Below are positions 1 through 64,000 of a stretch of DNA of 64,000 nucleotides, in pieces (the first letter of the stretch is position 1; each line of letters begins with the position of its first letter). The stretch spans positions 416,001-480,000 of the forward strand of contig OY729416.1 in NCBI GenBank assembly GCA_963422265.1, written 5' to 3'. The position numbers and the translations under genes were made by a program. The stretch is from Thermodesulfobacteriota bacterium. Lineage in GTDB: Bacteria > Desulfobacterota_D > UBA1144 > Nemesobacterales > UBA2774. The notes beneath the pieces are model-generated. The model did not search any database. It saw only the letters and a list, made by a program, of their open reading frames with translations, and was not told the origin of the DNA.

Positions 1-1
1 C

Positions 2-88
2 GGAATGGAAGAACCTGATCTCTATACTTACGGTGAACGGCATTCCTCAGCCTGCTTCAGGGCAGATGAGGTAAAGCTAGGCATCTAA
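2..88 (+). CDS. 3' end of oligopeptide/dipeptide ABC transporter ATP-binding subunit (partial)
   Basis: Frame 2 reads GMEEPDLYTYGERHSSACFRADEVKLGI*. The EP...HxxAC tail is typical of OppD/DppD C-termini, and it lies directly before an OppF-like gene. Confidence 0.7.
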   Translation, partial: GMEEPDLYTYGERHSSACFRADEVKLGI

Positions 89-91
89 AAA

Positions 92-1060
92 ATGTCCTTA
101 AAAGAGATAGTAAGAATAGGTAATCTTAAAAAGCATTTTCCTATTGTTTCAGGAGTGTTCTCACGAAAGTCTGATTACGTGAAAGCTGTGGACGGGGTTG
201 ACCTTAGCCTGTCAGAGGGTGAAACAGTCGGTCTTGTAGGAGAGAGTGGTTGTGGAAAGACAACCCTGGGCAAGACTATACTTAAACTACTTGAGCCTAC
301 GGAAGGCAAAATTTATTTTGAGGGAAAAGACATAACAAATCTGCCGCCATCCAAAATGATGGCGGCAAGGCGTAAGATGCAGATTGTTTTTCAGGATCCT
401 TACGGGTCCCTTAATCCTAGGATGAAAGTCAAGAGTATAGTGTCAGAGGGGTTAGTTATTCACAACGTGACTTCCCGGAAAGAAAGAGAGGAAATAGTGC
501 GTGAACTTCTCAGGACCGTGGGCTTGAGAGAGTCTGCACTCTCTCGTTATCCTCACGAATTCAGTGGAGGGCAGCGACAGAGAATAGCAATTGCAAGAGC
601 GCTTGCACTCAGACCTAAATTCGTAGTTTGTGATGAGCCAGTATCGGCGCTTGACGTTTCAGTTCAGGCTCAGATTATAAACCTCTTTATAGAACTTCAA
701 AAGAAATTAAAGCTTACGTACCTTTTTATATCGCATGATCTAAGGGTGGTTAGACACATAAGCGATAGGGTAGCGGTTATGTATTTAGGGAAAATAGTAG
801 AACTTGCTGAGAGCAAAGAGCTTTATAACAACCCTCTTCATCCCTATACTCGCGTGCTAATATCTTCTGTTCCAATAGCTGATCCAAGCAAAAAAACGCC
901 CAGGGTGGTATTAAAGGGTGACATGCCGAGCCCACTAAATCCCCCTGGTGGATGTAGTTTTCATCCTAGATGTCCGGTTGCAGTTGATAAATGCAAGATA
1001 CATGAGCCTGCGCTAAGAGATTCTGGAGGGGGTCACTATGTTTCATGCCACCTTATTTAA
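92..1060 (+). CDS. Oligopeptide/dipeptide ABC transporter ATP-binding protein (OppF/DppF family)
   Basis: Walker A GESGCGKT, signature FSGGQRQR, Walker B VVCDEP, C-terminal HPYT...GCSFHPRC...SCH. Confidence 0.95.
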
Positions 1061-1153
1061 GATATAAGGTAGGCTTCTTTGCTTGCAAATAAATAAACTG
1101 GTATTATATTAGTGCCGGTGTTTGAGGCTGGTTGATTCGCAGTGTTGAGTGCC

Positions 1154-1669
1154 ATGAAAGTTAGAGTTACAGATATAAAGGATGAAGCCCTTCACATTAG
1201 AACCTCAATGGTTCCAGAATGGCTTGAAAATATACCGGAGTTATTGTCCGGCAATGGAGACTTAAGTGTAAACTCGAATATTGACATTGATTTACAGGTC
1301 ACTAAAGTTTTGAGGCAAGTGAGCATATTGGGAAAAGTTTCCTTATCGGTTACCGCTCTTTGCTCAAGATGTTTAGAATCAGTTGAGTTGGTTTTATGCC
1401 CAGAAGTTAGGCTTCTTCTTTTACCGGATGACAAACTGAATGGCAAAGAAAGAGACATTGTCAATGAGACGTATAGCGGTGATGAAGTTGATCTGGGGGA
1501 CTATATACGAGAGCTGGTAGCGATAGCAATTCCTTATAAAGTAGTTTGTGATAAAAACTGCAGGGGTTTGTGTTCTAGTTGCGGGTTGAACTTAAACGAG
1601 ATGGATTGTTTCTGTGCCGAAGGACGTGTAGATTCTAGATTTGCTGTATTAAGGGATTTGAAGGTATAA
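1154..1669 (+). CDS. DUF177/YceD family protein
   Basis: CSRCL and CRGLCSSCGLNLN...DSRFAVL motifs; conserved position upstream of rpmF. ATG 1154 preferred over GTG 1142. Confidence 0.9.
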   Translation: MKVRVTDIKDEALHIRTSMVPEWLENIPELLSGNGDLSVNSNIDIDLQVTKVLRQVSILGKVSLSVTALCSRCLESVELVLCPEVRLLLLPDDKLNGKERDIVNETYSGDEVDLGDYIRELVAIAIPYKVVCDKNCRGLCSSCGLNLNEMDCFCAEGRVDSRFAVLRDLKV

Positions 1670-1706
1670 GACTTAGCATATTAAGATTATAAGGAGATTA
1701 AAAATA

Positions 1707-1907
1707 ATGGCGCTTCCTAAAAGAAAGCAATCCAAGTCAAGGGGCAGAAAAAGGAGAACTCACTACAAGGCATCTATGCCTGGTCTTTCGACGTGTCAGA
1801 ATTGTGGAGAGCATAAATCTCCTCATAGAGCTTGCCCTAGTTGTGGATTTTATAAGGGAAGGACTTTTATAAAGGAAGAAGAGCAACAACAAGAAGAACT
1901 TTCATAG
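1707..1907 (+). CDS. rpmF: 50S ribosomal protein L32 (Zn-ribbon form)
   Basis: MALPKRKQSKSR...CQNCG...HRACPSCGFY; SD AAGGAG upstream. Confidence 0.97.
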   Translation: MALPKRKQSKSRGRKRRTHYKASMPGLSTCQNCGEHKSPHRACPSCGFYKGRTFIKEEEQQQEELS

Positions 1908-1939
1908 ATATAATCTTAAGTTTTCAAGGATTGAGTTAG

Positions 1940-2872
1940 ATGATTGCGTTCGTTTTTCCTGGTCAGGGTTCCCAATACGTAGGAATGGGGAGAGAGTTTT
2001 ACGATGAGTTTTCGTCTGCAAAAATGGTTTTTAATGAAGCCAGTGAAGCTATAGGCTTTAATCTAGCAGAATTGTGTTTTGAGGGTGAGCAAAGCGAGCT
2101 CTCTCTAACTTCAAACGCTCAGCCAGCAATATTAACTGTTAGCGTTGCCTCTCTGAGGATCTTTAGCGAAGAAATAGGCGTTCAACCTGACTATGTAGCG
2201 GGACATAGCTTGGGTGAATATTCCGCTCTTGTTGCAAGCGGATCAATGTCTTTGGGTGATGCTGTAAGAACAGTAAGAAAAAGAGGGGAGTTCATGCAGG
2301 AAGCCGTGCCTGTTGGGGTAGGTGGAATGGCTGCCATAATGGGGCTAAAGAAAGAAGACGTTGAAGAAATTTGTAGAGAGGCGTCCGCGAATTCCCTAAT
2401 TGTAAGTGCGGCGAACCTAAACGCACCGGGGCAAACAGTAATATCGGGCAACGCTGAGGCCGTGGACAGGGCTTCGGACCTAGCAAAATTAAAGGGAGCT
2501 AAAAGGATCGTGCCGTTAGACGTAAGCGCTCCTTTCCACTGTGCGCTTATGGAGCCTGCGGCAAAGAGACTATCCCAAATCTTAGACGATATAGTTTTTG
2601 ATGCGATGCAAGCTCCATTGGTAGCCAATTGTAACGCATCCGTGAATAAAGACTCATTAAAAATAAAAGAATTACTTGTAAGTCAGGTTGTAAGTCCGGT
2701 AATGTGGTATGAATCTGTGGAGACCCTTAGCAATGAAGGAGTTACGCAATTCTATGAGATAGGACCGAAAAACGTGCTTTCAGGTTTGATCAAAAGAACG
2801 CTAAGTGATGCTTCAGTTGCAAATTTTGCAAATATTTCTCATTTGGGGTCTCTAAAAAATGGCAGAAGCTAA
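1940..2872 (+). CDS. fabD: Malonyl-CoA:ACP transacylase
   Basis: FPGQGSQ, GHSLGEY, VSAPFHC motifs. Confidence 0.97.
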   Translation: MIAFVFPGQGSQYVGMGREFYDEFSSAKMVFNEASEAIGFNLAELCFEGEQSELSLTSNAQPAILTVSVASLRIFSEEIGVQPDYVAGHSLGEYSALVASGSMSLGDAVRTVRKRGEFMQEAVPVGVGGMAAIMGLKKEDVEEICREASANSLIVSAANLNAPGQTVISGNAEAVDRASDLAKLKGAKRIVPLDVSAPFHCALMEPAAKRLSQILDDIVFDAMQAPLVANCNASVNKDSLKIKELLVSQVVSPVMWYESVETLSNEGVTQFYEIGPKNVLSGLIKRTLSDASVANFANISHLGSLKNGRS

Positions 2873-3605
2873 TGATAAAATTGCGCTAGTTACAGGTGGT
2901 TCCAGGGGAATTGGTAGGGCTATTGCGCTAAGATTAGCAAGAGATGGGGCTTTTGTAATTGTAAACTATACGAATAATAAAACTGCTGCAATGGAAGTGT
3001 TGCATAGTATTGAAAAAGCCGGGGGCAGTGGCAGAATATGTAAATTTGACGTCTCGGATTTCCAAGCCGTCCAAGAAGAAGTAGGTAAGTTAGTAGAGGA
3101 GTTGGGTTCAATACATGTTCTCGTTAATAATGCTGGTGTTACGCAAGATACACTGCTTATGAGAATGAAGAGAGAAGATTTTGAAAGGGTTATATCCGTG
3201 AACTTGTACGGGGTGTTTAACTGTACTAAGGCCATAACACGAGTTATGATGAAACACAGATGGGGAAGGATAATAAATTTGACTTCAGTAGTTGGAGAGA
3301 TGGGCAATGCTGGTCAAACCAATTACGCAGCCTCGAAGGCTGGGATCATAGGCTTTACGAAGGCGTCAGCTAGAGAAATGGCTCCCAGATCGGTCACCGT
3401 AAATGCCATAAGCCCAGGCTTCATAGAGACTGACATTACGAAGCAACTGCCGGATGAGATAAGAAAAGATTACGTGCAGAGGATACCGCTCGGCAAGTTT
3501 GGTTCACCTGACGACATAGCAGGGGTAGCTGCTTTCCTTGCATCCGATCAGGCTTCTTACATCACAGGTGAGGTGATTAGAGTTAATGGTGGCATATATA
3601 CTTAA
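2859..3605 (+). CDS. fabG: 3-oxoacyl-ACP reductase
   Basis: TGGSRGIG, NNAG, GQTNYAASK; fab operon context. Confidence 0.96.
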   Translation: MAEANDKIALVTGGSRGIGRAIALRLARDGAFVIVNYTNNKTAAMEVLHSIEKAGGSGRICKFDVSDFQAVQEEVGKLVEELGSIHVLVNNAGVTQDTLLMRMKREDFERVISVNLYGVFNCTKAITRVMMKHRWGRIINLTSVVGEMGNAGQTNYAASKAGIIGFTKASAREMAPRSVTVNAISPGFIETDITKQLPDEIRKDYVQRIPLGKFGSPDDIAGVAAFLASDQASYITGEVIRVNGGIYT

Positions 3606-3626
3606 ATTAAAAGGAGGTATTTAGAT

Positions 3627-3872
3627 ATGGCTGATGAAAAAGAGATTCTCGCCAAAGTAAAGGAGATGGTGTCTGATCAGTTAGGGAAGTCGGAAAGCGA
3701 GATTACGCCTGAGTCATCTTTTATTGAAGATCTTGGAGCTGACTCACTTGATCTAGTTGAACTGATAATGTCTATGGAGGATGAGTTCGGTCTTGAAATT
3801 TCAGATGAAGACGCGGAATCGATCGTTACCGTTCAGGACTCCATAAGCTTTATCGTGGAGCGTAAAAAATAA
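3627..3872 (+). CDS. acpP: Acyl carrier protein
   Basis: [12 protein letters not shown] phosphopantetheine site; SD AGGAGG. Confidence 0.97.
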
Positions 3873-5104
3873 TGAGAAGAAGGGTTGCAGTGACCGGGAT
3901 TGGTCTTATAACCCCTTTAGGACTTGGGAATAAGGAAACTTGGGATGGTATTTGTTCCGGACGCTCTGGAATAAAAAGGATAGATAGGTTTGATCCATCG
4001 GCTCACAAGACGCAGATTGCAGGTGAAGTATTAGGGTTTGATCCAGAGCTCTATATGGATCCCAAAGAGGCAAGAAAAACGGATAAGTTTATTCAATATG
4101 CCGTGGCATCGGCAAAGCTTGCTCTGGAAGATTCGGGTCTGGCGATAACTGACGAGCTCTCTCAGCGCACTGGGTCGTTGATAGGATCCGGTATTGGTGG
4201 AATGGAGAGTTACGTGGACACGGTTTTAACAATGGAAAGAAGGGGTCCGTCGAGACTGTCTCCTTTCTTCATTCCTAATATTATTACCAACATGGCGGCA
4301 GGTTACGTATCCATACTCTTTAACGCTAAAGGACCTAATTGCTGCACTACGACCGCATGTTCGGCAAGCGCTCATTCCATAGGTTACGCCGCCAAGACAA
4401 TAAGGGATGGAGAGGCTGAAGTTATGTTCGCCGGTGGCACGGAAGCTCCTATCATACCACTAACCATAGCAGGGTTTAACGCTATGAGGGCTCTTTCAGT
4501 GAGAAATGACGATCCTGAACGATCCTCGCGTCCTTTTGACAAAGATAGGGACGGATTTATTATTGCAGAAGGATCGGGAATGCTCATCCTAGAAGAACTC
4601 GAATTTGCAAAAAGAAGAGGAGCGAAGATATATGCTGAGCTAATTGGAATAGGAATGAGCAGTGATGCAAATCACATTACGGCGCCATCTCTCGAAGGTC
4701 CTGCAAAAAGTATGCGGGAGGCGCTTAGAGACGGGGGGATAGATTCTAGTCAAATTGATTACATCAATGCTCATGGCACGTCAACGCAGTTGAACGACGT
4801 GAACGAAACAAGGGCTATTAAGGAAATTTTTAAGGATAAGGCGTATGAAATTCCAGTAAGCTCAACAAAGTCAATGACAGGGCATCTGTTGGGAGCCGCA
4901 GGGGCAATTGAATCGGCGTTCAGCGTTAAAGCTATTTCGGAGGGCATACTACCACCAACTATCAATCTTGACAATCCTGAGACTGAGTGTGATCTAGATT
5001 ACGTTCCACATGAAGCGAGGGATGCTTCACTAAAGACGGTACTTAGTAATTCTTTTGGATTCGGCGGGACGAACGCCTCGTTAGTATTTAGAAAATTTGA
5101 TTAA
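3872..5104 (+). CDS. fabF: 3-oxoacyl-ACP synthase II
   Basis: TAC active Cys, AHGTST, KSMTGH, NSFGFGG. Confidence 0.97.
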   Translation: MRRRVAVTGIGLITPLGLGNKETWDGICSGRSGIKRIDRFDPSAHKTQIAGEVLGFDPELYMDPKEARKTDKFIQYAVASAKLALEDSGLAITDELSQRTGSLIGSGIGGMESYVDTVLTMERRGPSRLSPFFIPNIITNMAAGYVSILFNAKGPNCCTTTACSASAHSIGYAAKTIRDGEAEVMFAGGTEAPIIPLTIAGFNAMRALSVRNDDPERSSRPFDKDRDGFIIAEGSGMLILEELEFAKRRGAKIYAELIGIGMSSDANHITAPSLEGPAKSMREALRDGGIDSSQIDYINAHGTSTQLNDVNETRAIKEIFKDKAYEIPVSSTKSMTGHLLGAAGAIESAFSVKAISEGILPPTINLDNPETECDLDYVPHEARDASLKTVLSNSFGFGGTNASLVFRKFD

Positions 5105-5329
5105 TGGTTGAAAATAAGAATAATCTTATTTAGGTTGTAGTATTATAGGTATTGTTTTGTTAGAGTTTTGAAGATTAGTTGTGCTTGGTTGGGAGTTATC
5201 CACATAAAACCCAATATTTAACTAAGCTAAATAGTCCCTAAAGTTTGTGATCCATCCTTGTTAGAAAATAAAAAGAAGGGAAGGTGTTCTACATATTAAG
5301 CTAAGGCTAGTTCTTGGAGGAGAGCACAT

Positions 5330-8020
5330 ATGAGTGAAATTGGAAATGAGCTAAATACGCTTTGTTCGCTTAAAACAAGCTCCGGCGAGGTTGGATACTA
5401 CTCATTAAAAAGCATTGGGGAGAAGCTGGAGGTTGACGTTGCTCGTCTTCCAGTTTCTATCAGAATACTACTTGAGAATGTTTTAAGGAACTATGATGGA
5501 AAAGTGGTTAACGATGACCATGTAAAGGCACTCTTAAACTGGGGTCATGATGATAAGGAACCCAAGGAAATACCTTACAAGCCATCCCGCGTGATACTTC
5601 AGGACTTTACCGGAGTTCCATGCGTTGTTGACTTAGCTGCTATGAGGTCAGTTGTCAATAGGTTAGGTGGTGACCCAGATAAAATAAATCCTAAAGTGCC
5701 AGTTGATCTAGTTATAGATCATTCGGTGCAGGTTGACTATTTCGCTACCGATCAAGCCTTCACAAAGAACGTTGAGCGTGAGTATAAGCGTAACGGGGAG
5801 AGGTATGCATTTCTCAGATGGGCGCAAAAATCCTTCGACAATTTTAGAGTTGTTCCACCTGGGGTCGGTATCGTTCATCAGGTAAACCTTGAGTGCTTAG
5901 CGAGCGTAGTGAGCTTGCTGGAACAAAATGGTGCAAGGATAGCATGTCCTGATACGCTGGTTGGAACGGATTCTCATACGACTATGATCAACGGGCTTAG
6001 CGTGCTTGGCTGGGGAGTAGGGGGTATTGAGGCTGAAGCCTGTATGCTAGGACAGCCTCTCTATATGCTTGTGCCTGACGTAGTCGGGTTTAAGCTGCAC
6101 GGAGAGCTTTCAGAAGGTGTGACGGCTACAGATTTAGTCCTTACTATAACTGAAATGCTAAGAAAGAAGGGTGTTGTAGGGAAATTTGTAGAATTCTATG
6201 GGTCCGGGCTAAGCGGACTCTCTCTGTCAGATAAAGCAACGATCGCTAACATGGCGCCGGAGTATGGAGCTACTATGGGATTCTTTCCTGTCGATGCCGA
6301 AACGCTCAATTACCTCGCAACAACGGGGCGAGATCCCTATACCGTAGAATTGGTGGAAGCCTACGTGAAGGAGCAAGGGTTATTTAGAACAGACGATATA
6401 ACTGACCCGGAATATACAGACGTGCTTGAACTAGATTTATCCTCCGTAGATTCCTCAATGGCGGGACCGAGTAGGCCTCAGGATAGAGTCTTGGTAAAAA
6501 ATTTAAGCAAGTCTTACAAAGCTACTCTTAAAGATAAGACGGGTGAGGTCAACAAAGCACAATATGAAACTGACATTGATGGACAAAAAGGCAAGCTTGG
6601 AAACGGCTCGGTTGCTATAGCTGCTATAACGAGCTGTACGAACACCTCAAATCCTTCTGTCATGGTTGCAGCGGGTTTGGTAGCCAAAAAGGCAGTAGAG
6701 AGAGGGCTTAATGCAAAGCCTACGGTAAAAACCAGTCTTGCACCCGGGTCAAGGGTAGTTACCGACTACTTAGACGCAGCCGGGCTTACCGAATATCTCG
6801 ACCAACTGGGTTTTCATCTGGTCGGCTATGGATGCACAACGTGTATAGGCAACAGCGGACCGCTTATGCCAGAAATTGAAGAAGTTATAAAGGAGAATAA
6901 CCTCACGGTCGCCGCGGTGCTCAGCGGAAACAGAAACTTTGAAGGTCGCGTTCATCCTTTTGTGAAATTTGCGTATCTTGCCTCTCCCCCGCTCGTGGTG
7001 GCATTCGCTCTTGCGGGTACCGTTGATATCGACGTTTATAATGAGCCTATTGGTGTTGGTTCAAATGGTAAGGATGTTTACTTAAGGGATATTTGGCCTA
7101 CCCAAGAAGAAATAAAAGAAACAGTTAAAAGAGCACTAAAACCTGAGTTGTTCAGAACTCAGTATTCTCAAGTGTTTGAAGGTGATGAAAGGTGGAAGTC
7201 ATTAGACTCTTCCGAAATGGATCTTTATGAATGGCAAGATTCTTCCACTTATATACGTGAGCCTAGTTTTTTTGATAGTTTCTCGTTAGATATGCCAAAA
7301 ACAGACGATATCTTTGGTGCTCACGTGCTAGCATTGTTAGGGCATTCAATTACGACTGATCATATTTCACCTGCGGGAGCGATACCAAAGGGCGGGACTG
7401 CTGGTAAATACCTCATTTCACACGGCGTTGAGCCTACTCAGTTCAACAGCTTCGGATCCAGAAGAGGAAACCACGAGGTAATGGTTCGCGGTTCGTTTGC
7501 TAATATAAGAATCAAGAACCTTATGCTTGAAGGCTCGGAGGGTGGAGTTACCAAGCACGTACCTACGGGTGAAGAGCTTGCCATATATGACGCCTCGGTC
7601 AGATATCAAAGGGATGGCATCCCGCTTATAGTAATCGGTGGTAAGGAATATGGCACAGGAAGTTCACGTGACTGGGCGGCGAAAGGCACGGCACTTTTAG
7701 GCGTAAAGGCTGTCATAGCAGAGAGCTTTGAGAGAATTCACAGGAGCAACTTAGTAGGTATGGGCATTCTGCCATTTCAATTCAAGCGTGGCCAGAGCAG
7801 CGAATCTCTCGGGCTGACGGGGTATGAAAAATTTGATATTGTGGGAATCAAAGAGGGACTTTCGCCTAGAAAAGACATTAGTGTTAAAGTAACCCGTCCC
7901 GGTGGAGACGCTTTCAAATTCACCGTATTATGTCGACTAGATAGTTCAGTAGAAGTTGATTACTATCAAAATGGTGGGATTTTACAGACTGTTTTAAGAC
8001 AAATGATGCAGGTGAGGTGA
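5330..8020 (+). CDS. acnA: Aconitate hydratase A
   Basis: QDFTGVP, DSHT, AITSCTNTSNP, GYGCTTCIGNSG, GSSRDWAAKG. Confidence 0.97.
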   Translation: MSEIGNELNTLCSLKTSSGEVGYYSLKSIGEKLEVDVARLPVSIRILLENVLRNYDGKVVNDDHVKALLNWGHDDKEPKEIPYKPSRVILQDFTGVPCVVDLAAMRSVVNRLGGDPDKINPKVPVDLVIDHSVQVDYFATDQAFTKNVEREYKRNGERYAFLRWAQKSFDNFRVVPPGVGIVHQVNLECLASVVSLLEQNGARIACPDTLVGTDSHTTMINGLSVLGWGVGGIEAEACMLGQPLYMLVPDVVGFKLHGELSEGVTATDLVLTITEMLRKKGVVGKFVEFYGSGLSGLSLSDKATIANMAPEYGATMGFFPVDAETLNYLATTGRDPYTVELVEAYVKEQGLFRTDDITDPEYTDVLELDLSSVDSSMAGPSRPQDRVLVKNLSKSYKATLKDKTGEVNKAQYETDIDGQKGKLGNGSVAIAAITSCTNTSNPSVMVAAGLVAKKAVERGLNAKPTVKTSLAPGSRVVTDYLDAAGLTEYLDQLGFHLVGYGCTTCIGNSGPLMPEIEEVIKENNLTVAAVLSGNRNFEGRVHPFVKFAYLASPPLVVAFALAGTVDIDVYNEPIGVGSNGKDVYLRDIWPTQEEIKETVKRALKPELFRTQYSQVFEGDERWKSLDSSEMDLYEWQDSSTYIREPSFFDSFSLDMPKTDDIFGAHVLALLGHSITTDHISPAGAIPKGGTAGKYLISHGVEPTQFNSFGSRRGNHEVMVRGSFANIRIKNLMLEGSEGGVTKHVPTGEELAIYDASVRYQRDGIPLIVIGGKEYGTGSSRDWAAKGTALLGVKAVIAESFERIHRSNLVGMGILPFQFKRGQSSESLGLTGYEKFDIVGIKEGLSPRKDISVKVTRPGGDAFKFTVLCRLDSSVEVDYYQNGGILQTVLRQMMQVR

Positions 8021-8192
8021 TCCAACACTGTTTTGTGTAAATACGCGCGTGAAAAACTGGGAAAGGTGTTAACTTGCTATTTGATTTTTTTTGTTTATAT
8101 TTTGAGACCTAAAACCTTAGGCTAGGGATCAGTGGTGTGAATTAGATTTACAAATAACAATTTAGGTTTATAAATAATAATTAGGAGTTTAG

Positions 8193-9446
8193 ATGATGTC
8201 ACCCGACGCAAAACCCAGGGATGGGGAGAAAATAATTGTAGATAAGCAAAAAAGCCGGCTAGTTGTTCCGGATAATCCAGTGATTCCATTTATAGAAGGC
8301 GATGGGACTGGTCCTGATATCTGGCACGCTTCACAAATCGTATTCGATGCGGCTGTGCAAAAAGCTTACGGTGTTAAGAGAAAGATTGTATGGCATGAGG
8401 TGCTGACCGGAGAGAAGGCTTACGAACAAACAGGTGAATGGCTGCCTGATGAAACTATAAAAAGCATAAAGGATTATACAGTGGCAATAAAGGGACCCCT
8501 AACGACTCCTGTAGGGGGGGGGATTAGGAGTTTAAACGTAGCGCTAAGGCAGATTCTCGACCTTTATGCTTGCGTGAGGCCAGTCAGGTATATAAAGGGC
8601 ACGCCGTCTCCCGTTAAGGATCCTGAGGCTATGAACATGGTAATATTCAGGGAAAATACGGAGGACGTTTACTCAGGAATCGAATGGGAGAGTGGGACAA
8701 AGGAAGCTTACGAAATTAGAAATTATCTTGTTGAAAAATACGGCGTTAGCCTCAGGGAGCATTCGGGTATAGGTATTAAGCCAATAAGTCCTTTGGGTAC
8801 CAAAAGGCTTGTCAGAAAAGCGATTGAACACGCGTTGAGTAAGGGGCTTGAAAGCGTTACGCTGATCCATAAAGGGAATATAATGAAATATACGGAGGGG
8901 GCTTTTAGAGATTGGGGTTATGATATTGCAAGGGAGGAATTCAGAGATCTTTCTATAACGGAAGAGGAGCTTTGGGATACTTACAATGGTGAAAGGCCGA
9001 ACGGGAAAGTAGTAATAAAAGATAGAATAGCTGATAATATGCTACAGCAGATATTAACTAGAACTAGAGACTACCAGGTGCTTGCCACTCCTAATCTGAA
9101 CGGCGATTATCTATCTGATGCCTGTGCTGCACAAGTAGGAGGGCTTGGTATGGCGCCAGGAGGCAATATCGGAGATTATATGGCGCTCTTTGAGGCGACG
9201 CACGGCACGGCACCCAAATACGCAGGTCAGGATAAAGTAAATCCGAGTTCATTGGTACTCTCCGGCGTAATGATGTTTGATTATCTAGGTTGGAGTGAAG
9301 CAGGAGAGCTAATTATAAGGGCTATGGAAAAAACCATTATGGATAAGACGGTAACATACGATCTCGAAAGGCAGCTTGAGGGCGCGACTCTCCTTAAATG
9401 TTCAGAATTCGGAGAAGCTATCGCAGCTAATATGGATAAAGTGTAA
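8193..9446 (+). CDS. icd: Isocitrate dehydrogenase (homodimeric, likely NADP-dependent)
   Basis: [43 protein letters not shown]. Confidence 0.96.
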
Positions 9447-9478
9447 AATCAAATAGTGGTAATAAGTTTTAATCCCCT

Positions 9479-9516
9479 GTAGAAAAAACACAGAGAAGTA
9501 GAAAAAACACAGAGAA
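9479..9516 (+). repeat. Perfect 19-bp tandem duplication (GTAGAAAAAACACAGAGAA x2) upstream of mdh
   Basis: Read directly: 9479-9497 is identical to 9498-9516. Confidence 0.9.
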
Positions 9517-9540
9517 AAAATATCAAGGAGTTAATTATAA

Positions 9541-10482
9541 ATGGGCAGACCAAAAATTTCAGTTATTGGAGCCGGCAATGTAGGAGCTTCGACGGCTCTA
9601 ATGCTATCACAAATGGAGCTTGGAGACGTTGTTTTGGTGGATATAGTTGAGGGTATGCCGCAAGGCAAAGCATTGGATATGATGGAGATGAACCCGGTTT
9701 ACGGTTATGATGTCAACATAACGGGAACGAACGGATATGATGATACCGAGGGATCGGACATTGTAGTAATTACCTCTGGCATACCACGCAAACCCGGCAT
9801 GAGTAGAGACGATTTGATTTCTACAAATACAAATATAGTTAAACAGGTTACGGAAAACGTGGCGGCAAAATCACCTAACTCAATATTGATACTTGTTACA
9901 AACCCACTTGATGCAATGGTTTACGTAGCCCATAAGGTAAGCAGCTTTCCAAGAGAACGCGTAGTGGGTATGGCGGGAGTACTTGATTCCGCAAGATTTA
10001 GAGCTTTTATCAGCATGGAGCTAGGTGTCTCGGTCGAAAATATTAATGCTTTTGTCTTAGGAGGGCACGGAGACGACATGGTACCCCTTGAAAGGTTCAC
10101 AACTGTGGCGGGCGTGCCGGTAACCGAACTCATCCCTCCCGAAAGGTTAGAATCAATCGTAGAAAGAACGCGAGGAGGGGGAGGAGAAATAGTTAAGTTA
10201 CTCAAGACGGGAAGCGCTTTCTACGCACCTGCAATATCAGCAGTTGAAATGGTCGAGGCTATTCTAAAAGATAAGAAGAAAATCTTGCCGTGCTGCGTGC
10301 TTGCAGAAGGGGAGTACGGTATCGAGGGCACTTTTGTAGGGCTGCCGGTTAAATTAGGGAGAGCCGGAATAGAAGGAATTTTTGAAATTGGACTTAGTGA
10401 TGAAGAGAAAGAATCCCTTCATCTATCAGCGAACCATGTAAAAGAGTTGTGCGAGCACATTGAAGGCTTGGGGGTGCTGTGA
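9541..10482 (+). CDS. mdh: Malate dehydrogenase (LDH-like family)
   Basis: [37 protein letters not shown]. Confidence 0.96.
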
Positions 10483-10618
10483 CATAATGTAGATTCCGGG
10501 GTCTTGCTCCATAATTTTAATGGTATTGTTCTAACGATACTAGGTGCTATTTTTTTAGAAAACTTGTTTTATTCAAGCGTAATATAAAATGCATTGGTTC
10601 ATTGTTGGAGGGAGTATA

Positions 10619-11350
10619 ATGTCAAATGGGAGTATACAAAATGCTATTACAATGAGACGCGATGCTTGGTGGGTTGCGCCGCTTGTAACGGCAATTGTGC
10701 TAGGGGCATTCGGTGTTTATTCAACTTGGCGTGCTTTGGCAAACGTTGACTTTCTTGCATATCCTTATCTCTCTCCATTTTACTCACCTTACATGCTGCC
10801 TTCTTGGTGGCCCTTTTCTCCAGCCATACTTATACTTTGGGCACCATTAGGGTTTAGAGCTACGTGTTATTATTATAGAAAGGCTTACTATCGGGCGTTC
10901 TTTATGTCTCCACCAGCTTGTGTAGTTCGACCATTATCTAAAGAGGGTTCTTACGTCGGGGAGAGTAAATTTCCTTTCATATTGCAAAATATACACCGTT
11001 ACTTCTTCTATGCTGCCGGAGTCGTGCTCATCTTCTTATGGATTGATGCCCTGAAGGCATTTAAGTTTGAAGACGGTTTTGGTATTGGAGTGGGAACAAT
11101 AGTTCTGATAGTCAATGCTTCTCTTTTAACCATGTACTCGCTTTCATGTCATTCGTTTCGCCACCTTATAGGTGGAAACTTGGATGTTTTCTCAAAATGC
11201 CCTACGCGCTTTAAACTTTGGGGTAAGGCAAGCACACTAAACGAGCGCCACATGTTGTGGGCGTGGTTAAGTCTTTTTAGCGTGGCGCTTGCGGATCTAT
11301 ACGTTTTTTTGTTAGCGAAGGGCGCAATTGCCGACATGAGGGTTATATAA
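10619..11350 (+). CDS. Succinate dehydrogenase membrane anchor, mycobacterial Sdh1C (Rv0249c)-like
   Basis: Multi-TM protein with YLSPFYSP, GFRATCYYYRKAYYR, QNIHRYFFY, SCHSFRH and ERH motifs; directly upstream of the flavoprotein. ATG 10619 follows GGAGG. Confidence 0.85.
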   Translation: MSNGSIQNAITMRRDAWWVAPLVTAIVLGAFGVYSTWRALANVDFLAYPYLSPFYSPYMLPSWWPFSPAILILWAPLGFRATCYYYRKAYYRAFFMSPPACVVRPLSKEGSYVGESKFPFILQNIHRYFFYAAGVVLIFLWIDALKAFKFEDGFGIGVGTIVLIVNASLLTMYSLSCHSFRHLIGGNLDVFSKCPTRFKLWGKASTLNERHMLWAWLSLFSVALADLYVFLLAKGAIADMRVI

Positions 11351-13078
11351 ATGGACAAGTATGAAACACATACACACGACGTAATAGTTATCGGTGCGGG
11401 AGGGGCAGGGCTTAGAGCTGCTATAGAGGCTTCTGCTCGGGGTGCGTGCGTGGGGCTCGTATGTAAGTCACTTCTAGGTAAAGCTCACACGGTTATGGCT
11501 GAAGGTGGGGTGGCTGCTGCACTTACAAATGTAGATAAAGGGGACGATTGGAAGACACACTTCCACGATACTATGCATGGCGGGAAGATGTTAAACAACT
11601 GGCACATGGCTCAGATCCATGCGCGGGAAGCGCCCGATCGCGTCAGGGAGCTTGAGCATTGGGGAGCGCTTTTTGACCGCACTAATGACGGCAAAATAAT
11701 GCAGAGGGCTTTTGGTGGGCATACTTGGAAAAGATTGGCTCACGTGGGAGATAGGACCGGTCTTGAAATGATTCGCACACTTCAGGACAGGGGCATACAT
11801 TCGGGAATAGACGTATATATGGAATGCACTATTACTCATCTCCTTAAGGATGGAGAACGCATATCGGGGGCATTCGGTTACTGGAGGGAAAGTGGAAGAT
11901 TCGTTTTATTCAAAGCAAAGGCGGTTATTCTCGCTACAGGTGGAATAGGGAAATCATATAAAGTCACTTCTAACTCCTGGGAGTATACAGGGGATGGTCA
12001 TGCTTTAGCTTACGAAGCGGGGGCTGAATTGATAGATATGGAGTTTGTGCAATTTCATCCCACTGGAATGGTCTGGCCTCCTAGCGTGAAGGGAATCCTC
12101 GTAACGGAAGCAGTAAGGGGTGAGGGTGGTATTCTCCGCAATAGAGAAGGCGATAGGTTCATGGAGAAATACGATCCTGAAAGGATGGAGCTTTCAACAA
12201 GAGACGTCGTTGCGAGGTCAATTTATACGGAGGTTCAAGAGGGGCGCGGTTCACCACACGGAGGGGCATTCCTTGACATTTCTCATAGAGGGTCTGATTA
12301 CGTAAAAAAGAAACTGCCTAGCATGTATCACCAATTTATGGAATTCGCCGAAATTGACATAACAAGGGAGCCTATGGAAGTGTTTCCGACGACTCATTAC
12401 GTTATGGGTGGCGTGCGTGTAGATGCTGACACGGCAAGTAGCACGGTCTTGGGTCTCTTCGCCGCTGGTGAAGTTGCTGGTGGAATGCACGGTGCTAACC
12501 GTTTGGGTGGCAATTCCCTGTCTGATTTATTGGTGTTTGGAAGGAGGGCAGGGTTAGGAGCAACACAATACGCAAATAAAATAGGAGGAAGTACTCTTAG
12601 AATTAATGAATTAGACGTACAAAGGGCAGTAGGTGAAATGCTTGAGCCTTATAACAATGGCGAAGGTGAAAATCCTTATGCTATTCATTATTCCCTTCAA
12701 GAGGTTATGGGTGACTACGTAGGCGTGTTTCGCACGAAAGCAAAATTGCACGAGGGTATTGAGCAGTTAGAGAAGCTAAAGAAGAGAGCCTCTAAGTTAA
12801 AAATAGAGGGAACTCGTATGTTTAATCCGAGCTGGCACCTTTGTAGGGACCTAAAATCAATGCTAATTGTTTCTGAAGCTATCGCAAGGTGCGCTCACCA
12901 AAGGGAAGAGAGTAGAGGAGCCCACAGCCGCGTTGATTTTCCTGACTACAACGACGAGAAGTGGGGCAGGGTTAATTCATTAGTATTAAAAGATAATAGT
13001 AATATGTTAATAGGGACGTCTTCATTACCTGTAATTCCTGAGGAGCTAAAGAGGATAGTTGACGGAGGGTACAAGTAA
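11351..13078 (+). CDS. sdhA: Succinate dehydrogenase/fumarate reductase flavoprotein subunit
   Basis: GAGGAG, KAHTVMAEGG (FAD His), QFHPTG, HGANRLGGNSL, ESRGAH. Confidence 0.95.
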   Translation: MDKYETHTHDVIVIGAGGAGLRAAIEASARGACVGLVCKSLLGKAHTVMAEGGVAAALTNVDKGDDWKTHFHDTMHGGKMLNNWHMAQIHAREAPDRVRELEHWGALFDRTNDGKIMQRAFGGHTWKRLAHVGDRTGLEMIRTLQDRGIHSGIDVYMECTITHLLKDGERISGAFGYWRESGRFVLFKAKAVILATGGIGKSYKVTSNSWEYTGDGHALAYEAGAELIDMEFVQFHPTGMVWPPSVKGILVTEAVRGEGGILRNREGDRFMEKYDPERMELSTRDVVARSIYTEVQEGRGSPHGGAFLDISHRGSDYVKKKLPSMYHQFMEFAEIDITREPMEVFPTTHYVMGGVRVDADTASSTVLGLFAAGEVAGGMHGANRLGGNSLSDLLVFGRRAGLGATQYANKIGGSTLRINELDVQRAVGEMLEPYNNGEGENPYAIHYSLQEVMGDYVGVFRTKAKLHEGIEQLEKLKKRASKLKIEGTRMFNPSWHLCRDLKSMLIVSEAIARCAHQREESRGAHSRVDFPDYNDEKWGRVNSLVLKDNSNMLIGTSSLPVIPEELKRIVDGGYK

Positions 13079-13079
13079 A

Positions 13080-13811
13080 ATGTCTGTTGCTACGTTGAGA
13101 GTATACCGCGGTGACGCTACTGGCGGAGCGGAAAAAGAATATAAAGTCCCCGTTGACGAGGGTATGGTAGTGCTCGATGCAATTCATTTTATTCAAGCAA
13201 ATCATGATGGAGACTTAGCTGTAAGATGGAATTGCAAAGCTGCAAAATGCGGGTCTTGTAGCGCTGAGATAAACGGTATGCCTAAGCTCACTTGTAAGAC
13301 CCGTTTAGACAGTCTTCCCCTTGATAAGCCCGTAACCGTCCATCCTATTAGAACTTTCCCTATTATAAAAGACTTGGTAACGGACGTTTCTTGGAACTAT
13401 GAGGTTAGAAAGAAAATTAAACCTTTCACGCCTGCACCAAATACTGACTGGACGATGTTTCAGGAAGACGTGGAACGCGGTCAAGAGTTCCGCAAGTGCA
13501 TTGAATGCTTTTTATGCCAGAATGTTTGCCACATACTTAGAAACCATGATAAAAAGGGAGAGTTCTTTGGTCCAAGAGCTATGATCAAACTGGCTGAGCT
13601 TGAGATGCACCCGCTAGATGTGGAGGACAGAAGCGAGCAACTTAGAAGGGAGGCAGGCGTCTCTTACTGTAACATTACAAAATGCTGCACAGAAGTATGC
13701 CCAGAGGGAATTCATATAACGGATAACGCTATTATACCTTTGAAGGAGAGGGTAGCTGATAAGTATTTTGATCCGCTTAAATGGGTGGTGAATAAGTTGA
13801 AGGGAATCTAA
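13080..13811 (+). CDS. sdhB: Succinate dehydrogenase/fumarate reductase Fe-S subunit
   Basis: CKAAKCGSC, CIECFLCQNVC and CNITKCCTEVCP cluster motifs; ATG 13080 lies just after the sdhA stop. Confidence 0.93.
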   Translation: MSVATLRVYRGDATGGAEKEYKVPVDEGMVVLDAIHFIQANHDGDLAVRWNCKAAKCGSCSAEINGMPKLTCKTRLDSLPLDKPVTVHPIRTFPIIKDLVTDVSWNYEVRKKIKPFTPAPNTDWTMFQEDVERGQEFRKCIECFLCQNVCHILRNHDKKGEFFGPRAMIKLAELEMHPLDVEDRSEQLRREAGVSYCNITKCCTEVCPEGIHITDNAIIPLKERVADKYFDPLKWVVNKLKGI

Positions 13812-13876
13812 TTCTAACTTTGCACTTGCAGAAAGATAATAAGGCTTAGGATAGATAAGATGAGGAGAAGCTTACT

Positions 13877-15046
13877 GTGAACATACATGAGTATCAGGCG
13901 AAGGGGCTCTTGGCGAGAGAAGGAGTAGCCATACCGACTGGGAAGGTTGCTTTCAATGAAGATGAAGCTTCTCAAATAGCACAAGGACTAAAAAGCGATA
14001 GGTGCATCGTAAAAGCCCAGATACACGCCGGTGGGAGGGGAAAAGGGGGTGGGGTAAAACTCGCCAACACGCTTGAGGAGGTCAAGCGATTAGTTTCGGA
14101 GATGATCGGAATGAGTTTAGTTACTCATCAGACCGGGTCCGAGGGAAAGTTAGTGAGCAAGGTGCTTATAGAGGAAGCCTTGGATATAGAGAAAGAGTTT
14201 TACCTGGGCATGGTAATAGACAGGTCAAAAGAGAGAGTAGTAGTGATGGCTAGTCCTGAAGGTGGAGTTGAAATAGAAGAAGTAGCGCGGAAAACGCCTG
14301 AAAAAATATTAAAAGGGTATGTGGATCCCACTATGGGACTACTTCCATTTCAATGCAGGAATATAGCCTACTTTTTAGATCTTGAAGGAAAAGCTGTAAA
14401 TAAGGCGGTCAAACTTATGTTAGCGCTTTATAATGTTTTTATAGAAAACGATTGCTCCCTCGTTGAGATTAATCCCCTTATACTTACTAAGGATTCCGGC
14501 GTTTTGGCACTTGATGCGAAGATAAATATTGATGACAATGCGCTGTTTAGACGGCCGGATATAGAGAAATTACACGATCCTGACGAAGAGGATGCGACGG
14601 AGCTCGAAGCCAAGAATTGGGGTATCAGCTACGTCAAGCTTGATGGGGACATCGGTTGTCTTGTAAATGGAGCTGGACTTGCCATGTCAACTATGGATAT
14701 TGTTAAACACTATGGGGGAGAGCCTGCTAACTTTTTAGACGTGGGGGGTGGTGCTAGTAAGGAGCAGGTAGCGCATGCTTTCAAAATGATCCTGAGCGAC
14801 TCAAACGTAAAGGCGATTTTTGTTAATATCTTTGGAGGTATAATGAAATGCGATACCATAGCTGAAGGTATCATAGCGGCGGCGAAAGAGATAGGAATAG
14901 ATGTGCCTCTAGTTGTCAGGCTTGAGGGGACAAACGTTGAGATAGGAAGGGGTATTCTTGCTGAATCAGGCTTAAACATAATTACTGGGAGAGATATGCG
15001 GGAGGCAGCCTTCAAAGCCGTAGAAGCAATAAAGAATAAGAGTTAA
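13877..15046 (+). CDS. sucC: Succinyl-CoA synthetase beta subunit
   Basis: [44 protein letters not shown]. Confidence 0.96.
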
Positions 15047-15335
15047 TAAATACCAACCTCTTTATTAATCCATCTATTCATTATTAGAATCGTATAATTG
15101 GAACGAGTAAGCATGCGGTTGTAGATTGTTGGTTTATCCATATTTATTTGTAGGTTCGTTTCACCTAGGGCATTCCGGGGGCGGCGAAACACGACTAAAT
15201 ACCTTGACAATATCTAAATGGTGATTAGTTTCAAAAAGATGACATCTCGGGAATGGTTGTATTTGCGGTTAGAGAAACCATCGAGAACTTTCCTTAGTAA
15301 AATAGAAAAGTGCAAAGCTGTAGGAGGTAAATAGA

Positions 15336-17303
15336 ATGGCTAGTGGCGACAAAATAATTGGGATTGACCTAGGAACTACCAACTCAGTTGTTGCTATAGT
15401 TGAAGGTGGGGAACCTAAGGTGATAATAAATGAAGAAGGTACTAGGGTTACGCCTTCTGTTGTAGCGTTCACAAAAGAAGGTGAAACGTTGGTAGGGAGA
15501 CCCGCTAAAAGGCAAGGAGTTGTGAATCCTACAAATACCATCTTTTCGATTAAAAGACTAATGGGGAGGCGTTTTGCGGAAGTGGAAGAGGAAGCGAAAA
15601 AACTCCCGTATAAAGTAGTAAAGTCAAAAAATGATGACGCCTGGGTAGAAGTGATGGGTAAGGAATATTCTCCACCTGAGGCTTCGTCTAGCGTATTGAT
15701 GAAACTAAAAAAAGCTGCTGAAGATTACGTCGGGGGGGAAATTAACGAAGCCGTAATTACCGTCCCGGCTTACTTTAATGATAGTCAGAGACAGGCAACC
15801 AAAGACGCAGGAAAAATTGCAGGGCTTGAAGTTAAAAGAATTATAAACGAACCTACGGCTGCTGCTTTATCTTATGGTTTTGATAAAAAAAGCGAGGGGA
15901 TTATTGCTGTTTATGATCTGGGTGGTGGAACGTTTGACATTTCTGTACTCGAGGTTGGAGATAACGTTATTGAGGTTAAATCGACTAATGGTGACACGCA
16001 TCTTGGCGGAGATGACTTTGATCAAGCTGTGATGGATTATATGATTGAAGAGTTTAAGAAAGAATCCGGCATAGACATTGGAAATGATAAAATGGCACTT
16101 CAAAGACTGAGACAAGAAGCGGAAAAGGCTAAGATAGAACTATCTAATACGCTCGAGACAGAGGTGAACTTGCCCTTTATTACAGCTGATTCTACGGGGC
16201 CGAAGCACTTAATTATGAAGATAACCCGCTCTAAGTTTGAGCAGCTTATAGAAGATAAAGTCAAGGGGACACTGGGTCCCTGCGAACAAGCGCTAAAAGA
16301 TGCTGGCTTGAAATCTGGAGATATTGATGAAGTTATATTAGTTGGGGGTTCAACAAGAATCCCGATCGTTCAAAAAGTAGTGACTGACTTCTTTGGCAGG
16401 GAACCTCATAAAGGTATAAATCCAGATGAAGTAGTTGCTATGGGGGCAGCTATTCAGGGAGCAGTGCTTAGCGGAGAAGTAAGAGATGTTCTTTTGCTCG
16501 ATGTAACGCCTCTTTCGCTGGGAATTGAGACACTAGGTGGAGTAATGACTAAAATTATTGAGAGAAACACGACGATACCTACTAAAAAGAGCCAGGTTTT
16601 TACCACTGCGGAAGACAATCAAACCTCAGTTGAAATTCACGTGATGCAAGGCGAGCGTCAAATGTCGTCTGACAACAGGACGCTTGCACGCTTTATTTTG
16701 GATGGTATTCCACCTGCTGCAAGGGGTATTCCTCAAGTAGAGGTTACGTTTGATATTGACGCCGACGGTATTCTGCACGTCTCCGCAAAGGATCTCGCCA
16801 CTCAGAAAGAACAAAAAATCAGGGTGGAAGCTTCTAGCGGGCTTAACAAAGAGGAAGTTGAAAGTATGATCAAAGAAGCTGAAGAAAAATTAGAAGAAGA
16901 CCACAAGCGCCACGAGTTTGTTGAAAGCAGGAATAAGTTAGACGAGCTTATTCACAGAACTAGTAAGAGTTTTAAGGAGTTTGAAGATAAACTCTCTCCA
17001 GATGAGAAAAGTGAACTGGAAGAGGCTCTTGAACAAGGAAGAAGCGCCATTAAGAGTGATGACCCTAACCAGATAAAGGCGGCTACTGAGAAAATAACAC
17101 AATCTTCTCACAAACTTGCTGAGCTAATGTACAAGCAGCAGGTTCAGCAAGAAGGAGCTCCTGGGAACGCTGAAGGTGCTCAGACTAGTAATGCACGTCA
17201 GCAGCAGCGGGGTGGAGGAGGGGCTCAAGAGAATGCGAAAGGTAAAGATGCGAGTGACAAAGGTGATGATGAAGTAATAGACGCAGAGTTTACCGAAAAG
17301 TAA
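15336..17303 (+). CDS. dnaK: Chaperone DnaK (Hsp70)
   Basis: [28 protein letters not shown]-terminal VIDAEF; SD AGGAGG. Confidence 0.98.
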
Positions 17304-17333
17304 GATGTTAATCTAAATCAAAACATTCTAAAT

Positions 17334-17373
17334 AAATAACAAGAGCGGCTGAATAGTCGCCTTTGTTATTTTT
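17334..17373 (+). terminator. Probable intrinsic terminator after dnaK
   Basis: AAATAACAA-GA-GCGGCT [GAAT] AGTCGC-CT-TTGTTATTT hairpin followed by a T tract. Confidence 0.7.
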
Positions 17374-17538
17374 GGGGTTCTGTGGTTTCATTTGAGTGGT
17401 TTAATACTTGTTGCCTAGTTTGAGTTTATATGTTAGCTTTCTTCATAATTGCTTATGTTGTAACTTACGAGATGGGCTGAAGTATTATGAGAACAGTTTA
17501 TGGATATACAGTTTATAAATACAAGGGGGTGCAGGCTA

Positions 17539-17745
17539 ATGAAAGCTGGAATTCATCCGGAATATAGAGAAGTTACAATTAGCTGCGCTTGCGGAGCTTC
17601 CTATGTAACAAAATCAACTCGTTTTGAGGCTTTTACCGTTGAGGTTTGCTCAAATTGCCATCCCTTCTATACTGGTAGAGAAAGGACAGCAGAAGCGAAG
17701 GGTAGGGTAGAAAGGTTTAGAAGAAAATATAAGGTAAAACACTAA
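17539..17745 (+). CDS. rpmE: 50S ribosomal protein L31 (Zn-binding form)
   Basis: MKAGIHPEY...CACG...[10 protein letters not shown]...GRVERF; start moved to ATG 17539. Confidence 0.96.
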
Positions 17746-17790
17746 ATTTGGGGAATTCTATATGCTAAAAGGGCATAGAGGTGAGCATTA

Positions 17791-19875
17791 ATGAATCAGT
17801 TCAACCAAGAGAGCGTTAGGAACGTCGTTCTTGTATCTCCACACGGCGCTGGAACAACCTCTCTGGCTGAGGCAATGCTGTTTCTGCACGGCGTGACTGA
17901 AAAATTAGGTAAAGTCAACCAAGATTCCTCAACTCTTGATTATGAATCCGAAGAGCAAAATCGTAAGATGTCTATCAATGCCCATACGGCATTTTTTAAG
18001 ACTAAATCTAACCACCTAATTAACCTCATTGACACTCCCGGGTTTTTGAACTTTTTGTATGAGACCGATAATGCTATTAAGGTTGCGGACGGTGCCGTCA
18101 TTGTAGTCGAGGCATCTTCGTCGGAGTCCGGTGCACAAATTGGAAAATACTGGGATATGGCGCGGGATATACCCAAAATTGTTTTCATAAATAAGCTCGA
18201 CAAGGAGAACACCTCCTTAGACGAGACCATTAAAAACATATCTGACGAGCTGAATATCAAAGCCCTTCCATTCACGCTTCCAGTTGGAGAAGAGGGAAAC
18301 TTTGATGCGGTAATTATCCTCGTGGATATGAAAGCATATAGGTATGATGGGGAAGGAAACGTGCGGGAAATAGCTATACCCGAATATATGCTAGATAGTG
18401 CCAAAGCAGCTAGGGAGAAAATCGTAGAAGCAGTTGCGGAGCTTGATGACGATCTACTTATGAAATATCTAGATGGTGAAGAGATTGACGAAGGGATTAT
18501 GATTAAAATGCTTCACCAGGGCATACTTGACGCCAAAATTTATCCCGTATTTGCAGGTTCTGCAACTAACCTAATAGGAATTAAGGCGCTTGTTGGAGGG
18601 ATTTGTAGGTACTTACCCTCTCCAACTGAGAGAAAGCCATTAGTTGCCAAAAACGTTCAGAGTGAAGAGGTAATGATGGTTACGCCTAACCAAGATAATC
18701 CTCTGGCAGCCTATATATTTAAGACGATATCAGACCCTTATGCCGGAAAAATGTCTTTATTCAGGGTGTTTTCGGGTTCTGTTAAATCGGACTCAATAAT
18801 CTATAACTCGTCTAACGGATCAAAAGAAAAGCTTGGCCAATTGCACAGGCTTATAGGAAAACAACAATTCCCAACTGATACTGCTAATTGCGGTGATATA
18901 GTTGCTGCTAATAAGCTCAAGGAAGCCCATACTGGACAGACCTTTAGCGATGACTCAAATCCTATTGTTATTCCTGAGGTTCCTATACCTGCGTCCGTTT
19001 TATCTTACGCTATCGAGCCTAAAACTAGAAATGACGAAGACAAGCTAAATCCTTCATTGAATAGAATTCAAGAAGAGGATCCTACAATTCAATACCGCAT
19101 GGATGAGGAGACCAAAGAATTTCTTCTTTCAGGCACTGGACAGTCTCACGTTGAGGTTACCGTAAATAAGCTGAGGGATATTTACAAAGTAAAAGTTGAT
19201 CTTCACACTCCAAGAGTTCCCTATAAGGAGACAATTGGGTCAAGAGCTAAGGCAGAAGGTAAATACGTGAAGCAGACGGGTGGAAGAGGTCAGTATGGAG
19301 TCGCCTGGATTGAAATAGAGCCTTTGCAAAGGGGTAGGGAGTTTGAGTTTGTAAATAAGATTGTAGGCGGAGCCATTCCAAAAAACTTCATTCCTTCGGT
19401 TGAAAAGGGGATAGTAGAGGTTATGAAGAGTGGGGTTTGCGCAGGGTATCCGGTAGTGGACGTAAGGGTTACTCTCTTCGATGGTAAGTATCACCCTGTG
19501 GATTCTTCTGATATGGCATTTCAAATCGCAGGGTCTATTGGATTTAAAAAGGCAATGGAAGAGGCGAAGCCACTACTCCTTGAGCCCGTGATGAAAATGG
19601 AGATTACTATCCCTGAGGATTCTATGGGAGACGTAATAGGAGACGTGAGTTCTAGAAGAGGAAAAGTATCAGGGGTTGACTCATTTGGGGGAACTCACAG
19701 TATCAAAGCTATGATTCCGATGTCGGAGATACTAACCTACGCTCCTGAACTAAGATCCATTACGAGCGGGCGAGGAACGTTCACAATGGAATTCTCCCGT
19801 TACGAACAGGTTCCGGACCATTTAGCCCGGAAGATAATCGCGGAATCCTCTGTAGAAAGGGATTCAGAAGGATAG
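17791..19875 (+). CDS. Elongation factor G-like protein (EF-G2-type paralogue, degenerate G motifs)
   Basis: Full-length EF-G architecture (NKLD, KQTGGRGQY, GYPVVD, YHPVDSS, LLEP, LRSITSGRG), but G1 reads SPHGAGTTS and G3 reads DTPGF; not in an str operon. Confidence 0.9.
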   Translation: MNQFNQESVRNVVLVSPHGAGTTSLAEAMLFLHGVTEKLGKVNQDSSTLDYESEEQNRKMSINAHTAFFKTKSNHLINLIDTPGFLNFLYETDNAIKVADGAVIVVEASSSESGAQIGKYWDMARDIPKIVFINKLDKENTSLDETIKNISDELNIKALPFTLPVGEEGNFDAVIILVDMKAYRYDGEGNVREIAIPEYMLDSAKAAREKIVEAVAELDDDLLMKYLDGEEIDEGIMIKMLHQGILDAKIYPVFAGSATNLIGIKALVGGICRYLPSPTERKPLVAKNVQSEEVMMVTPNQDNPLAAYIFKTISDPYAGKMSLFRVFSGSVKSDSIIYNSSNGSKEKLGQLHRLIGKQQFPTDTANCGDIVAANKLKEAHTGQTFSDDSNPIVIPEVPIPASVLSYAIEPKTRNDEDKLNPSLNRIQEEDPTIQYRMDEETKEFLLSGTGQSHVEVTVNKLRDIYKVKVDLHTPRVPYKETIGSRAKAEGKYVKQTGGRGQYGVAWIEIEPLQRGREFEFVNKIVGGAIPKNFIPSVEKGIVEVMKSGVCAGYPVVDVRVTLFDGKYHPVDSSDMAFQIAGSIGFKKAMEEAKPLLLEPVMKMEITIPEDSMGDVIGDVSSRRGKVSGVDSFGGTHSIKAMIPMSEILTYAPELRSITSGRGTFTMEFSRYEQVPDHLARKIIAESSVERDSEG

Positions 19876-19939
19876 TAGAAAGTCCAAATTTTACCTATAA
19901 GTCTGCACTTGAATAGTTTTTGAGTAACCTTATCCCAAA

Positions 19940-20863
19940 GTGCGCATAGCCTCAATTGACATAGGGACAAATACGTTAAGGCTTCTTGTTTGTGAATATA
20001 AAAAGCCAGGTCATTTAGAGAAGCTGCGCATTGAACATAAAATCACGCGACTAGGTGAGGGCTTCTCTCCTAATGAGGGGCTGTTAAAAACGAATGCCAA
20101 AGAGAGAACTCTCAGTGCTCTAAGGCATTTTTCTAAGATCATAGACGAATACGAAGTAAAACGCTTAAAGGCAGTCGCTACAAGCGCGGTTAGAGAATCT
20201 CGGAATGGCTTTGAGTTCATAGAGCAAATTAATGATGAGACTGACATATGCGTTGATATCATTTCAGGGGAAGAGGAGTCCCGCCTTACAGTTAAAGGGG
20301 TACTTAATACAATAGAAATATCTGCTCCACTTTGCTTAATAATTGACATTGGAGGGGGAAGTACAGAATATGTAGAGGTTGAAAATGCAGCTATTAGTAA
20401 AATCAAGAGCCTAAATTTAGGGGCAGTGCATTTAACGGAAAGGTTTTTAGCTAAAGAGTGGGAAACAAGCGAGCTTCTTGAGCGGTTATCTAAAAAGATA
20501 GGAGAGGTGTTAAGGGATGAATTATCAGCGTTTGAGGCTAAAGGTGACGAGTTATGTATAGTGGCGACGGCGGGTACCCCGACGACCCTTGCTTCAATTG
20601 GTTTAGGACTGAGTCAATATGATTCGGGACTAGTGAACAATTACGTGCTGACAAAAAGCAAAGTAGCTAGAATCATTGAGACTTTATTAGGAATTCCTAA
20701 AGATGAGAGGACCAAGATCCCTGGACTTGAAGAGGGGAGAGAAGACATAATCATCGCAGGAGGCTATATATTGCTAAACACTCTCGAGAGATTTTACAAG
20801 GAGGAACTTATAGTAAGCGATGGTGGTCTCCTTGAAGGCATAGCTTACAGTCTAGCCTTATAA
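19940..20863 (+). CDS. Ppx/GppA family phosphatase (exopolyphosphatase)
   Basis: IDIGTNTLRL, ATSAVRE, ISGEEE, DIGGGSTE, REDII. Confidence 0.93.
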   Translation: MRIASIDIGTNTLRLLVCEYKKPGHLEKLRIEHKITRLGEGFSPNEGLLKTNAKERTLSALRHFSKIIDEYEVKRLKAVATSAVRESRNGFEFIEQINDETDICVDIISGEEESRLTVKGVLNTIEISAPLCLIIDIGGGSTEYVEVENAAISKIKSLNLGAVHLTERFLAKEWETSELLERLSKKIGEVLRDELSAFEAKGDELCIVATAGTPTTLASIGLGLSQYDSGLVNNYVLTKSKVARIIETLLGIPKDERTKIPGLEEGREDIIIAGGYILLNTLERFYKEELIVSDGGLLEGIAYSLAL

Positions 20864-20891
20864 AAGCCGCTTTTAATTACAATCTTTTCCG

Positions 20892-20920
20892 TTGACAACG
20901 TATATAGCGATTATTATATT
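20892..20920 (+). promoter_or_regulatory. Sigma70-type promoter upstream of grpE
   Basis: TTGACA (20892-20897) - 17 nt - TATATT (20915-20920). Confidence 0.65.
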
Positions 20921-21015
20921 TTCAGCAAGTTCTTATTAGCGCGGATATTCCCGCTAGCTGTGTATAACTAATCGTAGTTATTCTAAAAAGAATTGAGTTG
21001 AATAAGGAGAGTGAA

Positions 21016-21648
21016 ATGAGTCCTAATAGCACAGATGAGAAAAATGAGGGTACTGATTTGAGTGCAGATCAGGTTAACGATAATGAAAGTATTAACTTAG
21101 AAGAAGAGAAAGACGCTGATACTAATAAACAAGATTACACGGAGCTTGAGAGAAAGTATTTAAGACTTGCCGCTGATTTTGAAAACTATAAAAAGAGACA
21201 GGTAAGGGAAAAAGCCGATATTATAGCTTATGGGAATGAAGAGTTGATCAAATCATTACTCAATGTGCTTGATAATCTGGAGAGGGCGATTGAGCACTCC
21301 GAGTCCAAAGAAGACGCCAAACCACTTTTGGAAGGAGTCAAACTCGTCCACAAACAATTTATAAGCTCTATTGAAGCATTTGGGGTGGAGTTAATTAAGG
21401 CAGATAAGGGAACGGATTTTGATCCAAGTATTCATCAGGCAATTGAGCAGGTAGAATCGGGCGAACTTGCATCCGGCGTTATTCTGTCTCAAATGCAGCG
21501 AGGATATATGCTCAAGTCGAGGCTTTTAAGGCCTGCTCTGGTCACTGTATCAAAAAATTCGCAACGCGCCGATACCGATAGTGAACAGAGCGTGGACAGA
21601 TCAGGAGTCAACGACACTAAACAAAGGGCTTCAGAAGATAAGCAGTAG
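21016..21648 (+). CDS. grpE: Nucleotide exchange factor GrpE
   Basis: RLAADFENYKKR, LDNLERA, FDPSIHQA, GY...LLRPALVTV; ATG 21016 follows AAGGAG. Confidence 0.95.
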   Translation: MSPNSTDEKNEGTDLSADQVNDNESINLEEEKDADTNKQDYTELERKYLRLAADFENYKKRQVREKADIIAYGNEELIKSLLNVLDNLERAIEHSESKEDAKPLLEGVKLVHKQFISSIEAFGVELIKADKGTDFDPSIHQAIEQVESGELASGVILSQMQRGYMLKSRLLRPALVTVSKNSQRADTDSEQSVDRSGVNDTKQRASEDKQ

Positions 21649-21656
21649 AGTACATT

Positions 21657-21929
21657 CTAGCCGCCGGCAATAGCAGGAATTATAGATACTACGTCGTCAT
21701 CTTTAAGGGAAGTATCTTTCCCTTGTAAAAACCTTATATCTTCATTGTTGACGTATAAGTTTATAAATCTTCTTATATTACCTTCTTCGTCACAGAGTCT
21801 ATTTTTTATTCCAGGGAATTGATTCTCTAACTCCTCAATCAGCTCCCCGATGCTAGCACTGCTTATTATAACCTCATCCTGCTCGGCGGTGAGTTTCCTA
21901 AGGGGTGTTGGAATTCGCACTGACGGCAT
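21657..21929 (-). CDS. MoaD/ThiS family ubiquitin-like sulfur carrier protein
   Basis: [23 protein letters not shown]-terminal IIPAIAGG (di-glycine). Confidence 0.93.
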
Positions 21930-23184
21930 TTTGCGATCCTCCTTGTTTGTTATTCACAATACATTCATATAGTTCTTCAAACTCTTCTAGTTCCGCATTG
22001 ATAACGTCTGGCTGCGAAACATCATTGACTATCGCCTCTTGGGTTTTAAGACCGTTACCCGTAATAGAGACTACAATTGACTCATCCTTGGGTAGAATTC
22101 CCTGACTCATAAGCTTTTTAGTTACTGCAATTGTTACACCTCCTGCGGTCTCCGTAAATATACCTTCAGTCTCGGCAAGCAGTTTTATACCATCTATAAT
22201 CTCAGCATCTGTAACGTCTTCGCCCCATCCCCTACTCTGATTCATTACGCGCATAGCATAGAATCCATCCGCTGGGGTGCCTATTGCGAGAGATTTGGCT
22301 ACCGTATTGGGTTTTACAGGCTTAAAAATCTCCCATTTATTCTTTAATGCAGTCGTTATAGGAGAGCAACCCAGCGCCTGGGCGCCATAGACTTTTGTGT
22401 CATTATTCTCTATCAAGCCCATCGTCTCAAATTCCGTGATGGCTTTCCATATTTTTGTGAGCAAGGAACCGCTTGCCATCGGTACAACCACATGCTTAGG
22501 AGCCCGCCATCCTAACTGCTCCATTATCTCAAAGGCAAAAGATTTGGAGCCTTCCGCATAGTAGGGGCGCATATTAATGTTCACAAATGCCCAACCAAAT
22601 TTGCCGGCTATTTCACTACAGAGCCTATTTACATCATCATAAGTCCCTTTAATTCCGATGAGGTTTGAACCATATACGGTTGTTCCTACAATTTTCGCCT
22701 GCTCTAGATTGTAGGGTATAAAAATATAGCTCTTCACATTCCCCGCCGTAGTCAAAGCTGCCACGGCATTGGCTAAATTGCCTGTAGAAGCACATGCGGC
22801 TGTATCAAATCCAAATTCTTTTGCCTTTGATAGGGCAACGGAAACGACCCTGTCTTTAAATGAAAGTGTAGGGAAACATACTGAGTCGTTCTTTATGTAA
22901 ATTTCACTTGCGCCTAAGACGTTACCCAAGTTCTCAGCCCTGACCAATGGAGTATAGCCAACCTGAAGGCCTATTGTTGGATCCTTATCTATGGGCATCA
23001 GTTCCTTATAACGCCATATATTATTACCCCTTCTCTCAATTATATCACGTGATATAGATTCCTTTATCTCATCATACTTGTAAACTGCTTCTAAGGGACC
23101 GAAACAAATCTCGCAAACGTGAAGTGGTTCCGTTGGATACTCCTCGCCACATTCTTTGCATTTAAGCCCCTTGACAAAACTCAT
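21898..23184 (-). CDS. Threonine synthase-like PLP enzyme, overlapping the sulfur-carrier gene
   Basis: N-terminal CKEC...CEIC Zn ribbon, PTLSFKDR (PLP Lys), [20 protein letters not shown]. Confidence 0.9.
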
Positions 23185-23260
23185 TAGTTTCCTCTTTTCA
23201 AAAGTAAAATAAACTTTGCAGACTACCTTCTACACATAAGGCTGTCAAAGAAATTGTGGA

Positions 23261-23707
23261 CTACCATTCATTTCTTTTTCTAATTTTTTTATCCTTTTCT
23301 TTCTCTATGAACACTATTTTCTCAAACTGCCGGGCTTCGAACCGGTTACCTTTCTTTCTATATATGCCACCCACTATGACGTAGTTATTATCCTTCATAT
23401 TCCACTCACCAGGAGTTAGCACGCGAATGGTGTTGCCATTTAGATCCGAGAGATTAAAAACAGTCGCGGACGACCCATCTTTATTTTGAGATAGCTCTTT
23501 AACAAAACCTTCAAGGGCTAAAGTTGCCCCGTCGTAAGCAATCGGAGACAAAAGAACCTTTGAAATAGATGCTCTATAGCCCTTTATATTTGAGCCAGGT
23601 ATGTATTCGGGCTTCTTATTACTACTACATCCTGACGGGAAAACAAGTAAGAATAAAGATAGCAAGAGCAATGCGTTAATGTCTTTAACTAAGAGCCACT
23701 CGCGCAT
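23261..23707 (-). CDS. Hypothetical lipoprotein (possible OB-fold)
   Basis: Hydrophobic signal peptide ending LVFPSGC, then a beta-rich region; ATG 23707 chosen as start. Confidence 0.55.
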   Translation of the reverse strand: MREWLLVKDINALLLLSLFLLVFPSGCSSNKKPEYIPGSNIKGYRASISKVLLSPIAYDGATLALEGFVKELSQNKDGSSATVFNLSDLNGNTIRVLTPGEWNMKDNNYVIVGGIYRKKGNRFEARQFEKIVFIEKEKDKKIRKRNEW

Positions 23708-23830
23708 CCTACTGTTGCGTATCATAGTATGGAACAGACTATCTATATGTAATTTTAACATTATCTCGTATATTCTACCTGATATTTTATGGCATAATAA
23801 GACCGTTTTATGCTCAATTAGTGTAAATTA

Positions 23831-24667
23831 ATGCACATAGGAGAAATGGAGATGGACATATTTACTGGAGAAAGATATGGAATTGCCAGAATTCCAATAG
23901 AGGAGAGTGATAATAATTATAACTACGTTATCTGGTGCTCTGAAACTAAGGAATGTGCCGTTATAGATCCGATAGAACCAATCACCATCCTTAATTTCAT
24001 AAGGGATAAAGGTCTTTTTGTAAAATACGTGATTAATACGCACTGCCATCCTGACCATATAGCAGGGAACGACGTGATATTGAAGGTCAGTCTCTCTAAA
24101 ATGTCAAAAGCACTTGTTCATCCACTGGGAAAAGAGTTAGTAGGCACTAGGTATGGTTTAGTAGAAGAAGGGGATGTAATACAAGTCGGAAACCAGGAAA
24201 TTAAAGTAATTCACACGCCCGGCCATTGCCCAGAGCACATATCTCTAGTTCTAGAAGAGAATGCTTTCGTCGGGGATACCTTGTTTCTCTCCGGCTGTGG
24301 CAATACGAAACACAGGGGCGTAGTTCGGGACTTATTCAAAAGCATTAAATCAAAGCTAAGAGTCCTTCCTGATAATTATAGGGTTTTCGTTGGACATAAT
24401 TACGCTGAGACTAACTTGAATTTCGCACTTAGTATAGAACCAGAAAACCAAGAAGCTAGGAATAAACTCGAAGAAATAAAAAAAGCAGGGATTTCTGGGG
24501 AGGAACCTGCTCCAACTACTATTGGACAAGAAAAACAGTATAATCCCTTCTTGCGGTTTGACGAGACTAATTTAATAACAAAGCTTACAGAAAGAAACTC
24601 TGGGTTGAAAACTGATCCCGAATCAATATTTACGGAACTCAGAAAGCTCAGGGATCAATGGGTTTAG
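23831..24667 (+). CDS. Hydroxyacylglutathione hydrolase (glyoxalase II)-like MBL-fold protein
   Basis: [42 protein letters not shown]. The true start may be 23846 or 23852. Confidence 0.88.
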
Positions 24668-24674
24668 CTCTACT

Positions 24675-27600
24675 ATGAAAAAACCTAAGTCGTCCTCCTA
24701 CGAATTGCTAAGTGAACTTGCCTCAAAAAGGATACTATTTCTAGATGGTGCTATGGGCACTATGATTCAACGGTATAAACTTAAAGAAGAGGACTTTAGG
24801 GGTGAGCGTTTCAAAGATCATCATACGGACCTTAAAGGAAACAATGACCTACTTTCGCTGACAAGACCCGATGTTATATCTGAGATTCATAAGCAATATC
24901 TGGCTGCCGGGTCAGATATAATAGAGACTAATACCTTTAACTCAACCACTGTATCACAAGCTGATTATGGTTTGGAGAATATCTCTTACGAGCTGAATAA
25001 ACAGGCAGCTAAAATTGCAAGGGATGCCGCGGACGGATTCATGTCTAAACACGCCGACAGAGTGTGTTTCGTAGCCGGAGCACTTGGACCCACCAATAAA
25101 ACCGCTTCTATCTCACCAGACGTCAACAATCCAGCTTATAGAGGGGTTACTTTTGATAAACTTGTAGAAGCATATTACGAGCAGGTAAAAGGTCTTGTCA
25201 ATGGCGGCATTGATATAATACTTGCAGAAACGACATTCGATACACTAAACCTGAAAGCCGCTATTTTTGGAATAGAAAAGTTCGTGGCCGAGAATCGCAT
25301 TAGCCTACCCCTTATGCTTTCAGTCACTATTACCGATGCTTCAGGTAGAACGTTGTCGGGCCAGACCGTCGAGGCGTTTTGGAATTCTGTGAGACATGCA
25401 AAGCCGTTTAGCGTCGGTATTAACTGCGCTCTCGGGGCACAAGAGATGCGCCCATATATAGAGGAGTTAGCAAAAATAGCAGATTGTTACGTAAGCTGTT
25501 ATCCAAATGCAGGATTGCCTAATCCGCTTAGTGAAACCGGATATGATCAGACGCCGGGCGACATATCGGGCTTTTTAGTAGAATTCGCGCAAAGCGGGTT
25601 TGTCAACTTGGTCGGAGGCTGCTGTGGTACTACCCCTAATCATGTAGAGGCAATTGTAGAAAGGGTAAAAGAGGTTTCCCCTAGAAAGGTTCCAGACAGA
25701 TTAAGTTCGGCGATGCGCCTAAGTGGTCTCGAAGTCCTTAACATATATGAAAAAGGGTCTCCTTTTATCATGGTCGGGGAGCGCACCAACGTCACAGGAT
25801 CCCCTCGCTTTGCAAGCCTAATTAAGCAAGATGATTTTGATGAGGCTCTGAGCGTAGCTAAACAACAGATTGAGAACGGCGCTAATATTATAGATATAAA
25901 CTTTGATGAAGCGCTTCTTGATGGCGAAGCCTGTATGACGAGGTTTCTAAACCTTATAGCTTCAGAACCAGACATAGCACGGGTTCCAATAATGATAGAC
26001 AGCTCTAAATTCAGCGTAATAGAAGCTGGTCTCAAGTGTTTGCAGGGTAAGGGGATTGTTAATTCCATTAGTTTAAAAGAGGGAGAAAAAAGATTCCTAG
26101 AACAAGCGAGAGCTATTATGCGCTATGGAACCTCCGTTGTCGTAATGGCGTTTGATGAAAAGGGACAGGCAGCGAGTAAAGAGGATAAGGTCCGTATATG
26201 TAGACGTGCCTATAAACTTCTTACAAAAGAGGCGGGTATGGATCCAAGTGATATAATATTTGATCCAAACGTTTTGACGGTAGCGACCGGGATAGAAGAG
26301 CATAATAACTACGCCGTAGATTTCATTGAAGCAGTCAGAGAGATAAAGTCAGCGTGTCCAGGGGCTAAGACAAGTGGGGGCATAAGCAACGTATCGTTTT
26401 CATTTCGCGGCAACAATGTAGTAAGGGAAGCTATGCATAGCGCGTTTCTATATCATGCTGTAAGCGCTGGGCTTGACATGGCTATAGTGAACGCGGGCAT
26501 GCTTGAGATATACGAGAATATTGATAAGGAGCTTCTTGAAAAAGTGGAAGACGTCCTACTCAATAGAATCCCTGAAGCTACTGAGAACCTAGTTGAATAT
26601 GCCGAACGGGTAAAAGAAACCCGTAAAATAAAGAGCAAGGACACCGAAGAGTGGCGCAAAGGGAGTGTTGAGGAACGTTTAGGGCATGCCCTTGTGAAAG
26701 GAATTGTCGAATATATAGATCAGGATACCGAAGAGGCTCGTCAGCAATATGAAAAACCCCTTGACCTAATTGAAGGTCCCTTAATGGACGGTATGAAGGT
26801 TGTGGGGGATTTGTTTGGTAAAGGAAAAATGTTTTTACCTCAGGTCGTTAAAAGTGCCCGGGTTATGAAAAGAGCAGTTGCCTATCTTGAGCCTTTCGTA
26901 GAAGCAGAGAAGACTAAATCAAGCTCCGGGGGCAGCAAGGGAAAATTTGTGATGGCTACTGTAAAAGGCGACGTGCACGATATAGGAAAGAACATCGTCT
27001 CCGTAGTGCTCGGCTGTAATAACTATGAGGTTATTGATCTTGGGGTCATGGTGCCTTGCGAGAATATACTGAAAAAGGCAAGGGAGGTGAACGCCAATAT
27101 TATAGGGCTTAGCGGGCTAATTACACCCTCTCTAGACGAGATGATCTATAACGCCTCCGAGATGGAGCGACAGGGGTTCAGGACACCCCTTTTAATAGGT
27201 GGAGCTACGACGAGTAAAGCTCACACGGCGATCAAAATAGCGCCTCAATACAGTGGGATTGTAAGCCACGTTCAGGATGCGTCACTCGTAGTCAATGTCT
27301 GTAATGACTTAATGAATCCGAATAAATACGAAGAGTTTGCAAAGAAGCAAGAAGCCAAGCACGATGAGCTTAGAAATCTACATATATCTTCGCGAGGCCG
27401 GATCAAATATCTCTCAATAGGAGATGCGAGAAAGAAAGCGTATAAGATGGACTGGGATAATTTCAACGTGGACATTCCCGAAAGGCTTGGCTCCCACGTA
27501 ATCCAAAATATTCCCCTTAACGATATAATTCCCTATATAGACTGGTCTCCATTCTTTTGGGTATGGGAGTTGAAAGGCGTTTTTCCTAAAATTTTTGGGC

Positions 27601-28379
27601 ATGAAAAGTGGGGAAAACAGGCGAAAGGACTCTTTGAAGACGCCCAAAGATTGCTGAATCGAATTGTCGAGGAAAAGCGCTTTCGCCCTAGCGCCGTCGT
27701 ATCCTTCTGGCCAGCAAATAGGGTAGGGGACGACGTAGAAATCTACACCGACGATAGTAGAAGAGAAGTGCTCAGTAGGTTTCACTTCCTTCGCCAACAG
27801 AAAGATAAAGGAGAGAATGGAATATGTTTGTGTCTAGCGGACTATATAGCTCCAAGGGACTCCGAAGTAGCGAACTACCTAGGTGGGTTTGTAGTTACCG
27901 TTGGGCAGGGAGTAGAGGAGTTCTCAAGCGCTTTTAAGGAAAGGAACGATGATTATTCGGCAATTATGGTGCAGGCGCTAGGAGATCGCTTTGCAGAAGC
28001 GTTGGCTGAAATGATGCACAAGGTAGCCCGCGAGAATTGGGGCTATGGAAAATGTGAAAACTTATCTTATGGTGATTTAATAAAAGAAGCGTACAGAGGA
28101 ATAAGACCCGCCCCAGGTTATCCATCTTGTCCTGACCATACCGAAAAAGCGACTCTATGGAAGTTGCTTGACGCTCAAAAGAATATAGGGGCTAAGTTAA
28201 CCGAGAACTATGCTATTTATCCAGCAAGCTCCGTTGCTGGGCTTTATTTTGCTCATCAGGAAGCTAAATACTTTCATCTAGGTCAAATAAATAGGGATCA
28301 GGTTGAGGATTATGCCAAGAGGAAGAACGTTACCGTTGAGGAAGCTGAAAAATGGTTGAGGCCAAACCTTAATTATTAG
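24675..28379 (+). CDS. metH: Cobalamin-dependent methionine synthase
   Basis: [33 protein letters not shown] (B12 His), [12 protein letters not shown]. Confidence 0.98.
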
Positions 28380-28492
28380 GGCTTATATATTCTAAAAACT
28401 ATATATTATTTGTAAAGTTGCAAACGGGCGCGTTATATTCACTCATTTCAAAGTAGAACGTATATTAAACGCCAAATTTCCAAAAGGAGAAA

Positions 28493-29197
28493 GTGACATT
28501 GCACTTAGAAAGTATAACGACAATATTTTTTGACGCTGCTGACACGCTCTTCTACATACGAAAAGGTCTCGGCAGTGCGTATTCAGATGTTGCGCGCAAA
28601 CACGGCGTTAGCCCAGACCCAGAGCGGATAAAAGAGGCTTTTTCCAAAGCTTTTAGACAGGCTCCACCGCTCGCTTTTAGAGAGGTCTCTACAAGAGAAA
28701 GAAAGGCTCTTGAGAAACTTTATTGGAAAGATATAGTGGAAAAGGTCTATTCGGAAGTTGGGATGTTTGACACTTTTGAGGTGTATTTTGATGAGTTATT
28801 TGAAATGTTTAGGAGTAGAGTTTGGGAATTATTCCCTGAGGTCAAAGAAGTGTTATCAGATTTGAAAGCACGGGGTTTTAAGCTTGGAGTAATTTCAAAC
28901 TTTGACTCCAGGATTTATAACGTGATGTCAGACTTAGATATATGCGATTACTTTGACTTCATAGTAATTTCTAGTGAAGCGGGTTACGCAAAGCCTGCAC
29001 CCGAGATATATCAAGAGGCTCTTAAAAAGGCGCAGGCGGTTCCTCGGGAATCTTTGCATATAGGAGATCATGTACAAAACGATTTTCATGGCCCGAGAGC
29101 CTTAGGTATAAAAGCCCTATTGATTGATCGTGAAAAACGATATACATCTATGAGTAGAAACAACAAGATTGAGAATTTAAGGGAGCTACTAGATTAA
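28493..29197 (+). CDS. HAD-IA family hydrolase (REG-2/HDHD3-like)
   Basis: [29 protein letters not shown]. Confidence 0.88.
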
Positions 29198-30169
29198 AGA
29201 GTTTAAAATCCTCGCTGCGTCCTTGGCGAAATAAGTAATTATCAAATCAGCGCCAGCTCGTTTAATGCTCGTTAGTGTCTCCATCATGACAAGTTTCTCG
29301 TCAATCCAACCTAGCTTGCCAGCGGCTTTTATCATTGAGTATTCGCCGCTTACATTATACGCTGCGATAGGATGGTCAAACTCTTCTCTGGCGGCCCTTA
29401 TCACGTCTAGGTAAGAAAGGGCAGGTTTTACCATTACTACGTCAGCGCCCTCTTCTATATCTAGAGCAATCTCCCTAAGCGCTTCCCTTACGTTAGAGGG
29501 ATTCATTTGGTAACTTTTCCTATCTCCAAACTGGGGTGTGGACTCGGCAGCTTCTCTGAAGGGACCGTAAAAAGAGGAGGCGTATTTTGCGGAATAAGAC
29601 ATTATAGGAATATTTTCGTATCCTTCTTCATCCAGAGCTCCGCGTATCGCTCCTACTCGCCCATCCATCATATCGGATGGGGCTACTATATCGGCGCCTG
29701 CGCGTGCGTGCGAGAGCGACATCATAGCTAGGTATTCAAGCGTCTCATCATTATCCACGTCCCCGTCCTTTACGACTCCACAGTGCCCGTGGCTTGTGTA
29801 TTCGCATAAGCAAACATCCGTAATAACTACAACATCCTTAACACTTTTCTTAATCGTTCTAAGCGCTTTTTGGATAATGCCATTATCGTCATATCCCTCC
29901 GAGCCAAGCTCGTCCTTTTTTCGAGGGATGCCGAAAAGCAGTATAGCCTTTATACCTAGTTTCCTAACCTCTTTAACTTCTTCGATTGCGTTGTCGATCG
30001 ACTGCTTGTATATGCCGGGCATAGAGGTTACTTCAAACCTTGCTTTTTGACCCGGACCTACGAACATAGGATATATTAAATCGTTCACCGACAGCTTAGT
30101 CTCGCTTATGAGTTCCCGTAACCCTTTGTTCTTTCTCAACCTTCTTGATCGGTAAGCTGGGAAAAACAT
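29189..30169 (-). CDS. hemB: Porphobilinogen synthase (Zn-type)
   Basis: [48 protein letters not shown]. Confidence 0.97.
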
Positions 30170-30490
30170 TGGTGCTTATTTTAACTGCTCTCAAGCGAGC
30201 AAGTCAATCAGTCAATTCATGGTCATGGGACGACGTGTCTCCCCGCTTGCCATTCCCAAGGGAGCAGGATCCAGTCTTTATATCTTTCGTCTGCATAACA
30301 TGAGAGTAACAAGGTAAAAGAGTGATTACTAATAACCAAATGCAGGGGCAAGTCTGTGCCCGTCTGTGTATGTACCTGAGTGATCGGAAAACGATTCCCT
30401 TACTCCCTCCTTTCAAACTCTAAAGACGGTTGTATAATAATAAAACTTTAACCCACGTCCCTTGTAAGATAAGGGAAACGGGGAGCCATA

Positions 30491-32191
30491 ATGAAAGAAA
30501 AAACAGGGAAAAAGAGCATTGATTTCGTAAGGTCACGGATTGAACAGGATATCGCCAATAATAAATATGAGGGTAGGGTGGCTACGAGGTTTCCCCCTGA
30601 GCCTAACGGTTATCTTCATATAGGGCACGCAAAGTCAATCTGCCTCAATTTCGGAGTGGCTAAGGAATATAAAGGGACTTGCAACCTAAGGTTTGACGAT
30701 ACCAACCCAACTAAAGAGGAAACCGAATACGTTGAATCTATTATGAAAGACATAAAGTGGCTAGGCTACGACTGGGAAGACAGGCTTTGTTACGCATCTG
30801 ACTATTTTCAAAAGTTATACGATTATGCCGTCCGGCTTATTAAAGACGGTAGAGCCTACGTAGATAGCTTAAGCACCAAAGAGATTAGGGACTACAGGGG
30901 TACCTTGAGCGAGCCCGGTAGGGAAAGCCCTTACAGAGACAGAACTGTTGAAGAAAATCTTGAACTTTTTGAGAAGATGAAAAGCGGCGAGTTTGAAAAT
31001 GGCACGCACGTTCTGAGGGCAAAGATTGATATGACGTCCGGGAATCTAAACCTCCGCGACCCAGTTATGTATAGGATATTAAAAGAGACGCATCACAGAA
31101 CGGGGAACGAATGGAAAATATATCCTATGTATGATTTTGCCCATGGTCAGTCCGACTCAATTGAAGACATAACTCACTCCCTCTGCACGTTGGAGTTTGA
31201 AGATCACCGACCGCTGTATGATTGGTTTATTAAGGCTCTTGGAGTCCATCATCCTCAACAGATAGAGTTCGCAAGGCTCAATTTGAGCTATACGGTATTA
31301 AGTAAAAGAAAGCTTATGCAGCTTGTTAAGGACGGACATGTAAGCGGCTGGGATGACCCGCGTATGCCTACAATATCAGGTCTAAGAAGAAGAGGTTATA
31401 CACCTGAATCCATTAGAAATTTTTGTGAAATTATAGGTGTTACAAAGCAGGACAGCACTATTGACATAGCGCTCCTAGAGCACAGCATTAGAGAGGAACT
31501 AAATAAGAGGGCAAGACGCGTCATGGCCGTTCTTAACAAGCTCAAGATTATAATTACGAATTATAGAGATGACTTTAGCGAGGAGCTTGAAGCTGTGAAT
31601 AACCCAGAGGACGAAAACGCGGGAACGAGGAAGGTACCTTTCTCTAAAGAGCTTTACATAGAACGTGACGATTTTATGGAAGCTCCGCCCAAGAAGTTTT
31701 TCCGACTAGCTCCGGGAAGAGAGGTCAGGCTTCGATATGGATACTTCATAACCTGTACGGAAGTGGTTAAAGATGAATCCGGAGAAATTGTAGAGCTTCG
31801 CTGCATATATGATCCAGAAACCAAGGGAGGTAGAGCCCCGGACGGCAGGAAAGTCAAAGCTACTTTACACTGGGTATCCGCAAAGCACGCCATTAAGGCT
31901 GAGGTTAGGCTCTACGATCGCTTGTTCACCGTGCCTGAGCCAGAGGGCGATAAGGCACGTCCCTTACCACGGCGGGAAGAAGGAAAAGAATTTATCGATT
32001 TTTTGAATCCCAACTCGCTCAAAGTTCTCAGGGACTGTTATCTTGAGCCGAGCCTCTTGCATCCAGAGCCTGAGACCAACTACCAGTTTGAGAGGATAGG
32101 ATATTTTTACCCTGACCCAGTAGATTCCAAAGGTGGAGTGCCCATATTTAATAGAACGGCGACGCTAAGGGATAGTTGGAGTAAGAGATGA
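30491..32191 (+). CDS. glnS: Glutaminyl-tRNA synthetase
   Basis: [49 protein letters not shown]. Confidence 0.96.
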
Positions 32192-32335
32192 GGTGGGTGG
32201 GTATGACTTTATTCCACAGGGGCTATTGGCTTGTATCCATTTAACAACTGTCAGAGGTATTTATTTACGCTCTTTTTATGGAGATAACACTCATTGTGTT
32301 TAGGGTTTGAGGTTTTACAAATACTATTTCCCAAC

Positions 32336-33106
32336 TTAGATAGAGGATTGTTGATAACCTCTATCACCCATCTTTTCCCCATCAACGTAAATATTCCCTT
32401 TACTATCTATACCGACTCTACCTCTTGCTAAAAGATGATGAACCGTGAAAGGGAGGACTTCCCATTCTCCTTTTTTTCTAATTTTAGCGTTCATTAGCTC
32501 TTTATCACTTTCATTAAATCCCATAAGTGAAATTGGAGCGGATTGAGCTATGGCGGGACCGAAACGCTCCTTATCTTTTTGTATATACACAGTGCATTTA
32601 ATACTATCTTCCCCCACTTGGAGTGCCTGAACTGAAGCATCAACGCCTTTAATAAGGTAATCTTTGGTAACGTCTCCTGGATATAGATTGATTACCCTAT
32701 TATTGTATCTACTCAAGAATAGAGATCCGAGCCTTCTTCTATAACCAGCAAGCACTATTAAGTCGGGTGAGCAAACCTGCTCAACTAAGGCTATTGAGGC
32801 TGCATCATAGTAATTCCTTACCTTTTCATCGTTGGGATCTTTGCCAATCGCCTTAAAGTATGCCTTTGAGCTTAATCTAACTACAGGTATTCCTAGCTTT
32901 TTAGCCTTTTCAGCTCCCTTAGAGTTGGAAACGTTGGTAAATACAGCGTCTATTTTCCCATAAAGTCTCTCCCCAGTTTCCTGGAGTCGCATCTGTTCCT
33001 CGTATAAAGCGACAAAATTAGTCCCCGAGCCCGAAAGAAAAACGGCTATGATCATAGGACAGTTTTCGTCAGGGGCGTATATCAGCTTAATTTTAGAAGA
33101 GCTCAC
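32336..33106 (-). CDS. PurN-like formyltransferase-fold protein with degenerate active site
   Basis: AVFLSGSGTN, DLIVLAGY; NLYPG in place of NIHPS. Confidence 0.75.
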   Translation of the reverse strand: MSSSKIKLIYAPDENCPMIIAVFLSGSGTNFVALYEEQMRLQETGERLYGKIDAVFTNVSNSKGAEKAKKLGIPVVRLSSKAYFKAIGKDPNDEKVRNYYDAASIALVEQVCSPDLIVLAGYRRRLGSLFLSRYNNRVINLYPGDVTKDYLIKGVDASVQALQVGEDSIKCTVYIQKDKERFGPAIAQSAPISLMGFNESDKELMNAKIRKKGEWEVLPFTVHHLLARGRVGIDSKGNIYVDGEKMGDRGYQQSSI

Positions 33107-33175
33107 GCGTGCTTTTCACCGCAAAAAGTTTTTACAACATCGGTCAATTCAGGGAAACTATATTACATTATAACT

Positions 33176-34042
33176 ATGAACAACTCTATTCAAAGACTCC
33201 TTACAGCATCGGTAGCGGTGCCGCTAATGTATGTGATTTTCTACGTAGGGGGGTTGCTATATCTGTTATTTTTTCTCATCTTGATAGTCGTCGGTCAGCT
33301 TGAATACCAAAAACTGCTTGAGTCAAAAAACCTGCCCAATGAAAAAACGTTGGGAGTTATTTCGTCTGCTCTCTTTGGTATAGGCGCTTACGCTGGATAT
33401 TACTATTTAACACTCTGCTTCACCGCCTTTGTGATCTTAGTGCTAATTCTTGGGCTTAGGAAGAGCGATTTGAACAAAGCAATAGTAAGCATAGGAACAA
33501 CGGTATTTGGCGTAATATACGTAGGTTGGCTTCTAAGCCATGGAATTTTACTTAGGAACGTTGTATATCAGAACGAAAACGTAAGAGCATTTGCCGAGAA
33601 GAATCAGGGGGTAGAAGACTTTGGCTTCTTCTTTGTGTTATTCGCAGTTGCCTGCACGTTTCTAAATGATACAGGGGCTTACTATACGGGAAAACTATTC
33701 GGAAAGCGCAAGCTTAGTGCCAAAATCAGCCCTGGCAAAACCGTAGAAGGCACTTTAGGAGGAATTGTTATATGCGTTGTGACGGCATTAGTTGTGAATG
33801 CTTTGTTTAGCTCGCCGTTGAACCCTGGTTGGACGGTAGCCTTTGGCCTCATTATCAGCATTACCGCGGTATTCGGAGATCTTGTTGAGTCCTTACTTAA
33901 ACGAAGCGTTGGGATGAAGGATTCGGGAGGTATTGTCCCCGGTCATGGGGGCGTTCTTGATAGATTCGACAGCTTAATCCTCGTTTTTCCGGTCTTTTAC
34001 TATCTAGTGCTGGGATATTATAAGTTGCAACTAATACTTTAG
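33176..34042 (+). CDS. cdsA: Phosphatidate cytidylyltransferase
   Basis: DTGAY, ISPGKTVEG, GDLVESLLKR...KDSG..VPGHGGVLDRFDS. Confidence 0.95.
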   Translation: MNNSIQRLLTASVAVPLMYVIFYVGGLLYLLFFLILIVVGQLEYQKLLESKNLPNEKTLGVISSALFGIGAYAGYYYLTLCFTAFVILVLILGLRKSDLNKAIVSIGTTVFGVIYVGWLLSHGILLRNVVYQNENVRAFAEKNQGVEDFGFFFVLFAVACTFLNDTGAYYTGKLFGKRKLSAKISPGKTVEGTLGGIVICVVTALVVNALFSSPLNPGWTVAFGLIISITAVFGDLVESLLKRSVGMKDSGGIVPGHGGVLDRFDSLILVFPVFYYLVLGYYKLQLIL

Positions 34043-34052
34043 TTGCAACTTA
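34021..34052. repeat. Perfect 14-bp inverted repeat at the cdsA stop, between convergent genes
   Basis: TAAGTTGCAACTAA-TACT-TTAGTTGCAACTTA. Confidence 0.8.
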
Positions 34053-34075
34053 CATTGCTATGCGTTCATTTCACG

Positions 34076-34393
34076 TTAGTCATCCAGAATTTCGAGGGCT
34101 TCTTCAAACTCCTCCACCATTGATGGATGTCCATATCGGTTTGCAGCTTCTATACCTTTGTTATAAGACACTCTTGCCCTGTCCTTATTCCCTGTTTCTA
34201 AGTAGCATTCAGCGAGCATTCTATAAACCGCACCCTCGTCACCCTTTATTCTCAAATACTCGTTTATCTGAATAATTGCTTCTTCATAGTTTTCTAACTT
34301 AAAATATTCGTTAGCAAGTCCGTATCTTCCCAGAGGGTTATCAGGATCCATTTCTACGAGAGCCTTCAGCGTTTCAATTCTCGATTTATTCAT
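34076..34393 (-). CDS. Small tetratricopeptide repeat protein
   Basis: DPDNPLGRYGLANEY...AVYRMLAECY TPR pattern; ATG 34393 has an upstream AAAGGAG. Confidence 0.85.
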   Translation of the reverse strand: MNKSRIETLKALVEMDPDNPLGRYGLANEYFKLENYEEAIIQINEYLRIKGDEGAVYRMLAECYLETGNKDRARVSYNKGIEAANRYGHPSMVEEFEEALEILDD

Positions 34394-34530
34394 AGTGAAG
34401 AGTTCTCCTTTCTTGTATATTACGATATTCCTCGCCAGTCTATCACAGCCAGTGGAAATACATAATGGCACGTATTGATTATTTGGCTTTATAATGTAAT
34501 ACTTGTTGCAAAACTTATACGAATAATCCC

Positions 34531-35079
34531 GTGTCCTACAAAATCATAGACTTTTTATTCCAGGCAATCGCCGTCAGGCAGTATCTTATTTTTTCAGGAT
34601 GTTTTTTTGTTTTATTTGCTTCCGTTATGCTTATACTGGAGGCGCAGGTCCTTCCCTTGGGGTGTGCAGGGACAATACCCTTGGAGTTAGCGTTTACAAA
34701 AACTGCTTTTGGTAGCATGATAATTCAGTGTGGGGAAGAGGGCATACTTGCGCATACAACCTTAGCTCGCGTTGACTACCTTTTTATAATTTCCTACGTC
34801 GGGTTTGCAGCTAATCTCCTAGGATATTTGGTGCGAGGAATACAATATAAAAGCGCCCTTTTTTATTTCTCTCTACCATTGCTAGCAGGTCTTATAAATG
34901 TGGTTGAGAACACTCTTTTACTTAACCAACTCTCGGACCCTCACGGGTTAAATGAAATCGTGATATTCCTAGCATCAGCCGCAGCGCTTATGAAATTCTT
35001 ACTAATGGTAATCTCAGCGTCTATTGTTCTATTTTATCTGTTTATACTTATATCAGCAGGCAAGTCTCGTTCCACATAG
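34531..35079 (+). CDS. Hypothetical membrane protein (about 4 TM helices)
   Basis: Hydrophobic segments; DYLFIISY and VVEN motifs. Confidence 0.65.
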   Translation: MSYKIIDFLFQAIAVRQYLIFSGCFFVLFASVMLILEAQVLPLGCAGTIPLELAFTKTAFGSMIIQCGEEGILAHTTLARVDYLFIISYVGFAANLLGYLVRGIQYKSALFYFSLPLLAGLINVVENTLLLNQLSDPHGLNEIVIFLASAAALMKFLLMVISASIVLFYLFILISAGKSRST

Positions 35080-35185
35080 GGTGCGCGTTACGCTTGTCCT
35101 CTCTTCTAAAAAAACAATCCACGGATATAGTACCTAAATGGCGGGGATTACGCGGATGAACGTAGATGGGGAAAGCGGGTAGCAT

Positions 35186-35863
35186 TTAGGTTATATCAGA
35201 AAGTGTTACTGTTTTGTAGCTCATTATGCCAAATACTCGAGAAAACGCTTGAATTACTGTTTCCTCTATTTGACTCATATCTATCTCCTCTCTACTAGCG
35301 AGACAGCGCTGTATTGAGGTCATTGTTACGTCCCGTATACCACAAGGCACAATCATATCAAAATAAGACACGTCCGTATTTACGTTAAGCGCAAACCCGT
35401 GATACGTAATCCATCTCTTTACGCCAACGCCAATTGAGGCGATCTTATGCCTTTTAGTCCATACCCCGGTTACGCCTTCAACCCTTCTTGCTTCAATATC
35501 ATATTCACTGAGTGCAAGGATAATAGTTTCCTCTATGTTCCTAAGATATTTGTGAACGTCACACTCCATGTTTTTGAGGTCCAATACCGGGTAGCCAACC
35601 AATTGTCCCGGACCATGGTAGGTTATATCTCCCCCCCGGCTGACTACCTCAAAGTGAATTCCGTTTTTTTCAAGTGTTTCTTTGTGCGCAAGGAGGTTTT
35701 CCATATTACCCCTCCTTCCAACAGTAAAGGTATGAGGATGCTGAAGAGTAATAAGAGTATCTACAATCTGTCCCTTCCTCCGTTTTTCAAGAAGGATCAA
35801 TTGAAGTTCAAGAGCCTTCTGATAAGGAACAAGTCCTAGCTTGCAGATGTTAAGAAGACTCAT
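35186..35863 (-). CDS. lipB: Lipoyl(octanoyl) transferase
   Basis: QHPHTFTVG, RGGDITYHGPGQLVGYP, KIASIG, HGFALN, IVPCGI; start moved to ATG 35863, after the lpdA stop. Confidence 0.95.
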   Translation of the reverse strand: MSLLNICKLGLVPYQKALELQLILLEKRRKGQIVDTLITLQHPHTFTVGRRGNMENLLAHKETLEKNGIHFEVVSRGGDITYHGPGQLVGYPVLDLKNMECDVHKYLRNIEETIILALSEYDIEARRVEGVTGVWTKRHKIASIGVGVKRWITYHGFALNVNTDVSYFDMIVPCGIRDVTMTSIQRCLASREEIDMSQIEETVIQAFSRVFGIMSYKTVTLSDIT

Positions 35864-35867
35864 ATTG

Positions 35868-37304
35868 CTACATATTTCTAGCTCTACCCATAGAGGCGAG
35901 GGCAGCCTCCATAACGGCTTCGGAAAGGGTAGGGTGAGCATGGGAAGTCGTGGCTATTTCGAGTGGCGTTGTCTCTAGCGTTCTACCGACCGCAATCTCA
36001 CCAATTAGCTCAGTTGCGCCGTGACCTATTATATGAGCGCCTAGAATCTCACCCGTCTTTTTGTCCGATACGATTTTCACAAAACCGTCCGTCTCTCCCG
36101 TGCCTACAGCTTTACCCACTGCCCTAAAGGGGAATTTTCCGACGCTATAATTGTAGCCCTTGTCTTTTACTTGATGCTCGGTGAGTCCGATTGTCGCGAT
36201 CTCAGGCTGACAATATACGCAGCCTGGAATGTTATCGTAATGAACTTTACTGTTTATTAAGCCCGCCATCTTTTCAACCGCCGCTACGCCCTCTTCAGAA
36301 GCTTTATGAGCAAGTAAAGGCGGTCCTATAACGTCTCCAATAGCATAGACTTTGCTGCAAGTCGTCATATAAGATTCATCCGTCTTGATAAAGCCTCTCT
36401 CATCAACTTCTATCCCAAGCTCGCTTAGCCCTATGTCTCCTGACTTTTTATAATAGCTGAGGGATGACGGCGCATCATTTGATACTGGCCTTCTACCTAC
36501 GGCGACGAGCACTGTCGAGGCAGTTATCTTAATCTCTTCGTTACTACCAATACTCTCAAGTATCACATCAATTGTGCTACGTTTTTTCTTGATTTTTTTG
36601 AATTTTGTCTTTGTCAGTATGGTCATTCCATTTTTCTTAAAAATCCTTTCAAGCTCTTTAGACACCTCTTGATCCGCACCGGGCAGGAGATAGTCCATCA
36701 TCTCGACAATAGTGACATTACTACCAAAAGAATTATATATATAGGCGAATTCTGCCCCGATGTAACCACCGCCGATTATAACGACCGACTTAGGAATCTC
36801 TTTATGAAAAATGGCTTCATCACTTGTTACCACAAGCCTCGCATCTATTTCAAGTCCGGGAAGGGTCATAGGGACAGATCCTGTTGCTATCATGATCTTA
36901 TCCGTATCTACTTCTAACTGTTCCTTTTCGTTCGTAACGCCAACCTTCCCCTTTGAGATAAGCTTACCTACTCCATTAAAAAGCGTGATCTTGTTTTTCT
37001 TAAACAGGTATTCTACACCTTTATTGAGTGTGGCGGAAGCCTTTCTACTCTTGTCTATAACCTTAGAATAATCATAAGAGAGTTCTTTATATTCTATTCC
37101 AAACTCTTTGGAATTATTGAAGTATTCATATACTTCTGCGCATTTAAGTATGGATTTGGATGGGATACAGCCCCAATTGAGACATACGCCACCGGGTTTA
37201 TCCCTTTCAATCACCGCAACGTTCATTCCAAGCTGCGCCGCCCTAATTGCGGATATATAGCCACCTGGTCCAGATCCTATTATAGTTAAATCATACTTTT
37301 TCAT
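35868..37304 (-). CDS. lpdA: Dihydrolipoyl dehydrogenase
   Basis: GSGPGG, GGVCLNWGCIPSK, GGGYIGAE, HAHPTLSE. Confidence 0.96.
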   Translation of the reverse strand: MKKYDLTIIGSGPGGYISAIRAAQLGMNVAVIERDKPGGVCLNWGCIPSKSILKCAEVYEYFNNSKEFGIEYKELSYDYSKVIDKSRKASATLNKGVEYLFKKNKITLFNGVGKLISKGKVGVTNEKEQLEVDTDKIMIATGSVPMTLPGLEIDARLVVTSDEAIFHKEIPKSVVIIGGGYIGAEFAYIYNSFGSNVTIVEMMDYLLPGADQEVSKELERIFKKNGMTILTKTKFKKIKKKRSTIDVILESIGSNEEIKITASTVLVAVGRRPVSNDAPSSLSYYKKSGDIGLSELGIEVDERGFIKTDESYMTTCSKVYAIGDVIGPPLLAHKASEEGVAAVEKMAGLINSKVHYDNIPGCVYCQPEIATIGLTEHQVKDKGYNYSVGKFPFRAVGKAVGTGETDGFVKIVSDKKTGEILGAHIIGHGATELIGEIAVGRTLETTPLEIATTSHAHPTLSEAVMEAALASMGRARNM

Positions 37305-37386
37305 AAGTGCCTTTTTATTATATACCTAATTACTTTATGGTCAATGTTTACATGGGAAAGGCTTGCGAAAATAATGTAAAATCCCA

Positions 37387-40110
37387 ATGGTGTTAAATGC
37401 TAAAAAATATGCAAAAAGGAACAAAATGAATAGGAAAAACGAGCAACATAAGAAAATTGCAGGACTTGAGGCGCAAGAGACAAAGGAATGGCTTGATTCC
37501 CTTGATTACGTTCTTGAGACAAGCGGGTCGGAGCGCGTAGTCAGGCTAATTAATGAACTTAGAACGCACGCTAGGGAGAGGGGCGTCAATCCATCCTTCG
37601 CTGCAAATACCCCTTACATGAATACTATCCCAGCGGAGAGACAAGTTCCGTATCCGGGCGACCCTGAGATTGAGTGGAAAATCAGGAGCCTAATACGTTG
37701 GAACGCAATGGCTATGGTGGTGCGCGCTAACCGTAAAGAAGAGGGTATAGGGGGTCATATATCGACCTTTGCTTCCGCCGCCGCCCTATATGAGGTGGCG
37801 TTTAACCACTTCCTCAGGGGTAAAAGCGAAGATCATGAAGGCGACATTGTCTATTTCCAGGGTCATGCGGCTCCCGGAATTTACGCCCGTGCTTTTCTTG
37901 AGGGGCGATTTTCTATAGAGCAACTTCAGAATTTCAGGCAAGAGACAAAATCCAAAAGGGGACTCTCGTCGTATCCTCATCCATGGCTTATGCCTGATTT
38001 CTGGCAATTTCCTACCGTATCTATGGGGCTGAGTCCAATTATGGCTATCTATCAGGCGAGATTTAACCGCTATTTGGAGGATAGGAAGTTAAAAGAGCGC
38101 ACCGACGCGAAAGTATGGTCTTTTCTGGGTGATGGCGAGACGGATGAACCTGAAACACTCGGAGCGATTACGCTTGCGTCACGGGAAAAGCTCGACAACC
38201 TGATTGTTGTCGTGAATTGTAACCTTCAGCGTCTGGATGGGCCGGTAAGGGGAAATGGGAAAATCATACAAGAGCTAGAAGCTATATTCAGAGGCGCAGG
38301 CTGGAACGTAATTAAAGTAATTTGGGGGAGTAATTGGGATTCTTTATTGGCTAAAGATAAAGATGGGGTGTTGATAAAAAGGATGGGAACTGCGCTTGAT
38401 GGGGATTATCAAAAGTATTCCGTAGCCTCAGGTGAATACATAAGAAACCATTTCTTCGGTACTGACCCAAGACTTCAAGAAATGGTAAAAGATTTGTCGG
38501 ATGAACAGCTTCAGAAATTGAGACGAGGAGGGCATGATCCAGAGAAGGTTTATCCTGCTTATAAGGCAGCGGTGGAACATGTGGGATCGCCTACCGTGAT
38601 TCTCGCTAAAACGATAAAAGGTTACGGGCTTGGAGAAGCAGGGGAGGGTAGAAACGTTACGCACCAGCAGAAGAAACTGAATGAAGACGAGCTAAAAGAG
38701 TTTAGGACTCGTTTCGCAATACCTATTTCTGATGAAGACGTCTCCAGAGCACCTTTTTACAAAGCACCGGAAGACAGCCTAGAAATCAAATACCTTAAAA
38801 AAAGGAGGAATGAGTTAGGAGGCTATTTACCCAAGCGTCAGGTGAGATGCGAGGCGCTTGAACCACCTTCTAGGCAATTATTTGAAGAATTCTATGGAGA
38901 TTCAGGTAGAAGAGAGGTAGCCACCACAATGGCTTTGGTAAAAATGCTTGCCAAGATGTTAAGGGATAAAGGCATTGGCAAATATATCGTGCCCATAGTG
39001 CCTGATGAAGCGCGCACTTTTGGAATGGAAGCGTTGTTCAGGCAGGTGGGAATTTATTCGCACGTGGGACAACTCTATGAGCCTGTTGACAAACAAGTGC
39101 TCCTTTACTACAAGGAGGCTGTGAACGGCCAGATACTGGAAGAAGGGATAACAGAAGCAGGTTCAATGTCCTCTTTCATAGCGGCGGGCACCTCTTATGC
39201 GACCCATGGGATAAATATGATCCCGTTCTTCATTTTCTACTCTATGTTTGGTTTTCAGAGAATCGGTGATCTTGTGTGGGCTGCTGCTGACGCAAGATGT
39301 AAAGGCTTTATGGTAGGTGGAACATCGGGTAGAACAACACTTGCAGGCGAAGGGTTACAACATCAGGACGGACACAGCCATTTACTTGCCTATCCGGTGC
39401 CCAATCTAAAAGCGTATGACCCTGCTTTCGCCTATGAAATCGCTGTTATAATAGAGGACGGGATAAGGCGAATGTATCATGAGCAGGAAGATATTTTCTA
39501 CTATATAACTGTAATGAACGAGACTTATAAGCAGCCTTCTATGCCTAAAGGTTCAAGGGATGGCATATTAAAGGGTATGTATAAGTTCAAAGACGCTGAG
39601 AGTAAGGATATGGAACTCCGCGCTCAGCTCTTTGGAAGTGGAGCAATTCTTAATGAGGTTCTTAGGGCGCAGGAGATATTGGAAAAGGAATACAGCGTCG
39701 CGGCAGATGTCTGGAGCGTAACTAGCTATAAGGAGCTATATAGGAACGGTCTTGAAACTGAACGTTGGAACATGCTTCACCCCCTTGAGATTAAGAGGAT
39801 TTCCTATATCACGGAGTGTGTTAAGGATGCTCCAGGGGTCTTCGTAGCAGCCTCTGATTACGTAAAAGCTCTTCCCGATTCAATCTCTCAGTGGCTGCCC
39901 CGTCCGCTAATTTCGCTTGGAACAGACGGTTTCGGAAGGAGCGCAGGGAGAAAGGGATTAAGGGATTTTTTTGAAGTTGATTGGAGATATATCACCCTAG
40001 CGGTTCTGGCTTCTCTTGCTTGGGAGAAGAAGCTAAAGCCTGAAGTTGTTGAGAAAGCTATCCGGGATTTGGATGTCAACCCAAGCAAGGCAAATCCTAT
40101 GCTTGCATAA
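37387..40110 (+). CDS. aceE: Pyruvate dehydrogenase E1, homodimeric type
   Basis: RWNAMAMV, GGH, LSSYPHPW, GDGE...NCNLQRLDGPV, GEGLQHQDG. Confidence 0.96.
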   Translation: MVLNAKKYAKRNKMNRKNEQHKKIAGLEAQETKEWLDSLDYVLETSGSERVVRLINELRTHARERGVNPSFAANTPYMNTIPAERQVPYPGDPEIEWKIRSLIRWNAMAMVVRANRKEEGIGGHISTFASAAALYEVAFNHFLRGKSEDHEGDIVYFQGHAAPGIYARAFLEGRFSIEQLQNFRQETKSKRGLSSYPHPWLMPDFWQFPTVSMGLSPIMAIYQARFNRYLEDRKLKERTDAKVWSFLGDGETDEPETLGAITLASREKLDNLIVVVNCNLQRLDGPVRGNGKIIQELEAIFRGAGWNVIKVIWGSNWDSLLAKDKDGVLIKRMGTALDGDYQKYSVASGEYIRNHFFGTDPRLQEMVKDLSDEQLQKLRRGGHDPEKVYPAYKAAVEHVGSPTVILAKTIKGYGLGEAGEGRNVTHQQKKLNEDELKEFRTRFAIPISDEDVSRAPFYKAPEDSLEIKYLKKRRNELGGYLPKRQVRCEALEPPSRQLFEEFYGDSGRREVATTMALVKMLAKMLRDKGIGKYIVPIVPDEARTFGMEALFRQVGIYSHVGQLYEPVDKQVLLYYKEAVNGQILEEGITEAGSMSSFIAAGTSYATHGINMIPFFIFYSMFGFQRIGDLVWAAADARCKGFMVGGTSGRTTLAGEGLQHQDGHSHLLAYPVPNLKAYDPAFAYEIAVIIEDGIRRMYHEQEDIFYYITVMNETYKQPSMPKGSRDGILKGMYKFKDAESKDMELRAQLFGSGAILNEVLRAQEILEKEYSVAADVWSVTSYKELYRNGLETERWNMLHPLEIKRISYITECVKDAPGVFVAASDYVKALPDSISQWLPRPLISLGTDGFGRSAGRKGLRDFFEVDWRYITLAVLASLAWEKKLKPEVVEKAIRDLDVNPSKANPMLA

Positions 40111-40164
40111 TTTAAAATAGTTCTATTTGTTACATGTTAAATCTAATAAATACGGTGAGAATGA

Positions 40165-41529
40165 GTGATTATACGGTATAGACTTCCCGAACTGGGCGAG
40201 GGCATTGAAACGGCTGATGTTGTAGGCGTATTCGTTTCTCCGGGAGATGAAGTGGCGGAGGAGCAGCCACTTATGGAGATTGAAACTGATAAAGCAGCGG
40301 TTGAAATCCCCGCCCCCGTTGTTGGCATGGTAGAAGAGGTTCTAATTAAAGAAGGGGATAAAATTAACGTAGGACAATTGCTTATTACCATCAAACACAA
40401 AGGATTAAAGAACGAGAACGTTAAGTCTAAAGAGGCAGGGCAAGAGGTAGTGCATCCAGAGAGCAAAACCCTTCAGAGAGCGTCTGGCAGGAAATTTGAA
40501 GAGTATCGCGCCGAAGATATTGAGATTTCCACTACTCAGGAGACTGTAACCGTTGAAGATGAGACTGCATTCACAAAAGAATCCAAAACCGATTTCCCTA
40601 GTTTAATTCCTGCCTCTCCCTCGGTCAGACGGCTAGCGCGCGAGGCAGGCTTAGATCTAAACTTTATAAAGGGATCGGGAGCGGGGGGAAGGATTTTAAT
40701 TGATGATATAAACAAATACTTAGATGGTAGGAAAACAGGAGAGAAGCCGACAATAAAGAAAACGCCTACGGCACCTATTGTATCGCAGATGGCTACGAAT
40801 CCTAACGAGCTTCCCGATTTTAATAAATGGGGGAGAATAGAGAAGGTAGCTATGTCAAATGTCAGAAGACTCACGGCGGAGCGCGTTACCAAAGCCTGGA
40901 CGGTGCCTCACGTAACTCAATACGACAAGGCGGACATTACCGAGCTCGACAAGTTAAGGAAGCGATATGCAGAGAACGACAACAAAGCTAGTAATAAGCT
41001 AACGGTAACGTCAATTATACTTAAATTTGTTGCTTCTGCTCTTAAGATGTTTCCTAAGTTTAACGCTAGCGTTGACGTAGATAATGGGGAAATAGTCTAT
41101 AAGAAATACTATAACGTGGGCGTCGCGGTAGATACGGATAGAGGACTCATGGTGCCTGTAATAAAAGACGTTGACAAGAAGAACATTAGTCAAATAGCAG
41201 TTGAGTTAATCAACTTATCCGAAAGGGCACGGTCAAAGAAAATATCCGTTGAGGAGCTTCAAGGAGGTACCTTCACGGTAAGCAACCTGGGCAGTATAGG
41301 GGGGACATACTTCTCGCCACTAGTCAATGCCCCAGAAGTAGCCATACTTGGTATTTCAAGGTCCTCAGTGGAACCAGTTTACGTAGAGGGAGAGTTCACG
41401 CCTAGACTTATGCTCCCACTTTCACTCTCTTATGACCATCGTTTAATAGACGGTGCAGACGCGATTAGGTTTCTAAGCTGGATAGTCAAAGCGTTGGAGG
41501 ATCCGTTTAAGGTATCTTTGGAAGGCTAG
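40165..41529 (+). CDS. aceF: Dihydrolipoamide acetyltransferase E2 (single lipoyl domain)
   Basis: ETDKA lipoyl Lys, ASPSVRRLARE, YDHRLIDGA. Confidence 0.93.
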   Translation: MIIRYRLPELGEGIETADVVGVFVSPGDEVAEEQPLMEIETDKAAVEIPAPVVGMVEEVLIKEGDKINVGQLLITIKHKGLKNENVKSKEAGQEVVHPESKTLQRASGRKFEEYRAEDIEISTTQETVTVEDETAFTKESKTDFPSLIPASPSVRRLAREAGLDLNFIKGSGAGGRILIDDINKYLDGRKTGEKPTIKKTPTAPIVSQMATNPNELPDFNKWGRIEKVAMSNVRRLTAERVTKAWTVPHVTQYDKADITELDKLRKRYAENDNKASNKLTVTSIILKFVASALKMFPKFNASVDVDNGEIVYKKYYNVGVAVDTDRGLMVPVIKDVDKKNISQIAVELINLSERARSKKISVEELQGGTFTVSNLGSIGGTYFSPLVNAPEVAILGISRSSVEPVYVEGEFTPRLMLPLSLSYDHRLIDGADAIRFLSWIVKALEDPFKVSLEG

Positions 41530-41572
41530 CGCGGCGCAAGCAGTGAGCGCAGAAAGCAAATCTACACCAGTA

Positions 41573-41601
41573 TTGCATTTTTAGACGTAAAGTCTTAAAA
41601 T
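41573..41601 (+). promoter_or_regulatory. Sigma70-type promoter with overlapping inverted repeat, upstream of the hypothetical ORF and Zorya
   Basis: TTGCAT (41573-41578) - 17 nt - TAAAAT (41596-41601); inverted repeat ATTTTTAGAC-GTAAA-GTCTTAAAAT (9/10 match). Confidence 0.5.
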
Positions 41602-41635
41602 AGCCTTAATATTTGCCCCACGGATATAGAAACAT

Positions 41636-41974
41636 ATGGACATGTTCATCTCAATGAAGGCTGAGACCTTAAATAAGGGTATTTACTTCAAAGAAACTTG
41701 GATGATGCAAATGCCCACAGCTCAAGGGTCAGGACACTTTGTGGCGGAGTTCAGGGAAGGAGACGAAGATAAGCTCAAGATATTGAAGAGATATGTAGCA
41801 ATACTTCGGGATAAGCTAAACGGTGAAGAAGGGTTTTTCATTGAGCATACGTCTATAGGTTTTAAGCTATACAAGCCAGTTGACGAAGGTATAGAGTATA
41901 TGGACGCATGGGAAAACTGGGTCAAGTTCACAAGAAGGCTCTGTAGAGAGCTAGGGGAGGTCGTGGGGGAGTAG
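41636..41974 (+). CDS. Hypothetical protein immediately upstream of zorA
   Basis: 112-aa ORF with protein-like composition; no recognisable motif. Confidence 0.7.
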   Translation: MDMFISMKAETLNKGIYFKETWMMQMPTAQGSGHFVAEFREGDEDKLKILKRYVAILRDKLNGEEGFFIEHTSIGFKLYKPVDEGIEYMDAWENWVKFTRRLCRELGEVVGE

Positions 41975-42023
41975 TGGGAGTGTCAAAACGAGAAGGTTTG
42001 GAGGGCTCTCTTAAGGTAACGCT

Positions 42024-44060
42024 ATGATATGGCAGGATAAAATATCAAATTTTATAATAAATCCAATTACAATATATTCTTACTGCGCGTTAATTTCTGT
42101 ATTTGCAACCTATTATTTCATCAAGACTTGGAAAAGTATCAAGGAAATTTCTGAAGCTCTTGATGGGGCAATTGAGATAGTCACAGAAAATTCATCCCAA
42201 GAATCTAGAATCAAAATAGATTTTTATAACAACTTTAATGAAATTGATGATAAACTTAGGGAAATCCCACGATTATCTTATTATTGGGAAGAGTTTACCG
42301 AGAATCTAATCCATCCACCTGAGGATGAGAACAACAATATCGTATTAAATAGTCGTTTCCCATGCGACTATTTTGACGCTCAGGATCTCCTTGATAAACA
42401 AATAAACCTCAGACTAATTTTATCACTACCAAATATTTTAATTGGATTGGGGATATTAGGAACCTTCATCGGTTTGACAGCCGGAATATACTTGGCGTCA
42501 AGTGGTCTTGCCTCCAACAACCCGGAGCTTCTGACCTCGGCACTGGGGAAACTTTTAGAAGGTGCTTCGCTTGCCTTCTTCACTTCAATTACGGGCATTA
42601 TTTTATCAATTCTCTTTACTTTATGGAAAAAGCACGCAGTGAAAAAGGTAATCTCATCAACTGCAAGCTTTGTAAAAGCACTTGATGAACGACTTGAATA
42701 CCAAACGCAAGAGAAACTTACTTATGAAAGAGTTCAACGAATTTTGCAGCAACAATATAAAGCCCTAAATTCTTTCGCTACGGATCTTGCTGTTTCAATA
42801 GGGGATAATATAAAACAGCAAGTGGGAGAACCTCTCAATCAGAGGTTAAATGAATTTGTTAGCGTAATTAAGGATCTTGACGCTAGTCAAAGATCAACTT
42901 TAGACAAAGTCTCCGGGGAAATATCTGGAGCTGTTCACGATACTGTTGGTAGTGAAGTATCAGCACTTTCAGATACCTTAAAGTCTTCAAATACGATGTT
43001 ACAAGGCATGCTGAAGAGTATGCAGGATCAGCAACAGAATCTCGAGGGTGGCACTTTAAAGATAACGGAGCAATTACAGCGGAGCACAATAGAGAATAAC
43101 GAAAGGATGCAGCAAAAGATGAAAGATTCAATAGAGGAGTTCTCTGATTCATTAACGGAATCAACGCAAACCGCGTCGCAGACGTTTGTAGATAGTGCCA
43201 GCAAGTTTGCCGGGGAAATATCTGGAGCTGTTCACGATACTATTGGTAGTGAAGTATCAGCACTTTCAGATACCTTAAAGTCTTCAAATACGATGTTACA
43301 AGGCATGCTGAAGAGTATGCAGGATCAGCAACAGAATCTCGAGGGTGGCACTTTAAAGATAACGGAGCAATTACAGCGGAGCACAATAGAGAATAACGAA
43401 AGGATGCAGCAAAAGATGAAAGATTCAATAGAGGAGTTCTCTGATTCATTAATGGAATCAACGCAAACCGCGTCGCAGACGTTTGTAGATAGTGCCAGCA
43501 AGTTTTCAACGGAGGTTGTCGGGGTTCTCTCTGAGTTTAATCATGCGGTAGAGGCGTTTAAGTCTGCCTCGTCCGTATTGAACAAGACGGTTGAAATACT
43601 ACCTGAAAATTCTATCGCTTTTGATGAAGCGGCATCAAGCGTTAAAAGCGCAAGCGATGAACTAAGGATTACTGTAAACAACCTTTCAAATACCAATACT
43701 TCTATACGAAATGCCATTGCCGAATGCTCTCAAATCGCTGAGCAAGCCGGCGAGACTTCCGCTGTAATCGAAGAATTAGTAGAACAAATCAAGGGATTAT
43801 TAGAACGAGCTTCGGAATATAATGAAAATCTCAAAAACATCTGGAAGGATTATCAAAGTAGATTTGAAGGAGTGGATGTTTCCACCAAACTGATGTTTGA
43901 AGCTATTAATAAAGGTCTTAACTCTTATACAGGCGAAATAGGAAAATTCTCTAAAGATGTAGATTCTATGTTTGCTAAGGGCATGGATAAGATGTCTGGA
44001 GCCATTTTAGAGTTAAGTGAAGCAATTGAGGGTTTTGAGGAGGAGCTGAGGAGGGAATAA
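42024..44060 (+). CDS. zorA: Zorya anti-phage system ZorA (MotA-like TM domain plus long helical tail)
   Basis: N-terminal TM, MotA/ExbB-like LPNILIGLGILGTFIGL and AFFTSITG helices, then more than 450 aa of Ser/Glu/Gln-rich predicted helical tail; operon context. Confidence 0.9.
   Translation: MIWQDKISNFIINPITIYSYCALISVFATYYFIKTWKSIKEISEALDGAIEIVTENSSQESRIKIDFYNNFNEIDDKLREIPRLSYYWEEFTENLIHPPEDENNNIVLNSRFPCDYFDAQDLLDKQINLRLILSLPNILIGLGILGTFIGLTAGIYLASSGLASNNPELLTSALGKLLEGASLAFFTSITGIILSILFTLWKKHAVKKVISSTASFVKALDERLEYQTQEKLTYERVQRILQQQYKALNSFATDLAVSIGDNIKQQVGEPLNQRLNEFVSVIKDLDASQRSTLDKVSGEISGAVHDTVGSEVSALSDTLKSSNTMLQGMLKSMQDQQQNLEGGTLKITEQLQRSTIENNERMQQKMKDSIEEFSDSLTESTQTASQTFVDSASKFAGEISGAVHDTIGSEVSALSDTLKSSNTMLQGMLKSMQDQQQNLEGGTLKITEQLQRSTIENNERMQQKMKDSIEEFSDSLMESTQTASQTFVDSASKFSTEVVGVLSEFNHAVEAFKSASSVLNKTVEILPENSIAFDEAASSVKSASDELRITVNNLSNTNTSIRNAIAECSQIAEQAGETSAVIEELVEQIKGLLERASEYNENLKNIWKDYQSRFEGVDVSTKLMFEAINKGLNSYTGEIGKFSKDVDSMFAKGMDKMSGAILELSEAIEGFEEELRRE
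42913..43506 (+). repeat. In-frame 297-bp (99-aa) tandem duplication within the zorA tail
   Basis: Copy 1 is 42913-43209 and copy 2 is 43210-43506. They are identical except GTT/ATT (V/I), ACG/ATG (T/M) and the last base. Confidence 0.97.
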
Positions 44061-44067
44061 AGCCACT

Positions 44068-44802
44068 GTGATTAGAACAAGAAATCAGGCGATTGCAAGA
44101 CAGGGTGCCGGCACGAATTATTTAGCGACAGTCAGTGATTTGATGGCTGGCATAGTATTTTTATTCATAATAACGCTAATTATTTTTGCTAAACAAATGA
44201 GCGAAAGAAACCAAGAAATAAGGCAGGCTTCCGAGACAAGACAGCAATTTCTGGAACAGTTGAAATACCGTCTGGTAAAACATAATATAGACGTTCAGGT
44301 GATTCTTGGAGAAGGAGTACTGCGCTTTCCCTCTGATGTGCGGGGTGATCTACTTACTACAGGAATCCGATTTAGAATTGGGGACGAAAAGCCTACCAAA
44401 GAATCTATAAAAGTCATTCCAATAATAGCTAGGGAGTTGAGTGAACTTACACCATGCTTTACTGCCAATTGGACGCCAAATTGCCCTGACAAAAAGCCAA
44501 ATTCCTTTGTAGGAACCATACTTATTGAGGGACACACTGATAATCTGCCGGTGAAACTAAACAGTCAACACATTAGATACAGGAATAATATGGAATTATC
44601 TTCTCTACGAGCAAATAGTATATTCCTGAATCTTAGACAGGATAAAGAAACGGGGGAGCAATTAATGAAATTAACAAACTCAAACGGAGAGCGAATATTG
44701 GGAGTTAGTGGCTATGGTGAGTTTCGTCCCATATCAGAAAAAGACAGTGAGAATCGCAGAATTGACCTAAGAGTTTTAATGGAGATTCCCAATAGAGGGT
44801 AA
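44068..44802 (+). CDS. zorB: Zorya ZorB (MotB/OmpA-like)
   Basis: TM helix YLATVSDLMAGIVFLFII with the conserved Asp; OmpA-like IEGHTD, NMELSSLRA, GYGEFRP, NRRIDL. Confidence 0.92.
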   Translation: MIRTRNQAIARQGAGTNYLATVSDLMAGIVFLFIITLIIFAKQMSERNQEIRQASETRQQFLEQLKYRLVKHNIDVQVILGEGVLRFPSDVRGDLLTTGIRFRIGDEKPTKESIKVIPIIARELSELTPCFTANWTPNCPDKKPNSFVGTILIEGHTDNLPVKLNSQHIRYRNNMELSSLRANSIFLNLRQDKETGEQLMKLTNSNGERILGVSGYGEFRPISEKDSENRRIDLRVLMEIPNRG

Positions 44803-44811
44803 GGTAGCACT

Positions 44812-46224
44812 GTGGAAAATGAGAAGGTTTTCCTCTCAGAGTTTATTAAGTCGCTGACAGAGCGAATTAAACCTTTAAGTAAAAAGCGTTTTGATGCTAC
44901 TAATTTGATGAAAGACTCCTACAATGCGATGGTCGCTAAATTGTCTTCAGATCCCAAGCCTCCCCCTAACTTTCAAATTGAGCAAATCGTAGATGAAGCA
45001 GCGAACATCGTAAAGTTAGGACGGTCTCTTTCTCAACTACCTTCAAGAAAATTTGACATACTAATCTGGGGGTTGTTTATTCTATTTGATAATCAGCCGC
45101 CTTTTTCGGATGACCACGATGCTTTTCTGCAATTTAAATCATACAAACCAGATATTTTAAGCTCTAGCAGACGGCTTCGGAGAATAGTTAAATCTTTCCT
45201 AAAGGAATATCCCATCGGATCAGGATTGTTTGATAAGTGGCGGGAGATGATTGAAGAGAGACTTAACAGGTCAAGCCATCTCACCCTAGACGAGTTTTGG
45301 GAAAATCACAGAGAAAAATTTTATCTAAACGCGACCTCCTTGCATGCGAAAAAATGGAGAAGCGAATACTCTGCTAATAACGAGTTTTTAAGTGATCTTA
45401 GTTTACCGCTGGATTACAATTTCGTGCGACAAATTGAATTGCGCATATTGGAAGAATATGAAGTGAATATAAATGAAGTTTCTGACAAGCTGGAATTAAC
45501 TCAGAGGCTTGTTGATCTTCTTGAGCTAGAGGAAAAGAAACTCAAAAATGAGAGTCACATAGAACAAATAGCAGACGCTTTGTTGCAACCGTGGAAAGAA
45601 GAGGATCCCCCTCCAGATGTGTTAAAGCTAATTATGCAATTTTTGCTTAAACACTTGGGTGATCCGCGATCGAGCAATTTTTCATCGGAACGTACTCCAA
45701 ATAAATGGCTACGCGTTGATGAAGATACAAAGCAGATAATGCTCAGATGGTTAGTAAAAGAGTCGTTGGAACAGTTCTTTCAAGTTGTTAGGGAAGTTGC
45801 TTTTGACCAACATTGGAAATACAGAGAGGAATTTTGGAGAGCTTATTATGAACTTGATGTTATAGAAGATGCTTGGGTTAGTTTTGGTCCTAAGGCACTT
45901 AGTCACGCTAAAGAACGGAATCTCCAGAAAGATTCCTACGCTGAACTATTGTCTGGAGCTTCCAATCACTCAGTTTTATTAATGCGTATGGGAAACTTAA
46001 CAATCGCGGAGTTTTCCCATAATGGGAAGTGCAATATCTTTAAGGATGAGAATCCAGATAAGCCAGTCTTATATAAAGGGTACTATAATGTTTACATGCT
46101 AAGAAATAGTCCGGACTTTGTTCAAATTCACCATGGATCAGAGCGGGGAACGTGGCAGCAGAGAGTAGCCGACTACGTCAGGCGAGAAACGGGCATATAC
46201 TTGGAGAGTTGGAACTATCTTTAA
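44812..46224 (+). CDS. zorC: Zorya ZorC (EH-signature domain protein)
   Basis: C-terminal FF...REEFWRAY...IAEFSHNG...HHG...WQ pattern of the EH_Signature domain; position between zorB and the SNF2 gene. Confidence 0.85.
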   Translation: MENEKVFLSEFIKSLTERIKPLSKKRFDATNLMKDSYNAMVAKLSSDPKPPPNFQIEQIVDEAANIVKLGRSLSQLPSRKFDILIWGLFILFDNQPPFSDDHDAFLQFKSYKPDILSSSRRLRRIVKSFLKEYPIGSGLFDKWREMIEERLNRSSHLTLDEFWENHREKFYLNATSLHAKKWRSEYSANNEFLSDLSLPLDYNFVRQIELRILEEYEVNINEVSDKLELTQRLVDLLELEEKKLKNESHIEQIADALLQPWKEEDPPPDVLKLIMQFLLKHLGDPRSSNFSSERTPNKWLRVDEDTKQIMLRWLVKESLEQFFQVVREVAFDQHWKYREEFWRAYYELDVIEDAWVSFGPKALSHAKERNLQKDSYAELLSGASNHSVLLMRMGNLTIAEFSHNGKCNIFKDENPDKPVLYKGYYNVYMLRNSPDFVQIHHGSERGTWQQRVADYVRRETGIYLESWNYL

Positions 46225-46235
46225 TAGGAATCGGC

Positions 46236-49200
46236 ATGTGCGCTAAGTTGACCTATCACGTACAGGGTCGGTATATGGAGTTTACCGTTATTGACGGTGT
46301 AAACTCTATAAAATTTTCGGATTGGTCCACTATTAAAAGCCTACTGTCCCCCACGGGGCTTGAAGTTTCACCGGCCCCATTGCTTTTTCTTTACGAATCG
46401 GAAAAAGCTTTCTTAAGTAATAACGAAACAACCCTAAAAGTACCGAATGAAGAAGTAGCTTCTTCATCTGAATCAGAGAAGGTTAGATTGGGTTTCCCAC
46501 CAGTATTGCCTTATCTAATAGAAATACGTAGCAAGGGTAGGATTGACAATCTAAGAGATGAATTTCGTCTAAAAGTGTCTTATAAAGATAACAGAGGACG
46601 CCCAATACGGAAGCGGGTAAGACCTAAAGGTCCATTCTTAGTAGTTGGAGAAGAAAAGTACAGCCTGAACTCTGAGTTGTTTCAAATAATTCATCTAGTT
46701 GATGAGTTTGAATATAGCAAGATAGATAACCACAGAGATAGGTTTGAGCTGTGGGGAAGGATAAAAGCTCTCCTACCTGAAGACGCAATTGTTGACGATC
46801 ATCTCAAGCCAATCAACGTTATGGTTGCTACTGCCTTTAGCGTAAAACCGAATTTCTCTGATGTTGGGAAGCCTTCCTTTGACGTGATATTAGGATATAA
46901 CCGGCCGAGCGATAGCAACGAGGAACTCCTAGATTTCACTGAGCAAAAATCGTTTGATACAACTTTGCCTGTAGCACGCCAAGAACAATTTAACAACTAC
47001 TTCAGGAGTGACGGGGAGCCAAAGCGTCAATATCCTTGCGGGGGGAATTGGTACGTATTTATTGAACCTGACCTTCGCAAGGCGTTGACGGTCGTTAGGA
47101 AGGTATCAGAGTCTGGTTTGGACACTGTTCATAGATTCTTAGAAAATCCGCGGACGTATATACGTGAGAAATTGGGAGACGAAATTGATGAAGAGACGCT
47201 TGAAAATATGTTTCACGAGCTAAGCTTCGGAGATAGAGTTAGAGGGGTAGCTGAATGGCAAGTTCGAGTGGTACCATGGATCACGAAACCTACGGAGCAG
47301 TGGCTCCCTCCAGAGACGCTGGGAATAAGGTTTGGCAATGTTTCTATCGAAATTGACAAAAAAGATATTCCAACCCTAAAAGAAAGGGTAAAAGAGGCAT
47401 TGGACAAGGGTAAGACGGCAATACCTTACAAAGGCTATAGCATACCGGCTTCGCATGAAACGATAGGTGCTCTCAACGGGTTAATTGCAGAAGTAATTCC
47501 TAATAAGGATGAAATAAAACCTAGTGGGAAAGACGGTGGAGATAGAGATAGATATAAAGAGAATAGAAAAAGATACGTCCTTGAAATTGAAGATAACTTT
47601 GATGAGGTAACCTACAAAGCTACAGGTAAGAAGCGACGACGAACTTTCAGCGATTATCCGAAAAATCTAAAATCAAAGCTCTACGACCATCAGACCGCAG
47701 CGTTTAACTGGTTAAAAAAACACTGGAAGTTTGCCTCTCCTGGAGCCTTACTTGCCGATGACATGGGGCTTGGTAAGACCCTGGTCTCTCTATCTTTCCT
47801 TTCTTGGGTTCAGGATCAATTTCGTGCAGATGATAAACATAAGCCCCTTTTAATAGTGGCTCCGACTGGACTACTAAAGAACTGGTTAGATGAAATCTTT
47901 ATGCATTTGCAGGAGCCGGGATTAGGAGAAATTTTAAGGTGCTATGCAAGTGGTTTAAGAAAGCTTAAGAATCCACACGTTAAATCTCTTAACGAAATTA
48001 CTAAAGGTCATCCTATTCTGGATACTGAATCTTTAAAGTCGTGTGACTTAGCCTTAACTACGTATGAGTCTATGAGAGACTACAGAATGAGCTTCGCGCT
48101 TATTCAGTGGGGCTGCATAGTTTTTGATGAAGCGCAGAAAATTAAGAATCCAAGCTCCGATATGACCGATGCTGCTAAGGCAATGCAAAGTGAATTTATT
48201 CTTGCCCTAACGGGAACTCCAGTAGAAAACCGTCTCGCGGATCTCTGGTGTATTTTGGATACAGTGCAACCAGGACGATTAGGGTCAGTTCGTGAATTTT
48301 CTAAGAAATACGAAGCTCCAACTAGGAATAAAAAGACTGAAGCACTTGACAAACTTAGGAGCTTTCTAACTGATATCTCTTCACCACCAATAATGCTTAG
48401 GCGTTTTAAGGAGGAACATATAGATTGTCTGCCGACAAAGAAAATTGAAATTTACAAGGAAACAATGCCAGACGCTCAAGCTATTGCCTACAAAGACATC
48501 ATCAAACGAGAAAGAGAAACAACGGGAAAGCAAATATTACGAGTATTAAATGAAATGCGAAATAGCTCTCTACATCCATATCTAAAACGGAATGAGTCTG
48601 ATGATGATTATATTAACGACTCGGCAAGATTGCGTGCTGTTTTTGAGATACTTGATAGGGTTTATGGACAGAACGAGAAGGCTTTGTTGTTTGTTGAAAG
48701 CCGGGAAATGCAGCAAATCTTGTGTGAGATTATTCAGAGGAAATATCGATTAGGTTCTCCTCCCCTTATAATAAATGGGAAGATTAGCGGCGAAAAACGC
48801 AAAGCGAGAGTAGATGCCTTTCAAAACCGTAGTGGTTTTGGCGTAATGATTCTGTCACCAAAGGCAGGAGGGGTCGGACTCAATATTACCGCGGCAAGCC
48901 ATGTGGTTCATGTTTCTCGCTGGTGGAATCCGGCTACGGAAGATCAGTGCAACGATAGAGTATATAGAATTGGGCAAAAGAAAGATGTAACAATCCATGT
49001 TCCCCTCGCGATACACCCAGAATATGGGGATTACAGTTATGATCTAAAGCTCCATGACTTACTTGAAAAAAAGCGGTCCCTTAGTAGAACTATGCTTGAA
49101 CCCCCAACCTTTACGAGTGAAGAGAGCCGTTATTTATTCCAAGAGACAATTTCAGGAGGTCGCGCCAACGGAGCAGAACTCCAAGCTAATTTGAATAGCA

Positions 49201-49553
49201 TAGACTTAATGGAGCCTGTTCAATTTGAAGAATGGATACTTAAACAATTTAGCGACTCCGGCTATGAAGTAAAAAAGACGGGGGATTGCGAACTTGACGG
49301 ACTTGCAGTGAAAGGGGACTCCGGTTGGGCAATTCAGATCAAGCACATTCAGGGAAACTATAATTGCCCAGATAAAGCCGTTCAGAAAGTAATAGAAGGC
49401 ATCAACTATTACCCTGAGGCTAAAGGCTATAATAAACTCGTAGTAACAAACGCTAAAGACTTTACTTCCGCAGCGAGGTCCCTAGCAAAAGAGCAAGGGG
49501 TTAAACTTGTGGACCGCTGGGACCTACTAGACCAATTCTTCAATAATCTTTAA
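46236..49553 (+). CDS. zorD: Zorya type I ZorD (SNF2 helicase/ATPase with C-terminal Mrr-like nuclease domain)
   Basis: LADDMGLGKT, DEAQ, LTGTPVENR, GGVGLN, QCNDRVYRIGQ; C-terminal FEEW...GY...D...IQIK...VVTN..FT.AA Mrr_cat pattern. ATG 46236 (after AGGA) preferred to GTG 46152. Confidence 0.88.
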   Translation: MCAKLTYHVQGRYMEFTVIDGVNSIKFSDWSTIKSLLSPTGLEVSPAPLLFLYESEKAFLSNNETTLKVPNEEVASSSESEKVRLGFPPVLPYLIEIRSKGRIDNLRDEFRLKVSYKDNRGRPIRKRVRPKGPFLVVGEEKYSLNSELFQIIHLVDEFEYSKIDNHRDRFELWGRIKALLPEDAIVDDHLKPINVMVATAFSVKPNFSDVGKPSFDVILGYNRPSDSNEELLDFTEQKSFDTTLPVARQEQFNNYFRSDGEPKRQYPCGGNWYVFIEPDLRKALTVVRKVSESGLDTVHRFLENPRTYIREKLGDEIDEETLENMFHELSFGDRVRGVAEWQVRVVPWITKPTEQWLPPETLGIRFGNVSIEIDKKDIPTLKERVKEALDKGKTAIPYKGYSIPASHETIGALNGLIAEVIPNKDEIKPSGKDGGDRDRYKENRKRYVLEIEDNFDEVTYKATGKKRRRTFSDYPKNLKSKLYDHQTAAFNWLKKHWKFASPGALLADDMGLGKTLVSLSFLSWVQDQFRADDKHKPLLIVAPTGLLKNWLDEIFMHLQEPGLGEILRCYASGLRKLKNPHVKSLNEITKGHPILDTESLKSCDLALTTYESMRDYRMSFALIQWGCIVFDEAQKIKNPSSDMTDAAKAMQSEFILALTGTPVENRLADLWCILDTVQPGRLGSVREFSKKYEAPTRNKKTEALDKLRSFLTDISSPPIMLRRFKEEHIDCLPTKKIEIYKETMPDAQAIAYKDIIKRERETTGKQILRVLNEMRNSSLHPYLKRNESDDDYINDSARLRAVFEILDRVYGQNEKALLFVESREMQQILCEIIQRKYRLGSPPLIINGKISGEKRKARVDAFQNRSGFGVMILSPKAGGVGLNITAASHVVHVSRWWNPATEDQCNDRVYRIGQKKDVTIHVPLAIHPEYGDYSYDLKLHDLLEKKRSLSRTMLEPPTFTSEESRYLFQETISGGRANGAELQANLNSIDLMEPVQFEEWILKQFSDSGYEVKKTGDCELDGLAVKGDSGWAIQIKHIQGNYNCPDKAVQKVIEGINYYPEAKGYNKLVVTNAKDFTSAARSLAKEQGVKLVDRWDLLDQFFNNL

Positions 49554-49689
49554 GCTGCTCCTAAAATTAACTCGCTTGCTTTTATCACTATCTAAGCTAA
49601 CATCTACTTCTATCTTAAATATCCACTTACTTCACCATTTCAGCATAATATACTATTGCAGCCTTTACTTTTAGGAGAGATCATCCGGA

Positions 49690-52539
49690 ATGTCGGAAGC
49701 TAAGAAAATTAACTATAGAGAAACCTTGAATCTTCCTAAAACGAGCTTTCCTATGAAGGCTAACCTTAGGCAAAAAGAACCTGAGTATCAGAAAAGATGG
49801 AAGAAAATAAATCTCTATGAAAGGGTCAGAGAAAACTGCAGGGGGAGGGGCAAGTTCATATTCCATGATGGTCCCCCTTATGCGAATGGTCCCATACACT
49901 TAGGTCATCTGCTTAACAAGGTCTTAAAAGATATAGTTGTTCGGTCAAAGATGATGCTCGGTTACGACGTAAATTTTGTTCCGGGCTGGGATTGTCATGG
50001 ACTTCCAATAGAGCACAAGGTGCTTAAAGAGCTCGGAGAAGGAGCTAAACATCTATCTAAATTAAAAATCAGATACAAATGTCAGTCATACGCCGAGAAA
50101 TACCTAAAATTACAGTCAAAGCAATTGCAGAGACTAGGCACGATTGCGGACTATGATAATCCTTATTTATCAATGACTCCCGATTATGAAGCGGGCGTTC
50201 TTGAGATTTTTGCCAAGCTAGTTGAAAGAGGATTGGTGTATAGAGCTCTGAAACCCGTCCATTGGTCAATCGAAAATCAGACGGCTCTTGCGGACGCGGA
50301 ACTTGAGTATTACGAGAGAAAAGACCGAAGCATCTACATTTTATTTGAAATTGAAAATCCTGAAGATATGCCGAGTAGCCTAAACGTGCCCGTAGGCTCA
50401 AAGCCTACGCTTATGATCTGGACAACTACCCCTTGGACGTTGCCTGCAAACTTGGCTATCGCAGTATCTCCCAAGGCGAGCTATAGCTTATATAAAGCCG
50501 TTAAAGGTGGAAGAACTCATTATACGATCCTTGTTGACAATTTAGCTGAAAAGGTATTCAAGAAGGCAGGATGGGATAATTTTAAGAAATTAGGCGAGTG
50601 TGAAGGGGAGAAACTAACAGCACGTTCTATAGCATATAAGCATCCTTTCGTAGATAGGACTGGCAAAGTCTTTACCGCTGACTACGTTACCTTTGAGGAA
50701 GGCACTGGGATTGTTCACACTGCTCCAGGTCATGGCATTGAGGATTACCAGACGGGGTTGAAAGAGGGGTTAGATGCTTATTCTCCCGTCCTAGCGGATG
50801 GGACGTTTGACGATAGCGTTCCTGAGTGGATACGCGGCGAGAGCGTCTGGACAGGAAATAAAATCATAACTGAATACCTAAGGAAGAATGGGAGTCTATT
50901 TTATGAGGAAGAATACTTACATAGCTATCCACATGATTGGAGGAGTAAGACTCCAACTATATTCAGGGCTACCGAACAGTGGTTCATAAGCGTAGATGGA
51001 CTAGGTAAAGGGCTTGATAGGAGTCTTAGAGAATTAGCCCTTAATAGTAGTGCCGAAGGGGGGATAGCTTTTTTTCCTGAATGGGGAAGAAATAGGTTGA
51101 GAGGAATGCTTGAGGCAAGACCTGATTGGTGTATCAGCCGTCAAAGGGCGTGGGGACTTCCAATCCCGGCTTTTATTAACAAAGACGGTCAGGTTTTACT
51201 AACCAGCGAATCAGTGAAGGTAGTAGCCGATAAGGTAAGAAAACATGGCTCTAACTGTTGGTTTAAGGCTCAGCCTGATGAGTTACTCGAGGGATATGAT
51301 CCATCTAATGATGAAGATGCTCCCAAGTGGGCCAGAGATAGAGATGCTCTGAACGAGTTGCATCTAGGAATGGATATTTTTGACGTCTGGTTTGAATCGG
51401 GATCCTCTTGGTATTCAGTGCTTGAGCAGCGTAACCTCGGCTATCCTGCTGATCTTTATTTAGAAGGCTCTGATCAACATAGGGGATGGTTTCAGCTTTC
51501 TTTGCTGCCGGCGCTTGGCGCAACGGGTATTGCTCCTTTCAAAGCGCTTCTCACGCACGGGTTTATAGTAGATGGGCAGGGAAAAAAAATGAGCAAGTCA
51601 GGCGGCAACGCTCTTGAGGTTGAGGGGTTGCTGAAGAAGCACGGAGCCGATATTTGTAGGTGGTGGGTAAGCTCTCTTAAATATACGAATGACGTAAAGG
51701 TTGATTGGGAATTCTTCAAAGTGGCGAGTGATGAATACAGAAAAGTTAGAAACACGTTAAAATTTCTACTTGGCAACATCTATGATTTCAATCCAGAAAA
51801 TGACGCGGTCAAATTTATGGAAGAAGACAGGTTCTCGCTTGATAGTTGGGCAATGAGGGAACTAGCAACGTTTGCGACGCAAACGAATAAGGCTTATGAA
51901 AATTTTGAATATAAAATGGCCAATGAACTCATATTTCGCTTTTGTTATGAGACGCTGAGCGCCGTATATCTCGCCGCCATTAAAGACCGACTGTATTGCG
52001 AAAGCCCGGGAAGTAGGAAGAGAAGAAGATCGCAAACCGTTATATACAAAGTTACGTATGCTCTGATCAAACTCTTAGCACCAATACTCGCTCATACGTC
52101 GGATGAAGCATATCTTAGCTTGAAAGGTGAGACTATGGACTCCACAGATAGCATCCATTTATGCGCAATGCCTGATATTATATCTGTAGATGCCGATGAG
52201 AATTGGGATCGGGTTATGGATTTAAGAAGCAAATCACTAAAGGCGCTTGAAGAAGCTAAGGAATCTGACGGGGCAAGCAACCCTCTTGACGTCGGCATCG
52301 AGGCAGAACTTGATACTAGGTCTTATGAGAAGCTGAAACCCTTTGAGCCAGAGCTTGCCGACCTATGTGGAGTGAGCAGGTTTAACTTAGTTAGAGCTCA
52401 GGATTTTTCTATATCTATTCGCGATCTTTCTAACGAACCTAGATGCGAGCGCTCTTGGAAAAGAGATGGCACCGTTAAAGAGCGTCGAGATAAAGGATTT
52501 CTATCCGACCGTGACGCAGAAGCGTTAGGACTATCTTAA
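49690..52539 (+). CDS. ileS: Isoleucyl-tRNA synthetase (type 1)
   Basis: HDGPPYANG, HLGH, GWDCHGLP, WTTTPWT, EGSDQHRGWF, KMSKS. Confidence 0.97.
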   Translation: MSEAKKINYRETLNLPKTSFPMKANLRQKEPEYQKRWKKINLYERVRENCRGRGKFIFHDGPPYANGPIHLGHLLNKVLKDIVVRSKMMLGYDVNFVPGWDCHGLPIEHKVLKELGEGAKHLSKLKIRYKCQSYAEKYLKLQSKQLQRLGTIADYDNPYLSMTPDYEAGVLEIFAKLVERGLVYRALKPVHWSIENQTALADAELEYYERKDRSIYILFEIENPEDMPSSLNVPVGSKPTLMIWTTTPWTLPANLAIAVSPKASYSLYKAVKGGRTHYTILVDNLAEKVFKKAGWDNFKKLGECEGEKLTARSIAYKHPFVDRTGKVFTADYVTFEEGTGIVHTAPGHGIEDYQTGLKEGLDAYSPVLADGTFDDSVPEWIRGESVWTGNKIITEYLRKNGSLFYEEEYLHSYPHDWRSKTPTIFRATEQWFISVDGLGKGLDRSLRELALNSSAEGGIAFFPEWGRNRLRGMLEARPDWCISRQRAWGLPIPAFINKDGQVLLTSESVKVVADKVRKHGSNCWFKAQPDELLEGYDPSNDEDAPKWARDRDALNELHLGMDIFDVWFESGSSWYSVLEQRNLGYPADLYLEGSDQHRGWFQLSLLPALGATGIAPFKALLTHGFIVDGQGKKMSKSGGNALEVEGLLKKHGADICRWWVSSLKYTNDVKVDWEFFKVASDEYRKVRNTLKFLLGNIYDFNPENDAVKFMEEDRFSLDSWAMRELATFATQTNKAYENFEYKMANELIFRFCYETLSAVYLAAIKDRLYCESPGSRKRRRSQTVIYKVTYALIKLLAPILAHTSDEAYLSLKGETMDSTDSIHLCAMPDIISVDADENWDRVMDLRSKSLKALEEAKESDGASNPLDVGIEAELDTRSYEKLKPFEPELADLCGVSRFNLVRAQDFSISIRDLSNEPRCERSWKRDGTVKERRDKGFLSDRDAEALGLS

Positions 52540-53291
52540 TGAAAGTCTATGTATTCATTACGTGCTTAGTTGATAATTTTTTCCCTGAGGTGGGAGAAAA
52601 TATGTTGAAGGTGCTTCATAAGCTGGGTTTGGAGGTTGATTGTTTAGAGGGACAGACCTGCTGTGGACAGCCCGCGTTTAACAGCGGTTATCAGGATGAT
52701 GCGAGGGCAGTTGCAGAAAGGTTTATTACACTATTTAAGCAAGTTATAGAAGATACTTCAAGTAATGACTCACATATAGTCTGTCCGTCCGGGTCATGTG
52801 CCACAATGGTTAAAGTGTTTTATAAAGAATTATTTAAAACTAATCCTAATCTATTGGAAATTGTAGAACGACTATCATCAAACACATATGAGTTCTCGGA
52901 ATTCTTGGTCAAAGTTCTAAAAACGACTCAGGTAGGCGCCGCGTATAATGGCATAGTTACTTATCACGACTCCTGCCACGCGCTAAGGGAACTTGGGATA
53001 AAGAGTGAGCCAAGAAGGCTAATAGAATCTGTTGAAGGGGCTAAGTTTGTTGAAATGGGACTCCATGACGCTTGTTGTGGATTTGGGGGAACCTTCTCTA
53101 TTAAGTTTCCCAAGGTTTCGGTTTCCATGCTGGAAGAGAAGATAGACTGCATAATAGAAAGTGGCGCAGATACGGTTGTTTCATCAGACGTGGGTTGTCT
53201 TATGAACATGGGTGGCGCGATAACGAGGCGGAACGTCCCGATAAAGGTCATGCACATAGCCGATCTTCTGGCAAGCACGGGAGGAGGATAA
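52539..53291 (+). CDS. lutA: Lactate utilization protein A (LutA/YkgE, CCG domains)
   Basis: TCLVD, QTCCGQPAFNSG, SGSC, YHDSCH, CCGFGGTFS. Confidence 0.9.
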   Translation: MKVYVFITCLVDNFFPEVGENMLKVLHKLGLEVDCLEGQTCCGQPAFNSGYQDDARAVAERFITLFKQVIEDTSSNDSHIVCPSGSCATMVKVFYKELFKTNPNLLEIVERLSSNTYEFSEFLVKVLKTTQVGAAYNGIVTYHDSCHALRELGIKSEPRRLIESVEGAKFVEMGLHDACCGFGGTFSIKFPKVSVSMLEEKIDCIIESGADTVVSSDVGCLMNMGGAITRRNVPIKVMHIADLLASTGGG

Positions 53292-53296
53292 AGCCT

Positions 53297-54739
53297 ATTA
53301 TAGGGTTTGATAAAATCAACTTTGAAAGGGACTCCAGGAAGGCGGTAAGGGATAAAGGTCTTCAAAATGCTTTAATAAGCGCCACAGATCGCTTCAGGTC
53401 CGCAAGGTTTAAGGCAAGTTCTGAAATTAGCGGTTGGGACGAGCTTAGAACACGGGCACGAAAAATAAAAAAAGAGACAATATCACATCTTGATGAATAT
53501 CTAGTGTCGCTTGAAAAGAGTGTAAATGCTGTAGGGGGCAGGGTTCACTGGGCGCGAGACGGGGAAGAAGCGTCACGGATTATAGTCGGTATTGCTCACT
53601 CAAACAAAGTTAGCTCAATTGTAAAGAGTAAATCTATGGCTACTGAGGAGATTGAGCTAAACTCAGCCCTTGAAAAAGCAGGAATCAAGGTTGTTGAGAC
53701 AGACCTTGGCGAGTACATAGTTCAGTTAGCTGGAGAGCGTCCCTCACACATTCTCGCTCCCGCCGTGCATAAGACAAAAGGGGACATATCAAAACTTTTC
53801 TCCGACAAACTCGACGTCCCTCGCTTCAGCGATCCCCAAGAGTTGACAAAAGTCGCAAGAGATAGGTTAAGGAACGAGTTTCTAAACGCTGGCATGGGGG
53901 TATCAGGGGTGAATTTTGCAGTAGCGGAAACCGGTACTGTAGTAATAGTAGAGAATGAAGGAAACGCACGGCTTACGACAACTGTTCCCAAAATTCATGT
54001 AGCCCTTATGGGTATAGAGAAGATTATCCCTCGCTACGAAGATCTATCCCTCTTCCTAACGCTTCTTGCAAGGAGCGCCACAGGGCAAAAATCCTCTACC
54101 TACGTATCTTTTATAAGCGGGGCTAGAAGAAAAGGAGACTTAGATGGACCCGCGGAGTTCCACCTTGTTCTTTTGGATAATGGGAGGTCAAAAATTCTCG
54201 CTTCCCAACAGACAATTGAGTCTCTTTACTGTATAAGGTGTGGGGCTTGTCTCAACAACTGCCCCGTGTATAGAAAGGTAGGGGGGCACTCATACGGATG
54301 GGTATATTCAGGGCCGATTGGAGCCATTATTAACCCTCAGTTGATAGGTATAGATAAGGCGTCTGAGCTTCCATTCGCCTCATCTCTATGTGGAGCCTGT
54401 AAGGACGTGTGTCCGGTAAAAATAGATTTTCCAAAGGTTCTTTTAGAATTAAGACAACAAGTAGTTTCAAATAAGATAAAGAAAAGAGAATGGGACGCGC
54501 TTCTGGAACGATTAGGGGTAAAGCTATGGCGCTTTACAGTTGAGCATAAACGGGCATATGAAATCTTCAGTAAACTTTTTTACTACTTGCAATACGCCTG
54601 GGGGGCTAATCAAGGACGTCTGAAGTCACTACCTTTTCCTTTCTCACGGTGGACTGAGGAAAGAGATTTTCCGACAATTGCTAGAACCCCATTTAGAAAA
54701 AGATGGAAAACTATTAGAAAAGAGATCGGAAATCCATAA
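53297..54739 (+). CDS. lutB: Lactate utilization protein B (LutB/YkgF, Fe-S); start codon uncertain
   Basis: KSKSMATEEI, ETDLGEY, PSHILAPAVH, CIRCGACLNNCP, ASSLCGACKDVCP. No in-frame ATG follows the strong SD; ATT 53297 proposed (the ORF track uses TTG 53195). Confidence 0.88.
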   Translation: MIGFDKINFERDSRKAVRDKGLQNALISATDRFRSARFKASSEISGWDELRTRARKIKKETISHLDEYLVSLEKSVNAVGGRVHWARDGEEASRIIVGIAHSNKVSSIVKSKSMATEEIELNSALEKAGIKVVETDLGEYIVQLAGERPSHILAPAVHKTKGDISKLFSDKLDVPRFSDPQELTKVARDRLRNEFLNAGMGVSGVNFAVAETGTVVIVENEGNARLTTTVPKIHVALMGIEKIIPRYEDLSLFLTLLARSATGQKSSTYVSFISGARRKGDLDGPAEFHLVLLDNGRSKILASQQTIESLYCIRCGACLNNCPVYRKVGGHSYGWVYSGPIGAIINPQLIGIDKASELPFASSLCGACKDVCPVKIDFPKVLLELRQQVVSNKIKKREWDALLERLGVKLWRFTVEHKRAYEIFSKLFYYLQYAWGANQGRLKSLPFPFSRWTEERDFPTIARTPFRKRWKTIRKEIGNP

Positions 54740-55449
54740 TGACCAATCACTCAAGAGACGAGATTCTGCATAGTATTAGGAAGGGATTAAGCCACTCTTT
54801 ACATAAGAAAAGGGAGGACGAGCGCTTATTTCTCGTAGATAAGGCAAGGAACTTTAAGAGCGAAGCAAAAGATATTACCATACAAAATCAGATGATTATA
54901 AGCAATCTGTTAAAGCAGTTTGTTAAGGAAGCTGAGAAGGTCAACGCAACCGTATTCAAAGTAAAGAATGGGGGAGAAATCAGGGATTTTATAGGCGATT
55001 TTATAAAAGATAGAAACATGAAATCTTTTTCAGTTTGGGAATCAAAATACCTAAAGAATCTTGAACTGAAAGAATATCTTCAAAGTAAAGGATTAAAAGT
55101 AGTTAAACCAGAGAACAAGTATGAATTAGCGAGAGCGGATATAGGAGTTACAGAGGCAGATTATGTGATAGCCGACACAGGTACGCTTGTGCTCTTGTCG
55201 GATGGGAGTCGCCCGCGAGGTGTTTCTTTGCTTCCTACTACGCATATGGCAATTGTCCATCCATGTAATGTAATTAGCAACATCAATGAGTTGTTCATTA
55301 TTCTGAAGAACAAATTTAATGCTAGCCGAGAGTTAACAAGCTGTATGAGTTTTGTTACCGGACCGAGCCGCACTGCGGATATAGAACTTAATCTTACACT
55401 CGGCGTCCATGGACCGAAGGAATTGCTTATTTTATTGACGGAGGGATGA
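54739..55449 (+). CDS. lutC: Lactate utilization protein C (LutC/YkgG, LUD domain)
   Basis: IADTGTL, SLLP, TGPSRTADIE...GVHGP. Confidence 0.9.
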   Translation: MTNHSRDEILHSIRKGLSHSLHKKREDERLFLVDKARNFKSEAKDITIQNQMIISNLLKQFVKEAEKVNATVFKVKNGGEIRDFIGDFIKDRNMKSFSVWESKYLKNLELKEYLQSKGLKVVKPENKYELARADIGVTEADYVIADTGTLVLLSDGSRPRGVSLLPTTHMAIVHPCNVISNINELFIILKNKFNASRELTSCMSFVTGPSRTADIELNLTLGVHGPKELLILLTEG

Positions 55450-55671
55450 ACTTCTGCAGTTTCCTGTGAGCTTTTTATAGCTTCCGATAAGATATATTAT
55501 GTCAACTAATAGATTGGGAAAAGTGATGTATGTGAAAAGGCTGTTACTGAACACCAGGACCACAGCAGGACATTTTTAATTGAGAGCATCTACGTTGCAA
55601 ACCCGTAAAAACTGGGTCCCGCCTACTACTATCATTCTTTTCTATACATAACATAATAACTAACAAAAGGC

Positions 55672-55700
55672 TTGAAAAATAAACTTTAGAACATTATATT
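55672..55700 (+). promoter_or_regulatory. Sigma70-type promoter upstream of the FmdB-family gene
   Basis: TTGAAA - 17 nt - TATATT. Confidence 0.5.
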
Positions 55701-55740
55701 GTATGGATAGTCATATATATAATATAGGGGTAAATGGGAA

Positions 55741-56112
55741 ATGCCGATTTACGAATACGAATGCAAAAAATGTGACAAGATAATTGAAGAACTTCAAGGT
55801 TTTAACGATCCACCACTCACAAGGTGTAAAGACTGCAAAGGCAAACTTGAAAAGCTAATCTCCCTCTCTTCTTTTCATCTAACTGGCACAGGCTGGTACA
55901 CGACCGATTACGTTAAAGGAGCTGGAGTTCCTCCTAAAGCAGAAGCTCAGAACAACCCCGCCATTGATAATGGAGACCGCTCTGGCAGTAACGATTATAG
56001 TAAAAGTGCCACTGTAGCGGAGAGTGGTACCCCCTCGTCTCCATCTGAGACCTATAAATCAATACAAAAAGAAACGAAGAAAGCCAGGGTTACAGCAAAA
56101 GCTACTTCATAA
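55741..56112 (+). CDS. FmdB family zinc-ribbon protein
   Basis: MPIYEYECKKC...CKDC...GTGWYTTDY followed by a low-complexity tail. Confidence 0.9.
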   Translation: MPIYEYECKKCDKIIEELQGFNDPPLTRCKDCKGKLEKLISLSSFHLTGTGWYTTDYVKGAGVPPKAEAQNNPAIDNGDRSGSNDYSKSATVAESGTPSSPSETYKSIQKETKKARVTAKATS

Positions 56113-56113
56113 A

Positions 56114-56905
56114 ATGGATTTGTATCTAAAGGATAAAGTTGCCATAGTAGCAGCCTCCAGTAAGGGATTAGGAAAAGCAGCTGCCCTTGGGCTTGCGCGT
56201 GAGGGTGTAAAGCTCACAATTTGCTCGAGAAGTAAAGAGCATATAGAGAGAACGGGAGATGAAATATCTTTTCAAACTGAGACGGAGGTTCTGAGCTGTC
56301 AGTGTGACGTCTCAAAGACCGAGGATATTAAGGCGGTAGTCTCACAAACGATAGAGAAATATTCAAAGATAGATATAATGATAAACAACGCTGGTGGGCC
56401 GCCCGTCGGCACGTTTTTAGACTTCTCACTGGAAGAATGGCAGAAGGCGATTGAGCTCAACCTTTTTAGCACAATTAGTTTCTGTAATGAAGTTATCCCC
56501 TTTATGAAAAGGCAAAGGTGGGGGCGTATAGTTAATATCGCCTCTATATCTGTAAAACAGCCTATAGATGGGCTTATTCTTTCAAATACTGTAAGGGCAG
56601 GAGTGATTGGACTCGCAAAAACTATGTCAACTGAGTTTGCTCCTTACAACGTGCTTATTAATAACATATGCCCTGGAAGAATCTTTACCGATAGAATTAA
56701 AAGTCTGGCAAATCAGAGAGCGAAGCTTGAGAATAAAAGCTTTGACGAAGCAATATCCACGATGGAAAAAGACATCCCAATCGGCAGAATAGGCAAACCA
56801 GAGGAGCTTGCGAATTTGATTGTTTTCCTATCCTCGGATAGAGCAAGCTATATTACGGGGACGACGACGCTTGTTGACGGCGGGTTGGCTAAAGGACTTA
56901 TGTGA
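56114..56905 (+). CDS. Short-chain dehydrogenase/reductase
   Basis: MDLYLKDKVAIVAASSKGLG, NNAGGP, SNTVRAG, SYITG...VDGG; start moved to ATG 56114. Confidence 0.9.
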   Translation: MDLYLKDKVAIVAASSKGLGKAAALGLAREGVKLTICSRSKEHIERTGDEISFQTETEVLSCQCDVSKTEDIKAVVSQTIEKYSKIDIMINNAGGPPVGTFLDFSLEEWQKAIELNLFSTISFCNEVIPFMKRQRWGRIVNIASISVKQPIDGLILSNTVRAGVIGLAKTMSTEFAPYNVLINNICPGRIFTDRIKSLANQRAKLENKSFDEAISTMEKDIPIGRIGKPEELANLIVFLSSDRASYITGTTTLVDGGLAKGLM

Positions 56906-56924
56906 CGCGCTATCTAAGAAGACA

Positions 56925-57449
56925 ATGCCTCATTATAAAAGCCCAACAAAAAAGAACAACAGATCCATCTTTCTCCTTGCCCTACTCTGCTTAACATACT
57001 ATTTGGTTACTACTTATTACCCGAGCGGCTTTACATTAAATACTCCGTGCAAAGTATTGTGTGTAGAGATTGAGAAGGATAGCTCATCAACTATTATCAG
57101 TTTAGATAAAGCTAAAGATATAAGCATATTATACGACAAATATCATATACCCTCTGATGAGCAGCTTATTAGGAATGGGGATAAATTAAAGCTCTCTAAT
57201 AAAAAAGACATTGTGATTGGAAATATAAGCGGTATTAAGAGTATGTCTTTAGGCATCCCCATACGTATAAATTCCGCGTCTGCCGACGACATAAAAGCAC
57301 TACCGGGTATCGGGTACAAGTTAGCCGCACGGATCGTTGCTTATAGAGACTCAGTGGGCGGTTTTCAGGGACTGGGGGAGCTTCAAAGTGTAGATGGAAT
57401 TGGAAAGAAAAAGCTTAATTCTATAAAAGAATTTGTAAACCTCGACTAG
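56925..57449 (+). CDS. ComEA-like helix-hairpin-helix DNA-binding protein
   Basis: N-terminal TM; INSASADDIKALPGIG...IVAYR...VDGIG. Confidence 0.85.
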   Translation: MPHYKSPTKKNNRSIFLLALLCLTYYLVTTYYPSGFTLNTPCKVLCVEIEKDSSSTIISLDKAKDISILYDKYHIPSDEQLIRNGDKLKLSNKKDIVIGNISGIKSMSLGIPIRINSASADDIKALPGIGYKLAARIVAYRDSVGGFQGLGELQSVDGIGKKKLNSIKEFVNLD

Positions 57450-60073
57450 CGTCCTAGAATAACGTCCCCCTCGCCGTTATCTTTTATCGTAGTAAGCCTA
57501 TTATTATTCAGTAAGTCGTCATTTTCTAGCGCATACCGCTTCAGAGAAGCTACGTTATAGGGGATATTACCGTAAGGGGTTTTCACAATCTTTACACCAT
57601 TTGGTTTTTCAAATGATCCGCCAGGATACTTAGAAAGGGCGGCTTCCATGTAATCAATCCATATAGGAAGGGCTGCTCTTGAGCCTGTCTCTTTATACCC
57701 AAGAGATTTGTGATCATCTCTGCCCACCCAGACCGCGGTTGTGATATTGGGGCTGAATCCTACAAACCAAGCGTCCGTGTAGTTATTAGTGGTGCCGGTT
57801 TTTCCTGCGACAGGAGCGAGTGACGTGAGCCTGAGAGCTCTTTTCCCTGTGCCTTCTTTGACAACCGCTTCAAGCAGATCCGTCATTATATAAGCGGTCT
57901 CGGGACTAAGGGTTTGTTCGTAATCATGATCTCTTCCGAAGTCAATAGGCTCACTTCTTATTAACTGAAGGAACTCGTCTGGCGTAAAGAATTTATGTTT
58001 ATTCTCATTCACTAATAGGTCATTATCCATCAGATTCCTCTCTCTCAAGTATTCTCCATACCAGTTTCTACCCCTACCCTTCTTCTTAGCGATCTCGCTT
58101 ATTATATGAAGTTTTTTTTCTTCCCTCTGCGCTTTGAGTGACTCCTCTTTGGATAAAAAATCTCCACCCCCAGTGTTGTCTTCTATAATCCTACCGTTAC
58201 GGTCATAAATGCGAAGTATGAACCTAGCTTTAACTAATTTACCTCCATTGGCGAATACATTATACGCCGTGGCCATTTCTATAACCTTTAAGTCAGTTCC
58301 ACCTAGGGCTAGTGAAGGGTAAGGACCCATGGGCGACGTAAAACCAAATTTTCTTGAGTAGTTAACTACGTATTCTGGATCAATATCTAAAATTAGTCTA
58401 ACGCTGGCTAAATTCCTTGACTTCGCAAAAGCCTCTCTAAGGGTTATAGCTCCTAAGTAATCCTCATCGTAGTTCTGGGGTTTCCAGTCATTAATCACGA
58501 CTGGCATGTCGGACAATGCCGACGTCTCCGCGTATCCTTTGTCAACTGCTGCTGAATAGAGAATCGGCTTAAATGCCGAACCAGGTTGTCTGAGTGCTTG
58601 AGTAACCCTGTTAAATTGAGATTTCTGATAATCAAATCCTCCTACAAGCGTAAGCACATTACCCTTAGTGTCCATGGATACTAAGGCTCCCTGTGTTTGA
58701 GAAGAAATGACAAGAGAGAAATAATACTTTTCCTCTTCGCGCTTAACTGCCTTTACTTTAATAACGTCTCCTGGCTTAAGTCTGACGGGGGTTACGCTTA
58801 CGTTCTGATAGTAGCTACCCTTTTGGATAACATTGTCGTTATCAAGAGGAGAAGATAAACTCATTACAGGCGATCTGACTGCGTATTTTAATATTCCCTC
58901 GACTGCGCCAACGCCAACGTTGGCGACGTAATAAAGGGTACCCTCTTTAGATGTGCCAATGCCCTTTACTTCCTTAACAACAGCTTCGTAAGTCTTTCCA
59001 AATTCAATACTATCTACTCCTTGCTTCTTCTTCCACGTCTCGATAGCGGCGTCTCCATTGATTTGCTCAGATACTATCATCCTTCGTCCCCTTCTCGATT
59101 CGAGGTCTAGCACCCTTCTTTTGAGTGCCCACTGGGCTTCAAAGTTTAGGCTTACGTCGAGTGTCGTGAAGATAGTATATCCACCAGCTAAGAAAGCCTT
59201 GGTGCCGACTCTATGCTCAAGATACCTCCTCACGTGTTCGACAAAATAGGGAGCTAGCTTATTGTTTATCTTTTGTTTAGACACAATATTAATCTGATAC
59301 TGAGCAGCTTTGAGCCTTTCATATTCAGAAATGAATCCTTCTTCCTCCATTTTTTTAAGAACTAGCTTTTGCCTATCCAAAGCCCTCTCAGGATACTTAC
59401 GTGGTGAGAAGTATTCAGGTTTCTTAGGTAGCCCTGCTAGGAGGGCAGCTTCGGCTAAGTTTATATCTTTTGCTCTTTTTCCAAAATAATTTCGGCTGGC
59501 GTATTCAATTCCGTAAGTTCCATCCGCAAGGTAAATATGGTTCAGATACAGATAAAGAATCTCTTCCTTAGAAAGGTTGTTCTCAATCCTATGTGCAAGT
59601 ATGGCTTCTTTTATTTTTCGAGAGATTGTTCTTTCAGGAGATAATATAGTGTTTTTAATTACCTGCTGAGTAATTGTGCTTGCGCCTCTAACCCAGTTTC
59701 CTTCTTGAGCGTTTTCCATCATAGCGGCTATAATACTTTTTACATCAACCCCTTTGTGCTCGAGAAAGCGTCTGTCCTCAACTGCAATAAAAGCATTACC
59801 GACGTAAGGGGGAATATCTTCGTAGGGTATAAATTTACGGTGCTCAGAAGCGAATTCACCTATGAGTGTGCCATCGGATGAATAAACTTCTGATATGAGA
59901 TTGGGCTGATAACCCGTGATAACCGTCAAGTCTGGAAGGTCTTGCGCGTAGAACTTATAGGCAGAGTATATACCAATCACCGCTACAACTGTTAGAGCGA
60001 GGAAAAACCTTACGAAAAACAGCAACATCTTGATTTTTCTTGGCTTTGATTTAAATTTCTTCTTCGCTGTCAT
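57446..60073 (-). CDS. mrcA: Penicillin-binding protein 1A (transglycosylase/transpeptidase)
   Basis: EDRRF, GASTITQQ, RKIKE, YLN; SAFK, SRN and KTG transpeptidase motifs. Confidence 0.94.
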   Translation of the reverse strand: MTAKKKFKSKPRKIKMLLFFVRFFLALTVVAVIGIYSAYKFYAQDLPDLTVITGYQPNLISEVYSSDGTLIGEFASEHRKFIPYEDIPPYVGNAFIAVEDRRFLEHKGVDVKSIIAAMMENAQEGNWVRGASTITQQVIKNTILSPERTISRKIKEAILAHRIENNLSKEEILYLYLNHIYLADGTYGIEYASRNYFGKRAKDINLAEAALLAGLPKKPEYFSPRKYPERALDRQKLVLKKMEEEGFISEYERLKAAQYQINIVSKQKINNKLAPYFVEHVRRYLEHRVGTKAFLAGGYTIFTTLDVSLNFEAQWALKRRVLDLESRRGRRMIVSEQINGDAAIETWKKKQGVDSIEFGKTYEAVVKEVKGIGTSKEGTLYYVANVGVGAVEGILKYAVRSPVMSLSSPLDNDNVIQKGSYYQNVSVTPVRLKPGDVIKVKAVKREEEKYYFSLVISSQTQGALVSMDTKGNVLTLVGGFDYQKSQFNRVTQALRQPGSAFKPILYSAAVDKGYAETSALSDMPVVINDWKPQNYDEDYLGAITLREAFAKSRNLASVRLILDIDPEYVVNYSRKFGFTSPMGPYPSLALGGTDLKVIEMATAYNVFANGGKLVKARFILRIYDRNGRIIEDNTGGGDFLSKEESLKAQREEKKLHIISEIAKKKGRGRNWYGEYLRERNLMDNDLLVNENKHKFFTPDEFLQLIRSEPIDFGRDHDYEQTLSPETAYIMTDLLEAVVKEGTGKRALRLTSLAPVAGKTGTTNNYTDAWFVGFSPNITTAVWVGRDDHKSLGYKETGSRAALPIWIDYMEAALSKYPGGSFEKPNGVKIVKTPYGNIPYNVASLKRYALENDDLLNNNRLTTIKDNGEGDVILGR

Positions 60074-60182
60074 AAAGACTTGATGAAAGCCGTTAAAAGA
60101 GTTTTAAGTATGTTAAAGCTACAAAACGGGGATAATTATACCTGAGCAAATACTTTTGCCTAAACTATAAATTAGCTATTAA

Positions 60183-60419
60183 TTGATGAAGAATAATTAC
60201 AATAAAAATGCTCAAACACCTGTCTCCGACTCCCAGACGGGCTTTGATTCTTATATTAAGAAGTTGGATAATCAAGAGCTTAAGGGAATGTTGCTTAAAC
60301 TCAAGAACGAGATCAGGAAACCGGATCCAAGTTGGGGAGTAATCAGCAATATTCTCAAATCCCTAAAACAAAAGAATACTCAAATGTTAACAGAAGTGAT
60401 AACACGTATAGTAGATTAA
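60183..60419 (+). CDS. Small hypothetical helical protein
   Basis: 78-aa ORF fills the gap between mrcA and cysK; amphipathic helical pattern. Confidence 0.55.
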   Translation: MMKNNYNKNAQTPVSDSQTGFDSYIKKLDNQELKGMLLKLKNEIRKPDPSWGVISNILKSLKQKNTQMLTEVITRIVD

Positions 60420-60469
60420 ATAGTCAGACTTAAAGGTCTATCTCAAGTTAAGATAGTAGCTACCCGTGG

Positions 60470-61423
60470 ATGTTCAAGGGAAACATTAACAATAAAGTAG
60501 TTAATAGCATACTTGATCTTATAGGTCAAACGCCTGTGCTTAGGCTAGACAATCTCATACCTCGAGGTTCGGCGGCGACTGTTTGGGCTAAGCTAGAGAA
60601 CTTAAATCCTGCGGGGAGCGTAAAAGAGCGAATATGCTTGAGAATGATAGAAGCTGCTGAGGTTGAGGGGCTAATAAGTCCGGACAAGAATATGATTGTG
60701 GGCGCTACGAGCGGCAATACCGGCATAGGTCTCGCCCTAGTCTGCGCGGTAAAGGGCTATAGTTTGACCCTCACAATGCCTGATGACATGAGCCAGGAAA
60801 GAAAAGACTTGCTAAGAGCTTACGGAGCTGAATTGATATTGACTCCTGCGAGTGAACAAATGATAGGTGCAGTTAGAAGAGCCGAATCGATCGTTAAGAA
60901 GGAACCTAATTCCTTTATGCCCCAGCAGTTTAAAAATCACCACAATCCAGAGACTCACATGAAGTCAACCGCTCCTGAAATACTGGATCAAATACCGGGG
61001 AAGATAGATGCTTTTGTCGCAGGAGTCGGGACAGGCGGAACCATAACGGGCGTGGGAGAGGTGCTAAAGGAGGAATACCCTGACATAGCTCTTATAGCAG
61101 TTGAACCAAAGGAATCTGCCGTGCTTTCGGGGAACAACAGCCCCGATTCACACGATATTCAGGGAATGGGCTTTGGTTTTATTCCCGACGTGTTAAATAC
61201 CAAGATATATGATGAGGTTATAACTATCTCGGGAGACGAGGCAAAAGACTTTACTAGAGAGATAGCAGCTAAAGAAGGACTTTTAGTAGGTATTTCGGCT
61301 GGTGCATCTGGGCTTGCCGCAAAAAGGATTGCTGGGAAATTAGGCAAACACAAGCAGGTGGTAACAATATTCTCAGACACTGGCGAGAGATATCTCAGCA
61401 CGGGACTTTTTGGTGAAGATTAA
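60470..61423 (+). CDS. cysK: Cysteine synthase (CysK family)
   Basis: KLENLNPAGSVKER, TSGNTG, GVGTGGT, HDIQG, DTGERYLS. Confidence 0.92.
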   Translation: MFKGNINNKVVNSILDLIGQTPVLRLDNLIPRGSAATVWAKLENLNPAGSVKERICLRMIEAAEVEGLISPDKNMIVGATSGNTGIGLALVCAVKGYSLTLTMPDDMSQERKDLLRAYGAELILTPASEQMIGAVRRAESIVKKEPNSFMPQQFKNHHNPETHMKSTAPEILDQIPGKIDAFVAGVGTGGTITGVGEVLKEEYPDIALIAVEPKESAVLSGNNSPDSHDIQGMGFGFIPDVLNTKIYDEVITISGDEAKDFTREIAAKEGLLVGISAGASGLAAKRIAGKLGKHKQVVTIFSDTGERYLSTGLFGED

Positions 61424-61564
61424 CCTTACATGTTTTCATAATGTTGTCATACGCCTAATCAAAGGATTAGAGAATCAATTTGAAAACGCTTGGTAAGTAT
61501 GCTATCCTTCTAACTATTTACCACTTAATAACAAGTTTAAGGTAAAAAAGCTAAAGAGGTTAAG

Positions 61565-63475
61565 GTGAACGGTCAATTATTTAGAAACGTAGTGCTGTGG
61601 TTGGTTGTATTCGTGGCAATAATTGCGCTGTACCAGTTGGTGCATACGCCAAGGAGCAGCTACCAGGAGATACCCTATAGTGAGTTTCTATCCAATGTAG
61701 AGAGTGGATACGTAAAAGAACTGGAGTTTAAGGGAGACGAAATAAGAGGAAAGTACACAGATCTAAAGTACACAGATCTAATGAGCGATAGCCCTCAAGA
61801 GGGTTTTAAGACCTTTGGACCCGTTGGCAATGAATTTATCAAAAAACTCGAAGAAAAGGAAATAAAATTTAAGTTTACCTCCAGCAAAGAAAGTTCACTG
61901 ACCAGTATATTAATCAACTGGGCGCCACTGGTTCTCTTAATCGTAATCATGGTCTTTTTTATGAGGCAACTGCAAGCAGGTGGAACTAAAGCGATGTCTT
62001 TTGGAAAGAACCGCGCTAGAATGCTTACGGAGAATCAGAACAAAATAACGTTTAAGGACGTTGCAGGAATAGACGAAGCGAAGGAAGAAGTCCAAGAAAT
62101 AGTAGAGTTTCTCAAAAGCCCGAAGAAGTTTACCAATCTTGGGGGAAGGATACCTAAAGGGATACTCTTGGTTGGTCCTCCTGGAACGGGTAAAACACTC
62201 TTGGCTAAAGCTATAGCAGGTGAAGCTGGCGTGCCATTTTTTATTATTAGCGGCAGCGATTTTGTCGAAATGTTTGTCGGCGTTGGGGCGTCAAGAGTTA
62301 GAGACCTGTTTATTCAGGCTAAGCGTCACGCGCCCTGCATAGTATTTGTGGACGAGCTTGACGCCGTCGGCAGGCACCGGGGCGCCGGTCTTGGCGGTGG
62401 TCACGATGAGAGAGAGCAAACTCTTAATCAGTTACTCGTAGAAATGGATGGATTTGAGTCTAATGAAGGCATAATAGTTATGGCGGCTACAAACCGCCCC
62501 GACGTGTTAGATCCAGCTCTTCTTCGTCCGGGAAGGTTTGACAGACAGGTAGTAGTGCCAAGACCCGATGTTAGGGGTAGGAAGGAAATATTAGAAGTCC
62601 ATTCCAGAAATGCGCCGATGGATGAAGACGTTGATCTATCCGTCATAGCCCGGTCCACCCCAGGCTTTTCGGGTGCCGATCTTGAAAATCTGGTTAACGA
62701 ATCAGCGCTACATGCAGCAAGACATAATAGAAAAAAGATTTCCATGCAGGATTTTGAATACGCAAAGGATAAGGTCATCATGGGCGTTGAAAGGAAGAGC
62801 ATGATCATTAGCGACTCGGAAAAGAGAATAACTGCTTACCACGAGGCGGGTCATGCCCTAGTAGCCAAGCTCACCCCTGAAACCGACCCAATACATAAGG
62901 TGACTATAATTCCAAGGGGAATGGCGCTAGGCGTTACTCAACAACTACCGGTTGAGGACAAATATACTCTCTCCAGAACAAACCTTAATGCTAATATCAT
63001 GGTTCTACTTGGCGGCAGGGCGGCTGAGGAAATAGTTTTTGGGGAAAGAACTAGCGGTGCCGGGAATGATTTGGAGCGCGTTACGGAAATATCACGCAGG
63101 ATGGTATGCGAGTGGGGAATGAGCGAGAAGGTCGGTCCCGTTACCTTTGGAAAAGGGGACGAGCAAATATTCTTAGGACGGGAGATATCAAAGCCTAAGG
63201 ACTATAGCGAAGATACGGCGGTTGAAATAGACAAAGAGATAAAGTCCATCGTTAATAGCAACTACGCGAAAGCCAAAAAACTTTTGGAAGATAATATTAA
63301 GCTGCTCCACAATCTTGCAGAAGTCCTACTAGATAAAGAAGTTATTGATGCTAAGGAACTTGACAAACTTGTTAAGGATTTTACTCAAGGGCAATCTTCC
63401 TCTCCATGGGGAAACCCGACCGGTACCGAAGGTTCCGTAGCCTATAGACATAGTAATAATGCTGAAGACAGTTGA
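61565..63475 (+). CDS. ftsH: ATP-dependent zinc metalloprotease FtsH
   Basis: Two TMs, [26 protein letters not shown]. Confidence 0.98.
61751..61780 (+). repeat. In-frame 15-bp tandem duplication in ftsH (KYTDL x2)
   Basis: AAGTACACAGATCTA repeated twice. Confidence 0.9.
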
Positions 63476-63496
63476 TAGCCTCTGTGTATTACACAC

Positions 63497-63661
63497 TTAT
63501 GGCGACTCTATACTTTAACGTCGTCGTTAGTCTTCTTGTAGAAGCCGTTTACGCAGTGGGTTTGGTCTAAGGCAAGGGGCACACAATCGAGAATGCAGGA
63601 GCACCCACGGGGTCGAGTCATAAATACTAGATACAATGTATACAATCGCAAAGTTGTATAC
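63497..63661 (+). ncRNA. Candidate structured RNA in the ftsH-folP spacer
   Basis: Long-range pairing of 63497-63508 with 63610-63623, internal stems, and a GTATACAA/TTGTATAC hairpin; family not identified. Confidence 0.3.
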
Positions 63662-63678
63662 CCCAGGTGAATACACAT

Positions 63679-64000
63679 ATGTTCAAGTGCAGGGGAACGG
63701 AACTCGACTTGAATAAAAGAACCCATATAATGGGCATACTAAACCTTACTCCAGACTCGTTTTATGATACCGCAAAATATACGGAGATAGATTTAGCACT
63801 CAGCCATACCGAAAAAATGGTAAAGGAAGGTGCTGATATTATAGATATCGGTGGAGAGTCAACTCGTCCGGGTTCAGATTCAGTATCTTTAGAAGAAGAA
63901 TTGAACAGAGTTATACCCACAATTCAGGAAATCAGGAAACGCTTTGATGTTACGTTGTCAATAGATACGACAAAATCGACCGTGGCGGAGGAGGCAGCTA
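63679..64000 (+). CDS. folP: Dihydropteroate synthase (5' part; runs off the window end; absent from the ORF track)
   Basis: Manual translation MFKCRGTELDLNKRTHIMGILNLTPDSFYD...GADIIDIGGESTRPG...SIDTTK; the ftsH-folP order is conserved. Confidence 0.95.
   Translation, partial: MFKCRGTELDLNKRTHIMGILNLTPDSFYDTAKYTEIDLALSHTEKMVKEGADIIDIGGESTRPGSDSVSLEEELNRVIPTIQEIRKRFDVTLSIDTTKSTVAEEAA

Follow-up and report, generated by a model that had tools for sequence, protein, structure and literature searches.

A 99-residue in-frame tandem duplication lengthens the ZorA tail of a type I Zorya operon and likely keeps its helical register

Here we report that zorA of a type I Zorya operon carries a head-to-tail duplication of 297 bp which, being in frame, adds 99 residues to the long helical tail of the encoded protein. 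The operon lies in a 64-kb stretch of DNA, referred to below as the window, by whose numbering all nucleotide positions are given. This single duplication is probably a tolerated lengthening of the tail, one that keeps the register of its helices, is stably inherited and stays inside the normal range of the family. Type I Zorya and repeat-driven length change in other helical proteins are already known; what this locus adds is a natural allele pair together with a length rule for the family. Among the papers listed by our literature searches there was no account of ZorA tail duplications or of a length ladder, though one supplement of PMC11946911 possibly names tail-length classes.

The ZorA proteins of Escherichia coli (PDB 8QYD, 729 aa; PMC11946911) and Shewanella ANA-3 (PDB 8VVN, 696 aa; PMC11890865) come from operons with the same zorABCD order and likewise combine a motor with a long helical tail. 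The E. coli tail, 507 residues long, has been modelled as a right-handed pentameric bundle of ~70 nm, with a tip that is homologous to chemoreceptor bundles according to Hu et al. (PMC11946911). In E. coli (PMC11946911), as in the Shewanella system (PMC11890865), defence is lost when the tail is truncated. In the passages of the two papers that deal with the tail, the published tests are truncations, with no natural lengthening among them (PMC11946911, PMC11890865).

Operon and genomic setting

Four consecutive genes on one strand, zorA-zorB-zorC-zorD, follow the type I order (PADLOC ZorA1, ZorB1, ZorC1 and ZorD1; Table 1). A preliminary description, made from the sequence alone, had taken the first gene to encode ZorA, and PADLOC, Pfam and a profile match to PDB 8QYD agree in placing it within type I Zorya; the profile of this ZorA clade matches 8QYD at E 1e-61 and 8VVN at E 3e-47. 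The longest ORF of zorD encodes 1133 aa, its real start possibly lying further downstream.

Table 1. Features of the Zorya locus, in window positions
Feature	Position	Strand	Evidence and remarks
112-aa ORF, family unassigned, left cassette border	41636..41974	+	found in 35/40 relatives
zorA, 678 aa	42024..44060	+	PADLOC ZorA1 E 1.8e-57; profile match PDB 8QYD E 1e-61; motor to ~residue 225, tail ~453 aa
Copy 1 of the 297-bp/99-aa unit	42912..43208	+	ZorA residues 297-395
Copy 2 of the 297-bp/99-aa unit	43209..43505	+	ZorA residues 396-494; relative to copy 1: 43209 S>A (junction), 43242 V>I, 43453 T>M; junction contigs in X2, X5, X6
zorB, 244 aa, MotB/OmpA-like	44068..44802	+	PADLOC ZorB1 E 7.6e-54; Pfam OmpA below cut-off
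zorC, 470 aa, EH-signature protein	44812..46224	+	PADLOC ZorC1 E 3.6e-88; Pfam EH_Signature 151 bits, above cut-off
zorD, SNF2 helicase with C-terminal Mrr-like nuclease	46152..49553	+	PADLOC ZorD1 E 3e-292; Pfam SNF2, Helicase_C, Mrr_cat
Native spacer ahead of ileS, right cassette border	49554..49689	+	by-eye likeness to the ORF-to-ileS spacer of relatives

Residues E90, E93, T147 and S188 of ZorA align to E. coli E86, E89, T147 and S184 (Ca-site glutamates and ion-path Thr/Ser), and its hydrophobic ring is found at positions matching E. coli I259, I263 and V267, the exception being L261, aligned to P270. In ZorB, D24, N174, L177 and R181 align to E. coli D26, N152, L155 and R159, the exception being Y151, aligned to N173. 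ZorC E400 also aligns to its E. coli counterpart; no His aligns pairwise to E. coli H443, and H440/H441 lie at similar spacing. ZorD keeps the GLGKT, DEAQ and D...QIK motifs. The type I zorABCD operon is intact, with all four genes open and key residues mostly kept.

Because the 112-aa ORF adjoins ileS in 11 of 11 relative loci examined, the Zorya cassette is best described as an insertion between this ORF and the ileS promoter region. A promoter scan returned 2 sites, where 2.2 are expected by chance.

The duplication and its two copies

Tandem Repeats Finder (TRF) reports a head-to-tail 297-bp unit at 42913-43505 with period 297, 2.0 copies and a 99% match. Compared at a lag of 297 (42913-43208 against 43210-43505), the copies mismatch only at 42945 (G/A) and 43156 (C/T), and both mismatches alter the residue (V308/I407 and T378/M477). 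Cutting the copies at whole codons brings in a third mismatch, at the junction base: 43209 is G, the outer boundaries 42912 and 43506 are T, and the boundary codons read TCC (Ser297), GCC (Ala396) and TCA (Ser495). Copy 1 and copy 2 are therefore separated by 3 differences in 297 nt, all of them non-synonymous.

Most of what the preliminary description had said of the repeat holds. The TRF result and the ORF call confirm two in-frame 297-bp copies and a product of 678 aa that would measure 579 aa minus one copy; the repeat does sit in the cytoplasmic tail, which begins near residue 225; and the gain of ~15 nm that it had estimated compares well with the 14-15 nm predicted here. Its count of only two substitutions was right for both internal ones and missed the third, at 43209. 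On the protein level the internal repeat reaches a score of 94, far beyond chance, since 251 shuffled ZorA sequences score 7 at most.

Microhomology at the ends of the duplication amounts to 2 nt at most, and that only if the junction base mutated afterwards. Most probably a rare event of slippage or illegitimate recombination, with almost no microhomology, duplicated the 99 codons. The 3 copy differences could have been made at birth by error-prone repair; as a set of three non-synonymous substitutions they fit relaxed constraint as well as anything else.

Evidence from sequencing runs

The duplication was followed in contigs of three sequencing runs from two studies, X2 and X5 (study P2, possibly the assembly's own source) and X6 (study P3). 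Of nine runs listed, four were compared with the locus; the fourth, X7, sampled as raw reads at about 1 in 100, placed 0 reads there and carries no weight. In X2 and X5 alike, the repeat is collapsed into one contig of 296 nt, and a second contig, of 61 nt, crosses the junction at 43179-43239; the upstream contig stops 30 nt inside the repeat and the downstream contig begins 30 nt ahead of the repeat end. This is the de Bruijn graph pattern expected for a true tandem repeat. Junction depth is 14.8 in X2 (flanks 15.3/18.9) and 5.0 in X5 (flanks 4.81/3.56). Relative to the upstream flank this makes 0.97 in X2 and 1.04 in X5; relative to the downstream flank, 0.78 and 1.40. The repeat itself stands at 1.59 (X2) and 1.80 (X5) times the upstream flank, with 1.77 expected if every cell has 2 copies, and in X2 at 1.29x the downstream flank.

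X6 contains a single contig, 43179-43505, which crosses the junction, has both copy-2 alleles and differs from the window at 0 letters, entry into copy 1 being uncovered. Over ~2.3 kb, in the 8 of 11 contig pieces listed, this strain departs from the window by 2 SNPs and 2 small deletions, which lie upstream.

The preliminary description, which had proposed looking for junction-spanning reads and changes in coverage, argued against a simple assembly duplication and left a merge of two strains possible. Its first point is borne out, as the junction is spanned by contigs in X2, X5 and X6, with a depth in X2 and X5 close to that of the flanks and not halved. Its second is overturned: two single-copy strains cannot create an end-to-start junction, so that a strain merge is excluded. 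An assembly slip was likewise rejected, given the near-flank depth of the junction in X2 and X5 and its presence in X6. Although the evidence from P2 and P3 consists of contigs and P2 is possibly the source sample, an assembly artefact or a fusion of two 1-copy strains is highly improbable, with junction contigs in 3 of 3 contig runs examined, across two studies and at flank-level depth, and with a genome that forms one 1.78-Mb contig (99.4% complete, 0.06% contamination).

Inheritance and copy number

The 3 differences in 297 nt between the copies compare with 2 SNPs and 2 small deletions in ~2.3 kb between X6 and the window, and X6 has the same junction base and the same copy-2 alleles; the duplication is therefore likely older than the split of that strain. 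The copies have neither collapsed nor been homogenised since the duplication. No 1- or 3-copy allele was seen in the X2, X5 and X6 contigs, which drop rare variants; the junction depth of 0.97-1.04 of the upstream flank means that a common 1-copy allele is not seen, and rare expansion or contraction would be hidden by contigs.

Near-identical copies of 297 bp, at 99% identity, are a good substrate for recombination. The preliminary description had accordingly pictured tail length as expanding and contracting like an accordion, a contingency locus where recombination between the copies goes on producing alleles with 1, 2 or 3 copies, which would tune the sensor or evade counter-defence. Some observations lean that way: in Poribacteria ZorA proteins a 62-aa unit occurs in one or two strong copies, accompanied by partial copies that are weaker, an assembly gap in locus L060 falls inside its repeat array, and the X2 repeat depth of 1.59x, somewhat under 1.77x, leaves room for a 1-copy minority. 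In its fast form the idea nevertheless goes unsupported and we regard it as quite unlikely, because the junction in X2 and X5 is at about upstream-flank depth with no skip joint listed, X6 shares copy 2 unchanged, the copies have not been homogenised, and copy-number differences lie between species whose copies are just 76-92% identical in DNA.

Length also appears constant where many members of a lineage can be compared. Type I zorA matches were found in 88 of 5426 E. coli genomes, and among the 60 matches listed, 58 are full and all 2190 nt long at 89-100% identity, the other 2 being IS-broken pseudogenes. In five multi-member clusters at 90% identity, four of them with a duplication, full-length members have the same length bar one start-site difference, although clustering at 90% may itself split length variants. 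Both comparisons count against the accordion.

With this ZorA as query, no zorA match was found in 40 relatives, and the best homologues, from 7992 best-sharing candidates scored, are 26-30% identical. None of 57 pattern matches in metagenome contigs is a relative. The parent 1-copy state is consequently deduced from distant homologues, as the searches found no close 1-copy relative. One distant plasmid match was also found.

Helical register of the duplicated unit

The hydrophobic period of this ZorA is 3.672 over residues 240-500, or 3.680 after removing one copy, and falls to ~3.5 (3.49) over residues 495-600. Periods above 3.63, for example 11/3, denote a right-handed coiled coil, according to PMC8016460. 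With and without the extra copy, the duplicated segment has a period of 3.65-3.68, which is of this hendecad type (above 3.63, near 11/3). The unit of 99 aa equals 9 x 11 residues and spans 27.1 turns at the local single-copy period of 3.65. As 99 residues make up ~27 whole turns of a 3.65-3.67 rhythm, the five-helix tail likely stays in register despite the added unit, and it is predicted to be longer by 13.7-14.7 nm, from about 49-53 to 63-67 nm.

Ranked among 11 candidate lengths, the real junction comes first with the start set at 298 and third to fourth with the start at 295; taken as a single case this is weak evidence for register, since roughly 3 in 11 random lengths would fall near register. 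The AlphaFold monomer is confident in the motor. Across the repeat its pLDDT is under 50 at 274-316, 395-412 and 417-458, with helix breaks at 399-403 and 439-455; a model of such low confidence, in which no continuous helix runs over the junction, neither confirms nor excludes a continuous bundle.

Repeats and tail lengths across the family

We gathered 280 ZorA-like proteins, which formed 253 clusters at 80% identity, and analysed the 251 with a motor domain, among which some may be other than type I ZorA (a ZorB-matching ORF at E 1e-6 was present in 39 of 80 loci). At an internal repeat score of 9 or more, against a shuffle maximum of 7, repeats occur in 27 of the 250 other ZorA proteins, always in the tail and in 0 cases in the motor, two of them being 9-residue repeats near the end. 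The survey of repeat number in ZorA homologues that the preliminary description had suggested thus finds that tail repeats recur. Restricted to lags of at least 10, repeats are found in 25/250 ZorA, as compared with 0/39 ZorB, 1/57 ZorC, 0/50 ZorD and 11/629 other ORFs of the genome G000. Examples are P0195 (40 aa, 98% identity), P0060 (117 aa), P0062 (95 aa) and the 61/62-aa units of Poribacteria; two matches to the tip profile occur in P0007, P0050, P0171 and P0179.

Tandem duplication is, on these comparisons, a recurring route by which ZorA tails change length. The median tail is 499 aa with repeats and 370 aa without. Mapped on a tree built from the motor domains of 245 proteins, the repeats are scattered over 24 leaves and require 24 changes, the true number of events being lower because the 62-aa unit of Poribacteria is probably shared by descent, and several tree neighbours of repeat-bearing ZorAs have a tail shorter by about one unit. 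Between the 5th and 95th percentiles family tails measure 307-560 aa; at 453 aa the present tail is at the 86th percentile of 213 full tails, and at 354 aa, with one copy, it would be at the 32nd.

The lengths of the repeat units cluster near whole helical turns, 14 resolved units having a mean distance of 0.115 from whole turns against 0.25 expected (P about 1e-4), while two 61-aa Poribacteria units are off register by 0.35 and 0.45 turn. Unit-length results at 3.65 are post hoc. The period of 3.64 came from the period analysis of this ZorA and was the best of four tried in a junction-rank test, so that it is fairly tested only on later sets: fixed at 3.64, P is 0.005 for 12 repeats from the later search and 0.10 for the 8 new distinct lengths alone, and the repeat-unit test with the period fixed at 3.62 has no significance. 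That family junction-rank test (P 5e-6) was set aside because it is biased where an older repeat has no resolved start.

Two further comparisons use length differences instead of repeats. In sister pairs, the 31 indels of at least 5 aa keep phase with a period of 3.64 (mean cos 0.60; 0 of 100,000 jitters), and the 7 pairs with a single gap differ by 18, 22, 33, 55, 59, 80 and 95 aa (P 0.0008). For this test 59 sister pairs were considered and 32 under 45% identity were dropped; among the remaining 27, 10 were free of internal gaps. Another 12 gaps, of less than 5 aa, were omitted, and the L057/L060 gaps are unreliable owing to the L060 assembly gap. Lengths taken from anchor to anchor, free of any aligner, give a best period of 3.646 with R 0.80 in the 101 of 251 proteins that have a unique anchor pair (the other 150 being excluded) and R 0.68 over 46 distinct lengths. 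The mode of this distance is 260, and the ZorA described here, at 362, lies 28 turns above it. Kinship among the proteins inflates the ladder statistics, and the in-register bias could come partly from mutation, through similar codons one repeat apart, and not from selection. With these qualifications, the tail lengths of the family fall on a ladder of ~3.65-residue steps, i.e. whole turns.

Discussion

Within the family, the ZorA described here belongs to a subfamily distant from the E. coli and Shewanella proteins, whose right-handed periodicity in the proximal tail it shares; unlike them, it comes from a group of modal length near 570-590 aa, of which this member reaches 678 aa via a 99%-identical duplication. 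Even with 2 copies, its tail (453 aa) is shorter than that of E. coli (507 residues). The other tail-repeat ZorAs (P0195, P0060, P0062 and Poribacteria) likewise owe their repeats to tandem duplication in the tail, mostly by whole turns; compared with them, the unit here is among the youngest and longest near-perfect ones found, has run-level support and is without the conserved tip motif.

We favour a sequence of events in which a unit of this length does not put the hydrophobic seam of the five helices out of phase and the longer bundle likely assembles, as the periodicity and the family ladder suggest, whereas out-of-register versions would be removed by selection, as their hydrophobic core breaks. 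The motor may sense envelope disturbance and recruit ZorC and ZorD via the tail tip, by analogy with E. coli, and the extra length would be close to neutral; the wide range of tail lengths in the family suggests that added in-register length is tolerated.

Selection by local phages for a fixed, longer tail, which would alter rotor reach, drag or the signalling threshold, or the distance of ZorC/ZorD from the membrane, seems rather unlikely to us as an alternative. In its favour, all or nearly all Zorya carriers in X2 and X5 have the duplication, which a second strain has too; the copies, though 99% identical, have persisted for long enough to acquire 3 substitutions; and tail repeats are ~6-fold commoner in ZorA than repeats are in control proteins. 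Every tail truncation in E. coli abolishes defence, as described in PMC11946911, and in the peer-review file of that paper the authors propose that a long tail adds inertia and friction. Against this, the spread of tails across the family already covers both lengths, the nearest homologues most often have the 1-copy length, and drift could fix a neutral change in a small-genome organism.

That the duplication instead weakens or disables the tail, and persists as Zorya is no longer under selection, is improbable. All 3 of 3 substitutions are non-synonymous, the AlphaFold model of the repeat is of low confidence, and the cassette is missing or replaced in part of the population: X2 and X6 contigs branch to other sequence straight after the stop of the 112-aa ORF (41974), at a depth of 4.2 of 20.5 in X2. 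The loose-end sequence past 41974 has no match in G000 at up to 8 mismatches and so is not simply the empty site. Decay is nevertheless opposed by four open genes with their motor, ion-channel and helicase residues kept and by a unit length that sits on the family ladder, and by our own estimate the chance of 3/3 non-synonymous changes is about 0.4 under neutrality.

A more far-reaching idea is that the tail acts as a phase-coded, length-tunable drive shaft, lengthened by tandem duplications of whole turns only, since ZorC and ZorD would read the rotational phase between motor and tip, with total length setting reach or firing threshold; the 99-aa unit would then be a step of ~14 nm that selection favoured, observed shortly after its origin. 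We consider this unlikely.

In chemoreceptor length classes and in the coiled-coil linkers of sensor kinases, length steps keep the coiled-coil register, and they do so by heptad steps in dimers or hairpins. Unlike these, the ZorA ladder has a period near 3.65 (steps of 7, 11, 18, 29, 40...) in a pentamer. Phage tape measure proteins are also long, helical and variable in length through tandem repeats, as the part of PMC13585406 that describes them states; their length sets the length of the phage tail (PMC13585406), and ZorA is likened to them by its repeats alone, with no ruler role implied.

In the peer-review file of PMC11946911, a reviewer asked why the ZorA tail must be so long, to which the authors replied that an answer would require mutants of different tail length. 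The truncation described in that paper that keeps the tip, residues 359-592 (234 aa), removes unique sequence (PMC11946911) and confounds length with content and possibly with register. The locus described here allows two alleles to be set side by side whose difference is 99 residues of repeated sequence, and the ladder of family lengths points to the insertion sizes accepted in nature, so that with both in hand length, register and content become separable. The tail would be a continuous mechanical shaft if register outweighs length, a tunable spacer if the phage spectrum changes with length, and an ordinary coiled-coil repeat if neither matters.

Tail periodicity and repeats in ZorA proteins

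The hydrophobic period of the ZorA tail shifts from about 3.67 to about 3.5 at residues 495-600 (window about 43506-43823). This shift suggests that the twist of the tail turns from right-handed to left-handed just past the duplicated repeat.

Tail repeats are also present in other ZorA proteins. The Poribacteria ZorAs (loci L025, L030, L035, L038, L040, L057, L058, and L060) have two distinct repeat zones, a proximal one built of a 61-aa unit containing prolines and a middle one built of a 62-aa unit, with copy number of these units varying among the proteins; in L060, a 100-N assembly gap lies within the ZorA repeat array. A second very young tail duplication, with a 40-aa unit at 98% identity corresponding to 11.0 turns, was seen in the ZorA-like protein P0195 (residues 354-435), and approximately four 37-aa repeats (residues 679-820) lengthen the ZorA of locus L062 past the tip motif. 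Four ZorAs (P0007, P0050, P0171, and P0179) match the conserved tip profile twice; P0171 is 1308 aa long, its tail accounting for ~1080 aa.

At locus L015, the ORF from near 6670 (+) with a ZorC match contains a long internal repeat of 88 aa (score 129), and the source genome (G000, contig C1) holds long arrays with 285-bp and 330-bp units, together with a region rich in short dispersed repeats near the genome end.

Coordinates of features at the Zorya cassette border, in the source genome, and in E. coli
Feature	Location	Basis or context
112-aa ORF	window 41636-41974	conserved in relatives, adjoins ileS there
Truncated E. coli zorA pseudogene	L100 4001-4891	adjoins IS element
Truncated E. coli zorA pseudogene	L101 4001-4654	adjoins IS element
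Repeat arrays and dispersed-repeat region	G000 C1 304000-323600, 855500-870500, 957000-961800, 1650000-1783595	

Possible alternative sequence in the Zorya slot

The 112-aa ORF at the left border of the Zorya cassette, which has no match in Pfam or PADLOC, is present in 35 of 40 relatives, and ileS adjoins it in all 11 relative loci examined. Directly 3' of its stop codon, at 41974, contigs from two sequencing runs (X2 and X6, the latter a second strain) fork into an alternative branch of at least 255 nt, with a depth in X2 of 4.2 of 20.5. No rejoining of this branch upstream of ileS was seen in the X2 and X6 contigs. The branch carries sequence absent from G000, and the fork suggests that part of the population carries different cargo in the Zorya slot.
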